A DNA stretch of 62,808 bases, the filler included. It is 9 parts of 9 records of this genome, joined end to end, with 100 filler letters (N's around TTAATTAATTAA, not from the genome) between each part and the next. Parts side by side here need not be neighbours in the genome. Positions count along the whole stretch, not along the records: positions 27,951 to 31,727 come from SRR7504441_2140; 8 more parts are not named here. One strand, given 5' to 3'. Made by a program: the position numbers and the translations under genes. The notes below the pieces were generated by a model. It did no database searches, was not told where the DNA came from, and saw only the letters and a program-made list of their open reading frames with translations. The stretch's first letter is position 1. Every line of letters starts with the position of its first letter. Shown here one piece after another: positions 1 through 62,808 of this stretch.

Positions 1-308
1 TCGAGTTAAATCGAGTTACACACCTATGCCTCACTTTGCCAGTATAATGTAAGTTAGTATAAATGACAGAGCATTGAGGGTCAGTATCAATAGTGTATCA
101 GTACACAATTCCAGATTGGCTGACTGACCAGCTCTAGATAGGCTCTTACACACTCGAGTCTATCTCTAGTCAAGTCAGTTCGACTCTTCGACTCTAGATA
201 GTACGGTATAAGTTAAGAACGGTAGATGCGCGCCGATGAGCACTTTGTTGACGCCAGCTTCATGCCGGATTAATTAGTGGTAGCTTAGTGCCAGCTCGCA
301 AACATTGA

Positions 309-1786
309 TCACTTGTCGAAGCCGTAGCTATAGTGCGCCTGCCCACGGTACACTGACCTCTGGCTGTATGTTTTGCGGTCGCTCGAGCCAGGCGCCGGTT
401 GGCTGATCATACGCGTTCCTGCTAGGCCTGCAGAGACTGCTTGGGCCGGTCCATAGGCCTGCCTGGTCGCATCCGATTCCTTCGGCCGACTAGCCCATTG
501 CGTCTTCCAAAAGCCCAGTACATGACGAGTCCGCCTGCGAGCGTGCGCCTGGGCCAGCCTCTTCAGCGACACCCTCCGCGCAGTGCTGTTATGCCTGCAG
601 CAGGCTCAGCTCAGCGCGCGGCGGGCAGGCGCCTCGCCATCGCGATCAATCTATACGTCTTATCAAGCTCCCGCCGAGAGCGCTCCGCCGCAGCGGCCGC
701 CGCCTCCTCCGCCAACAGCCGCTGTGCCTCTGCAAGGTTACTCTCGCTAGCCCCAAACGCCCTGACCCGCTCCTCCTCCGCCAGCACCCTCAGCATCCTC
801 GCGGCCTCCTCGGCCTCTAACAGAATCCTCACTCGCTCAGCTTCAGTGGCGGCTGCAATGCGCTCCGCCTCGGCTCGCATCCTCTCCACCTCGGCCGCGG
901 CCGCGGCCTTCTCAATCTCAAGCCGCTTCCGCAGCACCGCGATTTCAACCCTCTCTTGCAGCGCCGCTGTCTCAGCCGCCGCTCGCACACCAGCCGCCTC
1001 GGCCTCGGCTGCCGCCCTCAGCCTTGCCGCCTCGGCCGCCGCTGCCGCCTCAGCTTCAGCCCTATCCTTGGCCGCCTGCGCGATCAGCCGCACCGCTTCG
1101 GCCTCTGCCGTCCTCCTGAGCGCCGCCGCCACCGCCTCGGCAGCCAGGCGCAGCCTCTCCTGCTCCAGCTGCATCGCTGCCCGCTCCCGCTCCGCATCCT
1201 CAGCCGCCGCCCGCCGGGCCGTCTCCACCTCCCGCCCGAGCTCATCCAGCCGGGCCTTCTCCGCTCTGAGCGCCTGCCACGCCGCCGCTTCCTTCCCAGC
1301 CGCAGCCCGATCCCGCCACCGCCGGAGTCCCCCCGCCGTGAGCCTCTGCGCAGAGATCGCGGCCATTCGCCGGCCTGCCAGCAGCCGAGCCCGCTCGTTG
1401 GCCTCATCCACCGCCCGGGCCTGTGCCTCGCCTCTGGCTCTGGCCACCGCCCGCAGCCAGCCTGCCGCCGCCGCAGCCGCCCGTCGGGCCATAAGCCGGC
1501 TCAGCAGCCGGATTGCGGCGGCCTTGGAGCCGGCGGCCAGCTCGGACTGTCTGCTGTTGGCCTGGCTGAGCAGCGCGGGCGGGTCGCCTGCAATCCGGCG
1601 GCACAGGCAGTGGATGAGGTGGAGCGCACGCGCACGCTCCGGGCCTTGAGCGACTGCGGCACGGACCAAATAGTCGAGCTCCACCGCGGCCCGCTCGGCC
1701 TGCGGCAGCGTGGGCGGGGCTGCGGCCGTGTACGGCAGCGCCAGCTCCTCTTGGGCCACTGCACTCTGTCCCAAGAGCACTTTCAT
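309..1786 (-). CDS. Hypothetical Ala/Glu/Arg-rich coiled-coil protein (spliced; a few W-containing Sfi1-like motifs)
   Basis: ORF 611..1786 joins ORF 309..572 through a short intron ending ...gctgagctgagcctgctgcag; long heptad-like AEAER repeats. Confidence 0.55.
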
Positions 1787-1899
1787 CGTCCTAATATATG
1801 CTTTGCATCGTTTTTTTGGTGGAATCCTGATTCCGTTACAAATTCCGTTGTTTCATCTGGGAGCGGTTACGGCGTGCGCGCCAAGCCGTGGTACGCGAT

Positions 1900-3249
1900 A
1901 TGCCAGGCCTGGTGGCGCCGGCCGCTGGAGCTGGGCTGGAGCAGTACGCGGCGGCGCTGATCAGCGGTCTGCGGCCGGGGGCGTCGGAGGTGGATTTGAT
2001 ACAAGTGATCCGCCGGCTCAAGAGCGCGATCCGGGGCCGGCCGGGCGAAGCGGGCCCGGAGTACGAGGCCGCATGGCGACAGGCTGCGGCCAGGGTGGAG
2101 GACGAGGTGGAGCAGGCCAGACTGCAGGCGGCAAAGCAGGCCGAGCAGGAGGCAGCCCGCGCGGAGCAGGCGGCCGAGTCAGCCCGGCGGCAGGCAGCCG
2201 CCAGGGAGGCGGCCGAAGAGGCCGAGGCCTGTCGGCAGGCCAAGGACAGAGTGGCCGCCCAGCGGGCCGCCGAGTCAGCCCGTCGGGAGGCAGCGGCCGC
2301 CCAAACCCGCCGGGTTGCCGAGCAGCAGCGGATACAGAAGTTGGGGGAGCGGGCTGCCGCCCAGGCCCGACGCGAGGCTGAGGCCGAGGCACAGCGGTCG
2401 GCCAAGCAGGCTTGGCAGAAGGCGCAGGCTGCTGCAGAGAAGGCGGCCAGCGAAGCGAGGCAGGAAGCCGAGAGGCTGCAGCAGAGGGAAGCGACTGCCG
2501 CCAGGGCGCGCCAGTCCCCACCTCCCAAGCCGCCCGGCCCACCGCCCGGTGCGAAGCCGCCCGGCCGCGCGGCGCGGAGCCCGCCGACGGCATTCGACAA
2601 TCTCAAGACCGGGATGCCCGAGCCTCGCCGGGTGCTTTTCGAGCAGCTGATTAACCTTCTGTACGGAGAATCACCGCCGTCGCCCACCCAGCCCACGCCT
2701 GAGACCCAACCGGGGACGCCGCCGCAGCCCAAGCCGCGCGCGCACCGATCGCGCCGCACCCCGCCCAGTCCGCCGCCCCGCCGCCCGGCGACCGCGGGCA
2801 CTCCTCCTCCCCGCAGCTCAGCCGCTCCGGCGGCACCTAGGCAGAGCCAGCGCCCGAGCTCAGCCAAGGCTACCACTGGGGCGGAGGCATTTGAGCAAAA
2901 GTGGGCCAATTTCGAAGCGCGGCGGGAGGAGCTGGCGCCTATCCGGGCCCGGGCGATTCCTTTGCCAGAGCTTTCGCGATTCAGGGGATGCTCAAAGCAA
3001 GCGCTGCACAAGATGCTGCTGCGGTGGCACCCAGGTGATTAGCGGGCCTAGCGCGCGGCTGAACTGGGGTCGTATGCAGATAAATTTGGAGCCAAGTTTG
3101 GGCCTTTGCTTTGCCCTAAGGAAAAGGACAAAATCATGAGGATAGTCAGCAGGGTTTTCCAAGCAGTCAACAGCGCTTGGAAGACCGGAAGCCAGAAGGC
3201 TTCGCCCAAGCGTCGAGCGACTAGTCGAGCAGCCTCACACCGCCGGTGA
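1900..3249 (+). CDS. Coiled-coil/Pro-rich protein with C-terminal WHPDKF (NFKBIL1-like / J-domain-like) module
   Basis: Removing GT-AG intron 3035..3079 gives LLRWHPDKFGAKFGPLLCPKEKDKIMRIVSRVFQAVNSAW; stop 3247..3249. Confidence 0.65.
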
Positions 3250-3427
3250 CCATTGCTTATACCCTGCTGACGAAATCGGGACCGTTTGTATTGTCATTGT
3301 GGCTCACTCTTGGTTGATTCCGATTTACGCGGATTTATTACGTAGTGTTTTCATTACTAAAAGTTATATAGTACGTCAGCAGTTTGTATCTAAGTATCTC
3401 GAGGTATCATATCATCTATTCGCGCCT

Positions 3428-4423
3428 TCATTTGAAGAGGCCCTCATTCAAGCCTCCTGGGCTGCCCCCAGCGCTGGTCTCCAGCAGTTGCTGTTGCACC
3501 TCCGGCTCCTGCTCCCAGCTCTCCAACAGCTCGACCGCCCCGTCCTCCGCCAGCATATCCAAAAACGCCTCATCCAGCTCCGCCGAATCCGGGTCGGCCT
3601 GCTCGTCTGGCTTGGCATCACCCGAGCAACCACTCTTCAGGTTTAGAACGTCCTGCAGCCTGCCCCGAGGCTCGCCAGCATCGACACACTGGGCTGAGAT
3701 GTCTTCGCGACAGAGCGGGCAGGTCCTAGATTCGAGCAGCCAGACCCTGATGCATTCGTGGTGGAAAACATGTTGCGAGCTGCACTCCAGAGTCATCACG
3801 CGAGTGCCGAGGCCTAGCTGCTCCATGCAGACTGAGCAGGACCGTTGGGCCAGGTGGGCCGGGCAGGGCCCGATGTTCTGGCCAGCCTCTTCGGGCACCA
3901 TCTGGACTCCGAGCTGGTGCGCGATGATCATGGCCGCCTGGGACTTGTTCAAGTGAACCACCGCCCGCTTCCACAACTCCCGCCGCTCCTTCACCCCCAC
4001 GCGCGACTCCCGGAAGGTCTTCACCTGGCGCCGGCAGCTCTTGCACAGCCGCACCCCGAGCTCCCGGTGGACGGCCACCTCCCCGATCCGTCCACACACG
4101 AAGCACCCTTCCGGCAGCGCGCCCTGCTTCTCCCGCCGGGCGCTCAGCCGAATCGCCCGCTTGGTGGGCACCCGGAACCCAAAGTTCACCTTGCCGATCG
4201 CGGCCTCGACCTGCCGCTGGACGTACTGGTGCATCCTGTCCTCAAGCCGCTTGTTGAGCGCTTGGTGGTGCTGCCGGAGCTGACCGAGCTCCGCCTCCAC
4301 CCCGCCGCAGCCGCACTCGGGTGTGAGCACGGCCGCTTCACGCTTGCGCTTGTGCGGCCGCGGCTCCGGCTCGGCTGGAGGATGGCCGTCTGGCTCTGTA
4401 CCTCCGCACACACTCGTGGCCAT
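3428..4423 (-). CDS. RING-H2 E3 ligase-like protein with upstream ADD/GATA-like Zn finger
   Basis: CSVCMEQL...LECSSQHVFHHECIRVWLLESRTCPLCR (RING-H2); CFVCG...HRELGVRLCKSC Zn finger. Confidence 0.8.
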   Translation of the reverse strand: MATSVCGGTEPDGHPPAEPEPRPHKRKREAAVLTPECGCGGVEAELGQLRQHHQALNKRLEDRMHQYVQRQVEAAIGKVNFGFRVPTKRAIRLSARREKQGALPEGCFVCGRIGEVAVHRELGVRLCKSCRRQVKTFRESRVGVKERRELWKRAVVHLNKSQAAMIIAHQLGVQMVPEEAGQNIGPCPAHLAQRSCSVCMEQLGLGTRVMTLECSSQHVFHHECIRVWLLESRTCPLCREDISAQCVDAGEPRGRLQDVLNLKSGCSGDAKPDEQADPDSAELDEAFLDMLAEDGAVELLESWEQEPEVQQQLLETSAGGSPGGLNEGLFK

Positions 4424-4868
4424 CGTGTGGATGAAGGATGGGTATCGTGGCCCTGGTGTGTCCTTGTGCGAAAAAAAAAGAAATTCCCATCCCAGAAGGA
4501 CGGTAGAAGGACGGGGGCAAGCGGCGGGATCACCGGTGCCCACTAGAGACGGGGCCGATGATACTCGGGGCGCACGTGCCACCGACACGCCCAACACGCC
4601 AATACCCAGGCGTCTAGGCCGGCAGATCACTTCAATTGATCACTTATAGATCGATACGTCGATAGATTCGTAGATTTCACACGGTGAAGCGGAGATGAAG
4701 GAGAGGTTGGCGGGGCCCGAAGCTACCCGAGGGACAGCCCGGCGGTCAGCCCCCTTCCCGCCAGTATCCCGCCGGCACACAAGGTGCGCTTCGCCGCTTC
4801 GTTTTCGCCATCGTGCGCCATGTGTGGATCCTGAGAAGAACTGCAGTCGACAGCTTGAGGACCTGAGA

Positions 4869-6596
4869 ATGCTCAATCTGTCAATGCCGAATCTCGGGCA
4901 GATCTGGCCATCGGCGGCGGCCTGCTGGCTGGCGCTGTGCCTGGTTGGTGGGGCGCGGGCGGCGGGTGCTGGGCCCGAACCGGCGGCCGAGTCTGATGCT
5001 TCCGGAGTCTTGCTGCTCAACACACGTGCGCCGGGCTCCCCGGCAGGCCTGAGACGCCTGGGCCAGAATTCGACGCAGTGAGTGACTTCATGTTGGATAC
5101 GGACGGAATGCGCCAGACTGTAGACGATAACGCGGCCTGCCGGGCCATTTGCGTCTCACGTGCGTCCCTGGCGTGGTCTCGGTGCTTAGGCTTGGTGGGA
5201 CAGAGCCCTCGTGTCGGTCGTACAGCTGGAGCGACGAGGGCACCGAGAAGCAGCCGGGCAAGACGTGTATATGGACACGGCGGATGGTCCAGTTTGATCC
5301 CTCCTGGGAGTTCCACACCAAGACTTACGCCATGGACTGGAACGGCAAGCTGGTAATGAGTGGGGACTTCCAAGGGTTTCCTGGGATGCGATTTGTGGAG
5401 GAGAGGTTCTATCAGCGACACAAGGGCTACGACCTAGACACCTGCTCACAGGACTGCAAGGACGGTAACCTGCTCCGCGCCGCCCACCCTTGCTGCACTG
5501 CGCTGAGTGTGCGTGTGCGATTCCAGATCAGAAATGCAAAGCCTTCAGTTACAACCAGGACTCCATGGAGTGCCAGATGTCCGACGGTGGGCTGCGCTAC
5601 GCGCCGGGATTCACATACTATGAACGGAATCAGCCAGTCAAAGGCCACAAGGGGAAGTTTGTTCACTTTCCCGCACCAGAACTCGAGCATGATAAGATAG
5701 CTCGGCTTGAAGAGGAGGCATCGATGAAAAGAGAAGCCAAAGCTGCAAAGAAGGTCAGGAAGGAGCGGGAGCACAAGGCGTACTTAGCGGAGCTCGAGCA
5801 GAAAGCTGTCCGGGCCAGGGTCGCTAGGGTCGCAAAAGAGGCACAGGACAAGCAAGAGCAAACACGGGAGAGAGCAGCTAAGGTGGAGGCAAGGAAGCAG
5901 CGTGTAGCTAAGGCAAGTGAGGCTGCACTTCAAAGAGGCGAATATGCCGAATCAGTGTTCAAGAGTCAGGAGAGCGTGCAGACAGCGAAAAAGCGACTAG
6001 ACAAAGAACAGGCAGCCAAAAAATCACTGAGCCGCTACCAAGCAGACAAGAAGACCAATGAGCGCCACCAGAAAGAACACACCGCTCTTGCTCAGCGCCA
6101 GGAGCTGAAACAGTCTTCCGAGATCAGATCTAGCACGGCAGAGTCACAGCAGGAAAATGCCAAGCTCCAGATGCTTCAGGCCCTGAGAATTATGCAGCTG
6201 GAGGGCTATAAACTTGCACGAAGTGAACGGTGGATGAAAACTGGCTTGCTCCCGAAGAGTGTACAGTCCTTGATTGACGAGGAGAAGATACTGCGTGCAA
6301 AAGAAGCTAGACAGAAGAAGGAAATCCGGATCAACACAGCAAAACTAGATGGACAAGCACGAGCAGAAAAGCTGTTGGCGAAGAATGAAGTGATGAAGCG
6401 GGAGGAAGCCGATCGTGACCAACAGAGGAAGCTGCAATTGACCCTTTTAAAACAAAAAGGAGCGAAGGAAATATCGGAGGCAAGAGCTGCCGTTGCTTCC
6501 GAGTCACCGAACGCATTGGATTTGAAAAAGAAAGCGCTGGAAGCGCTGGATGCCGAGCAACGAGCCACGCTAGAGGCAAACAACCCAGCGAATTAG
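4869..6596 (+). CDS. Secreted protein with two PAN/Apple-like domains and long C-terminal coiled coil
   Basis: Hydrophobic signal peptide; after removing three short GT-AG introns: ACRAIC..PSCRSYSW and TCSQDC..QKCKAFSYNQDSMECQM; K/E/A-rich tail. Confidence 0.65.
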
Positions 6597-6999
6597 TGCG
6601 GTCATTTACAATAAACTTTATTAGAGTTCACCGATTTATGTAGCCAAGAGGGCGCATTTGCAATCATCCACGGTTTGACGGGACATAAAGAGGGGACCCT
6701 GGCAGATGATAAGGAGCCTGAGGCGTGTGAATCGCTGCGTGGCTGGATTCCGGACGACGTCTGCGATGAGTGGAAACAACACGCTAGAGACTGTGCAACA
6801 AGCGGCCGCGCGTCGAGTTGTGTGGAGGATATCAGCGAGACCCGCACGAGACGAAGATAGAGCCGGACCCACTCGGTGCACATCATACTTGTAGTATTAT
6901 TAGCCTCATTAGTTGAACTTGCGTGAATTGCAATAAAGCACGCGTAACGCGAGATGCATGAGGCTGCAACCAGCCGAAGATATGCCGATTTATGCCGAT

Positions 7000-9388
7000 T
7001 TATGACGCTTTAATCTTTGGTTGAGAGCTCACTGCAGTTGTTGCATTACCCGAATCGGTGGGCTTAGTTGTCAATACTTTTGGCTCAAATCGAGAGCAAC
7101 AAACGACAACCAGCACGGAATATATTGGCACATACACACCCAGAACGCCCCACAGCAGCGCATTCCCGTTCGCAACCAGGAGCAAGGCCTCCTCCTCCAA
7201 GAACTGGGTCAGCGTGGAAGACTGGAGCATGGCGAGAGCCTGGCACAGCATGAGCGGGTGCAACAGCAGATACAGCCCCGCTTGGCTCAGTCTCGCCTGC
7301 AGCCGGTTGGTCGGCCAGTCCGGCCGTTGGGGCACCCATCTGGCCGAAGCGGGCAACGGATGAGCTGCCAGGGCGAGTGGGTTGACCATCAAAGAAAGGA
7401 GGGACCCGAGCGCAAAGTTGACCTAAGGCTCCACTCAGCAGCCAATGTTCGAGCCAGAGGCTGACCGTGGTGACCGTGAAGAGACTTGCGACCGCCACCA
7501 CCTGCCCAGCCTACTCGGCACAGCCCGGATTACCGGCTTACCAGCAGATCGATGTAAAGAGGCTCCCAACTCGGCCGCCACCTCTTTGTCAACAGAGGTA
7601 AAGCGAGTGTCACAACGCCGAGCACCGCCAGCCCGACCCAAGCGCAGCCTCCCACCGCGCTGCACAGCACCACCGCCGGCACTCCGAGACCAGCCACGGC
7701 CCAAATCGCGGCAAGACTGTCCAGTCCACTGAAGACGTTCCTTGCCGTGGCATGCTCGAGCAGATCAGCATTCTTATGCCAGAGCTGCCGAGCCGGTCAG
7801 ACTGCTGGCCGGCTATGCCGGCACCAGGCCACAAAGCGAGGCCCAACTGACAGCCGTTGGAAGCCCGAACGGAAGCTGGGATCCAAAGTGCCAGAAGCGG
7901 TTCGGAGCCGTCATGATATACCTATCGGATCGCTCAGCCTCGGCCGGCCGGGTCGGGCCACAGGAAAGGCGGGTGGTGCAGCTCCTCGTGCAGATTGTTC
8001 AGTGACCGGAGCGCGCCTGCTGCCCGGTTGCCCGGCCCAGAGGACCAAGGACCTTCCAACACCCGACCTATCGCCACATAACTAATAGAAGAGCCTGGCC
8101 GGTCGCTCCGTCCTGAAAGCGTCACAGCGTCGATCTGCGCCGCTGTCAGCGGCCACGACCGGCCAGCCCCACCGAGGCGTGCACAAACTGCGCGTGGTCG
8201 CCGCGCGCACGGCCGACCATCAAGGCAGCGAGCGCAGAGAGGTACGTAGACCAGAAATGGGCCAGATGTACGTCTAGCCGGCTCAAGCCATCATGCGCCC
8301 GGTGCATGGACTGCCGCCCGGCTGGCACCCGGCCACCCAGTGGAGTGCCTCCTCAACGGAGGCAATAGGCTGCGCGTCGTGTCCGGTGGCTGACCGGGTA
8401 CCGAATGAGGGGTGGCCTGCCCTGCTCTCACAACCAGCCAGGGCCCGGCGCACCCTCCACCGCCACCGGCAGCCGGTATGCGCCGGCAAACGCCGAGATT
8501 ACGTTGAGGATGTCCATGTTGCCAGTCTGGCCGTTGAAGCCTTCCCCGAGCTCGGGGCTGCCGGGCGCGGCCGGGCACCTGTGACCCTCACCAGCAACTC
8601 GCGGACGGGTTCGAAACCAAAGTCCAAGCAGATCGCCGCCTGCCGCCCGGGCCTCCCTGGCCGAGCCAGCCGGCCGCCACCCGCAGCAGCCCGGCCCGAG
8701 CCATTGGCATAGCGCCATAGAGGTAGTCATTCAGCCAGGCGGTCACTGCGAGCTCCGGAGCGCCCCTGCCTGCACTCAGCCGTAGCCCAAGCCCGGGCGT
8801 GCCGGGTGACGTCCCCGAATACAAAGATCACGTCCATGGCCAGCCAATCGGCCCGAGCCAGCGTCTCGGCCAGCCAGATCGCCAGCCCGGGCCCCAGCCC
8901 CGCTGCCCTGTCGCCATACCTGCCCCGCCGGTCCAGGCGCACAGACGGCGGCCGCACCGGGCGGTGACCACCAGCGCCTCCTTGCCGTCCCCGCGGGCCG
9001 CTCGCAACAGGCCAATCAGGCTCTGCCCGCGCTTAGCCGCCGGGCCGCACGGGCCGTCGCAGAAGCTGTGCCGAGATAGCTCGAGTCCGGCTGCCTCGAT
9101 CCGGCGAGCCAGCCAGTCCCGCAGCGCCTCCCGGTCCGTTGAGGCGGCCCGGTACTCACGCAGCTCGGCCAGGCCGGTTTTGGGCACCTCGAACTGCAGC
9201 AGCCGCGGCAGCCCTGAGGGCGCCAGCGCGTTCTCCTGGATGACCGAGACGGAGGCCGCGAGCGGGAGGAGCAGGAAACCAAGCAGCGAGAGCACGAACA
9301 GCCCGACCGCCAGCCGCCACAGCTTGCGCCGCCCGGCAGCGCTCACCCACCAGTGCTGCGTGCTCGGGGAGGGCGCCGCCTCTGCCAT
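7000..9388 (-). CDS. GPAA1: GPI transamidase component GPAA1/Gaa1 (multi-exon)
   Basis: Motifs across exons: IQENAL, GLLRAARGDGKEALVV, WLAMDVIFV, AWLNDY, GFNGQTGNMDILNV, IDAVTL, GRVLEGALRSLNNLHEELHH, C-terminal TM helices. The 3' exon structure was only partly traced. Confidence 0.85.
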
Positions 9389-9739
9389 CAGAATCCGGAT
9401 CCCGGTAGACTACAGCTGTACATGTATGCAATCGCTATGTGTGTACAGTACCGGTATTCAACTGCCGGAGTACATGATAGTACAGTATGCACGGCAGCAA
9501 TATAATTATTTTAATAGAGGTATAATAGAGGTGTTATAACATTATTATAACATTGACGAGTTGACTATATGACTGATTCTGCGACTAATTTTCATTTACT
9601 AAAATGAGCACTATACAAGTACGTGTGGCGGTAATGCTTGTGGCGGGGTGGCGGCTGCATGAGGCGACCGTACATGGGCTGCATTCGGTTGCAACTCAGT
9701 AATAACCCGCAGTTTTAGGAGCACAGCACAGGACACACT

Positions 9740-11998
9740 TCACGCGGTGTGGAGCACAACACGCGGTACATGTGCACCGGCTGTCGCCCGGTTGGGCTGC
9801 GGGTTCTTTTCCATTTTCATCATCTTGAGGTAGTCGACCCCTCGAAACTCAAACGGCTCGGCCTGCTTGGCCTGCCAGTGCTCGAGCACAACCAACAGCT
9901 GCGCGTCCAGCTGCGCCAGCTCCTCAGCCGCCTCCGCGCAGTCTGGCTGCCGCGCGCAGCACCGCTTCTGCGCCTCCCTCCGCCTGACCAGCTCGACCAG
10001 CCCAGCTTTACGCTCCATCTGCGGCCGGAGTCGCCGGACTTCGTCTACTAAAAGCAGGTCTAACGGACCCTCCGGATCCTCCAAGTCAATCGGGCCGTGC
10101 TTGCCCATCTCGGCTAGCAGTTTGGCCCGAAACTGCACTCTGTGTCGGTATCCGATTTCCAGCTGATCCCACAGCTGGTACAGCCTGTGGTCTTCGAAAA
10201 GCTCGACCAGCCCCTCAGGCAAATCGTCTGCCATAAACCGCTGCTGTGCCGCCCGCTCCCCTTCCAGTTCCCGCGCCAGTGCTGCCGCCTCCGCCTGAGA
10301 GACCTTTGTTGGCTTCTCCCACGCGGGCTCAGTCGCCATCTGCCCAGTCGCCGCACTCGACTCGACGGAGCAGCTATGGTCGACCGGCGGGTCTGTCGGG
10401 GCTTCGCTTGCGACTTTCAAAGTCTCATCCTCGCTCCCCGGGAGCACCAACCGGGGCACGCGCGGTGGCGGACTGCTGAGCTGGCCGGCGTCCACCTGCG
10501 GCAGTCGCGGAGGCCGCTGCTGCCTCGGCTCCGCTGGCTCCTGCTGGCCGTCAGGCTCTGCACTCTCCTTGCTCGCCGGCTCCACTCGTTTCCTCGCCTG
10601 CCGCTCCACCGGCGGCTTGCGCGCGGCCCGGCGTTGCCGCTCTGCAGGCTTGGGCTGCTGCCGGGCGCGTTGGTGGGCCTGTTGCTGCAGCTTGGAGCCG
10701 GGCTTCGAGGCTCGCTCCGCCTGCAGCTCCGATTTGATCTCGTCTTTGAGCTCGGCCCGGAGCTCGGCCCTGACCGAGTCTTTCATCTTGACCAGCAACA
10801 CCTCGCGCATCTTCCGCTCCACCGCGCTCCGCAGTTCAGCCCTCACTCGCTTCTCGACCTCAACAGATCGTTTCTCCACCTCGAGCTGCACCCTGGCCTC
10901 CACACTATCCTCCGCCAGGGCAAGCCGGGACTCCAGCTCGCGCACACGCTCAGACCAGTCTGACAACTTGCCCGCATCCGCTGCCGACGAAGCTTTGAGC
11001 GACTCTAGCTCATCCTGGCTGTCCGACAACTCACGGTGGAGTCTGTCTGCCTCCGCCTCGCCTTTGGCCAGACCGTGCCGGAGCTGGAGCACCACTCTGG
11101 CCGTCTGCTCCACCTGATCGGTCAGCTCACGCACCCGTTGCTCCGCAGCTTCCCGCCCGTCCGGGTCTGTCTGGCACCCAGTGGAGTCCATCGGCCGCTC
11201 GAACTGCAATGGTGCGTGCTCTATCAGCCCAGCGGCCGCCGCCTCGACGATCTGCCGCTCGCAGGCGTCGACTGCCAGGTGCAGCTGCCTGCTGAGTTCC
11301 TGCCGGAGCCCGTCGATTCCAGCAGCCGGCTGCTCAGGTGACGATAGGTCGCATGCTGCTAAGGAGAATGCACGTAACGGGGAGCTTTCAGGCTTGCCAG
11401 TGGCAAATGTGGAAGGGGAGCCCGGCCCGGTCTTGGTGGACGGTGGAGTGACCAGCTTGGCGGCTGGGCTGTCGGCGCAGAGCGAGGATGCAGGGGCCGG
11501 CTGGAGGTTGGCGTGCAGGTTGGAAAACACTAGCGAGTCCTCCTCCGCGGACAGCGCCGACTGCCCGTGCGGATGCCCGACGCCCCAGCCTGCCAACCGG
11601 TGAGCGCCGCCCAAATCGACGGGCGGACCGAGCGGCACCGGCCTGTCGACGCTCGAGCCGGAGGAATCGGCCAGTCCGCTAGGCTGGCCAAACCCTGACG
11701 AATCGCCCAGGAAGTAGCCGGAGACGCCCATCGGGCCGACCGGGGAGGCCACCTCGCCCAGGTCGAACAGCGGGTTGGGCTCGCCCGGCTGGCCGGCCAT
11801 TGGGTCTGGGCTGTGCATCTCTCGCGAGGCGAGAAGCGAGTCGATTGAAAGCATCGGCTCACTGCGGGCCAGCCGGTCGCGCGAGCGGCGGGCGGCGGCC
11901 AGGGCCGGGCTGCGGCCGGGCGATCGGTCGGTCGGGGAGGCCGGGGCCCGGGTGAGCAGCTCCTCGTTGGCCAGCAGATCCGACAAGCTCACCTCCAT
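9740..11998 (-). CDS. Coiled-coil protein with C-terminal MAP65/ASE1/CCDC87-like segment
   Basis: 752-aa ORF; C-terminal LYQLWDQLEI...LLVVLEHWQAKQAEPFEFRGVDYLKMM resembles the MAP65/CCDC87 motif. Confidence 0.55.
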   Translation of the reverse strand: MEVSLSDLLANEELLTRAPASPTDRSPGRSPALAAARRSRDRLARSEPMLSIDSLLASREMHSPDPMAGQPGEPNPLFDLGEVASPVGPMGVSGYFLGDSSGFGQPSGLADSSGSSVDRPVPLGPPVDLGGAHRLAGWGVGHPHGQSALSAEEDSLVFSNLHANLQPAPASSLCADSPAAKLVTPPSTKTGPGSPSTFATGKPESSPLRAFSLAACDLSSPEQPAAGIDGLRQELSRQLHLAVDACERQIVEAAAAGLIEHAPLQFERPMDSTGCQTDPDGREAAEQRVRELTDQVEQTARVVLQLRHGLAKGEAEADRLHRELSDSQDELESLKASSAADAGKLSDWSERVRELESRLALAEDSVEARVQLEVEKRSVEVEKRVRAELRSAVERKMREVLLVKMKDSVRAELRAELKDEIKSELQAERASKPGSKLQQQAHQRARQQPKPAERQRRAARKPPVERQARKRVEPASKESAEPDGQQEPAEPRQQRPPRLPQVDAGQLSSPPPRVPRLVLPGSEDETLKVASEAPTDPPVDHSCSVESSAATGQMATEPAWEKPTKVSQAEAAALARELEGERAAQQRFMADDLPEGLVELFEDHRLYQLWDQLEIGYRHRVQFRAKLLAEMGKHGPIDLEDPEGPLDLLLVDEVRRLRPQMERKAGLVELVRRREAQKRCCARQPDCAEAAEELAQLDAQLLVVLEHWQAKQAEPFEFRGVDYLKMMKMEKNPQPNRATAGAHVPRVVLHTA

Positions 11999-12560
11999 CT
12001 AAAGATCACGGCCATTCGTATTTCGTACAAATAATACACCGTAAAATAAAATATGCGGGCCGGGCCGGGGAAAGCGCCCGGGCGCCGCGTGGCGCCGCAT
12101 ATCAGTGTTTTGCTCGAGCAGTACCATATTGATAGCAAGCGATGCTGGCTCACTACTGCGCTCAGCTGCGCTCGATTGTGACAGCGGCAAAACACTGAGA
12201 TAGATTGCACGCCGTCGGATGACGGATTGCACAAAGCCAGACACAAAGCGCATCATTGACAAAGCGGTGGGCAGACCTGTGCCCCTATCTAGAGAGCGTG
12301 AGAGTGTTAGCGAGTGGGCGAGGACTCTATAGGGGTTCCGTATCAAATGGACCCGAGTCGAGCATTGTACAACTGGTACAATTTATTAGATCGCTGAACT
12401 TTTGGACCCGAGTACTCGTAGTCGAGTACATGATTCATGTACGAGTACCACTACGCGCAACCGGCGTGATCGATGCAGCCGACCTTAAATTACATTACTA
12501 CGGCTCCCCAGCGCGAAGCGCCCGTCCACACACCGCGGAACGTCCACACACACGCCTCGG

Positions 12561-13052
12561 TCAGGGCGCTTCGCTCGGCCCTCCCGACTCGCTGTGCGCC
12601 ACCGGCCTCAGCTCGGGAGGCGATCCCGCGACCGCTGTCCGGAGCCAGCCGCCGGGTGTGGTGGGGTCCATCGAGCCGCCCATGGGTGAGACCGGCAGCG
12701 TGATCCTGGGCGGGGTTGGCGCCTTGTGCCCGCGCTGAAGCTGCAAAAACTCCTCGACGGCCGGGTGCCCAGCCAACGGAACCACCACCTCCCGCAGGAA
12801 GCCGGTCAGCTCGGTCTGCCGCTGGGCCACCACCTCTCGGCTGTTGCTGAACAGCCAGCGTTTGGGCGGGAACGAGCGGACCTGGGCGCCGGCCTGCTCG
12901 AGAGTCCGACGCAGCGCATCGAACTGCGAGTACCGGCGGGAGAGCTGCCAGCGCTCCTCCGGGCGGTGGGCAGCGTGCCGGGTGACGTGGACTGCGAACC
13001 AGACCACCCCGTCCCGCTCCTCCGCCTCGCCCACCTCCGCCGTATAGCTCAT
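12561..13052 (-). CDS. PX (Phox) domain protein
   Basis: WQLSRRYSQFDALRRTL...SFPPKRWLFSNSREVVAQRQTELTGFL...HPAVEEFL. Confidence 0.85.
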   Translation of the reverse strand: MSYTAEVGEAEERDGVVWFAVHVTRHAAHRPEERWQLSRRYSQFDALRRTLEQAGAQVRSFPPKRWLFSNSREVVAQRQTELTGFLREVVVPLAGHPAVEEFLQLQRGHKAPTPPRITLPVSPMGGSMDPTTPGGWLRTAVAGSPPELRPVAHSESGGPSEAP

Positions 13053-13092
13053 CTCATCCCCCACCTGCCATCGAGCTGCTGCAGGTCGCAGA

Positions 13093-14113
13093 ATGGCGGC
13101 GGCTCAGCTGACCCGATCCCGTGTGGTGTTAGGGCACCTGCGGCCGTTTGGGGCGGCGGCGACCGAGGGGATCCGGCACACCCCGCCGCCCGACCCGAGC
13201 CCAGCGGCCGAGGGCAAATTCACGCTGGGGCCGCCCCCGGACGAGGCGTACCTCTCGTACCACCTACTCGGGCAGGGCACCGTGATCGACATGGCGCACA
13301 CGGTCGTCCCCCCGAAGTACCGCGGGCAGAAGATCGCCGAGAAGCTGTGCGACGCCGCCTTCGCGCTGGCCCGTCAGCGCGGGCTCAAGGTACTGCCTTC
13401 GTGCAGTTACATCTCGTCCCGGTACGTTCCGGCACGCCTTCCGGAGCTGGCCGGGTCTGTTCTCTGCTGGAGGGACGCCGGGACCCCCGGGCTGGAGATC
13501 AGCATCAGCCGTGCCGGAGTGGCCACCTGCCTGCTCGCCGACCCCCGCCGGCGCAACCCGATCACTCGGCCGGTCCTGGCCCGGCTGTTGGAGTTCCTCA
13601 AAGAGTGCGGGAAAGACCCGGAAGTGTTCCGTTTCAACGGGGCCGGGCTGTGCGACGCCCGGGTGAAGGTGGTGGTGATTGAGAGCACCGGGCCGGTGTG
13701 GTGCACCGGACATGATTTCAAGGATTTCGCCGAGCGCGAGAGGTCAGAGCAGAAGCAAGTTCTCGATCTCTGCACTGCGGTTAACCTCGAGCTCGCCCGA
13801 GTGCCGCAGCTCACTGTGGCGGCGGTGGCGGGGCGCTGCCTGGCCGGTGCCCGGGCGCTCGGCCGGCTCTGACCCCGGGGGCAGGGGGGATGCAGCTGGC
13901 TAGTTCGTGTGACTTGCTACTCGCCCACAAATCATTCGCGAGCTTCTGCCTACCAGGCGCCCGGGATAAGGGCTTCTGCCACACCCCCGCGGTGAGCGTG
14001 GCCGGCCGGGTGCATCCGCGCAAGGCGTTCGAGCTTGCTGTCCTTTCTGAAGAGATTGATTCAGCTGAAGCTGAGAAGATGGGATTAGTGAATAGAGTAA
14101 TTGATGGTGAGAG
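13093..14113 (+). CDS. Fusion: NATD1/Acetyltransf_CG-type GNAT + ECHDC3-like enoyl-CoA hydratase (3'-truncated at gap)
   Basis: IDMAHTVVPPKYRGQKIAEKL...LKVLPSCSY (GNAT) is in the same ORF as RRNPI...GPVWCTGHDFKDF; after a 38-nt intron GGMQLASSCDL...FCHTP...GLVNRV (crotonase). Confidence 0.85.
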
Positions 14114-14213
14114 NNNNNNNNNNNNNNNNNNNNNNNNNNNNNNNNNNNNNNNNNNNNTTAATTAATTAANNNNNNNNNNNNNNNNNNNNNNNNNNNNNNN
14201 NNNNNNNNNNNNN
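14114..14213. other. Artificial contig-joining spacer (N44-TTAATTAATTAA-N44)
   Basis: Identical spacer recurs eight times; the core has stops in all six frames. Confidence 0.98.
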
Positions 14214-14721
14214 AGCCACTTGAATCACACCCACGTTTTCACCGGCCCTGAGCATGCAGTTGCAGCTCTGACACTCTGTCCTCGCTCTATCTAGAAAAGC
14301 ATAGACGCAACCCCACTTTTGAGCTTGGCGGCAAAGCGCGCTCGGATCGACCATGGCTGGCTCCGTTCCAGCGTCGGTGATGTTGGTACCCCCTCTGTTC
14401 CTGGCAGTCTTCGGCTAGTCCTCGGCACCGGCATGGAGTCTGAGCGCGTCAGCGCGAGAGCGGGCCCAGGCCTGATCACCCTCGTGGCGCTGATGGGGCC
14501 TGACCGGTAGCTGCGATAATTGAATTTATTATCCCGCCCATGCATTCTACAACAATTACCACGCAATTACATGCATGCAATTTGTATGCAAAGCCGGCTC
14601 GATTGCATACTCAAGTGCTCATCTCCATCATCTCCATCATCAGTGCACTAATAAGTAGCACAAGAATGAATTATAAACAGCAGCCGCAGCTCGGTTGCCC
14701 ATGTGTCCAGCTCGACTGCCA

Positions 14722-15243
14722 CTAGCCCTCGGACACGTTGTACCTAATGAATAGATTCTCCGGGTGCGTCATCGCCTTGAACTCCAGGTTGTTCCCGGAC
14801 GGATCTTTGAAGAACATGGTCCACTGCTCGCCCGGCATCCCCTCGAACCGGAGCGTCGGCTTGATAATGAACTCCACCCCCGCCGCCTCCAGCCGGCCGG
14901 CGAGCGCATCGAATTGCGGCTTGGTGAGCGCCAGCCCAAAGTGCGGCACGGGCACCTCGTCCCCGTCGACCGGATTGACGTAATCGATCGCCCGGTACTG
15001 GTCGCCCACCCAGTGGCAGACGATCTGGTGCCCGTGGAGCGAAAACTGCCACCGCCGCACTCAGCCAGGCATTGCACAGGCAGGGCGCACGTCGACCCAG
15101 GCCTGGGAGCTCCGGCCTTGCTGGCAGCCGAGCAGGTCTCCGTAGAACTCGCGGGCCTTTGCCAGGTCGTGCACAGGGAAGGCCAGGTGGAACGGTGACC
15201 CTGGCGCCGGCATTGCCTCGAGCACCGCGGAGTCGGCCGACAT
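14722..15243 (-). CDS. Glyoxalase/bleomycin-resistance/dioxygenase (VOC) family protein
   Basis: [24 protein letters not shown]...[14 protein letters not shown]...VPHFGL...[18 protein letters not shown]; one 45-nt GT-AG intron. Confidence 0.9.
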
Positions 15244-15362
15244 GACGGACCGCCGGTGTTGGATTTATTTCGGAGAGTTGAGAGGAGTTACCGAGCCCAT
15301 AGTGAAGGTTAATATTATATTTATAATAATGATGAGCTTCCCGCCGCGTTGTTGCGCTCCGA

Positions 15363-17552
15363 ATGGCCGTGCTGGGAGCGGCGCTCCTGCTGGCGAGCGC
15401 GGCGCTCGGCTGCGTGCACGACCCGTCGGCCCCCAAGTTCCGGCTGACCGCCCCGCACCGCCCGCCCGGTCGACTCTCTCCGGCCCAGGCCGGCTTCCTG
15501 AGAGTGCCTTCGAACGACTCTGCTCGCGCCTCGCTACAGGTGCTTACCGCCAAGCCACACGTGGCCGGCACATCCGGCGACCTCGAGATGGCCCGGTACG
15601 TCCAGCGGCGGTTCGAGGCGGCCGGGATCCCGTCGGTCGAGATGGACACCCAGAAGGTTCTGCTCTCCTATCCGGTCAGCAGGTCCTTAGAGCTGGTGGG
15701 CCCCGATGGGGCTGTGATTGCTGCCGCACCCCTGGCCGAGGCCATCCTGCCGTCCGACCCCACCAGCGACACCTGGTGGCGCAACCACACGTTTAACGGC
15801 TATTCGCCTTCCGGCAGTGCCGCCGCCCCGGTGATCTATGCCAACTTCGGATTGCCAGACGACTTCGCCGCGCTGGCGGCGGCCGGTGTTTCAGTCAAGG
15901 GGGCGGTGGTGCTGATGCGGTACGGCAAGTGCTTCCGCGGGCTGAAGGCGATGAATGCAGAGAGTGCCGGTGCGGTGGCGGCTTTAATCTATTCGGATCC
16001 GCATGAGGACGGGTTCGCGGTCGGACCTGCGTACCCCCACGGTCCGTGGCGGCCGGAAAGTTCTGTCCAGCGGGGATCGATCCAGTTCATCTCAGTCTGC
16101 GCGGGCGACCCGGCCAGAGCTTACAGGCCGCACAACCTCACAGTAGAGCAGCTATGCGGCAAGAGTCAGAAAGAACTGATTCCCACTATCCCAGTGCTCC
16201 CGCTCTCTTGGGGGGACGCGCTGCCGTTGCTCCGCTCGCTCGGCGGCCCTGTGGCCCCGGCGCAGTTCCAGGGGGCGCTCAACCTGACCTACCGGCTCGG
16301 GCCCGGGGCTCAGGCCAGATTGTCAGTCGAGAACAGCTTTGCTGACGGGCACGTCTGGAACGTAATTGCAAAGATTCCGGGCACACTGCCTGCTGACCAG
16401 GACCAGCCGATACTGCTGGGCAACCACCGGGACGCCTGGGTGTACGGGGCGGCCGATCCGAACAGCGGGACTGCTCAGCTCATCGAAGTAGCTCGTGGGC
16501 TCGGCCTGCTGCTCAAGTCGGGCTGGCGGCCGCTGCGGTCGATCGTGCTCTGCTCGTGGAGTGGTGAGGAGTTTGGTCTGCTTGGGTCGACGGCCTGGGG
16601 TGAGGTGCATGGAGACGGCCGGGACGGCCTGTTGAACAGCTCAGGGCTGCTCGGGCGGGCAGCCGCCTACTTGAATGTAGATACTGGTGTGTCTGGTCAG
16701 ATCTTTGGCGCTTCCGGTACTGCCTCTCTCGGCGGGGCGCTCGAGCAAGCGCTGGCGATGGTGGAGGATCCAGCTCGGCCCGGGCGGAGTTTGCGGGATG
16801 GCTGGTCGCGCGAGCTATTCGCGTTGGGCTCTGGGAGCGACTACACTGTGTTCATTGATCACCTCGGAATTCCGTCGCTAGATATGCACTTTTCGCAGCC
16901 GAGTACGTACGGCGTGTACCACTCGGTGGGCAGGCCAACGGCAGATGGTTGAGCCATGGGCAGGTTTACGACTCGTTTACTTGGATGGAGACCGAAGGTG
17001 CGCAGGGAGGACTAGCGGGCGTGACCGTGTGGGCCTGCAGGCGACCCAGGGTTCCATTTCCATGTGGCGATGGCACAGTTGTGGGGGCTGATGACTATCC
17101 AGCTGGCTGAGGGCGCCCAGCTGGCCCACGACCCGCGGCTGCAGGCCGAGGCGATCCACGGCTACATCCACTCAGCCCAGCACATAGTCAACAGCTCGGA
17201 CAGCAGCAGGGTGTCATTCGAGCCCTTGGAGGCTGCAGCCAGAGCGTTTGAACGGGCTGCGGAGGTAGCGATGGCGCAGGAGAGCAGTCGTCAGCTGAAC
17301 GACCGCCTTGGGTTGCTTGAGCGGCAATTCCTGACGAGCGATGGGCTGCCTGGGCGCAAGTGGTTCCGTCATGTGCTGCAGGCGCCTGGGCTTTACACCG
17401 GGTATGCTCCCAAAACGTTGCCCGGAGTAGAGCAAGCGCTCACCGATAAGGCCTGGGACGAGGCGCAAGCACAGATCCAGGTGGCAGCTGAGCGAATCGC
17501 AGCCGCGGCAAGATTTCTGCTCCAAGAAGAGCACTATAGCATGGACTTATAA
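15363..17552 (+). CDS. Glutamate carboxypeptidase II-like M28B peptidase (PA + M28 + TfR dimerisation domains)
   Basis: Signal peptide; PHVAGT, YANFG, GNHRDAWVYGAADPNSGTA, WSGEEFGLLGST, GSGSDY, YHS|VYDSF, WFRHVLQAPG; two short introns near 16927-17041. Confidence 0.95.
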
Positions 17553-17784
17553 TTAACTGTACCAATTACGGCGATCAACCGCCGCACCAGCCTACGATCA
17601 TGTAGAGAAGAGCTGGGTACTCGTAGGGTACTAATTAGAAGCAATTAAACTCAGTCACAGTTTACACCGGCTGCCAGTATACGCTCGCGCCGGATTTGCA
17701 ACTGTACAGTTCTTGAGTTGTACGAGTGGTAAAAAGGTTGTGTATATGACAATCATAAATATAAATGACATCAGTGCACGACAC

Positions 17785-19428
17785 TTACTTCATTGATTGC
17801 ACGTGCAGCGCACGCTGAATCGAGCTGAAAGTGAGACGCAGCGCCCACACGGCGTGCGACGCCACCGGCGATGAGATCCACCCAACGTGCTCACCCAGAT
17901 CCTTGTGAAGCCACAAATCGCGCACATGCGCTCGTTGGGCCTCAGTCAGCCCGAGCATAGCCCAAGTCACATTGGCCTCGATTGATGTATTGCCTCGATT
18001 GAATGCAACCACCCCCATGTCGCCGCTGGCCAGCCGCTTGGCCCAAATTTGGAGCACAAAGCCCGGACTGTTGCCTGCTGGTTGATTGCACCCGTCCGGC
18101 TGCCTCAGTGGATCGTCGCTGTGTGTTCTAGTCTTGTTCCAGCACAGGCTCTCCGGCGGGTCACCACATCCAATGCAGTCTGTGGTCTCATAACTAGTCG
18201 GTCGTCTGGCCGATTGTGACGGAGTGCCTGCCCCGATTGCGGGCGTGGCAGGCACCCACGAAGCATTTGGCCACCAGAGAAGCCCTCCGCCCATGGCAAC
18301 CGGTGTGGCCGTTGGCCGTCCAGGCGTCCCTTGGTAGACAAGCCTGCCACGGGCCACATTGGCGTCTTGATTCAGGCTCAAAATCTCGGTATTAGTCAGG
18401 ATCTCAATGCACTCCTCGGTGAGATTCCGAGGGTCGTTCCCCATGATCAATGGCGATGCCAGGATACTCCATATCGACAGCTGGGCGCGGTACTCGTCGT
18501 AGCTCATTGGGTAGCGTCCATGCCCACTTTCGTCATTGCATATCTCCAGCATATCAATATCTGAGAAGCTCCCTGGGCCTGTCATATTGTCGTAAGTTAG
18601 AAGCTGCGCAGCGTCCACCATCGGTAGCATCCCGACATTATTAGGGCGAAAACTCCGAGGCGCTCTCCCCTTGGCAGGCAGCCCTGCGTCAGTCTCGCCA
18701 AATGAAGGCACGTTGTTGACGTACTCGATGAAGAGTCCATTCGCGAGTTGCCGCGGATCTCTGCCCTGCGCACACCAGGGCCGGATGGTGGCTGCGAAGC
18801 CTCCGGGGTGCAACTCTGGGAACGGGTCGTCGTAGTGGAGCGTATTACACAGTTGAAGGTACACTTGCCTGCCTGTGGAGTTGAGCGCATCCCTGTATCG
18901 CGCGTACTGCTCCCATACGCCATCATGGGACATTGCAGGATCTCCACCACAGCTGTCTACCTTGACATAGTCGATGCCCCAGGAGGCATACTGCCGCATG
19001 TCGAGTGCTTCATAGTCCTGGCTACCCACCCTCCGCAGGCAGGTGGTCTGGCCTCGGCTGGTATACAGCCCCATCTTCATCCCCAGGCTGTGGATGTAAT
19101 CAGCTGTGGCCTTAATCCCCTCAGGGAACAGCCCGGGGTCCGGAATCACTGTGCCGTTCGGGTGCCGGCCCACCGCCCACCCGTCGTCCAGATTCACATA
19201 CTCATACCCGGCCTGCTTGAGCCCCGTGGCCACCATCGCATCCGCAATCTGCCGCAGCGCAGCGTCCCCCAGCTTGCCGCACCGGTTCCGGGTGCAGTTG
19301 GCTTCGCCAAAGTGGTTCCAGCTGCTCCAGCCCAGCGCAGGCAGCACGATCCCGTTGTTCAGCCCACCCGCCCAGTGCAGCTGAACCAGCAAGAGCACAG
19401 CTGCAGCACACGTCTGCAGCTGAGGCAT
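17785..19428 (-). CDS. Secreted GH27 alpha-galactosidase-like glycoside hydrolase (no frame-breaking introns)
   Basis: LNNG..LPALGWSSWN, YVNLDDGW, WGIDYVKVDSC, DMLEI, SPLIMGND, C-terminal beta-sandwich VRDLW. Confidence 0.9.
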   Translation of the reverse strand: MPQLQTCAAAVLLLVQLHWAGGLNNGIVLPALGWSSWNHFGEANCTRNRCGKLGDAALRQIADAMVATGLKQAGYEYVNLDDGWAVGRHPNGTVIPDPGLFPEGIKATADYIHSLGMKMGLYTSRGQTTCLRRVGSQDYEALDMRQYASWGIDYVKVDSCGGDPAMSHDGVWEQYARYRDALNSTGRQVYLQLCNTLHYDDPFPELHPGGFAATIRPWCAQGRDPRQLANGLFIEYVNNVPSFGETDAGLPAKGRAPRSFRPNNVGMLPMVDAAQLLTYDNMTGPGSFSDIDMLEICNDESGHGRYPMSYDEYRAQLSIWSILASPLIMGNDPRNLTEECIEILTNTEILSLNQDANVARGRLVYQGTPGRPTATPVAMGGGLLWWPNASWVPATPAIGAGTPSQSARRPTSYETTDCIGCGDPPESLCWNKTRTHSDDPLRQPDGCNQPAGNSPGFVLQIWAKRLASGDMGVVAFNRGNTSIEANVTWAMLGLTEAQRAHVRDLWLHKDLGEHVGWISSPVASHAVWALRLTFSSIQRALHVQSMK

Positions 19429-19497
19429 AGGGTGCACCCGATCTGCTGCCGTTGCCGTTATTTGTCTCACGTGCGGTGAGGGACTGCGTTGAGAGCT

Positions 19498-20022
19498 ATG
19501 AGAATGCCTGCAAGGCAGGCCGTGGCCGCCGTGCTGCTGGCGATGGCGGTTGCAGTGTTGGCGTCGGAGTGCCTGCGGCGGGCACCCCAAGATCCGGAGG
19601 CACGTGTAGCGCGTGCATGCCGTGGCTTGCCAAGCGAGCGAGCGGCGGTGCTGCTGGCGAGAAAGCGCTACTTGGAGCACGCGCAGAGGGACAAGCAAGA
19701 CGCGTGTTCCCCGGCTGGTGAGGAGAGGGGCGAGGCGGCGGAGGGGGCGTACGACCAGCCGGACGATCGGGAGGCAGAGTCGGAGGAGCTGGATGAGGAC
19801 GCCGAAGGGAGCGAAGCGGCGAGACATAACAGGTGGACCCGAATCATGACGGCGGTGGCCCACCTCGTGCGGGCGGATCACCCCGAAGTTAGCACCAAGG
19901 AGGAGTTTAGGCTACTGCCGTGTATTGAGCAGGCCCTAATCATCAGATCTATTGATAGTGAGGTGGCGACGATGGAGAAGCATCCACCCCCAACGCGATG
20001 CATACCTAAGCTTAAGCGGTGA
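19498..20022 (+). CDS. Hypothetical protein with N-terminal hydrophobic helix and acidic tract
   Basis: Divergent partner of the GH27 gene; AVAAVLLAMAVAVLA signal/TM segment; no recognisable domain. Confidence 0.4.
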   Translation: MRMPARQAVAAVLLAMAVAVLASECLRRAPQDPEARVARACRGLPSERAAVLLARKRYLEHAQRDKQDACSPAGEERGEAAEGAYDQPDDREAESEELDEDAEGSEAARHNRWTRIMTAVAHLVRADHPEVSTKEEFRLLPCIEQALIIRSIDSEVATMEKHPPPTRCIPKLKR

Positions 20023-20391
20023 CCGTAGAGCGGACAGCGAGTATACTAGACGGTGCTTGACCGAAGACCCCGAGGCGGACGGTGCCATACAGTACGACGG
20101 CCATGTAGCTGACGGCCAATACAGCACAACATCGAACCTGTGGCCGACCTGCTGGAATGAATAAATGATGTAAAACCTAGTAAAACGCTACTCTTAAAGC
20201 ACTTAAAGTCCTCAAAGGATGGGATCAGGACACTTGATTAATTGATGGCGTGCAAATAAGCCTGCTATAGCCAAGCCTTGTTTGTATATTGTTTGTATTG
20301 CATTGAGTACTCGCAAGCATTCAATTACTGTACAGTACAATCAAGTAGTCTGAAGGAATCTCTGTGTGTGGTGACCGAACCACCCGCATGA

Positions 20392-21153
20392 TCACATCGC
20401 TGCCAGCGCGGCAGACAGGTCCCCACTCACGCAGCCGTCGGCGATCTTGGTGTACATTTCGAGCATCCCCTCAAACTCCTCGTGCGAGCTGTTATCCGCC
20501 ACCGCAATCACCTCGCTCGGCACCATCGCTAACGCTTCCTCAAACGTGAGCTTCCCGTCCATATCCGCATCCAGCGGCCCGAACACCTTATCGATCTCGC
20601 TGTCGATCTCGCTTTGCTCCATCGGGATTTGGTCAGCCGACCCGAGCACCTCGGCCATCTTCTTCATAAATTCAAACACCTCGTTCCGGCAGAGACTCTC
20701 GTTCCGATCGGCGTCAATCGAGTCGAATATCCGGCGGAGCTGGCACAGGATCGCCTCCTGCCGCTCGCTGATGGTCCGCTCCATGTGCAATTCGGCCGGC
20801 TCCTCGCCATCGCGCTGCACCGAGCCGTCCAGGCAGTCCATGCAGTCGTTGTGAACTAGGCCGAACCGCCAGGTGCCGGCAGCCGACTCGACCGTGAACT
20901 CAAAGCTGCCGCCGTTGCCGGTCAGCTTGAACTCGGTCAGTTGCCAGGCGGCCGGGTCGCTCAGGTCGTTCAGCATGGTAACTGACACTTCTACCTCCCC
21001 GTCGGACGCTCCGCCCTGCGAGAGCCGCAGCTCGGCAGAGGACCGGCCGCTGCTGTTGACCAAGCAGAAGCCGATCGAGTGCGCCGGGCTGTGCCACGCC
21101 CCGAGCACGCAGCACATTCCTGAGGTTCTGCACACGTCTTCGCACTCCGCCAT
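20392..21153 (-). CDS. EF-hand pair protein
   Basis: FDSIDADRNESLCRNEV and FGPLDADMDGKLTFEEA loops. Confidence 0.75.
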   Translation of the reverse strand: MAECEDVCRTSGMCCVLGAWHSPAHSIGFCLVNSSGRSSAELRLSQGGASDGEVEVSVTMLNDLSDPAAWQLTEFKLTGNGGSFEFTVESAAGTWRFGLVHNDCMDCLDGSVQRDGEEPAELHMERTISERQEAILCQLRRIFDSIDADRNESLCRNEVFEFMKKMAEVLGSADQIPMEQSEIDSEIDKVFGPLDADMDGKLTFEEALAMVPSEVIAVADNSSHEEFEGMLEMYTKIADGCVSGDLSAALAAM

Positions 21154-21199
21154 GGCACCGGCGAAGTTCGCCCAACGGCAAGGCGCAATTTGGTGGCGA

Positions 21200-21721
21200 A
21201 TGAGCACCGGCCAGCAGCCTCTGGCGGGCGAGGGGCAGATGCCGGAGGCCGCGGCCGCGCTCATCCACGAGCTCCACCCGCCGGCGTTCGCCCGGCTCCA
21301 AAGCACTTTCAGCCCCCCGCGGGCAGGCAGCAAGCACGACAGCCCCCCGCGGCGTACGGCGCGTGTGCCGGCGGCCGGGCTAGACTATGGTATGCGGACC
21401 TATGGACGGAAGCTGCAGCCGGCGCTGCCCCCGTGGTCGGAGCAGCTGCAGCAGTGCCCCGCTGGTAGGCCGACCAGGCAGCAAAACCCGATCGGACACC
21501 CAATGGGGTCAGGCTGCCTCATCCCGGAGCAGCAAATTGAACAGAGCGCCAAGCCTGCGGCCGGGGCGCGCCGAGCGCCGGACCCGTACTTCATACGGGA
21601 GCAACCGCAGCCGGAGCCTCCGACCAACGGGCTTAACGCGCTCGGGCTGGCGCAGCCGACGGGGACGGACAATCAGCCGAGGAGGCGGGCGCAGAGGGGG
21701 ATTAAGTATTGGATATGCTGA
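21200..21721 (+). CDS. Hypothetical Pro/Gln-rich protein
   Basis: ATG-initiated ORF divergent from the EF-hand gene; no domain recognised. Confidence 0.35.
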   Translation: MSTGQQPLAGEGQMPEAAAALIHELHPPAFARLQSTFSPPRAGSKHDSPPRRTARVPAAGLDYGMRTYGRKLQPALPPWSEQLQQCPAGRPTRQQNPIGHPMGSGCLIPEQQIEQSAKPAAGARRAPDPYFIREQPQPEPPTNGLNALGLAQPTGTDNQPRRRAQRGIKYWIC

Positions 21722-22164
21722 CTGGCCGTCCGGTCGGCATGGCTCGCAGAGAGCCGACACTCCTGACATGCAGCTGTCTTGTGTAGATTACCCGCAATGC
21801 TTGGTGCAATGAACTTGGCTGTACGAGTCGTTATAATAAACATCGCGACTCACAATACGGCGATTGATTCGGTCGACGTTGACGGGATTAGACGGGATTA
21901 ATCACGGTTAAATCGCGGTGCCTGCTTTGAGAGCGCCGTGTTTTTTCCTCATGATTCCGGAGATAATATGTATACACTCTTTAAGTTAGAAATCCCTCCG
22001 AAATACTGGAGCCTTATTACACAATCATGACTAATTATTCGTACCGTACAATCATGATTGTCCACAGTGAACGTCTCTTTAGGTACAGATGTGTAGCCGT
22101 GAGACTTCTTACAGGTAAATATTGCGATTCTGGAGCCATTTTTGATTTCGATGATACCACGGCC

Positions 22165-25100
22165 TTACGTCTCAACACGCCACAGAAGCAGATCCCCGTA
22201 GCTAGATGACACTATCTGCTCTCCGCCTTTGTCAAACCTGCAGCAAAGCACTCTCAGTATCGTTGATTGCTGAGTGGGCGCACTTGACACTAGTCACTTC
22301 CCCGGCGTGCCCGACAAAGTCTTGGAACACACCCCCGTGATAGTCCACCAGCTTGACCAACCGATCCGGAGTTCCAACCGCCATCTGCAATCCGGTCAGC
22401 TCGGAGCTGCCTCATATGCACACCAGGCTGCCGTCGGGCGACACATCGATGGAGCACACCAAGTGCTCCACTCTAATGCTCCGGAGCACTTTCCGGCTCA
22501 CAAAGTCGTAGACCACCACCGAGTCGCCGCTCGCTATCCCCGCACACACCAGGACCTGCCACAAAATCTCAACCGCCATACGGAGCTGCGGGCTACCGAT
22601 GGCTCTGTGGGGACAAATGCAGCCACCAGCCCGTGGTCGTGCCGCATGCAACGCGAGCTGCCCAGCCATTCAGACCCGAGCCGCGGCCGAGACCACCTGT
22701 GGCTCTGGGCTACTGGGTAGATGTCCTCCATAGAGAACCAGTCCACCACTTGCGCCTCGTCTTGCCCAGTTGACCATACTGATAGGCACTGGTCTTTAGA
22801 GCACGCGAGCCACCTGAACCGGCTCTACCAACGACAGGCGGGGGCATACCTCGTGCAGTCGGCAGAGGCTCGGATATTGCTGATGGGAGAGCCTCGGTGT
22901 TGCAGAAGGTCTTCGATGCTCATCCGTACAGTGGTGGCACACTCGGAGAGCCAGCTGAAGACGAGTCTGCCTTCGGAGGAGCCAGTGAGCACCAGGAAGC
23001 CTCCAGCACACGCCGAGGCGTGGAGTGCCGTGACTCCACCCTCGGGGTGGACAGAGTGCTCCAGCAACTGCTCACCAGACACATTCAGACGGAACACCCG
23101 GAGTGAGCCGTCGTCAAAGCCTGCCATGACCAGGTCCTTGACTAACGAAAGGCAGTTGCAGCAGCAGCGCAGCGGCTGGTGGATTTGGACCACCTCGTCG
23201 TGCTCGCCACCGGCCTCACAGATCCGCAGGTTGCCGTCCTCGCCGGCTGAGGCGATGTGGTTTTCATCCATGGCGACGCAGGTCACTAGTGAGGGGTGCC
23301 CCGCTCTGAGCTGCACTGCAGCCTCCACATTCCAATCGACAAACCAGAGACTAGAGGCCTTGGTCGTCACCACTCCACTGTGCGCTCCCTTGTCGAAAGA
23401 CATGGCAGAGACAAAGCCGTCTGGCAAGTTGATTTGATTCACCATGAGCGCTTCGTCTTCTGGGATCGGCAGGCGCCACCTCCGCAGCTGAGAACTAGCA
23501 TTGGCGACCACCAGATACTGGTCATTGCACCAGAGAGCTTCGATGGCCTCAGTGGCGGCAACAAAGCACCTCAGAGCAGTGGCCTCGGCGACATCCCAGC
23601 AAGAGATAATCCCGTTCTCGGAGCCAACATACATCCAGACTGGCACTGTCGCATCCGCACCCATCGCCCCGAGCTCAACACAGGTCAGTTTGCTGCCTTG
23701 TTGGGCCTCAGGCAGGTCGCCGCTGGTCGAGCTAGCGTCCCATCCCTCTTGCACTGTGGGAGATGTTTCCCAGAAGTTGATATGCTCCGGGCCACATGCA
23801 ATGAAGCAGTTTTGGGATCCAGGCTGCCACCGGATTGTGTGGCTGAATTGAGGACAGTTTGTTCCCTCAAACACGAGGTCTGCATTCTCTGTGCTCCACA
23901 GGTACAGCGCAGGGCTTGGATACTGATCAGCCGCTGCACAGAGCGACCCATCTGGGGACAGCGCCACCGACTGCACACCTCTCATGTTGGCCTTTTGAGA
24001 CTTGGCAAACAGCGCGCACTTGAGAGAGATGCTGCTGGTGTCCCAGATCATGACCAGTGGATCCTCTGCAGGACTAATGCGCGAGCATGCTCCGGTGGCG
24101 AGCCACAGGCCATCAGCAGATAGGCCCAGGCACGAAATGCTCGAGTGCAGCGCATGCTCACAGAGCAGCTGCTGAACTGGCTTGGTGCCCTTTGTTTGCT
24201 CAAAACACAGAATTGGGCCAATCGTGTAGATGAGTGAGTTTGCATCGAGAGCCACGTGATCGTGTGCAGTAGCGTCGATGCCAAACACATTCTCCAGAAC
24301 CATGCCTGCTTCGCCCGGTGGTGCCAGGAATCGGCAGTGCGATGGCATAGAATTAGTCTCCGCCGGCACCACATAATTTCCGGGCAGGGCTTCGCCTTGC
24401 GCCAGTGCATTCGACCACATCGCAGAGGGCGAGGAGCTGGTCTCTGAGATCATGTCTTGGGCAGCAACTAGACCCTGTGTCTGTGTGCCACAAGAGGGAG
24501 ACAGCATCGCCTCAGGCGATGGCTGGAGGTCGACAGGCTCACCCAGCCGCGCCTCCATTGCACGCACGTGGGCCAGCTGGGCCAGCACAGCTGCCTCTGG
24601 GCTGTCACCATCACTTGCTGAGGACATGAATGACATGGGCGAAGCGACTGCGGCAGCCGACAGCTTTGGCAGCTCCAGCCGCTGTGCTTCAGATAGCTTT
24701 GACAACTCATCCTCCAGCTCGCAATCTGGAGCCTCAGGTTCGGCGACAGGCTGCTGTGCTGCCACACTGGCAGCTTCTACTTCATCCAGGTGTGCCTCAG
24801 CCTCCAGGGCTGCCTCTTGAACAGACAGGAGTGGCTCGGCATCCAGCTTGTCAAACAGGCCAGCCGGCAACAAGGCCGCTTCACCGCTGAATCTCCAGAA
24901 GTAAACACCATTTCCTTCACTGATCGAAGCCAGCCGCCTGCCTTCATCAAAGAATGAGACCTGGCTGATCGCTCCGGAATGGCCAATGAAAACTTGCGAT
25001 GGCAGAACAGCGGGCCACGACTCGGCTGAGATGTCAACCACTGTCATCACCTGAGACTTTCCGCTGAGAATGGCGTATTTCCCATTTGGCGAGACCGTGA

Positions 25101-27728
25101 GAGCTCCCTCCTCACCGGATCCGAATCCTGAGCTCTGGTTCTCAAGTTTGCCTGTGAGGAGGTGGTAGCTCAGCAGCCGGCCATTGCTTGAGGTGGCGAG
25201 CAGCCGCTGCGAGTCTGCACTGACGCACAGGTGGGTGAACCGCTCATCTGATCCTTCCGCGAGCTCTAGTTTAAGACGCTCTTCGAGCGAGTCAGCTTCA
25301 AACACCACAGCACTAGCGTTCGGAGGTACCAGCGCGACCAGCCATGAGCCGTCGGGGCTCATCACCAAGGACATAGAGTCGGTTGGCATGCTGCCCTGGA
25401 GCACTCGGATCGCCTGATACCCCTTGGCGGCATCGTACACAAAGATGTTGCCGTCTGAGCCTGCTGTAAACAAGCGCTTGCCATCTGGCGAGTAGAGAAC
25501 GTGGGTCACTGCCCCTGCGTGCTGCATAAATTCGTGCAACCTGCATGTCTCTCGGATATCGAAAACCCTCAGGCAGCCGTTGTGGAACCCGCAGCTGATC
25601 ACGTTGAGAGTGGGATGGTAGGCCACGCAAGTGGCATGCTCACCGTGAGCATCAAACTGGTACAGCTGCTCGTATGAGTCTAGATCCCAAACCCTAATAG
25701 ACCCGTCCTTCGAGGTGGTGCTGATCTCGCGGGTTGCCGGGTTAACGGCAAAGCTGAGCACGGTGTCGGTGTGCGAGCGCATCAGGGTGGTGTGCTCTGT
25801 GGTGGCCAGATCGAGCACCCCAATCGATCCAGAATCTGACCCGATCGCAACTCGGTATCCGTCGGGTGAGATGTCCACCGATGAGATCGGGCCCACGTGG
25901 GCGGCCTCGAGCATAGTGTACGAGAAGTCCAGCGGCCAGACGTGCACCTTCCGGTCAGCGGAACCCGTGACAACGTGGCCGGCGTCCATCACCATCGAGG
26001 TGATTGCGTGCCCAGGGTGCAGTTCATGCACTGTCTCTAGCTCTCTAGACGCGTACTGGAACTGGTGCACCCGCCCGTCGGAAGTGGCCGCGAAGAACCG
26101 GCGGCTGAGTAGATCAGGGGTGGTGTAGGCTGCTTCAAATCCGAGAGCCGTGAACTGAGGCAATTGCTGTGTCGACTCTGTCATCTTGACCGAAGTGCCG
26201 CAAAGCCTCTTCGATTCGAGCTGTTGGTGCCGCCTCCAGAACCGGATGTTGCCCTGGCCGCAGGTCACAACCCTCTCCCGCTCAACTGGCGAGAAATACG
26301 CCCGAGTGATCGAAGTCTCTGTAGTCTGTTTCCCGATCAGGCATGCGCCCGTGAAATCCTTAGCCTCGTCAGACTTGGCCTGCACAAGGTCAGCAATGTC
26401 CCAGAGCAGAATGAGCGTCTTGCCCCGCTCGTCTTTGCCCACGGCGCACACTTGGTGGCCCTCGTGTGAAATGGCGAGCGCACAAATGTCGCGATGGTGG
26501 CCCATTAATATAGCCACACACCGGCCTGTCGGTACTGCCCACACAAACACAGTCGGCGCCGGGCCGGATTGTGCCGAGGCCAGGTAGGTCCTATCGCCGG
26601 AGAATGCGAGCTCGCAGATCGGCTGCGTGTGTCCGTGAAGGAATTTCTGGGTCATGGCCTCACTCTTCTGGATCACGATCGAAGAGCCCGCTGCATACAC
26701 AGCTGCGGTCGAGTCCGAAGACCAGAGCACGTGGTTGCGCATCTGGTTGGACAGGCACAGCGTGTGGTCCAGCTCGAGCACCGGGTCCGGCAGGATCGGA
26801 TCGGCTGCGACAGCCAATGCGCGCTGCTGCACCACCTTAGGCCTCCGGCTCGGCTGCGGCTTGGCAGGATGGAGCGGCGGGCCCCGGGCCGACTTGGGCT
26901 GGCTGGCCGGCGGGTTTGGGTCCATGTTCTCCAGGTCGACAGCACCGGACTTATTGGCGATCGGGACCATTTGGGCTTCCCGTAAAGGGAACCACTGCCA
27001 TTCGTAGCTGTCACTCCAGTCATGCTCCGGATACACCGGGAACGCCATGTCGCGCGGCAGCGTGTCCGGGCTGTACACGTTGTCTGAGGTGAACGCGTTC
27101 CTTACCCACATGTTGGCACAGAACTGGAGCCCGCGCACGCAATTGAACCGATTCCCCGCCCGAGAGAACGAGAGGCCCATGTGGGCCTGGAGCGCCGCCT
27201 GGATGTCGATGGCCAGCACGGTCCACTTGGCGGTGGTCACCAGCGCCGGCAGGTGCAGCGTCCAGCCCTGCACTTTGGCCTCTTTGAATAGATTGCTCAT
27301 CGTGAGCCGCACCGCAAACATCTCAGAGGTCAGCACCTGCCGCCGGTCAGCCGCTGCCGCCCAGGGCAGGCCCACGTCCACGTGCAGCGCGAAGTACTTG
27401 CCGGGGGTCACTCGCAGCTGTACGTACAGCAGCCCGCCTGTCGACAGGGTCGGCCGGGCCCAGCTCGGGGGCCGGACCGGTCAGCCCGAGGTTGCCGCCC
27501 TTCTCGGCCGGGACGGTGATGCAGTTGGCGCTCGGGACGCTCCCGCTGATCCTGTACGCCACCTTTTTCAGGATCTTGTCCTGCCGCCCGCCGGTGAGCC
27601 GCGGGAAGCGGGCCGGGTCGGGTCACGATGCTGGGGGAGACGTCGCCCTCCGAGAGCTGGGACAGGGACTTGTCGAGGCCCACGTGCTTGAACACGTTGA
27701 CGAATGGGCCCTGCGACACCCGGTCCAT
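22165..27728 (-). CDS. WDR90: WDR90/POC16 centriolar protein (CFA20/DUF667 N-terminal domain + WD40 repeats)
   Basis: Spliced N-terminus QGPFVNVFKH...AYRISGSVPSANCITVP...LGLTG|GLLYVQLR..FALHVD, SNLFKE, LPRDMAFPV, many WD40 repeats, C-terminal FQDFVGH...LLLWRVET*. Alternative ATG at 27812. Confidence 0.9.
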
Positions 27729-27819
27729 CGCCGACCGGTTCGCCGACCGGCTAGTCCCGGCCCTGGCTGGCTGGGGCACAGCCCGACGAGCTCTGCCCGT
27801 CGCAGTCGCCATACTAGGC

Positions 27820-27842
27820 TCAATACACACTTTGCCACATAG
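27820..27842. repeat. 23-bp motif TCAATACACACTTTGCCACATAG at contig end (copy 1)
   Basis: Identical to 35742..35764; both lie 7-8 nt before an assembly gap. Confidence 0.85.
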
Positions 27843-27850
27843 CCCAACGG

Positions 27851-27950
27851 NNNNNNNNNNNNNNNNNNNNNNNNNNNNNNNNNNNNNNNNNNNNTTAATT
27901 AATTAANNNNNNNNNNNNNNNNNNNNNNNNNNNNNNNNNNNNNNNNNNNN
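27851..27950. other. Artificial contig-joining spacer
   Basis: N44-TTAATTAATTAA-N44. Confidence 0.98.
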
Positions 27951-29021
27951 GACATGAGTGACTTCCTCTTGCACGAGGCGATGGCTCAGCTGCAGCTAGC
28001 GCTGCTGGGACTCGACGAGGAATTCATGGAGGCGACCAACAGGGCGGCCCGGATGACTTTCATGCAGCATCCGGAGGCACCTGTGGGCAAGCTGAGCGAA
28101 GCGATGGCAGCCGTGATGAAGCACGCTAGGGCCGACAAATCTCTCCGGTTGCCCAGTGACCCGGGCGGCTGCCCTGTTCGAGGGCCGCTGGCACGAGCGC
28201 TGCAGCGCTCCAATTTCGGGAATGCCACCGACTATGGGAACGCGCTGCTGATCCTATTTGCGGGGCACGACACCACCGGCCACGCGATGACCTGGCTGCT
28301 GTTCGAGTTGGCAAGACATCCGGAGCATCAGGCCGAGCTCCAGCGAGAGGTGGACTCCTTCTTTGAGCGGTTGGCCGGCGCCGACCCAGTATACTCCGAG
28401 CTGGCCCGACTGAGCTTCCTGGACCGATGTGTGACTGAGACTCTCCGACTGTGGAATTCAGTTCCTAATGGTACGTTTAGACAGCTTCAATTCGACGACC
28501 ATGTGCCTCTAATCCTTTCGAGCGCGGCTCACCCGGGGCAGGTGCGGGGCGACAACGGGCAGCCGGTGCGGATTCCGAAAGGCACGCTGGTCAACGTGGT
28601 CACTTGGAGCCGGCACCGCAACCCAGCGCTCTGGGGGCCGACCGTTGACCTGTTCAACCCGCATCGCGAGTTTGAAGACCGAGAGCTCTCACATGTCGGC
28701 TGCCCGGCCGCTGGAATCAACCCCGAATCGGCCCGGTTCTCGCCGTTTGTGCACTCGCCGCGTAGCTGTCTCGGTAGGAACTTTGCGATGATGGAGATGC
28801 GGCTGATCATTGCGTACCTGGTGCGCCAGTACAAGTTCTCGCTGGCGCCGCCGTATGACCAGCTGCAGCATGTGCCCACCAGCTCGACAGTGCCGGCCCC
28901 AGCCGCATTCCGAGGTGTGAATCTAGGCACAATGGGCCCGATGGATCTGGAGGGGGCGCCTGGAGCTCCCTGGGGCAAGTGGTTCACAACAGGCCTCAAG
29001 TTGAAGGTCGACCAAAGGTGA
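27951..29021 (+). CDS. Cytochrome P450 (5'-truncated)
   Basis: I-helix FAGHDTT, K-helix ETLR, heme motif PFVHSPRSCLG; probable in-frame 39-nt intron 28503..28541. Confidence 0.95.
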   Translation, partial: DMSDFLLHEAMAQLQLALLGLDEEFMEATNRAARMTFMQHPEAPVGKLSEAMAAVMKHARADKSLRLPSDPGGCPVRGPLARALQRSNFGNATDYGNALLILFAGHDTTGHAMTWLLFELARHPEHQAELQREVDSFFERLAGADPVYSELARLSFLDRCVTETLRLWNSVPNGTFRQLQFDDHVPLILSSAAHPGQVRGDNGQPVRIPKGTLVNVVTWSRHRNPALWGPTVDLFNPHREFEDRELSHVGCPAAGINPESARFSPFVHSPRSCLGRNFAMMEMRLIIAYLVRQYKFSLAPPYDQLQHVPTSSTVPAPAAFRGVNLGTMGPMDLEGAPGAPWGKWFTTGLKLKVDQR

Positions 29022-29129
29022 CACGCTATTGATGAATAATTATTGTACTTTATAAATACATGACGTTGGTTTGTTAAATGTGCATTACATTGGTCTACAT
29101 AAATCATTGATCAAGCAGCGTCGTGTGGC

Positions 29130-30191
29130 CTAGTGTGGCCCGAATGGTGGGCACCCGGGGTAGCCAACAGGCATCCCGGCCGGTTTGGGCTGCCAGTATG
29201 GGCAAGCTTCTTGTGTCTGGATTGTTACTTGGTAGTTGCACTTGGTCGGCTGGGCCACGTCGGCAATCACTGGTTTGGTGGCGTTTGGATCACACATCAG
29301 AAGATACTCGGTTGAAATCTTTAGCCGATAGGTCGGATCGACACCGCCGTTATTAAACTTGATACTCACCCCACAACCGGTCATAAACACCCTGAAAGAG
29401 AAATTGCCAGAGCCATCCCACACAGCGTTGGTGCTGCACTGACCCGACTGTTCGATCTCGCCACTCACCGCTGAGGCCGGGAGTGGACTAAACCGGTTGG
29501 CGCAGCTGCACTCTGTTTCAGGCTGGCAGCACGGGGCCGGCTGCTCGAGGTTGCCACACACCGCCACCTGCCACCACTCGTACCCGTAGTCAGGATCAGT
29601 CCAGTTCAGCACGAGCCCCGCCAGGCTGCTGAACTCGAACCGCGGCCGCATCACCGAGCTGTTGAAGTCAGGACCCAGATACGGGTTAGCCAGCCCGCAT
29701 GCCGGCCCGGCAGCCGGCCCATCCTCGACGGCCAGGCAGCGAGTGGCGGCCTGGTCGCACCCAAACTGGAAGAGCGAGTGCCGCCGGGTGAGCGGGTCGA
29801 AATTCGGGAAGAAACGCTCGAACCGCTGACGGTGGTCGCCGGCCCTGCAGGTGCCGATCGCGAGCGGGCCGCCACATCCGGTGGCGTAGAGGCATCCGCC
29901 GGTGCCCCGGAAGGCGCGGAGGGTCTTGTCCGTTGTGTTGAACATCCACTGGGCTGAGGTCAGCTCCGGGGTGTCGGTCAGCTTGACGCCTGTCGGCCGG
30001 TCGGAAGAGCCGGTCGCCTGCACGGCCAGCCCGGTCGGCACGTGCTGGATCATCGCCATGTCCGTATACTCCCAGGTCTGGGCAGCCGCACCCGGCGAGC
30101 ACGTCTGAAGTCCGAGCGATGCGGCTGACGCAGCCGCCACAGCCAGCCAGAGCGCGCACAGACCGGCCTGTCTTCCCTGCTGTCTTCCCAT
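29130..30191 (-). CDS. Secreted protein: ricin-B/beta-trefoil-like lectin + mannose-6-phosphate-receptor-homology (MRH)-like domain
   Basis: Signal peptide; C...QTW, AQW, C...QRF repeats; C-terminal FEFSSL...VAVCGNL...LMCDP...CNYQVTIQTQEACP. Confidence 0.6.
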   Translation of the reverse strand: MGRQQGRQAGLCALWLAVAAASAASLGLQTCSPGAAAQTWEYTDMAMIQHVPTGLAVQATGSSDRPTGVKLTDTPELTSAQWMFNTTDKTLRAFRGTGGCLYATGCGGPLAIGTCRAGDHRQRFERFFPNFDPLTRRHSLFQFGCDQAATRCLAVEDGPAAGPACGLANPYLGPDFNSSVMRPRFEFSSLAGLVLNWTDPDYGYEWWQVAVCGNLEQPAPCCQPETECSCANRFSPLPASAVSGEIEQSGQCSTNAVWDGSGNFSFRVFMTGCGVSIKFNNGGVDPTYRLKISTEYLLMCDPNATKPVIADVAQPTKCNYQVTIQTQEACPYWQPKPAGMPVGYPGCPPFGPH

Positions 30192-30277
30192 TCCCGAGGC
30201 TGACCCGGGCACCCGGCGAAAATAACGGCAGCAGCTGCGCGGGCTGCCCCGATCGCGAGGTGTGTTCTGTCATCAGC

Positions 30278-31434
30278 ATGCCGACGGTCACAGTTCAGGT
30301 CCCATCGGCGCGTCACGGGGCGATCATCGGGCCGCGCGGGTCCACGATCCGCGGGCTGCAGGAGGCGCACGACTGCCGGATCAGCATCCCGCGGGACGGA
30401 TCCTCGGCGGTGCTGATCGAGGCGCCAGAGCAGCCCAACCTGGAGGCCGCCACCGCCGCGCTCTCCGAGATCGTGGGCTGGACACTGAGCGACGCCCCGC
30501 TGCAGCAGATGGGGCTCGGCGTGGACCCGTCAGAGTTCGGCCGAGTGATTGGGCCGCGGGGGAGCAAGCTGCGTGAGATCGAACAGAGCGCCGGCTGCCT
30601 GGTGCGTGTGCCGGGCAACCGCGATCGTGAGCTGGAGCACCTCACGCTGGAGGGCCCGCCAGACGGGTGCGCCAAGGGGAAGGAGATGGTGGAGGAGGCG
30701 ATCGGCCGGGCAGTCGCGGTGATCGGCGAGCAGACCGGGACCGACAGCCTGCTGGCCCCGGCACCTGTGATTGACCTAATGCGCTCTTCTTCGCTGATTC
30801 ACGAGGCACTCTTCTTTCCGGATACGGACCCAGAGAAGGAAAACTTCAGCCGGTTCTTGGACTACCTGCGCTCGGCCCGAGAGCAGATCAAGGTGTGCAT
30901 CTTCACGATAACCGACCCCGCGATCGCGACCGTTCTAGTCAAGCTCCATGAGTCGGGCATCCAGGTAACTGCAAATCCGGCGGGCTGACGGGGCTGGGGC
31001 AGTGCTCGCTGATCACGGAGGACTCGACAGTGCACAACTCGGGCAGTCAGGTGGAGAGGCTGCTGGAGGCAGGGCTCCAAATAAGGGTGGACAACAGCCC
31101 ATACCTGATGCACCACAAGTTTGCCACTCTGGACGGGGCCTGTCTGCTCACCGGCAGCTTCAACTGGACACAGTGACCGCCCGGCCGGGGCTGGCGAGTC
31201 TGGGGGTGCAGCGAGGCTGCCAGCCATAATGCTGAAAACATCTTGTTTACCAACAATCCGGAGTTTGTCAAGCAGGTGCGTCGCCCGGCCCGGGCCGGCT
31301 GAGGCGGGGCCCAGTTTGAGATCGAGTTTGATAAGTTGTGGCAACAGTTTGAGCCGCTGACTGCCGAGGGCCACGAGGCACTGAGGACGCAGGATTTTAG
31401 TCAGGCGCACGACCGAGCCAGGAACGCGCACTAA
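30278..31434 (+). CDS. Tandem KH domains fused to Zucchini/PLD6 (Nuc-type) phospholipase-D nuclease domain
   Basis: KH loops IIGPRGSTIR and VIGPRGSKLR; EALFFP; after introns 30965..31002, 31173..31211 and 31276..31314: MHHKFATLDGACLLTGSFNWT..NAENILF..FEIEFDKLWQQF. Confidence 0.9.
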
Positions 31435-31727
31435 TTGGCCCATGGTTTCCTTGTCTGGGTTAACTTTAACATTGAAGACGCGATGCACAAGTACATAATT
31501 AATTATCCGATAACCGGCTTACATCCAATGCTTAATACGTAGTGCTCACAATGCACTGCATGCATATACCGCATGCAGTGGGTCCATTTGAGTGCTCGAA
31601 ATTCCCGTTGCGGGGGACCGTTGTGGAAAGCTCATTCAGCTGAAGAGATGGCGCTCGCCAGCAGTGGATCGCTCATGGGCTCGGATGGGATCCTTTCCAA
31701 GGCCCTGGCCGAGTTCTTCGCCATGAT

Positions 31728-31827
31728 NNNNNNNNNNNNNNNNNNNNNNNNNNNNNNNNNNNNNNNNNNNNTTAATTAATTAANNNNNNNNNNNNNNNNN
31801 NNNNNNNNNNNNNNNNNNNNNNNNNNN
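31728..31827. other. Artificial contig-joining spacer
   Basis: N44-TTAATTAATTAA-N44. Confidence 0.98.
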
Positions 31828-31964
31828 GCATCCACCAGCGGCTCCTGCAGGTCCGGGGCGCAAGTCCAGGAGCTCACCCGCGGCGCGTCCCAGACCTCGT
31901 TGGTGCCCGACATTTTCCCGCTATCCACCTTCGATCCCAGGCTATCCCAACGGTCCGTTGCCAT
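31828..31964 (-). CDS. Possible N-terminal fragment of an unknown gene running into the gap
   Basis: ATG-initiated frame open to the contig end, preceded by an AT-rich patch. Confidence 0.3.
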
Positions 31965-32207
31965 ACTCCTAATGTTTTAGGATTTCAATATATACTCCTG
32001 CAACGGAGATGCGGCTTGCCCACTCTGGTACAGAGACTGCGGCCTGCCCTAGCGCTGCTGCTGACTACGGTCGGGCTGGCGGCCCTCGCGGCGGTCGGCT
32101 TCCCAGTGTCGGCACCCCATCCGGCCTCTAGCCGCATTTAATTAATACGAGTAACTATAGTCAGACCTTGGTTAATTAGTCTTGTGAGCACAATCATAGT
32201 CCCAACT

Positions 32208-33038
32208 TTAGGGTTTCGCCTCCTTCTCGGCCAAGTAAGCCTTCATCCCCGCCGGCGTCTTTCCACGCTGTCCACAGCACCACCCCCAGTCGGCAGCAGC
32301 CAAGGATGGCAGAGGAGCTCTCACCTTGTTCTTGGCGTTGGGATCAGCCCCAGCAGCCAAGAGCGCCGTGTAAATCTCATGGCGGGCGGGGTGCGCCGCT
32401 TTAAACAAAGGAGTCTCCCCGAGCTGTCCAACACGCCAGCGCTAATCAGTACCTGCCCGGGGGTGCGGGGGGCTATCACGTCGTCCAGAAGATTGATTCT
32501 ATCCGGATAGAAACTCAGCACCAGCAGCGCGTCGCCGACCGAGCCGAGAGCGTGGATGTTCACCTTGTCTGCCTGCGCCTTCTTTGCAACTGCCTCTTCC
32601 CAGCCGCTTCGCTCCACGCGAAACCGTGCCTTGTCCTTCAGCCCGGCCTCCCGGATCGTGCTGTTTGCGTTCAGCCGCGCGCCTTCGAACTCCATCTGGA
32701 ACAAGCCGTCGACGCACGCGGCCACGTGACCAAGCGCGATCCAGCTTGTCGGTGTGCGCGCGGGCAGCTTGGGCCGCTCGCCCAAGTTGAACCGCTGCGG
32801 GTTGTCTATTGGCGGCCACTCGATCTGCCCGCCGTGAGCAGCCCCCGACCGGCCTGCCCGCCTTGTCTGCTAGCATCTGCAGCGCCTCCCTCACTGTGCT
32901 AAGCTCGCGCACCTGCAGCCTGAGCTGCTGCGGCCAGGTGCACTGCAGCTCGACCGGTGCGGAGCCGGCCGCTTGCTCCTCTATGTTCCAGTCCTCCTGC
33001 TCGATGCCCGCCGGCTCGGTGCTTTCGGCGCAGCCCAT
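32208..33038 (-). CDS. Putatively N-acylated (MGC-) protein with ubiquitin-like domain and ankyrin repeat
   Basis: MGCAES start; STVREAL...MEFEGARLNANSTIREAGLKD (Ubl-like); spliced GETPLFKAA...LLAAGADPNAKNK|RGKTP (ankyrin). Confidence 0.6.
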
Positions 33039-33316
33039 GGATCTCGTAGAGGCCCGACGAGCAACCGTTCGGATGTGGCACTGCGGGAGCTCCGGGCCCG
33101 CTGGGGGCTACGCAAACCGCCGCGGAAACACACTGCCAACACGTCCACAACCGCACTGATCGAGTCGGCCTGCGCCACAAAAAAGTGACCCAACTGGCTG
33201 TCGGTTGGTAGATCTCTGGTACCGACGAAAACAGAAGCGGTGAGAATGAGTCTGACATCCGGACATCGAAATTAAATTAAGAATATATATACAGTACTGA
33301 TCCTAAATTTGTCTTA

Positions 33317-34744
33317 TTACAAGTCTGCAGGGAGCGTCATGTCCCATATTCGGAGCCCCGCGGCCCCGCCCCCGGGGATGAGCCCGACTCTCCCGGTGCT
33401 CGCGGGCATCAGGTAAACCGGGAACAGCACGTCCTCCAGGTAAAGCTCGAGCATCGACCGCCGGAAGAGCAGTCGGGCGGACAGCTTGACCCCCGGGGCC
33501 ATCCCGTCCAGCTGGCGGTCGAACACCCCCGATTGCACCGGGCGCGGCTTGCCAAAGCAGCCCGGCACAGCAGCCGCCGGAGCACTCGCCAGGGTCACTC
33601 GCCCTACAGGGTCGACTGCAACAAGAAGCGCCCCGCCGGTCTGCTGCTCGATTGCGAAGCCGGGGTAATCAAGCCACGAGCCGGCTGAGTCTGGCGGGAG
33701 GGTGAGTTCGGCTTCGAGCACCGCCCCGGTTAGCACGTGCATCTGGGCGAGGTAGCAGCCAGACTGGTTCAGAGCACGCTCGGCCCCCTTGAGCCTGCCG
33801 TTAGCCGGCCACCATCCGAATCGGAGTGTGCCAGCGTCGTCGACCACTGCGCGCTTAAACGGAGAGGCGTAGGTCCTGCCGGTGTGCGCAAAGGTCTGGT
33901 GAGTGACAAGCAGTTCTCTCTCGGCGCTGTAAAAGAACCGAGCAAAGTAGCATGAGTGGGCGCTCGGGAGGACCACAGGGTTCTTGACTGCCACGTGCCA
34001 GGGACCAGCCGGCGTGGTCGCATTGTATGTGACCATTTGTCCGTTCTGGCCGAGGATGGCGTAGTAGCCGGCCTGGCCTTGCCCGTATTCGATGTATTCT
34101 ACTGCCCCGACTTCACCGGCGAGCGGCGGGACCATGGTAGGCGATGGCAGCGCTTCCCAGGTGACCCCGTCGTTGGTGATGCCAAACCCCATCATGCCGG
34201 ACACCGGAGAGGCGGTCCAGAAGCCATACCGCGGGTAGCCATCCATGGAGCCCTGGTTGGGCCGACGGGCAGCAGGGGTAGGGATGGTGTAGATGCAATC
34301 CCAACGGCCGGGCAGCTTGTAGTATCGTTGGTCGATGTCGAACCACCGGTCGAGCGGGGTCCAGTGGATTAAGTCAAAACTCTGGCCGAACGTGATGTTC
34401 TGGTAGCTCCCCGGGTCCTGAGACCAGTTGATCAGATAACGGCCGGTGCTGTTGAAGTCGGGTGCACGCCAGACCGACCCGGTGCCTTCCCACCAGTGGT
34501 GCTGCACCCAGCTCGGCCCGTGGAAGACGTAGCCGTGGTCGGTCCAGTGGGTGCCGTCGCCCGACGAGGCTGCACCAAACCCCTCGCCGGGGCTGTGTTC
34601 GGTGATAAGGTAGTAAAGGTAGTAGGTGCCGTTCTCGGCGAATGCCCAGGTGTCCCACTGCGAGCTGACCGCCTTGGACTGGAACATCATCCCTTCTGCC
34701 CCGAGCACGAGCCCCGCCAAAAGCCCGGCGGCGAACCCGACCAT
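33317..34744 (-). CDS. Secreted GH32-like (clan GH-J) glycoside hydrolase, single ORF
   Basis: Signal peptide; WDTW, YYLYY, SGDGTHW, GTGSVW, RWD, EVG propeller motifs; C-terminal beta-sandwich RSMLELYL. Confidence 0.8.
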   Translation of the reverse strand: MVGFAAGLLAGLVLGAEGMMFQSKAVSSQWDTWAFAENGTYYLYYLITEHSPGEGFGAASSGDGTHWTDHGYVFHGPSWVQHHWWEGTGSVWRAPDFNSTGRYLINWSQDPGSYQNITFGQSFDLIHWTPLDRWFDIDQRYYKLPGRWDCIYTIPTPAARRPNQGSMDGYPRYGFWTASPVSGMMGFGITNDGVTWEALPSPTMVPPLAGEVGAVEYIEYGQGQAGYYAILGQNGQMVTYNATTPAGPWHVAVKNPVVLPSAHSCYFARFFYSAERELLVTHQTFAHTGRTYASPFKRAVVDDAGTLRFGWWPANGRLKGAERALNQSGCYLAQMHVLTGAVLEAELTLPPDSAGSWLDYPGFAIEQQTGGALLVAVDPVGRVTLASAPAAAVPGCFGKPRPVQSGVFDRQLDGMAPGVKLSARLLFRRSMLELYLEDVLFPVYLMPASTGRVGLIPGGGAAGLRIWDMTLPADL

Positions 34745-34821
34745 TTTGCCGAGCGTTTTGCCGTTACAAGTGGTATTTTAGGACCGGGGCCACACGGCGG
34801 GAGAGGACAAGGGCGACAGCG

Positions 34822-35265
34822 ATGAACTGGAAGACGGACAAGATCGACGAGATCGGGAAGAACTGCATCTGGCGGGAGCACCTGGTCAAAGAGGCCGCCT
34901 GTGTCACGCTGAACGAGCACTTTCGGGTCAACCCGAAGAGCATGATCAGCATCACGGACAAAGTGAACCAAGTCAACCCCAACCTGCCCCCCCCGCGCAA
35001 GAAGGCGCTCTCCGAGGTAGACGACACCCAGAAAGCGCTCAACCAGGCCCTGTCCGACGCCTGCCTCTCCCCGCGGAGCAAGTACCGTGAGCCGCAGACC
35101 GGCAACATGGATTATGGCTGGATGGCCGAGCCGCTGGTGCCCCCCAACAGACAGTGGCAGTTCGGGCTCAAGTCGAACGAGATAACGGCGTACGCCGCGG
35201 CCTACGTGGAGTCGGCCGGCGTGTCGCCCTACTCGAATAAGACGCGAGTATGCATCGACAACTAG
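34822..35265 (+). CDS. CFAP144: Cilia- and flagella-associated protein 144 (FAM183 family)
   Basis: NCIWREHLVKE...FRVNP...PRSKYREPQTGNMDYGW...EITAYA matches the FAM183 pattern. Confidence 0.8.
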   Translation: MNWKTDKIDEIGKNCIWREHLVKEAACVTLNEHFRVNPKSMISITDKVNQVNPNLPPPRKKALSEVDDTQKALNQALSDACLSPRSKYREPQTGNMDYGWMAEPLVPPNRQWQFGLKSNEITAYAAAYVESAGVSPYSNKTRVCIDN

Positions 35266-35741
35266 CCGGCAGCGGCTACATGTGAGGGGCACGGGGCAAA
35301 GGCAGAGGGGAGGGCCAATGCGGCGGCATCTGCAGTGGCGAGGGGGGGCTTGGCGGCGCAGTGGCGGGGTGGGGCTGGCATTCTGGTCGGGGTATGAGTG
35401 AATAGTGGGCTGTGGAGCTGAGTGATTGCTGCGGCGGACCGCTGGTCTGATTTGTCCGGGGAACGGCATGGGTGTTTTACGCAGGCGGGCCTGCGCGCAG
35501 CATGGAGTATGTTTGCGTGCTTGAGTTGGGTGATGCTCGGGAGCGTGTGTAATTCTTTCATGCATATAATTTATAAACGAGATGAACGTCGTTCTGAAGT
35601 ACTTGTACCAAGTGCCACTTTATTGTGCTCTAGTCTGTCATACGAGACTGCAGACATATCAATGACGTGTGCCGTAAGATGGAAGCGCTTAATGCCACTA
35701 AAGACCACCTGCCATCTGAGCCCGGGCCGCGGATCACCTCA

Positions 35742-35764
35742 TCAATACACACTTTGCCACATAG
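35742..35764. repeat. 23-bp motif TCAATACACACTTTGCCACATAG at contig end (copy 2)
   Basis: Identical to 27820..27842. Confidence 0.85.
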
Positions 35765-35771
35765 GGTAACG

Positions 35772-35871
35772 NNNNNNNNNNNNNNNNNNNNNNNNNNNNN
35801 NNNNNNNNNNNNNNNTTAATTAATTAANNNNNNNNNNNNNNNNNNNNNNNNNNNNNNNNNNNNNNNNNNNN
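35772..35871. other. Artificial contig-joining spacer
   Basis: N44-TTAATTAATTAA-N44. Confidence 0.98.
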
Positions 35872-37450
35872 GGGGGGGGAGGGGCGATCGGGTCTGCAGG
35901 CTAGAATCTATGGGCGAGGTGGAGCGCGAGCAGGAGCTCGCCGATCGCGTGGAGCAAATGCGGGCGCTCCAGCAGCGGCAAGAGCTGCGTGAGAAGCTCA
36001 AGCAGCGGAAGGCTGGCGCCACTGCCAAAGAAAGGCCGCCGCCCCGCCGGACTGGCAACAAGAAAGACGATAAGAGGGTGCGGAACCGAACCGGCCCGGC
36101 ATGAGCCAGCCTGTCTCAGGCCGCTCTAGAGGATCTCAGACGCCGCGCGTCCGGGGAGCGTGAGCGCAAAAAGCAGGCAGCTGCGCGCGCGGGCCAGGCG
36201 GCGAGTCTGAGCAGGTGATGGATGTGTATGATGAGGAAGATGAGCCGGAGGAAGAGCTTTCCGAAGACGAGCGCGACCGTTCGGTGACACGCGCCAGCTC
36301 GGCTGATCTGAGATGGGTCAGGACGATGACAACTATGATGATTATCGCGAGGTTGAGGATGTGATGGACTGGGAAGGGTCTCATGGGCTGCGGGCGCAAC
36401 TGCCTCAAGTGTTCTTGACGAGGCAGAAGGTGCGCCCGTCGCTGCCTAGGCTGCACGCTGACCCGGCTGGTGCAGCTCGAGAGCTGGCATGACAAGCCGT
36501 ACTTTGATGACAGCGTCAAAGGCTGCTTTGTCAAGATTAACCTGGGGCACTCACAAAAGACAGGCCAACAGTCATACAGAGTGTGCAGGGTAATTGAGGC
36601 TCAGGAGAGGGGGACGCAGTATAAGCTGCCTTCTGGCGAATGGTGCAGGAAGGCGCTTTTGCTGGCCTATGGCGCCGACGAAAAAAAGTTCATGCTGAGT
36701 TCTGTCTCAAACGACCTTCCGACAACGTCTGAGCTGGATAATTGGAACCGAAAGGCGACAAAGGACAATGTAGAGCTTCCCACAAAGCAGGAGCTAGAAG
36801 ATACTATCGCCCGGATTCAAAACGCTGAAAACTTTGTGTACGATGATAATGTGATTAACAAGATGGCGTCCGGTGGGGACATGACAAAGCAGGGCAACAT
36901 TGCAATCCAGAAGGATAGGCTCAAGGGCCTCCGGGAGAAAGCAGCTCAAGAGGGCCAGAACGAGGACTACCAGAAGTACACCGAGCAGCTCAATCAACTG
37001 CTCGAGCAAGAGGACCAAATCAAGAAAGAGACTGGCGAGCATGAGAAAATCGCATCTGGCGTCACTCACATCAATTCGCGCACGAGGCAGCGCAATCGAC
37101 TAGTGGAGGCAACAATCGGAGCCCGTAACCGCAAAGCCCGCGATGATCAATCAGATGAGTTTGTGCGTAGACCGACCCAGAATATCTGCTACTTTGATCT
37201 TGGACAAAAGAGCCCAACCCCAGCCATCAAGGGGCAACAAGAGGAGCCAAAGGCAATGGGAGCTCCTGCTGCAAAGCCAAAAACTGTACTTGAGAAGATT
37301 CATGATCTCGAGCTGGACATTGACCTCGGTCTGCTCAACAAGGCAACGCCAATTTTGCAATGCCCACAGCCGATCATCCCCCGTCCAAGTAAGAAGAGCT
37401 TCCAAACCACTATGTCATTGCAAGAATACCTAAATCTTGCGGCGGAATAG
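35872..37450 (+). CDS. RTF1: Paf1 complex subunit RTF1 (Plus3 domain), 5'-truncated
   Basis: LESMGEVEREQELADR; Plus3 LTRQK|LESWHDKPYFDDSVKGCFVKI...YRVC...MLSSVSN; DEFVRRPT; C-terminal MSLQEY. Confidence 0.9.
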
Positions 37451-37712
37451 ACCAATGCATCAGGTACCGATGCATAAGTCTAAAGTCTTTCGAGACATAA
37501 TTAGCAAGTGTTTAGACTGATGACCTCATGAAATCTGTGTATGTATCTCTATTAGTAGGCATTAACATGTGCAGATCGGGACCTCTCGTGAATCATTCTA
37601 GCACTAGTATTAATTAAGCAGTTAGCTACTCGTATTAAGTTCCTCATTGATCATAGTTCGGTCACCGCCGATTGTAAATACAAGCTACTACAGGCCAACA
37701 TCGAAAGGGAGC

Positions 37713-39329
37713 TTATAACTCATCTTGCCGCTTTAGCTTGACGGACTGTCTTGTCTTAGGACGCTGCTCTTTAAACAGCTTGATCCCGTTCTTAAGGATC
37801 GCCTTTCGCATGATTCGATACTCCACCTGCAAGATGTCCACCCGTGAGCCGAGAACAGGCCCATGAAGCGACCGCTAGCCTTTTTTGTGCTGTAGGATTC
37901 ATTCTCAGCAACGTTATATCGTACTCCATAGTTGTTGAATACTTGGAGTAGACATCGTCCAGTACTGCGATACCAGTCTGGGCGACAATGTCCTGCAGTT
38001 CATCCGGTAGCCTGCGAGCGCAGCTCATGGCAGATAGGTGCGTGTGTGCTCTACCTCTTGCCTGCGGTGATGTGATCCCTGTACCTGAGCAATTCTACTC
38101 GATCGAGAGTCAAAACCTTGTGGTTCTACTCACAGCACAGGCTGTCAGGGCCGCACCTGAACTGCTTGAATGAATCCTTTGGGTAGTGGACCTAGGCATG
38201 CCAGGGTAACACGGGTTGCAGCTGGCTGCCGGCCGGACCGAATTGTAGCTCAAACTTGAGCTCTGTCAACCCAATCTCCTTGGCTACCTCTAGCTTGAAG
38301 TCATGATCTGGATCCTGGGGCGAGAGATTCAATTGAACTTCAACTGTGTCGAGGGGAGTTGGCGTCGAGGGCATGAACCCTGTGGCAGGCCAAAGGCTGA
38401 GCAAGACAACAAGTGCGCAATGCAGACCATAGTAAAGCACAAATTCCTCGCTCGACTTATTGCCATACGAAATTGTGATTTCGTCACCTTTCCCGACAGC
38501 AACATTTAGCCCCACCTTGCCACCAAGAAGAGTAAGTGCTTGATAGCATGTGGGCAAAAAGGGGCTACACCTGGAACTCGGATAGAATCATGCTACTGTC
38601 GATTTCAGCCGATATCGATGCAATCGGCTTGCGTTGCTCATGATTGCACTGGGCAACAAACGGCACTATGGCCAGTCCCATTTCATTTCCAAAGTCAAAG
38701 TATTGAGAACGAGACCACACCATTGAGATTGCCCACCGGAGCTTCTCCAGCGAGAAGGCTTCCTCACTGACTGCCAGGTCGGCTATCTCAAAGAGCTCGA
38801 GCAGCCGGCCGGAGCCAATCATGATCTCGTGCACATTCGCCAGCTTCTGATCTATGGCCTCCAGCCGCCCAGCGAGTGCTGGGCTCTGGAACTGCTCTCT
38901 CTCCTTAGTGTCAAAAAAGAGGGGGAATGTAGGCAGCCGGTCTGGGAGCATCCGGATTAGCGCTCCCCAGTCGGATCCCGGTCTGTCGTGCTCGAAGAGC
39001 AGCGTAAGGGCCAGCAGCATCTGTTCGGCGTCAATCTCCCCCGCCACGTCCTCCAGCAGCGTATCGTCCGCCGCCAGGACTTCCTGCAGCTGCGGCGCGC
39101 TCCGGCTGCTCAGCGCGGCGGTCGGCGGCACCGAGGCTGCCACTGATTTGGCCCGGATCGGCTCCGCGGCCAGCACCCTGAAGCCCTGGTCTGCGGCTGG
39201 GGCGATTTGTAGCTTGGCCGCCCGGACGCCCCGCGCCTCCAGCCAGGCGAGATACTCTGGGAGTGGTCCGCTGGCCGCCGCCGCCAGGCTGATCACGAGC
39301 AGCGCGGGCCCAACATACGCGCGTCGCAT
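37713..39329 (-). CDS. SETD3/Rubisco-LSMT-type SET methyltransferase with signal peptide and C-terminal QDEL
   Basis: YLAWL, GFRVLA, WAISMVWSRS, VPFVAQCNH, GDEITISYGNKS.EEFVLYYGF; last exon after intron 37827..37872 reads VEYRIMRKAIL...KRQDEL*. Confidence 0.85.
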
Positions 39330-39542
39330 CGATACAGGCAGTGATGAGGGTATGACAAGGGGGCCTCCGGCAGCTGTCCGGACGGATTGGTTGCCGTTGA
39401 GGGCCAGCTCGAATCCGGCTGGCAGTGCAGCTCTGGGAGCGGCCCGGGGTGCGGGAGGAGGCCTTGGCGGGCACGGCGGAGAGAGCTGTAGCTGTACGTG
39501 GGCCGCGTGGGGTTGGGAGGCTCGGCCGTCCGGTGGCCCGAG

Positions 39543-39722
39543 ATGTTGCCCCCTCAAACCGAGAGGTGCAACTGCCCCCCGGCTCCGTGGAGGCCGGCTG
39601 CAGGCGGCTCCGCACAATGTTCGACAAGTTTCTGAGCTTTGGGGCCCGCCGGGAAGGCCAGACCGGTGAGCAGGCCCGCTCCCAGCGAGTCTAGCGTGTG
39701 GGGGCAGCCGGCGATGGGCACC
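39543..39722 (+). CDS. 5' fragment of a spliced gene, weakly p25-alpha/TPPP-like
   Basis: Two GT-AG introns give MLPPQTERRLRTMFDKFLSFGARREGQTAGDGH; truncated by the gap. Confidence 0.3.
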
Positions 39723-39822
39723 NNNNNNNNNNNNNNNNNNNNNNNNNNNNNNNNNNNNNNNNNNNNTTAATTAATTAANNNNNNNNNNNNNNNNNNNNNN
39801 NNNNNNNNNNNNNNNNNNNNNN
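39723..39822. other. Artificial contig-joining spacer
   Basis: N44-TTAATTAATTAA-N44. Confidence 0.98.
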
Positions 39823-41224
39823 TCTTGGGCTGCGGCACCATTGCAGATTTGAAGGTGTGGAGTCTCTTTCCAGCTGCCCCTACCCAGCATGCCTGCATCT
39901 TGCCAAAGAAGGAGTATTCGCTCGAATAGTCGGCGTATCCGTCACGGATTGCCTCGAGCATCTGTACTTGATTGGCGAGCACGTCAGGCGCCGAAGCGTC
40001 CATCAGCCCGACTGCGCCGAGACCGGCCGCTCCAGGCGCGCCATCCGCAGGTGCAAAATCTTCAGTCTCACCCTCGTTACCCCAGTCCTCGGCAATCTCA
40101 TCGTCGTCGCTCTCGTATGGCAGCATCTCACCAATCTCAGAGCTCGACGGCGGGCTCAAGCTGTTGTTGGATGCAGTTTCCTCAGGGTCTCCGCTGGTGA
40201 TCTCACTGCGATAGTTTTCAAACTCCGGACAGACAGTGGTGCTCGTGCCAGGCATTTCAGAGGCCAGCAGGGCATCGACAAGCCCTGGTGCGCAGAATGG
40301 CTCGACTGTGTCAGCAGCCTGCCCATCCATGCCAGCCGGGGCAGCCGAGTCGAACGTGATCCCGCCCTCACGCGACACGTGAAGGTTGTGCATCAGCAAT
40401 CCGCGCGCGCCGCCTTCGTCAAACTTTGCAGACATGATGTGGAACATGGGATCGACTGTGAACGAGTTTGAGTCCTTCTTCAAGTTGATGTGGTCCACGT
40501 TCGACTCGATCACGTTCGCGGAGTGCGCCGCCTGCCACCGCCATCCGGCAGCCGGCCTGGCGCCCGAGCACCTTGCGTCGCGCCTTTGGCTTGTCCTCAT
40601 GATCGTCCTCGTCCATGTCGTCGTCATCTGCAGCAACAGACCACCCCTCAGCCCGGCCCAGCTGGCTCGCGCGCACCGCCTTCGGGTCCTTGTTGCTCTG
40701 TTCGGCCCAGCCCCCCGAGCACCTTGAGCGCGTTCGAGTGCACGTTGTCCACCCTAGAGGCGTAGATCTTGGCTCCGGCGTCGAGTGCGCACGAGGCCTG
40801 CTGGAAGTTGGTCTCCTTGTCCCGCATCCCGACGGCGGTGTCCAGATTCTCGAGCAGCATCGTCTTGAACGAATTAGCCGCGTTGATTTTCTGCCAGACC
40901 GTCAGGCGCCTTCCCCGCGGGCGGGCTCACGTTCTCCTGGGCCATGCTGATGATCTGCGCGAGCTTCGACGTGACCTCCTCGTCCACCCCCTTGCTGCAG
41001 ACCGACTTGCGGCCGGACGGGCTGCGGTACGGGCTGCTGAACACGGCCTCCCTCGCCTTCTCCTCCTCCTTCTGCAGCCGGCGCTCCTCGCGCTCGGCCT
41101 CATCGTCGTTCAGGTCCAGGTCGGCCTGGGCCCGCGCGTGAGCCGCCCCGCGCCTACAGGACTGGCGCACCTTGAGCGCCGTCCCGAAGCTGGACTTGCG
41201 GCGATGGCCAGCTGTCTTGCCCAT
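39823..41224 (-). CDS. NCAPH: Condensin I kleisin subunit (Barren/CAP-H), 3'-truncated
   Basis: NDDEAER, EN|KINAANSF, NFQQASCALDAGAKIYASRVDNVH..KVLGGL, VDPMFH.MSAKFDEGGARGLL. Confidence 0.9.
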
Positions 41225-41328
41225 TTTTTGTTTTGTAATTCGTGGAATCCGTTGCCGATGAGATTGGCAAGTGGCACGCCGTCACTCAAGACACGCGCCT
41301 GCCACGGGCAGCGGTCTCGCCGACACAC

Positions 41329-42846
41329 ATGAGCCAGCGGGTGGCGGGCCGCAGCCGTGGGATCGAGGTGTTGCACAACGACTCATGGTGGCCGGCCACG
41401 CTGCTCTCTCGCGACACCCTTCTCAACGCCAACGTCCGGTACGCCGACGGCTCGGTCGAGAGCAACATCCCCGACACTCGGGTCCGGCCTGCCCAGTCCG
41501 ACCCGTCCGACCAGCGGCTGGCCGATTCGCCCCGGAAGCGGGCCCGACCGCCCCCAGCGCAGTGTCGGCAGCCGGCCTCGTCCAGGCTGAGCCCACGCGG
41601 GACGGAGCAGAGCCCTGTGGCGCACGAGGCTAGCCGGCTGGCGGCCCGGTTGCGACAGCAGGCCTACCCGCAGGATCTGATCGAGATAGCTGAGGGGTTG
41701 GCTCGCCGGCTACAGAACTTCCACGGGCGGAGGGCCGACGGGAGGCCCGAGCCGAGTCCGCCCGGCCAGCCGGCGGACGGACCGAGCAGGAGTGAGGGGC
41801 AAGGGGAGGCATCAATCGAGCCGTCTGGCGGCCAGATATTTGAGGCGAGGGAGCGGTGCGGTGTGTGTGGCGACCCTTACGAGCTTGAGTTTGACGGGTC
41901 GGCCAACGATGAGTTGATGCTCTGTGCGCGGCCGGCCTGCTCGGACTGAGGCTGGGCGCAGGCGAGATGTGCAACCAGGCGGTGCACAGGACGTGCTGGG
42001 GCGGGACTGATTACCGGATCCCTCACGACCACTGGATCTGCCCAGGCTGTGCTGAGGGCCAGCAGCTGCGGTGTGTGCTGTGCCTGCGGACGGGTGGGCT
42101 GGTCAAGTCGACAAACTGCGGGGATTGGTGCCACGTCAGCTGCATGCTCGCGCTGCGCAACCCGTCCCAGCTGGCCGTCGGGTACAGTGTAAATAGCAGT
42201 GCCAGCTGGGACGCGGAGAGCAAAATAAAGATCTACAGCCAAGGCTCCAGCAGCGACCGTGCATGGGCCGAGCTGAGAAGCCAGCACTTGGGGCCGTGCG
42301 CTGTGTGTGACTCTGCCGAGGGGGCCTGTGTCACCTGCGCTGAACCCGGGTGCGGCGCTGCCTCCAACCTTGTGAGCCGGTGTGTGCAGCTGTACAGTCA
42401 AGTTTCATGCTTCGTGCGCGGTGCAGCACGGGACAGAGAGCTGGCTGCATGGCGCGCGGGCTGCCAAGGTGTACCAGGCGCGGCCGGGCGGGGCCCAATG
42501 CAGCAGCTCGCTGCTGTTCTGCCCACAGCACTCTCTGCACCTTTGGTACGACGTTTTATGGTCCCAGATGGACCCAAGCCGACTCGAAGGCACATGCAGG
42601 GGGGTGCCCGCAGTACCAAAGTCTCGCAAGGAGCCAACTGGCTGTGGTGCGAATGATAGGAAAAAGAGCAGCCCTAAGCCGAGCAGCAACGGCACCAAGA
42701 AGGGGCCGCCGCCGCCGGCTCAAGGGCTCGCCAGCACTAGGTTAGCTGTCGAGAACTCTCCTCTAAGTCTCATGCAGATGTATCAACGCCGACGTTTGAA
42801 TCCGAGCCAACAGGCCCCTTTTTATGAGGCGCCGTTACTTAATTGA
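41329..42846 (+). CDS. Chromatin reader: Tudor/Agenet-like + PHD-Zn knuckle-ePHD (PZP, Jade/BRPF/AF10-like)
   Basis: EVLHNDSWWPA..VRYADG; CGVC..LMLCEMCNQAVHRTCW..WICPGC; CVLC..GGLVK..WCHVSC; CAVC..GACVTC..C..KFHASCA..FCPQH. Confidence 0.8.
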
Positions 42847-42960
42847 GTTAGCTCGTGTCGTCTTATATAAAGTTGATTAAACGCTCATACATTGCGCGCA
42901 CGAGGCGCGCAACCTACTAGCATAACTACCGGCTAGTAGCGCTAGTAGCCGGCTAGCTAA

Positions 42961-43060
42961 NNNNNNNNNNNNNNNNNNNNNNNNNNNNNNNNNNNNNNNN
43001 NNNNTTAATTAATTAANNNNNNNNNNNNNNNNNNNNNNNNNNNNNNNNNNNNNNNNNNNN
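42961..43060. other. Artificial contig-joining spacer
   Basis: N44-TTAATTAATTAA-N44. Confidence 0.98.
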
Positions 43061-43290
43061 GCATCGGTAGTGCTCGAACCCGTCGGCCTTGAGCATGATC
43101 CCGACCAGCGAGACGTGGCTCGAGTCCATCGCCTGCACTGAGATGCCCTCGGCCGTGCAGTCGAAGTTGGCCTCGGTCACGAGGTCCTTGACAGCCTCGA
43201 TCAGCTTCTTGAGCAGTGAGCCCTGTGCGATGCGTGCCTCCTGCCCGACCACATGCTCAGCCCGAGCTCGCCAGGAGCCGGCACCAGCAT
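43061..43290 (-). CDS. PCNA: Proliferating cell nuclear antigen, 5' part
   Basis: [30 protein letters not shown]...[11 protein letters not shown]...FEHYRC; 44-nt intron 43241..43284. Confidence 0.96.
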
Positions 43291-43430
43291 GTTCTTGCTT
43301 TTGATGATACCCGAGCCTCGGGATTTGAAAGTTCTGGCAGTCTTCCCGCGGTCCGTTGGCTTGAATCTCAATAAACCGAAGGCTGGAGGTTGGGAGGCGC
43401 TGAAGCATGCGCTGGAGCTGCTCGGGGTTG

Positions 43431-44645
43431 ATGGGGTTGGTGGTGGTGGCCCTGGCCCGCGCCGCCGCTGCCGCCGTCTGTATGACGGACTCCGACTGCC
43501 AGCTCAATGGGGTGTGTAGGTCGGGGGTGTGCGATTGCGACGCCGCGTGGGACGGTGCCACCTGCGGTCAGCTCGCTTTCGATGGCGATGGTGCGCTCGC
43601 TTACGGGGGGCCCAATGCTTTGGTGACCAGCTGGGGCGGCGGGCCACCGGTGTTCGATGAGGACTCTGGGGCGTGGACGCTGTTCCTGACGGAGATTGGT
43701 TTCCACTGCGGCCTGGACCAGTGGCAGCGGTACTCGACAGTGGTGGCCGCGACCGGCTCAAGCCCGGCCGGGCCGTTCACCCGCAGCCGACTCGTGATCC
43801 CGCAGCAAGCGCATAACCCGTACTATGCGTGGGACGCTTCTTCCGGGACGCATTTGATCTACCACATCGGCGCCGGCACCGGCACCGGCCAGTACAACAG
43901 CTCGCTTCGCTGCGCTAACGGCACCACCCCTGGGCCAGCCGGGGCAGCAGCACGGTCGGCGTGGCTCGGTGACGATCCGGTCTACAGCGCGCAGCCCAAC
44001 CTGCACGCCGCTCGCTCGCTCAAGGGCCCGTTTGTTCCAGTCAACTTCACGCTGCCGCCCGGGCACGCTGCGGTTGGCTGGGGCAACGACAACCCAGCGC
44101 CGTGGGTGTTTGAGAATGGCACAGTGCTGATGCTGTCCCGGAAGTACAACGGCACGGCAGCCAAGCTCAAGATCGTGCCGCATGACACCATTTGGCTCGT
44201 GCGGGCAGACAGCTTCAGAGGGCCGTATACGCTGGTCCACGACGAGCCGCTGTTTTCCGACTACTTTAAGGAGCACGCGCCGTTCAATGAGGAGGACCCC
44301 GTGCTCTGGCGCGACGCAAGGGGCCACTTCCATGCGCTCTTCCACTTTAGCCGCGGGCACGCCTGGAGTGAGGACGGCATGAGCTGGCGTTGGGGCGGCG
44401 GGAAAGCGGCGTGGACAACCACGGTCAGTGGCATCTCGTGCGACGACGCCGCGTGCAGGTCGGCTGCCGGGCACGTGCAGACGGTGCGGGATGCTGAGCG
44501 ACCACGGTTGTGGATCAACGCGAGCACCGGGCAGCCCGAGCTCTTCTTCGTCGCATCCGGCGGCAACAGCCAGCCGTCGAAGCCGGGCCTCGGCGCCAAG
44601 GGCTTCACGGTGGTGCAGCGGATCAGAACCAAGAAGCCAGTCTAG
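43431..44645 (+). CDS. Secreted EGF-like + five-bladed beta-propeller glycoside hydrolase-like protein (GH43/clan F-like), single ORF
   Basis: Signal peptide; [48 protein letters not shown] motifs. Confidence 0.7.
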
Positions 44646-44950
44646 TGGCCGATTTCTCCACATGTACGGCACCGAACGTTCCAACCCTGCACAATCATGC
44701 CCTGCATGTAAACAACCATGTAAACAACCGTATTCAAGCATTCACGATTAGTCAATAAGGCTGACCAGTTTCGGGCAATTCATATATCGTTGTTAGGGTT
44801 ACGACCAATTTAATATTGTGCATTTTCATTGAACTTGTCAGTGCATTCATGAAGTGTTTCGAATCCATATACCAGTTTATTATTCACTTCCAGCTGTTGT
44901 GAGTTGTGACCAAGGTTGAATGACTTTCAGAGCTTATGGAAGCTGCGTTC

Positions 44951-46498
44951 TTAACTCGTCGGCATCAAGCTCCTCAATAAGAAGTGGTTGTTGAAGCTCT
45001 GTCCACAGAAATTTTGTATTTCATTGGTGTAGTTTCCTATTTGGCTCGTGATGAGCAGCGAATCAAACCGCGGCGGTTCTTGAAGGGGTTTGAACATCGG
45101 GTTGTTTGCCAAATCATCATCGGTCAAGGGCTGGACCAAAGCAAGCATCAGTAACAGCCCCAATCCACAAGCATGATCTCAGCAGGTGGCTAAGGGACTC
45201 ACCGCAAGATTCTGACGCTTCCTAGCCTCATTCTCTGTCTTACGCTTCTGCAAGAATGCTGTCTGCTGTGCAACCTGTCTGCTTAGCGCCCGTTGGTGGT
45301 ACTGGAATCGAGAGGATTCTTGTGAGAGCTGCTCAATCGACTCGATCATGCACTCAAAGTTCTTCTCGAGGAAAGGCTCCGCCTCATCACGCTGGCCCAC
45401 CTGACTCGGAGTAAGCAACTGCGAGCCGCGGGTCAGCGGACCGCCTGGGTGCTCTTCTGGCTCCGGAGGCTATCCGGGAGTTGGAGCAGGTAGCCTCTGA
45501 TCAGGTGGCTGTTCCTGATTTGGACTGGAATCTCTTCAAACACCTCGTCCCACGAGAGGCTGGCCTTGGTGATCCTGCCAGCCACCGGTCATGCGGCGTC
45601 GACCCAGCCATAGACGGCCCACAGCCACTGAGCCTCAGCAAGAGAGTTAAAAGAGATTAAATCACAGGGATCATAGGACGGATTCTTCACAGGCAACACG
45701 CTCTCGACAGCCTCATGGGTGTGGAGCACTCACGCTTCGAGCGTGAACTCTTGGCCCTTGTAGAGCTCCATAAAGTCGGCCGACAGTCGGAGCGCCCGGA
45801 TGCCCAGCTTGCCCTGGGCCTGCTGGAGTGGGTCGAACACGAGGCAGACGCATTTGGGGATGCTCTCCTGCACGCCCACTCGCTCAGCGCTGCACTCGGC
45901 CACCGGCAGGACACCTGGTAGCTGTACTGGGTTGTGACCATCGATTCGGTGATGTGCGACCCCAGGTAGGTCGACTGCAGCCACACAGGCTCAGGACTGG
46001 CTCAGTGTAACCCGGTGCCCACCTGGTACCAGCCGACCGTGTTGTTGTCCACGTTAACCTCCCTGCCGGCCGGGCCGCTCAGCCGAGCTGCGGCCGTGGC
46101 GCACCGCAGGCAGCGCATCATCTCCATTTGGTACTCGGCGCCGTCCTCGGCGAACTCGTCGGCCTCGCCCTCTGTGCTCGACGGGAACGGGAAGCAGTTG
46201 GTGACCTCGAGCGTGCTCCCAAAGTCGAGCCCGAGCAGCTGCCCCGTCACCAGCTGCGGCAGGTGCTCCTTGCAATGCTTGACGATCTTGAGCACCACCT
46301 GAGCCGGCTGGTTCCCGCCGAGGCCGCCCGGGGCACCAGCCCGTCCAGCTCCACGCTGTCGAGCTTCTCCGGCTTCTCGCTCGCCTTCTCGGCTTCGAGC
46401 GCTGCTGCGAAGTTCTGCCACACACACACCCGATCACCAAACCCGCAGCCGAGAGCCACTACAACACGCATGCACACGAGCGCAGCCGGGGCTACCAT
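44951..46498 (-). CDS. EIF3H: Translation initiation factor eIF3 subunit H
   Basis: [15 protein letters not shown]...[41 protein letters not shown]...; seven introns including one immediately after the ATG (46415..46495). Confidence 0.95.
45632..45694 (-). ncRNA. Intronic box C/D snoRNA, SNORD81(U81)-like, predicted LSU rRNA 2'-O-methylation guide
   Basis: Inside the 159-nt EIF3H intron 45575..45733: gcct-GTGAAGA(C)...ATGA(D')..GTGATTT(C')..ctcttttaactctcttg-CTGA(D)-ggc; guide complementary to the LSU motif AAGAGAGTTAAAA. Confidence 0.75.
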
Positions 46499-46614
46499 CG
46501 TACGAGCGCGCTGAGACGGCAGGGATTTTATTTCTTTTTGATTTTGCAGCACGACCATTCGGTCTCGCAGTAGCACACGGCAACCGGGGCACACGCGAGT
46601 CTGCACGCGAGATA

Positions 46615-47661
46615 ATGGGCGTCTTTGTGCTGGACGAGCGCTACTTCGCGCTGAACCTGCTGGTGACGGTGGGGATCCAGATGAGCGGATTCGTGGTGGC
46701 CGCGCTGACCAAGAGCGAGAAGCTGTTCGACTTTGCGGGCGGGCTCAACTTTATAGTGATCGCCCTGCTCACGCTCTGCCTGGAAGGCTCGTACAACTCG
46801 CGGAGCGTAGTGTGCGTGGCGATCGTCTGCGTCTCCCGGGCCTACCTGGCCGGCTTCCTGGCCTTCCGGGTGTTCAAGCGCAAGGGCGACTCGCGGTTCG
46901 AGAATGTCCGCGGGAGCGCGCTGGCCACCTTTCTGGCCTACAGCTACCAGATCGTGTGGGTGTACGCCGTCTCCTCCCCGGTGATCTTCATTGTGGGCAC
47001 CGGCAACGGCGGGAACGACCAGCTGGACGGGTTTGAGCCGTCGGATTACGTCGGGGCGGTGGTGGCCAGCCTCGGGGGGCTGTGCGAAGTGGTGGCCGAT
47101 GTTCAAAAGTTCCTGTTCCGGTCGGAGCCGGCCAATAGCCAGCGGGCGTGCGACCAAGGCCTCTGGAGCCTCTCGCGCCACCCGAATTACCTTGGTGAAG
47201 TGACGCTTTGGTGGGGGATATTCGTGTTGGGGGTGGCAGTCTTTTTGAAAAACGGCTCTGGCTGGGCCACGATTGTGTCGCCCATTTTCACCATGGTGCT
47301 GCTGCTGGTCGGCTCCGGGATCCCGACCGCTGAGGGGAGCGCGCTCAAGCGGTTTTACGCCACGCCTGAGTCGACTGAGCGGTTCACTGAGTATTTCGAG
47401 AGCACGCCGCCACTGCTGTGCTGCTGTTGCGGGCTGTACCGGCTACTGCCGGGCTGGGCCAAGCTGGTGTGCTGCTGCGAGCTGCCCATGTACAGGTACT
47501 CGCCGGAGGGCGCGCAGGCTGAGGCGAGCACAGCGCTTTCGGGCGACGGTCCTGCCGACGATATTGCGCTACCGGTGAGTGCGAGCAACGATGATGTGAT
47601 CACTGATGTGATGCCTGAAGAGGTGTCCGGCTCGATCAAACCCCCGGGCCAGAGTATGTGA
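46615..47661 (+). CDS. DUF1295 / steroid 5-alpha-reductase-like membrane protein
   Basis: EKLFDFAGG, KGDSRF, EVVADVQKF.F, GLWSLSRHPNYLGE..LWWG, SGIP motifs; multiple TM helices. Confidence 0.9.
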   Translation: MGVFVLDERYFALNLLVTVGIQMSGFVVAALTKSEKLFDFAGGLNFIVIALLTLCLEGSYNSRSVVCVAIVCVSRAYLAGFLAFRVFKRKGDSRFENVRGSALATFLAYSYQIVWVYAVSSPVIFIVGTGNGGNDQLDGFEPSDYVGAVVASLGGLCEVVADVQKFLFRSEPANSQRACDQGLWSLSRHPNYLGEVTLWWGIFVLGVAVFLKNGSGWATIVSPIFTMVLLLVGSGIPTAEGSALKRFYATPESTERFTEYFESTPPLLCCCCGLYRLLPGWAKLVCCCELPMYRYSPEGAQAEASTALSGDGPADDIALPVSASNDDVITDVMPEEVSGSIKPPGQSM

Positions 47662-47878
47662 GCGGGCACCAATTGTATACAAAAGTATTTGTTCGAATTA
47701 GATTTGAATAAATACTTCTAGGGACCATGCGGTCAAGAATTGATTCGTTTACTGATCAGTGATTTACTCGTACTCGTACGTAGGTACGTAGCTTTTAAGC
47801 ACAGATTCTCCTCTCGAATTTAAGAGATTAATCACATACGACATGCAAGCAACCACTCTCAATGCCGGCGTGATCTCT

Positions 47879-49603
47879 TCATTCTTCCGCTGCCTTGGGC
47901 GTGGGCACAGGCGCGGGCACCTTCAGCCCGAGCGAAGGCGCCAGTTCCGTCGCAATTGCATCGATGTTGATAATCACGGCATCCTTGCCACCTTTGGAGG
48001 CCGGCTTGCTGGCTGTCTTTGGCTCGGTCCAGACGCTCAGTCCAAACTTGGCCACTTGCCTGAGCGCCCGCCAGCTATACAGCATTGAGGTGGTGCTCCT
48101 ATACCTCTGCTCTATCCCATTCTCGGGATCGAGCTCCTCAAGCACTGGCTCTATCAACTCAGCGAGCCCAGGCGCAAACTTCTGTTTCTTGTCCGCCAGC
48201 GACTCGAGGCTGTCCCCGTGGCTTTGCCACAGCTCAGATAGCGCCCGCTGCCCGAGCTGGCCCCTCTTGTTGCTCCCCCACACATCATGCACATTAAACC
48301 GCTTGCGCTTCGCGGCAGCAGGCTCAGACTCTGCCGGCTGGGTCACTTCCTCTGCGTACTTTTCGAACGGGTGGCAGCCGTCCCTCTTCCAGAGGATCCA
48401 ATGGAGCTCCCTCTGGAGCGTGCCCTCGACCACCTGCTTGAACTGGTCACCCTGCTCACCCGCGATCTTCTGGACGAGCGCATACACCCTGGCCTCCAGC
48501 TGGCGGAGTGTCTTCTTCTGCGGCTCCTTGAGACTCTGGGCGGTGCCCGGCAGCCGGGACTGGTGGTGCATCACGCACTGGACCAGGATTAGAAACTGGA
48601 CCAGGATGTGCCGGCAGAAGTACGCGTCATTCAGCTGCAGGTTCATCAGGTTCGAGCTGGTCAGGAACTTTGGGAAATAAAAGTCGCCCTCCCCGCTGCT
48701 CACCGCCGCGCTGGCCGCAGTTGAGGCGATCCAGTGCGCCTCGAACGCCTCGAGCACTGTGTTGGCCTGCTGGTGGAACTCGATCCAATCTGGCGGGTTG
48801 AAAAGCCTGGTCGGCTGGGCAAAGAAATTCTGAAGCGACCAGAACAGCTTGTAGAACTGGGCGTCCCCGCAGATCACTGCCTCGCTCTGCTCGCCGTCTA
48901 TCTCCATCTGTTCCTGCGGCTTGCCGAAGTCCACCTCAGGCTCCTCCTCGTAGTTGGTGGTGTTGGTGGTGTTGTACAGGCTCTTCACGTTGACTGCCGA
49001 TCGCTCGGAGAGCGGGAATGCCCCGGCCAAGAAGATGAGCACTCGGCCGGCGAACACTGTGTTTGTGGTCTTTGAGAGCCGGCGGAGCACCTCGTTGCAC
49101 ATGCGCAGGATGGTCAGCTTGCCCCGCTTGATATAGTCAGCGCTGAGCAGCTTGGCTGAGCGGGACTCGATGTAGTCGAACGCCCGCTCGCAGCCGGAGA
49201 TGGTCTGGCCCTCGATCAGGCTCTCAAGCAAGACGAACGGCTGGACCTATCCCCCCCCCTGTCTCGCCCGAGCCGGGCGGCTGGGGGGCACCTTCTCCGA
49301 GAGGCCTTGCTCGCAGAAAAAGAGCGCCAGATCAAGCAACACGTTGACGCCGACCGCCTGCACCGGCTGCTGTGTGCTGGCGGCCTGATCGCAGACGTGC
49401 TCCAGGGTGAGATTGAGCGCGTAGTCGACCGCCAGCTTCTGCTGCTCCGCAAGCTTGGGCTCTGGCTCCTCTTTGCTAAACTCGAGCTTGCTGAGCAACT
49501 GATCGGTCACGAGCGTCTTGGCCGGCTCGAGCTCCAGCTGCACCGCCTCCCGCAGGCACCCGTGCGCAAGCGTTCGGACCGTCTTCCAGTCGAGCCCGGC
49601 CAT
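47879..49603 (-). CDS. THOC1: THO complex subunit 1 (Hpr1)
   Basis: PFVLLE..CERAFDYIESR..KLTILRMCNEVLRRLSK...FAGRVLIFLA.AFPLSERSAVN; FYKLFWSLQ; FPKFLTS; RELHWILWK.GC. Confidence 0.92.
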
Positions 49604-49667
49604 GATGGATTCCGTTGGCTGAGCCTCGAAACTGAGACGGTGCTGCCGGGGTCGAAAGACGGCGTGC

Positions 49668-51045
49668 ATGCAAGAAGCGGACCCGGATTCCGGTGTCCGA
49701 GCCACCAACGACGACGCTACGGCCAGCAAACTGTGCCACCCCTGGCCACGCCGCTCACTGGTAAGGGAACAGCTCTGCGGCGGCGCGCGGCTATGTCGAG
49801 TGCGGCCAGCCGCTGCAGCCGGCTGAGACTGGGGCCCAGCGACAAGTTCATCGGCCTGATGATCGACGAGGCCCCGCCTCGCCGGCTACCCATGATCAAC
49901 CGAGGTGGCGGTGCCGGGCCACCGGGCGAGCTGGCCGGCAGGCTATTTTGCCCGCCAGTGGGGGATGTCCGCGCTGCTCGAGAGTTACATGTGTGCACAC
50001 CCGCAGGTACAGCTGATCTCGATCGGAGCCGGGTTTGACACACTCTTCTTCCGGATGCAGGCCTCCCCGGGCTCGCCGGTCCGGTGTTAGCTGGGGCAGG
50101 CGGCCGGGAAGGCTCCATTCCGCTGGCTCGAGCTGGACTTGCCCGAGGTGCCGGCAGTGGTGGCACCGGCAGCGGCAGGCCAGGTGGTCCAACGGAAAGT
50201 GGCACGGATCCGGGAGCAGCCTGAGCTGGCAGGGCGACTGGAGGACTGCCGCTATGGTGCTGCCTGGCCTGTATGTGTGAGCTGTTGGCAGATGAGTCCG
50301 GGCTGCTGTCAGCGAGATACTCTGGTGGCGGCACACTGGGATGAGCTGACGGCTGGCAGTGCTGGCGGCTGACGGGAGAGATATCGATTCGGTGGAAGCG
50401 GTGTGTCAGAGGAATGGGCTGGCTCGCTCAGACTGTGTGCAGGCTCTGAGCAAGGCAGAGGCACTGGCTGGCGGGCGGCCAGCTGCCAATGGGCAGGGAC
50501 AGTTGGATCTACAGTTGCCCACCTTTGTGATGGCTGAATGCGTGATGGTCTACTGGTCGCCCGAACCCGCCACCCGGCTGCTCGGCTGGCTGGCTGCACA
50601 GCTGCAGACCGGAGCTTTTGCACTGTATGAGCAGATCAGCGGGGGCAACAGCGCATTCGGGCAGATGATGATCCAAAACCTGGAGCGGCGGGGCTGCCCG
50701 CTACTCGGGATCCTGCCCTCTCTCCAGGCCCAGCGCGACCGGCTGACCAGTTGCGGATGGGAGCTGGCAGAGGCACAGGGTGGGCTGTGGGAGCTAAGCA
50801 GGCCACTGAGCTGGCATGCGCAGATATGAACCACGTGTATCAGCAGATTCCAGCTAAGGAGAGGCAAAGGTGCGCTGGGCGGTGCGCCGGCCGATCAGCA
50901 ATACAGGGTGGAACGGCTGGAGCACTTGGACGAGTTTGAAGAGCACAATATGATGCAGGCACACTACTGCATCGCTTGGGGCCTACTAAGCGCGCAAGCT
51001 AAACTCACGATGACAAGTGAGCTTATTTGCGGTCGTGACCTATAA
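49668..51045 (+). CDS. LCMT1: Leucine carboxyl methyltransferase 1 (PP2A methyltransferase), 11 introns
   Basis: GVRATNDDATASKL, PMINRG|YFAR, QLISIGAGFDTLFFR, ELDLPE, PTFVMAECVMVY, YEQI..AFGQMMIQNL.RGCPL, ERLEHLDEFEE..HYC. Confidence 0.92.
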
Positions 51046-51119
51046 CACAGACCGAAGGGCTGGCAACCGAACCAAGCCGCGACAGTTAGATCAAGCTTGC
51101 TTGAGTATTGCTTGAGGGT

Positions 51120-51201
51120 GTCACCGCAACTATCGATAAGTTACTTATAAAGCTAAGCTGCTGCCGTACGGCTGCCACTGCCCAAGAGCTCCCTCAAGAC
51201 C
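51120..51201 (-). repeat. Degenerate copy of an exon-intron junction of the upstream Sfi1-like gene
   Basis: 51172..51201 matches 52385..52414 at 28/30 nt; intron pieces ATAAAGCTAA and GTCAC(C/T)GCAACT are also shared. Confidence 0.7.
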
Positions 51202-51472
51202 ATACCGCGGCACCTAGATCAAAGCTATACAAACAACGGGCCTACTTCTACCAAGGGAAGCGGGTGCACACGGAAACAGCGGAATGCATAACTCAAATCA
51301 CTTCAAATGGAGTCCTCATGATCAGCAATTGGGACTCCTTAGGGTATCCTTAGGACCACATAAGCTACACAATCATAAGCACCAAAGAAAAAGCCCCTTC
51401 GAGCGTTCACTTGACTTGTTACTATAATCGAAAAATTTATTCATATATTATGTCGATATATTGTGGCCATTC

Positions 51473-53165
51473 TCAACGGAAAGCACCAGATTTGAATACA
51501 TTCTTTTTCGGTGACTCTCTCGCAGGGCCCTTGCTCGATTCAGAGGAATTGCTTGGAGCGGGCCCGGTCCTTTTCGGAGAGTTGCGCGGTGATGGTTCGA
51601 ACGACTTCTCTGTCGTCGATCTTCGCCACTTGACCAAGATCCCATTGAGTCTAACATGCTTCCACCTGAATATGGCTTTTCGCATCAGATCGTCGTAAAA
51701 GAGTTTGATTTCGAGCCAGTCGCGCCAGGCATTCACTGTGCCGCTCAGTGTCCAGCCAAGCCACATATTGAATGCTTCTTCGAGGCCCCGCGCGCCATCC
51801 CACGCCTCAAATCGGTCGAAAAGTGGGTTCTCCTGAGGGCTTGGGTCTCTCAAGTCCGGATCGTCGAGTCCGTATATCCACAACCGGCCTTGTTTGGTAA
51901 TGGCCGCCATGAAGTGTTCTGCAGCTGCAACTGCAATGACCTCCCGGCCTTCCAGAGGAGCCACTTGTTTGGGTAGCTGTGTAGTGAAAGCGATTGGAAC
52001 CACGACAACGTTTCCGGTGCGAGTCTGAACCATCAGATGACGGCTTGTTGATGTAAATTGTGCAGCAAGGGCACCATGCAGCATGAGCGTGCGATCGCGC
52101 CAGGCCCAGGTTCGCTTCTCGCTTCGCGCTGCCACAGTCCAGCTCCTCCATGCATTGAAAGCACCAGTACACGCAGACATCCTCCAGTACTTTGCAGCGC
52201 AGTGCCAGCTCCGGGCGGCGAGCTTTTCGTTTTCAGCACATTGCCTCCATTGCAGCAAGCTTAGCAACATTCTTCTGTCGTACCAATGGCACATAGCGCG
52301 ATCAATGGATTCGAGAGCCTCCTTCCTTTTCCAAGCCAGGACCTGAAATTTTAATCATGTCACTGCAACTTAGATAAAGCTAACCTGCCACTGCCCAAGA
52401 GCACCCTCGAGACCAAAAACAACCCACTGCATCACCTTGCGTTGCCACACCTGCGCAAATTTAATCAGTTTCAGACAACTAAGGTTGCAGCACTACCTCC
52501 ATGGCCTTCTCCATGAGTCGCCGAAGCTCGGCAGCAGAGCGAGCCATGCCTAGCCACCGATTCCATACAGATGTGCACGACATAATCATATAACAGGCAG
52601 TGGCTGCTGCCATGGAGTGACTGCCCTTCTCTGGCCTCCTGTAATTAGCAACCAGTTGGTTCCAGGCCCTAAGGAGACTCAAATTTGCCCACTTATGTGC
52701 TGCATTGCGCAGAGGACCCTGTTCCATAGATTGGCGCAGCCAGATCACAAAACCATCTGACAGACACTTGTGAGTCCAGCGGAACACAGCTTTCATCATC
52801 AAATCTCGCAAGATGATCATATCTAGCCATATGTCGAACGCCCTTCCTTCATCAAGCCAATCGGCGCCATAGAGGGATCTTTCTCTCCAGTGGGCACCTG
52901 CGACGAGCAGTGCACGACGGTCAACCACCTCGCTGGTCCAGGCATTCCAGGCTCGCAACATAGCCTGATTGCACCACTTTTGCAGAGCACATTCGAGTAC
53001 ATTTTGCTGGTTCTTTCGCTCAAATGCATATTCAAGCCACTTGTAGAGTGCTTTGGAAACTAAAGACTCGACCATACGGACAAGAGACTTCCTCAACAAA
53101 GATTTCTGATACCTCCAAGCTTCCACTAGAACTCGCCATGTGTACAGTGCTGCAGCCAGCTTGAC
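51473..53165 (-). CDS. Sfi1-repeat-like (centrin-binding) protein with an RCC1-like repeat, 5'-truncated
   Basis: Regularly spaced A...W.....L...[FW]..W repeats; PKQVAPLEGREVIAVAAAEHFMAAITKQGRLWIYG; two AT-rich introns near 52343-52496. Confidence 0.6.
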
Positions 53166-53265
53166 NNNNNNNNNNNNNNNNNNNNNNNNNNNNNNNNNNN
53201 NNNNNNNNNTTAATTAATTAANNNNNNNNNNNNNNNNNNNNNNNNNNNNNNNNNNNNNNNNNNNN
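53166..53265. other. Artificial contig-joining spacer
   Basis: N44-TTAATTAATTAA-N44. Confidence 0.98.
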
Positions 53266-53562
53266 ACTAAATACCTACCTATACGACAGACCAGTCAAGG
53301 CCAGCTTTTTTTTTTAATTTGAATTTTAATAATAATTCTGTTGATCTTATGAATAGTCGATTACCCACCCATCGCACCTATCATATCATTCTCTAGTCCA
53401 CATTCCGGTGCATTTCAAGATCTTGATTGCATCAGGATTAAAATAAGAAATCTTGTGTGAAGCTCCCCAGCCACCGATCAGAAGAGATGAGATCTTGTTT
53501 GCATACCATCCTTCGCCTCTGCCTATCTGTATTAATTTACATTGCCAGGATCTCAAACATGC

Positions 53563-55269
53563 TCATAAGTCCATTGCAATTGAGCCTTCGACGCTCCGTT
53601 GCATTGACTGAGCCATTCCAAGCACAGCTTGTGCTGCTGGCCGCTTCATCAAGTCTGACCCCACCACCTCCAGGCCAGCTGTGCGAGCTTGGCCGCACCT
53701 GGGTTAATCATTGGCAGGACCAGCTGGTCGAGCCGCTCAGGCCAGCCTTCCTTCCAATCCATCTGCACCTTGCCAGATCTAAGCCAGTGCCACTCATCTC
53801 CACCTGTGTCGGCCTGAGTACCGGCCTGGCAGTTTGGGCCTCACCACTCGGCAGCTCAAATCGGGTGGCCATTTCAAAGAAGATCAGTCCAAGACTGAAC
53901 ACGTCCGACTGCCGAGCAGGCTCAGCGGTTGCCAGCTAGAGAGCAATACCCCGGGAGCCGCCACACCCTTGAGCACCTCGGGCGCCAAGTATATGGGGTC
54001 GCCGTCTTCGTCATCAAACTCCATCACTTTGACTGAGTTGCCAAAGTCGCCTACCTTCAGAAGCTCGCCCTGGTGGAAGATGTTCTCAGGTTTTAAGTCC
54101 ATGTGCAGGATGTTGTGCGCGTGGATATGCGACACAGCCTGCAGTTCGGCTCATATCCGGACTCAGCAGCGCATATCCGGACCTGTGACAGCTGAAGAAT
54201 GAAGTTCATCAGCTGAGAAGCGGACAGCGGGTTGTAATTCAGGTCAAGATAGTCGCGCAGGGTACCGCCTGCGCCGCCGGCAGCTCAGTGAATGCGGCTG
54301 GAGGGCAAGACGGACCTTCGCACAGCTCCATCTGCACGAAGAAGTGGAGCTCGTCCTGCCAGGCCCGGTAGTAGCGCACGATGTTCGGGTGGTCGGGAAT
54401 GTTGGATATCGCCTCTATCTCCTTCATGTACCGATCCCTGCACACGCCACACAAGTTAGGCAATCTCGCCTCTGCCCGGAGCGCACCGATCGCCACGCCC
54501 TGAGAACGAGCGCCGGGACTTCTTCACTGCAAACACCTGGTTGTTTGCGTGGTGCCGGACCTGCCGAGGCGGCGGTCAGCGGCTCCGGCGATCGGCCTGT
54601 AGGCACCTTGAACACTTCACTGAACGAACCCGTGCCGATCATCTCCCACTCGCAAAAGTGTGAGTCGAACATGAAATTAGAGGTAGAGCGCTGTCGACAG
54701 AGCGGCGATGTGTACAGCACCTGACGGCCGGCCCACGGTCAGGCCGCCGCTCGCAGGCTGGAGCCGGGCGGTGGTTCGCACCTTTGTGTCCAGCAGTGTG
54801 TCTTGCCGAGTGAGCCGGGCCTTTGGGTTGGTGTTGTGGATGGCATTGCGGGCCGGGGTGGGCGGCATTTTAGGATTCCCGGCCGGCGTGCCCGTCTTGA
54901 ACTTGCTGTCCAGCTGCATGGTGGATAGCGTGCCGAACGACGGGGCCCGGAACAGGGAGTGGCCGCCAGCGGGCGTATCCGGCATCACCTGCGGCGCGGG
55001 GATGAGTCGGTGCGGTCCGTAGGCCGGGCAGCGGGCACCGGGTTCATGTGGAACGAGTTGGACGCGCTACCTGCCGCAGCCAACGTGAGCACGACCCGAA
55101 GGGATGCGTTACCGGTCGGGGTGCACAGATCGTCATCCATCGACATGCTGTCCGACAGGCTGTGGGAGAGCCGCAGTGGCCCGGCCCCGAATTCGACCGG
55201 GGTGGTCGGCGGCGAGAAGCCTGTGTCATGCGGCGCAGACAGCCACGCCTCGCTACTACAGGCATCCAT
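53563..55269 (-). CDS. WEE1: Wee1/Myt1 family protein kinase
   Basis: IGTGSFSEVFK, FAVKKS, HPNIVRYYRAW, QMELC, HMDLKPENIF, KVGDFG, EDGDPIYLAPE, ADVFSLG, ELPSG.G.EWHWLRSG; N-terminal PPTP/LTRQDTL. Confidence 0.85.
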
Positions 55270-55508
55270 TGCGCGAAGCTCGAAGAATGAAGTCAAATGA
55301 ACTCCTTCCGTTGTGGAGCTGAGCTCACAGACACTGTGAGCAGTTGAGCAGCCCGAATAGGATGATGAATTTTAATCTCATGAATGAACATTGTACAAGC
55401 TAAATTGAGAGGCTCGGCTGGCCTTGTGGCTAGACGACCGGCCCGGGCGAAGCCCTAGCATCAGTAAACAGCTAGAGCTCTAGATAGTTGAATAAATAAT
55501 CGCCATCA

Positions 55509-56465
55509 TCATCTCATCAGCGAGGCCTGCGACCTGCCCCAGAGCTGAGCGAGAGCCTGCCTCAGCACACCTCATGCTCCTGCTAGTCTGAGGCGGCATC
55601 CTGCTCATCTGCGAGACCCGGCTGCGCGCTGTGGACCGACCCGACACGGACGAGCAATCGCCGATCGAGCCTTCGTACTCGGGCACGTCGCCCTCGACAT
55701 ACTCCTCAAACTTGTGAACGAACTTGGACAAGCCTACCCGCCGGCGCTCGATGGCCGACCGACCGACTAGCCGCACCGCCCGTGAGCACAAACACGTTCT
55801 CGATCCCCTTCTCGACAAACAGCGTGCCAGCGTCGGCCGCCATTTTGTCGTCGTCAGCGTAGAGCACGATCATTCTGTCGGGCCGGTTCTTGTATCTGTA
55901 GATCTCCGAGGTAAAGTAGTTTGTGGCGTGGTGCAGCTGGGTGTGCGGGTAGTGCATCGCCATCCGGATATGCCCCGCCAGGTAGGCCTCCTCGCTGCGC
56001 AGGTCCAGCAGCAGGAAGAAGGACTCCTCTACGTCCCGCTCCCCCGCGCATTCGTCGTGCACCGCGGTCTTGTTCTCGTCCTCGCTGCACATGTTGTACA
56101 CGCTCTCCTCCTGCCCGCGCAGCTCAGCCCGGCCCGGCCTGCCCCCGACCTCGATCTCCTCCTCGTCCATCAGCTCCACCAGCTGCGACCCCCTGATCCG
56201 CTTAAAGTACTCGTCCTTCTTGGGCCGGAAGGCTGCCCCCGCCGGTGAGCATCTGCGTCTGCCCGCGCCGCACAGTCGGCGTTCCGGGTCAGCCACTTGG
56301 TGATGGAGGCCCCGGTGTCTATGGTGGCCTGAATGTGCTCGTACCTGTGCCTGCGCTCGCCCCCACCGGCCCGGCCGCGGGCCACTTTGGATTTTGGCGG
56401 ATCCGCTGCTGCAGTGGGTCGCGGGTCTTCCTCCGGACGGCGTGCGAGCCGCATTTCAGCGACAT
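55509..56465 (-). CDS. CEP41: Centrosomal protein 41 (rhodanese-like domain)
   Basis: Spliced N-terminus RIRQNPK|YEHIQATIDTGASITK; KKDEYFKR; FLLLDLR..Y..GHI..YKN..MIVLY..GIENVFVLTGG. 3' end approximate. Confidence 0.9.
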
Positions 56466-56573
56466 TGCTTCACCGAAGCTGCAGCGGCGTCCCGGTGTGC
56501 AAGCCCCTCTTGCAACTTGGATTTTATTCCTAAATCTGGCCGCGATGTTTGTCTAGTACAGACCTAGACTCAG

Positions 56574-56681
56574 ACTCTCCTCCACGATCCGTCAATGACG
56601 CTCTCAAATTTTCGCGTCAATGGCTCACGGACCACAATTTTTGCGTCAATTCCTGATCAGTGACGGATCGTGGAGGAGAGT
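56574..56681. mobile_element. MITE-like non-autonomous DNA transposon (108 bp)
   Basis: Perfect 21-bp TIRs ACTCTCCTCCACGATCCGTCA / TGACGGATCGTGGAGGAGAGT flanked by direct repeats CTCAG (56569..56573, 56682..56686); three CGTCAAT repeats. Confidence 0.75.
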
Positions 56682-56725
56682 CTCAGGCTCTGCTACGCGC
56701 CGTCAGCCCTGCTGCAGAGCCTGGG

Positions 56726-56825
56726 NNNNNNNNNNNNNNNNNNNNNNNNNNNNNNNNNNNNNNNNNNNNTTAATTAATTAANNNNNNNNNNNNNNNNNNN
56801 NNNNNNNNNNNNNNNNNNNNNNNNN
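56726..56825. other. Artificial contig-joining spacer
   Basis: N44-TTAATTAATTAA-N44. Confidence 0.98.
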
Positions 56826-57473
56826 CCCACTCGACTTTAATAAATGTAATCACACCTGACGGGTTTGTGGTGCGGGGCGGTGGCATTCCGGCATTCAGTT
56901 GAAGAAAATGCGGCCTCCGCTTGATTAGGAGGATAGCGTAAACCGACCGACCTACCGACCCTCTAGATAATCGCAAGGTTTACCGACCGACCTTGCCTCC
57001 TAGATCCCGACCCGCCCTAGCTCCGAGCTACTCACTCTTCAGGACCACAACATCCGCAAAGGAGTTACATGTAATGGCTATTGATGGCTCAGTCAATGGA
57101 TGAGTGGGCCAAGTGCTGGGTGTCAGCACTCTCCCGGGTACGAGTAGCTCTAGCTCTAAAAGACGCATACTTGTACTATTATGTACCAGATAGTGGATGC
57201 CCGAGCGTGAATGAAGGGTGCATAGAAATCGTGATCACTACTCTAAAGTTTTATCAGATTCGATGCGCTAGGGCGATTCCATATCGGTCCCGTCTTGGCA
57301 GCACGACAGATGAATTACAGTACAAGTCTTGATGCGTACCGTACAGTACATGGGTTGATCGGTACTTACAGCACAGTATCAAGACTTGTACTGCGCTCAA
57401 GACTCGATGATCAATTCTTGAGAGACAGATGAATCACAGTACAATACAAGTAAAGCGGTGGATTGGTGCGAGC

Positions 57474-59006
57474 TCACTTGCTCAGGTAGAGGTAGACGAC
57501 CACGCAGATGATGATGATGATGAGCGAGACGGTGAAGCAGAAGATCATGTACCATTTCCACTTGAGCCACCACGCGATGTCCTTGACTGCCCGCGCCTTC
57601 TTCTTGAGCACCTTGGCACTCTCCGCCAGCTGCTTGGCCCCCTTCACATTCCGAACAATCTGCCCGCCGGCTCGCCCGGGCCCCGAGCCGTTGCACCTTG
57701 ATCCGGCGCTCTGAGATCGTCTGCATGTTCCGTTTGATTTGTTCCTTGATTCGAGTCATGTTGGCATCAATCTTCTTCTCCTGCTCAATCAGCAGCGTGT
57801 TCTTCTTATTATGTTTCTGCCCTGCGCTCAGCCGCCGCGGTTGCCTCGGGCGCGCACCTTTATCATCTCCTCTACGTGCTTTTCATAACCAAGTTTCTTG
57901 TTGGCTGAGCAGCACTCTGAGCTCAGCAGGTTTAGCCCGTTCCCCTTGCGGCCGTCGGTCAGGAACTGCTGGGCCCTGCGCCCGGCTCGGCCAGGCCCCG
58001 GGGTGCGAGTCACAGGTCTTTGAGCGGCCCGTTGCTGTTGATGTCCCGCTCGAAATCCATTATGATAGAGGCCGGTGTCCACAGCCCGGCTATCGAGAAG
58101 AAGATCAGGTTCCAGTCCGGGAAGTGGCTGGCAGACGGTCAGACCGGCCCCGGCCGCCGGGCACGTGATCACGCAGCGGATGTTTTGGTCTGCTAGTTCA
58201 AAGTTGATGCTCTTGTTCTGGAGAAGGTTGAGCCACATCTGCCCCGCGCTCGCCCCCGGCCCCCACCCCGGCCGGACCTCGCGCGGCTTCCCTGGGTTCT
58301 CTTCATCCGCGCCGAACAGGTACGACTCTAGGATGGCCTGGGCCAGCTCGCCCGCCCCGTCGTCGTCCTTGCCGCCGCCGGCGATCACCTGACACCGCGG
58401 GTCACAGCGCGAGAGCGAGCAGGCTGCCTTGGATTCGATCGAGAACTCGCCGGTGTGGTTTGTCTCGATGTGCCCGTCCCCGTCCCTGTCCCACGCGAAG
58501 ATCGTCCCCAGCCACAGGATCCCCTGTCCGCCGTCGGCCCCACAACCCGGCCACTCCGCCACCGACTCCTGGGCGATCTGCTCCTCGGTGCGGTTGTCTT
58601 CGGCCAGGAGCCCAGTGGTCTCGGAGGCCGGGTTGTCCTCCGTCGAGGCGGCGCCATAGTCGGGCCGTTTTTTGGTCTTGCCGGTAGGCTTGGCGTTGAA
58701 CGCCTGACTCATCTCCTTCATCTTCTCCCAACCGTTGTTGTCCTTGGCCTGCAGCGTGTGCTGGATGCCCTCGTATAGCACCACCAACGCCCCGTGGTCC
58801 CCCGACCCTTGCGCCACCCGCACCTGAGGCACGTCCTTGACCTCCGGCTCGCCCGCCAGCCGCTGGCCGTTTGAGTCGATCCGGTGGATGGTCAGCTTGC
58901 CGTCTTTGCCCGACTCGGTCCCGGTGAGCTCGATCTCCAACAAGTCCCATATGTCGTTGCAGCAGTACGTCTTGCCCCCGGTCTTGAGCTCGACTTGGAT
59001 AGGCAT
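57474..59006 (-). CDS. R-SNARE (synaptobrevin/VAMP7-like) with long N-terminal extension
   Basis: Spliced C-terminus IDANMTRIKEQIKRNMQTISERRIK|IVRNVKGAKQLAESAKVLKKKARAVKDIAWWLKWKWYMI + TM helix; zero-layer Arg present. Confidence 0.8.
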
Positions 59007-59342
59007 CCTCCCTCCTCCGCCGCTCTAAGCGCTCATCTCACAGCCGGTGCCGATTCCTGGTGTTTTTTGCCCACCTCGACTCTTTGTGAGCTTTTCTTTG
59101 GGTCAGGTCCCACTTTCTTGTCGATGCTGCTGAGCGGCCGATGCCGCGAGGCCGACCACCGCCACACGGCATGCCGGGGGCACCCGTGATGACAACATGA
59201 TGACTGCAGCGGTTGCATTCGTCCCACATCATCCCACCATCACCAAGCGCACCACCACGCACCACCAAGCTGCCAAGGTGCGATGTGTGAGCAGCAGCAC
59301 GAATTCCGTTGATACTCGGCTCCGGACCACGGGACCAGAGAG

Positions 59343-60706
59343 ATGGCTGAACCGGCCGACGGCTCAGGGCAGATTGTGGACTCGGCCCGGCTGGCTGTAG
59401 GGGAGCCGGTGATGGCGTTCTCTGAGACGGCCGGCTCCAAGGACGGCTGGTACAAGGGGGCGATCGCGGAGCTCGGGCAGGGCGACAAGCGGCTCTGGGT
59501 TAGCGTGGGGTACGACCAGGCGATCCCTGGGGTGGAGCCAGAGTGGCGGCATGCGGTCCGGCACAAGGTGGTGTACAAGCACTCGGCCATGTGGGCCAAG
59601 CTCAAGGGCTACCCGCCCTGGCCGGCCTTGTGCTACCGGCTGTGCGTCACCAACCCGAGCGAACCGGCCAAGCACATGGCCCACTTCCTCGGAGACGATA
59701 CCCACCAGTGGCTGGCCGCCAGCGCGTTCCAGCCGTTCGACGAGGCTCAGTTCCAGAAGAACTGCAGCCGGAAGAGCAAGGACGGCAGCCTGCGCAACGG
59801 GATCGTGGCCGCCATCCGGGAGGTTCAGCAGAGCGGCGGCCAGCTCGGTCAGCGCATGCTCGCCTTCCTGGAGCAGCAGGCCCCGGCCGCCGACAAGGCG
59901 ATCGAGCGGCAGATGGAAGCGGCCAAGCGCAAGCTCGAGGCGGCTGCGCGGGCGGCCGAGCGGGCGACGGGCGGGGGTGACGGCCAGCCGGTGGGGACTG
60001 GCCGGTCGGATCCGAAGGCGTGGTACGCGGCGCTGACGGGGTATGACGGAGAGGAAGTGGTGTGCAAGGAGACGGTCGGGGTGCTGGTGGCCAAGGACGG
60101 CGACGCCAGCGTTCGGTGTCTGGTGGACGGTGCGGGCAGCCTTGGCGCTCGGCCGACCTGCTCGCAGGGCTCGAGGTGCTCATGACTCTGGGGGCCTTCG
60201 AGAAGCACGCCGGTGCGCGGGCGGCGGCGCCCGGGCTGACGGGCGGCGGTAGGCTCGAACGCCCGGCAGACCAAGGGCTCCATCCGGTTCAGACAATGTG
60301 GCACGACGCTCGGCAAGGTGCTTCCGCTGTCCTGCAAGGTGGTGCCGACGGCTGGCAGGCGGCCGAGGCGGTGTACGGCGGAGAGCTCCCGGTGATTAAG
60401 CGGCAGCGGACCGAGGGCAGTCCCCGCCCGCGGCCAGCACGGCCGGCAATTCCGCCGCCTGCGAGCGAGTCCATGCAATCTGTGAGTTCCTGGCTTGAGG
60501 TGCGCGCGAGCCGGAGCCGCTGACAGGCCGGGCAGGCCCGGGGGCTGGGCCACTTCACGCCGTCGCTGCAGGCGGTGGGGTACGATAAGCTCTGCTTCCT
60601 GCGCGAGGCCTGCTCGGCCGGGTGGCTGGTGCCGAATGACTTTGCCGGGTTCGCTTCGGTGCCGGACCAACACCGGCTGATAGATTGCTTCAAGGAAGCC
60701 GAATGA
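59343..60706 (+). CDS. Chromatin protein: Tudor-like + PWWP + SAND-like + SAM-like domains
   Basis: DGWYKGAI; MWAKLKGYPPWPA..HFLGD..HQWL; spliced LMTLGAFEKHAG..KGSIRF; SVSSWLE|ARGLGHFTPSLQAVGYDKL. Confidence 0.75.
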
Positions 60707-60854
60707 GACCCAGCTTAGCCCGTGAGTGCGTACACCGTAAATAGACGCGGCGGGGGATGGACGCACCGTAGAGAATATACGTTTAGATAACTGATTAGAA
60801 GTAAATGACACTGTTGTACCGTATAAATATCGTCAACTCGACAGATAGGATTGG

Positions 60855-61286
60855 CTAGCTGAACCAGCCGCCGCCGCCCAGCCCGGCCTTGTTGAGCGCG
60901 TGCTCCACCCCGGCCCGGCGCATGTACTTCTTCTTGGAGCCGTCGTCGCAGCACTGGTCGCCGGGCGGCACCCTCACCCCTTGGACCATCTCGAAAGCCT
61001 TGACCTGCTCCATGCTCCAGCTGCCCCCGGCTCGCCCGCAGCACCCGCCCGGCCGCACCGTATCAGCGTGTCGTAGTCGTACTGCCGTTTCTCGGCGTCC
61101 GGCAGCTTGGTGTGCTGCGGCGGGTCAGCTGGGAGGTATCGGGCTACCGAGCACCTTGAGCTTGTAGACCAGCACCTGCACCCGGGTCTCGAAGGCCGTC
61201 CGCTTCTCCGAGTCCGTGGCCGTGTGCTTGGTCAGGCTCGACGACAGCCCCGACCGCGGCAGCCCAACGGACGCACCGCAGCCCAT
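60855..61286 (-). CDS. Small putatively myristoylated/palmitoylated protein (MGCGAS start)
   Basis: MGCGAS N-terminus; short GT-AG introns join the ORF fragments. Confidence 0.5.
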
Positions 61287-61328
61287 ATATAGCTCCGCCA
61301 GGGTGCCGCCGCCAAAAGTTGAAGGCAA

Positions 61329-61990
61329 ATGCCGGAGGAGTGGCCGCGCTGGCTGGCCTTCCGGGGCTGGCTTGTGGGCGGGTACCTGCAGCTGCACGAC
61401 TGGGCGGGGCCCCGGCTGCCCAGCCTGGCGGTGGCCGGGTTTGGCGGCTTCGGGCTGCTCTGGCTGCTGCTGGTGCTAAGCGACTGGACCTTCGCCCCGG
61501 GGCTGGTCACCGGCCGATCGGCCCGGCTGAGCGGGCGCAGGTGCATGGGCTGTGCACCGGGCGGTGGCCGGGGGCCCGGGGCCGGGCCGAGCGGGCGCTG
61601 GAGTCTGCTGTGGGCTGCCACCTCCTGCTGGCGGGCGGGGCGGCGCTGGCGGGCTGCATGTGGCCCACCCCGGGCGCCGAGGCGCTCGGGATGAGCTACC
61701 ACTGTCTCGGGGCCTGGAGCGTGATCTCGCGCACTCTAGGTGCCCGCGGGCTGCGGCTGGCGGGAGCCGGGGCAGGCGAAGGGGTCAAGATGACCATGCT
61801 GGACCGGCGGCGACTGCTGGTGCACGCGGTGCTGCTCGGACTGTTCACCGTGCTCACCGCCGGGAACATCGGCCGGGCGGTGGCCCCGGCGGCCAACTGG
61901 TGCGCCCAGGACCCGGGCTGCCAGGCCCGGCCGCTGCAAACGCTGCAGAGATATCTGGAGGCCAAGCTGGAGGGCTCAAAGGAGTTGTGA
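61329..61990 (+). CDS. Hypothetical multi-pass membrane protein
   Basis: Several hydrophobic segments linked through short introns; ends ...LEGSKEL*. Confidence 0.5.
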
Positions 61991-62133
61991 GGCCGCTGGC
62001 TAGATCTTGGCTGGTCATCTTACATGATATACTGGTTTGATTAGTTTAATAGTGATTAGTTCCAGCGTTTGCCTCGCATTCAGATCACCGTTACTTTGAT
62101 TATTTAGTTATCGAAGCAGCGCTCGTCAGTCCG

Positions 62134-62808
62134 TCAGACCAGCACCACCTCGGGACTCTTCTCCTGCTGGCCGGGCGGGGCCTTGGGCGGGGGCGGCTGG
62201 CTCGCGTTGGGCGACCTGAACCACTGCTCGCTACACTACCATACTATACTACAATACTATCTACTGCTGTAGCCGGTGACCTGGACGATCGAGGGCTGGT
62301 GAAACACTGCTCGTTGGTCCTGACCGCGATGTGGCTGTAAACCGAATCGCCCGGGCAGCCCTCATCCTCCGCCAGCCGCTCGTCCACGCTCTGCGGCAGC
62401 CGCTCCTGGCCCGGCTCCCGCCGCCCCGGCCCGGGCGCACCGCCAGCCCCTGCAGCTCGGTTAGCCAGCTGGTATACTCATCCTCCCTGCCCCGCCCTCG
62501 CCCGGGCCGCTCACGCCCCGGTGCCTCTCCGTCGCAAACACCAGCGTCCGGTGCTCCCGATGCCCCACCGCGAACGCGGCTCCGTGCTCGCCGTCCGAGC
62601 GGGAAGGGAGCGGGAAGGCCGCCCCGCCTGCCAGCGGGACCAAGTCGCTGCACTCCTCGTCCTGGCCCCGGACTGGCGGCTGGCTGGCCCGCGGCCCACC
62701 GTCTGGTCGTCGAAGTAGTACACAAACCCGTCGGTGGTGAGCACCACCCAGCGGGACCTGTGGCCCACACTCGACCCGCCCAGCCCGGGGCGCACTGCCA
62801 GAAGCCGA
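62134..62808 (-). CDS. PH-domain protein (5' part outside window)
   Basis: RSRWVVLTTDGFVYYFDD...AFAV..RTLVFA..EDEYTSWLTELQ; 3' end approximate. Confidence 0.6.

What the first reader, a model, noticed from the sequence alone, without database searches (positions are those of the whole stretch)
30278..31434. KH-KH-Zucchini/PLD6 fusion: candidate RNA-targeted endonuclease
Seen: one open frame carries two KH domains with intact GxxG loops (IIGPRGST, VIGPRGSK) into a PLD6/Nuc-type domain. Three 38-39-nt introns hide the catalytic half from the ORF track; spliced, it reads MHHKFATLDGACLLTGSFNWT...NAEN, a complete HxK(x4)D(x6)GSxN motif plus the downstream Glu. Established: animal Zucchini/PLD6 is a homodimeric single-strand nuclease of piRNA biogenesis with a mitochondrial anchor and CCCH zinc wing, and tandem KH domains occur in a separate piRNA-pathway protein (TDRKH/Papi). 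Here both the anchor and the zinc wing are absent (EALFFP is followed directly by DTDPEKENFSR), and KH domains occupy the N-terminus. Inference: a soluble nuclease that selects ssRNA through its own KH domains, possibly in small-RNA processing, transposon/virus defence or RNA decay in a protist. I do not know this architecture from characterised proteins.
Basis: partly seen in the sequence, partly recalled or inferred. Interest (0 to 1): 0.82.

Follow-up and report, generated by a model that had tools for sequence, protein, structure and literature searches.

The report
KH-domain fused PLD6-like nuclease gene
This is a real, spliced and expressed protist gene that joins two RNA-binding KH domains to a Zucchini/PLD6-like nuclease domain; the design is widespread in protists but apparently unstudied, and probably makes a soluble, self-targeting RNA-cutting enzyme.

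Summary
Window 30278-31434 (+) is a four-exon gene for a 346-aa protein. It has two Pfam KH_1 domains with GPRG loops, a linker, and a single-HKD PLDc_2 domain with an intact HxK(x4)D(x6)GSxN motif. All three 38/39/39-nt GT..AG introns are spliced out in contigs from marine RNA libraries. The spliced protein aligns end to end with intron-free transcript ORFs from other protists. Among solved structures the PLD domain is closest to mammalian PLD6, but it lacks PLD6's membrane anchor and Cys/His zinc wing.

The architecture is not unique. 72 of 247 fetched relatives carry KH plus PLD. Named members come from Monosiga, Thecamonas (annotated "phospholipase D6"), Rigifila, Flabellula, Vexillifera and Rhynchopus. 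Six literature searches found no paper on the fusion.

My best reading (about 0.6) is a soluble homodimeric HKD endonuclease whose own KH domains hold single-stranded RNA. A PIWI-linked role is unlikely as the general function: Monosiga has a member, while Argonaute, Dicer and Piwi are reported absent from it. I rate it a new variant of a known kind, of moderate interest.

The parts
30278..30964 (+). Exon 1 (229 codons): start codon, KH1, KH2, linker and the first part of the PLD domain
   Evidence: Open frame and translation. Pfam KH_1 at E=1.1e-25 in 2 stretches, with PLDc_2 profile positions 2-37 at residues 194-228. RNA contigs cover 30260-30629, 30680-30830 and 30855-30961.
30284..30463 (+). 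KH domain 1 (residues 3-62), GxxG loop GPRG at residues 18-21 (IIGPRGST = 30323-30346)
   Evidence: Pfam KH_1 best stretch is residues 3-62. Motif coordinates.
30503..30703 (+). KH domain 2 (about residues 76-142), GxxG loop GPRG at residues 92-95 (VIGPRGSK = 30545-30568)
   Evidence: Second KH_1 stretch and KH-I_KHDC4-BBP at residues 88-121. Domain limits are transferred from the AlphaFold model of homologue P0003. Coordinates.
30704..30805 (+). Linker between KH2 and the PLD domain (residues 143-176)
   Evidence: The equivalent stretch of P0003 (187-196) has pLDDT below 50. It is the gappy, variable region in the family alignments.
30965..31002 (+). Intron 1, 38 nt, GT..AG
   Evidence: Sequence. 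One RNA contig of run X3 skips it, with 107 and 44 letters on either side.
31003..31172 (+). Exon 2: PLD core with the catalytic motif H266-x-K268-(x4)-D273 (31111-31134) and G280-S-x-N283 (GSFNWT = 31153-31170)
   Evidence: Translation, PLDc_2 at E=4.3e-12, motif coordinates, RNA contigs of X3 and X7.
31173..31211 (+). Intron 2, 39 nt, GT..AG, holds an in-frame TGA
   Evidence: Skipped in one contig each of runs X3 and X7.
31212..31275 (+). Exon 3: ...EAASHNAENILFTNNPEFVKQ, with the conserved N-x-E-N (NAEN = 31228-31239)
   Evidence: N333, E335 and N336 (P0003 numbering) are conserved in 90% or more of the 45 family members.
31276..31314 (+). Intron 3, 39 nt, GT..AG, holds an in-frame TGA
   Evidence: Skipped in one contig each of runs X3 and X7.
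31315..31434 (+). Exon 4: last helix of the PLD domain (..FDKLWQQ), a 24-aa C-terminal tail, and the stop codon TAA at 31432-31434
   Evidence: The tail aligns with those of P0003 and P0006.

Best explanation
The gene encodes a soluble, cytosolic or nuclear 346-aa enzyme built from a tandem type-I KH module, a flexible linker of about 35 residues, and one half of an HKD (PLD-superfamily) nuclease active site.

Inferred mechanism. Two chains dimerise through the PLD domains so that the two HxK...GSxN motifs face each other and form one catalytic centre, as in Nuc and Zucchini/PLD6. One histidine attacks the phosphodiester and the other protonates the leaving group. The four KH domains of the dimer hold single-stranded nucleic acid, most likely RNA, and feed it to the groove. 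Substrate choice is thus built into the enzyme. Zucchini, by contrast, is placed on its substrate by a membrane anchor and by partner proteins. The likely cellular role is endonucleolytic RNA turnover, processing or defence that does not depend on PIWI or Argonaute.

Shown: gene structure, splicing, domain content, motif integrity, family-wide conservation, and absence of the anchor and zinc wing.

Inferred: dimerisation (in silico, on a homologue), nuclease rather than lipase chemistry, RNA rather than DNA, and the cellular role.
For: - Gene and transcript: the CDS is 1041 nt and in frame. All three introns are spliced out in RNA-library contigs from two runs. The protein is colinear with transcript-derived ORFs: P0003 at 52% identity over 345 columns, Rhynchopus at 33% and Thecamonas at 34%, each over about 320 columns.
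- Domains: two KH_1 stretches and PLDc_2.
- Conservation: in 45 family members both GxxG glycine pairs and H, K, D, G, S, N, N, E, N of the HKD region are conserved in 90% or more. The same HKD set holds in 72 members.
- Similarity to proven nucleases: mammalian PLD6 9lkx at 1.3e-26 and 4ggj at 2.7e-25, Nuc 1byr at 3.5e-12, fly Zuc 4gel at 1.4e-11, NucT 6ehi at 1.9e-06. Foldseek on the model of P0003 gives 4ggj at E 3.9e-12 (TMt 0.76), 1byr at TMt 0.88 and 6ehi at 0.81. The KH part matches the IMP1, IMP3 and PCBP2 KH1-KH2 di-domains.
- Homodimer of P0003 residues 36-387: ipSAE 0.72, best of 3 controls 0.00. That mark was reached by 21 of 30 proteins solved as pairs of one chain and by 0 of 23 solved as single chains. 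The runs agree in at least 69% of contacts and partner pLDDT is at least 73. The interface holds residues 303-310 (H307, K309), 320-322 and 332-336. Because Nuc and Zuc dimers are solved, this pass may come from memory.
- Relatives add other nucleic-acid-binding modules to the same PLD domain: a cold-shock domain in P0150 and HHH_3 in P0023 and P0026.
- The weak PADLOC matches are all to PLD-type nucleases of defence systems: DrmC 3.4e-10, DpdK and MkoC.
- PLD6 is described as an ssRNA endoribonuclease that leaves 5'-phosphates and forms its centre by homodimerisation (passages of PMC10783504).
Against: - No biochemical datum exists for any family member that I could find.
- KH domains also bind ssDNA, so RNA versus DNA is open.
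- PLD6 was first described, and is still annotated, as a cardiolipin hydrolase. The Thecamonas member carries that name.
- The structure and dimer predictions were made on homologue P0003, not on the window's protein. A spliced product could not be handed to those tools.
- The AlphaFold pTM of 0.66 and the low-confidence linker mean the position of the KH module relative to the active site is unknown.
- RNA support comes from short environmental contigs of four runs, 95-99% alike. None spans the whole CDS, and 30630-30679 and 30831-30854 are uncovered.
- The genome is not held, so co-occurrence with RNA-silencing genes in this organism is untested.
Confidence: 0.6

Rival explanations
1. It is a single-stranded-DNA nuclease. 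The KH di-domain binds ssDNA, as FUBP, hnRNP K and PCBP KH domains can, and the HKD dimer cuts DNA, as Nuc and NucT do. The role would be in repair, recombination or destruction of foreign DNA.
For: Nuc (1byr) and NucT (6ehi) are among the closest solved relatives. FUSE-binding protein and PCBP2 KH domains appear among the KH matches. Sister architectures carry DNA-type HHH_3 motifs. The PADLOC matches are to DNA-targeting defence nucleases, DrmC and DpdK.
Against: The best sequence matches are to PLD6, an ssRNA endonuclease, by 14 orders of magnitude in E-value over Nuc. The KH matches are mostly to mRNA-binding proteins (IGF2BP1-3, PNPase). Nothing here measures substrate preference.
Confidence: 0.17
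2. It is a small-RNA biogenesis nuclease, a protist counterpart of Zucchini with the Papi/TDRKH-like KH function in cis. It would cut precursors for Argonaute- or PIWI-bound guides.
For: Among solved proteins the PLD domain is closest to PLD6. In animals KH-domain proteins (Papi/TDRKH) bind piRNA precursors next to Zucchini (abstract of PMC8938449, in the listing).
Against: Monosiga brevicollis has a family member (P0051). Argonaute and Dicer are reported absent from M. brevicollis and Piwi was not detected in choanoflagellates (passages of PMC6040629). The anchor and zinc wing of Zucchini are missing. In the trees the KH-PLD rows do not group with the animal PLD6 rows, although the backbone is unresolved. 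The organism's PIWI/AGO content could not be examined.
Confidence: 0.1
3. It is a lipid phosphodiesterase (a cardiolipin or other phospholipid hydrolase), as the database names of its relatives say, and the KH domains serve localisation or regulation.
For: Source names: 'phospholipase D6 / mitochondrial cardiolipin hydrolase' for the Thecamonas member, and 'cardiolipin synthase-like enzyme' for P0006. These names are transferred, not tested.
Against: There is no membrane anchor or hydrophobic N-terminus, since KH1 starts at residue 3. The domain is fused to nucleic-acid-binding modules (KH, CSD, HHH) across the clade. The nearest solved relatives are nucleases.
Confidence: 0.05
4. It is a gene-model artefact: KH and PLD are two neighbouring genes, or the PLD half is a pseudogene broken by stops.
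For: The catalytic half is interrupted by two in-frame TGAs and one frameshift when read unspliced. No single RNA contig covers the whole CDS.
Against: KH2, the linker and the first 50 residues of the PLD domain lie in one uninterrupted exon. An RNA contig runs from KH2 into the PLD start (30680-30830), and spliced contigs remove exactly the three interruptions. Intron-free transcript ORFs of relatives have the same fused order. 72 of 72 family members match KH_1 and 71 of 72 match PLDc_2.
Confidence: 0.02

Closest known systems
Zucchini / PLD6 / MitoPLD (animal piRNA-biogenesis endonuclease; PDB 4ggj, 4gel, 9lkx)
   Same: Both have a single-HKD PLDc_2 domain. PLD6 is the best sequence match among solved structures (1.3e-26 and 2.7e-25) and the best fold match. 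The FFPD...HxK(x4)D(x6)GSxN...NxEN layout is the same. The predicted dimer puts the HKD motifs at the interface.
   Different: The window protein has no N-terminal membrane anchor and no Cys/His zinc-wing insert after FFPD. It has two KH domains at the N-terminus. The family occurs in a species reported to lack Piwi, Argonaute and Dicer. It does not group with animal PLD6 in the poorly resolved trees.
Nuc (Salmonella plasmid endonuclease, 1byr) and NucT (Helicobacter, 6ehi)
   Same: Both are minimal soluble single-HKD nucleases without a zinc wing. The fold match has the highest target TM-scores (0.88 and 0.81). In the FastTree, bacterial single-domain relatives lie next to part of the KH-PLD rows.
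   Different: The bacterial proteins consist of the PLD domain alone, with secretion or other leader sequences, and have no KH module. Sequence similarity is lower than to PLD6 (3.5e-12 and 1.9e-06).
Uncharacterised eukaryotic KH-KH-PLDc_2 proteins, e.g. Thecamonas trahens XP_013761341.1 ('phospholipase D6'), Monosiga brevicollis XP_001747759.1, and transcripts of Rhynchopus humris, Rigifila ramosa, Flabellula baltica and Vexillifera abyssalis
   Same: Same domain order and length (about 310-350 aa). The alignments are colinear at 30-34% identity over about 320 columns, and 52-58% to the nearest unnamed relatives. The same conserved GxxG and HKD residues are present. This is the family the window's gene belongs to.
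   Different: None of these appears to have been studied. Some members add a cold-shock domain or long N-terminal extensions. The Monosiga model shows only one KH domain.
KH-plus-nuclease designs with other catalytic folds: KHNYN/N4BP1 (KH + NYN RNase), RNase Y (KH + HD), PNPase (KH/S1 + phosphorylase). All recalled from memory, except that PNPase KH and a weak N4BP1-KH Pfam match appear.
   Same: The logic is the same: a KH module tethers single-stranded RNA to a ribonuclease in the same chain.
   Different: The catalytic domains are unrelated, so this is an analogy and not homology.
BfiI restriction enzyme (HKD nuclease dimer with a separate DNA-binding domain per chain; recalled from memory, no call)
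   Same: It is a precedent for a single-HKD nuclease dimer that gains specificity from a fused nucleic-acid-binding domain.
   Different: BfiI is bacterial, and its targeting module binds double-stranded DNA and is not a KH domain.

Membership tests
PLD superfamily, single-HKD nuclease group (Pfam PLDc_2; Nuc/PLD6 type) | HxK(x4)D(x6)GSxN motif intact | tested here: met
   H266-H-K268-FATL-D273 ... G280-S-F-N283 in the spliced protein. The same columns are conserved in 90% or more of the family.
PLD superfamily, single-HKD nuclease group (Pfam PLDc_2; Nuc/PLD6 type) | Profile match above Pfam's gathering score | tested here: met
   Read-through of exons 2-4 scores 46.5 bits against a cut-off of 27, E=4.3e-12. 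Exon 1 supplies profile positions 2-37.
PLD superfamily, single-HKD nuclease group (Pfam PLDc_2; Nuc/PLD6 type) | Nuc/Zuc fold | tested here: met
   Tested on the 52%-identical homologue P0003 only: AlphaFold pLDDT 87.6, and Foldseek best hits 4ggj, 4gel, 1byr and 6ehi at E 4e-12 to 7e-11.
PLD superfamily, single-HKD nuclease group (Pfam PLDc_2; Nuc/PLD6 type) | Homodimer that forms one active site from two HKD motifs | tested here: inconclusive
   In silico only, and on P0003: ipSAE 0.72 against best control 0.00, with the HKD residues in the interface. The pass may come from memory of the solved Nuc and Zuc dimers.
PLD superfamily, single-HKD nuclease group (Pfam PLDc_2; Nuc/PLD6 type) | Phosphodiesterase activity on nucleic acid | not testable with these tools
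   This needs purified protein and substrate assays.
Animal Zucchini/PLD6 (piRNA factor) | N-terminal transmembrane or mitochondrial anchor | tested here: not met
   KH1 begins at residue 3. There is no N-terminal hydrophobic stretch; the highest 19-residue hydropathy window is inside the PLD core at residue 203. Animal PLD6 sequences have hydrophobic N-termini in the alignment.
Animal Zucchini/PLD6 (piRNA factor) | Cys/His zinc-binding wing inserted after the FFPD strand | tested here: not met
   Lingula, Babylonia and Solemya PLD6, and the Pleodorina homologue, carry an insert of about 24 residues rich in Cys and His. The window protein and its KH-PLD relatives have a gap there.
Animal Zucchini/PLD6 (piRNA factor) | Works with PIWI proteins in piRNA biogenesis | not testable with these tools
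   The genome is not held. Indirectly, a family member exists in Monosiga brevicollis, for which Argonaute, Dicer and Piwi are reported absent.
Type I KH domain (Pfam KH_1) | Two profile matches above threshold, each with an intact GxxG loop | tested here: met
   KH_1 scores 89.6 bits against a cut-off of 21.5, in 2 stretches. GPRG stands at residues 18-21 and 92-95.
Type I KH domain (Pfam KH_1) | beta-alpha-alpha-beta-beta-alpha topology | tested here: met
   Tested on homologue P0003: E38-42, H45-52, H54-66, E69-72, E79-83, H87-101, and the same order again for KH2. Fold matches are to IMP1, IMP3 and PCBP2 KH1-KH2.
Uncharacterised eukaryotic KH-KH-PLDc_2 family | Same domain order, and colinear alignment over the full length | tested here: met
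   blastp of the spliced protein covers q1-337 of P0003 (52%), q1-319 of Rhynchopus P0145 (33%) and q1-320 of Thecamonas P0144 (34%). 72 of 72 members match KH_1 and 71 of 72 match PLDc_2.

The most novel reading that the evidence does not exclude
KH-KH-PLD is an ancient, pan-eukaryotic endoribonuclease lineage that works without Argonaute or PIWI. Members are seen in choanoflagellates, apusomonads, CRuMs, Amoebozoa, diplonemids and this unplaced marine flagellate. It would represent the ancestral soluble, self-targeting state of the PLD6 nuclease line. Animal Zucchini would be the derived form, in which the cis KH module was replaced by a membrane anchor plus zinc wing, and KH function moved to a partner (Papi/TDRKH). 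A single origin of the fusion is not rejected (p-AU 0.97). The relation to animal PLD6 is unresolved.
Probability: 0.15. Interest if true: 0.75.

Novelty: new variant of a known kind. Interest (0 to 1): 0.55.

Why it matters
PLD6/Zucchini has been argued over as a lipase or a nuclease, and its origin outside animals is poorly described. This work shows a widespread protist family in which the same catalytic domain is hard-wired to RNA-binding KH domains, and in variants to cold-shock or helix-hairpin-helix modules.

That is 'guilt by fusion' evidence that nucleic acid is the ancestral substrate of this branch. It also gives a simple soluble enzyme in which substrate selection by an HKD nuclease can be dissected.

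The family also shows that current names such as 'phospholipase D6 / mitochondrial cardiolipin hydrolase' in Thecamonas and other protists are probably over-transferred.

If the enzyme cuts RNA at KH-defined motifs, it would be a new eukaryotic RNA-decay or defence nuclease, and possibly a compact programmable ssRNA cutter.

Tried and rejected
- Whole-genome search: no genome is held for this window. PIWI/AGO/HEN1 co-occurrence and a second, canonical PLD6 in the same organism could not be checked.
- Earlier findings of the scan: nothing by place, sequence or words.
- ESM Atlas: the best scores were 0.81-0.82, below the 0.9 lead level. All were plain PLDc_2 clusters, and no KH-PLD cluster of 50 or more members appeared.
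- The search for related loci with alignment A1 in prokaryote genomes and in viral contigs: both calls failed because no stretch of the alignment was conserved enough.
- Organism identification through the neighbouring WDR90/POC16 gene: the best hit was an unnamed metagenome protein at 45%, and named hits were only 31-36%. The organism remains unplaced.
- Rfam scan of the window: no match.
- The 50-nt loose 5' end of one X7 contig before 30260: it is not found elsewhere in the window at up to 3 mismatches. By eye it resembles the window's own upstream sequence with indels. I take it as 5'-UTR divergence of a related strain rather than a spliced leader, but this is unproven.
- Stretches without RNA contig cover (30100-30259, 30630-30679, 30831-30854, 31044-31107, and beyond 31390) are not evidence of anything.
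- PLD-domain trees: the FastTree of 302 domains and the IQ-TREE of 66 have an unresolved backbone. I draw no conclusion on whether KH-PLD is sister to animal PLD6 or to bacterial Nuc-like proteins.
- One paper search failed on a term that was too short and was replaced by later searches.
- Supplementary files of papers were not consulted. The supplements of PMC6040629 and of the preprint 10.1101/2022.12.12.520048 (eukaryotic MkoB/PLD6 hits) might list these proteins.
Full report
**Observation**

The stretch 30278-31434 on the + strand was read and its frames listed. From the ATG at 30278 a 229-codon frame runs to 30964. It contains IIGPRGST and VIGPRGSK. Pfam finds two KH_1 stretches (E=1.1e-25, 89.6 bits against a cut-off of 21.5) and, at residues 194-228, the first 36 profile positions of PLDc_2.

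Downstream, the same protein continues in pieces. Exons 2-4 happen to share one frame. Reading them through with the two in-frame TGAs as X gives ...YLMHHKFATLDGACLLTGSFNWT......EAASHNAENILFTNNPEFVKQ... and ...FEIEFDKLWQQ.... Pfam matches PLDc_2 positions 54-126 of 132 at E=4.3e-12.

The three interruptions are 30965-31002 (38 nt), 31173-31211 (39 nt) and 31276-31314 (39 nt), each GT..AG. Removing them gives a 1041-nt CDS of 346 codons, with GPRG at residues 18 and 92 and HHKFATLD at 266-273.

**Is it one expressed gene?**

A search of public runs found only small shares of the stretch, in marine polyA or metatranscriptome libraries. I laid four of them, X1, X2, X3 and X7, from four studies. 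Their assembled contigs are 95-99+% alike to the window and carry all three joints:
- 30964|31003 in one X3 contig.
- 31172|31212 in one contig each of X3 and X7.
- 31275|31315 in one contig each of X3 and X7.

Further contigs cover 30260-30478, 30479-30629 and 30680-30830. The last one runs from the end of KH2 through the linker into EALFFPD.

No contig spans the whole CDS, two short gaps remain in exon 1, and these are environmental relatives rather than the sequenced isolate. Even so, KH2, the linker and the first 50 PLD residues are one uninterrupted exon.

Independent support comes from relatives:
- The exon-1 protein finds P0003, a complete 387-aa ORF of a EukProt transcriptome, at 50% identity and 100% coverage, plus two fragments.
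- The spliced protein aligns with P0003 over 345 columns (52%). It aligns with full-length proteins of Rhynchopus (33%), Thecamonas (34%), Rigifila, Flabellula and Vexillifera over about 320 columns.
- There are no gaps at the three exon junctions.

The artefact and two-gene reading is rejected.

**Anchor and zinc wing**

I aligned the protein with PLD6 of Lingula, Babylonia and Solemya, with a Pleodorina homologue, and with two bacterial proteins. The animal and algal proteins have an insert of about 24 residues rich in Cys and His directly after FFPD. The animal ones also have a hydrophobic N-terminus.

The window's protein and its KH-bearing relatives go straight from FFPD to the ...FSRFLDYL helix. 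KH1 starts at residue 3, and no hydrophobic N-terminal stretch exists. The start codon lies about 85 bp from the start of a divergent gene on the other strand, and three relatives begin at the same methionine. A missed upstream coding exon is therefore unlikely.

**What the catalytic domain is like**

Against all PDB sequences, homologue P0003 matches as follows:
- Mammalian PLD6: 9lkx 1.3e-26, 4ggj 2.7e-25.
- Nuc: 1byr 3.5e-12.
- Fly Zucchini: 4gel 1.4e-11.
- NucT: 6ehi 1.9e-06.
- KH region: IGF2BP1-3, PCBP2, FUBP and PNPase.

An AlphaFold model of P0003, built with a 45-sequence family alignment, has mean pLDDT 87.6 and pTM 0.66. It shows two beta-alpha-alpha-beta-beta-alpha KH units, a low-confidence linker (187-196) and a PLD fold. 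Foldseek places the PLD part on mouse and fly Zucchini, Nuc and NucT (E 4e-12 to 7e-11, target TM 0.69-0.88). It places the KH part on the IMP1, IMP3 and PCBP2 KH1-KH2 di-domains.

A two-copy prediction of P0003 residues 36-387 scored ipSAE 0.72, against 0.00 for the best of three controls. That mark was reached by 21 of 30 proteins solved as pairs of one chain and by 0 of 23 solved as single chains. The runs agree in at least 69% of contacts and partner pLDDT is at least 73. The interface is symmetric and made of the HKD strand (303-310), GS (320-322) and NxEN (332-336). Because Nuc and Zucchini dimers are solved, this shows likeness and may come from memory. It was also done on a 52%-identical homologue, not on the window's own spliced protein, which those tools do not accept.

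PADLOC gives only weak matches, all to PLD-type nucleases of defence systems: DrmC 3.4e-10, DpdK and MkoC.

**How common the architecture is**

- With P0003 as query, 600 proteins passed E<=0.001. Of the 120 listed, 31 carry both PF00013 and PF13091.
- The exhaustive representative search gave 13,701 hits at E<=0.001 and 115 at E<=1e-30. Many clusters of about 320 aa matched in one stretch over query 38-358.
- Using the two halves of the window's protein as phmmer queries, 72 of the 247 fetched proteins hit both halves. Of these 72, Pfam finds KH_1 in 72 and PLDc_2 in 71.
- Named members are Monosiga brevicollis XP_001747759.1, Flabellula baltica, Rigifila ramosa and Vexillifera abyssalis, then Thecamonas trahens XP_013761341.1 (named 'phospholipase D6 / mitochondrial cardiolipin hydrolase') and Rhynchopus humris. 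That covers choanoflagellates, Amoebozoa, CRuMs, apusomonads and diplonemids.
- Both GxxG loops and the H, K, D, GS, N and NxEN positions are conserved in 90% or more of 45 members.
- Variants exist: KH-KH-CSD-PLDc_2 (P0150), long N-terminal extensions (P0039, P0042, P0058), and, without KH, HHH_3 plus two PLDc_2 domains (P0023, P0026).

**Phylogeny**

A FastTree of 302 PLD domains put the window in a 24-row group with Monosiga. Most other KH rows fell in a group of about 48 next to a 56-row bacterial single-domain group. Animal PLD6 plus Pleodorina lay in a separate 22-row group. Supports were weak, and the KH label needed 14 changes.

I then built an IQ-TREE (LG+C20 PMSF, quick search) of 66 rows. 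It held 35 KH rows (26 of them drawn at random), 9 bacterial, 4 animal or algal, 10 tandem and 8 others. Its backbone was unresolved. Holding the 35 KH rows plus two nested unlabelled rows together gave a better likelihood than the free search, by +45.6, with p-AU 0.97. The two extra rows were named after seeing the tree.

A single origin of the fusion is therefore compatible with the data. The sister group is not resolved.

**Function**

The most economical reading is a soluble homodimeric HKD endonuclease that binds single-stranded nucleic acid through its own KH di-domains.
- PLD6 is described as an ssRNA endoribonuclease leaving 5'-phosphates, with its centre formed by homodimerisation of single-HKD chains (passages of PMC10783504).
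- PLD6 and MOV10L1 have been compared with the bacterial Mokosh defence system (passages of the preprint 10.1101/2022.12.12.520048).
- RNA rather than ssDNA is favoured by the much stronger similarity to PLD6 than to Nuc, and by the mRNA-binding character of the closest KH proteins. It is not shown.
- A general role in PIWI- or Argonaute-linked small-RNA biogenesis is unlikely. M. brevicollis has a member, while Argonaute and Dicer are reported absent from it and Piwi was not detected in choanoflagellates (passages of PMC6040629).
- A lipid role is unlikely without an anchor and with nucleic-acid-binding fusions throughout the clade.

**Literature**

Six full-text searches found no paper describing this fusion. 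They combined KH or K homology, PLD6, MitoPLD, Zucchini, HKD, PLD-like, PLDc, choanoflagellate, protist and related terms. Of the papers listed, I read only passages of PMC7641849, the Mokosh preprint, PMC3417536, PMC6040629 and PMC10783504. Supplements were not seen. The comparisons with KHNYN/N4BP1, RNase Y and BfiI are recalled from memory.

**Context**

The neighbours are ordinary nuclear genes: a WDR90/POC16 homologue, a P450, a ricin-B-lectin protein, an alpha-galactosidase, an M28 peptidase and an Rtf1 Plus-3 protein. They give no functional hint. The organism has no close named relative by the WDR90 test. The genome is not held.

**Verdict**

The claim of an unknown architecture must be softened to 'widespread in sequence databases, mis-named, and uncharacterised'. 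I rate it a new variant of a known kind and put interest at 0.55.

Noticed in passing
window 30965-31002, 31173-31211, 31276-31314: All three introns are 38-39 nt with GT..AG ends and a CTGAC/CTGAG-like motif near the 3' end. RNA contigs confirm them. Such uniformly tiny introns, 60% G+C, and start codons of divergent genes only about 85 bp apart point to a very compact nuclear genome.
   Followed up: partly
window 31729-31827: Assembly gap: two runs of N around the linker TTAATTAATTAA, which gives a stop in all six frames. It lies about 300 bp downstream of the gene, inside what looks like the start of the next gene (ATG near 31640).
   Followed up: no
window 29130-30192 (-): The divergent neighbour encodes a protein with a signal-peptide-like N-terminus and a Ricin_B_lectin domain (E=7e-09). 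One X7 RNA contig of the KH-PLD gene carries 50 unmatched letters upstream of 30260, right after an AG at 30258-59. This is either 5'-UTR divergence of a related strain or an unannotated 5'-UTR splice.
   Followed up: partly
P0077 (Pleodorina starrii) in the alignment: This green-algal PLD6 homologue has the Cys/His insert after FFPD, like animal PLD6. It has no hydrophobic anchor and starts MGGC.., a possible acylation site. The zinc wing is therefore not confined to animals.
   Followed up: no
P0150; P0023 and P0026: Sister architectures occur on the same PLD domain: KH-KH-cold-shock-PLDc_2, and HHH_3 followed by two PLDc_2 domains (an intramolecular pseudo-dimer). 69 of the fetched proteins have two PLD domains.
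   Followed up: partly
P0003 residues 1-35: The N-terminus of the closest transcript ORF (MIRRPPRSTLSSSS...) has pLDDT below 50 and no counterpart in relatives. From memory it resembles a common library-adapter-derived artefact in Trinity assemblies. The true start is probably the M at residue 36.
   Followed up: no
window 22825-27480 (-): A single 1551-codon open frame encodes a WDR90/POC16-type centriole and cilium protein, which suggests a flagellated organism. Its best named relatives are only 31-36% identical, and the best hit overall is an unnamed metagenome protein at 45%.
   Followed up: partly
P0144 (Thecamonas trahens XP_013761341.1) and P0373 (Rhynchopus humris): KH-KH-PLD proteins are named 'phospholipase D6 / mitochondrial cardiolipin hydrolase' or K16862/PLD6 by their sources, although they lack the anchor and zinc wing. 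This is likely over-transfer of annotation.
   Followed up: partly
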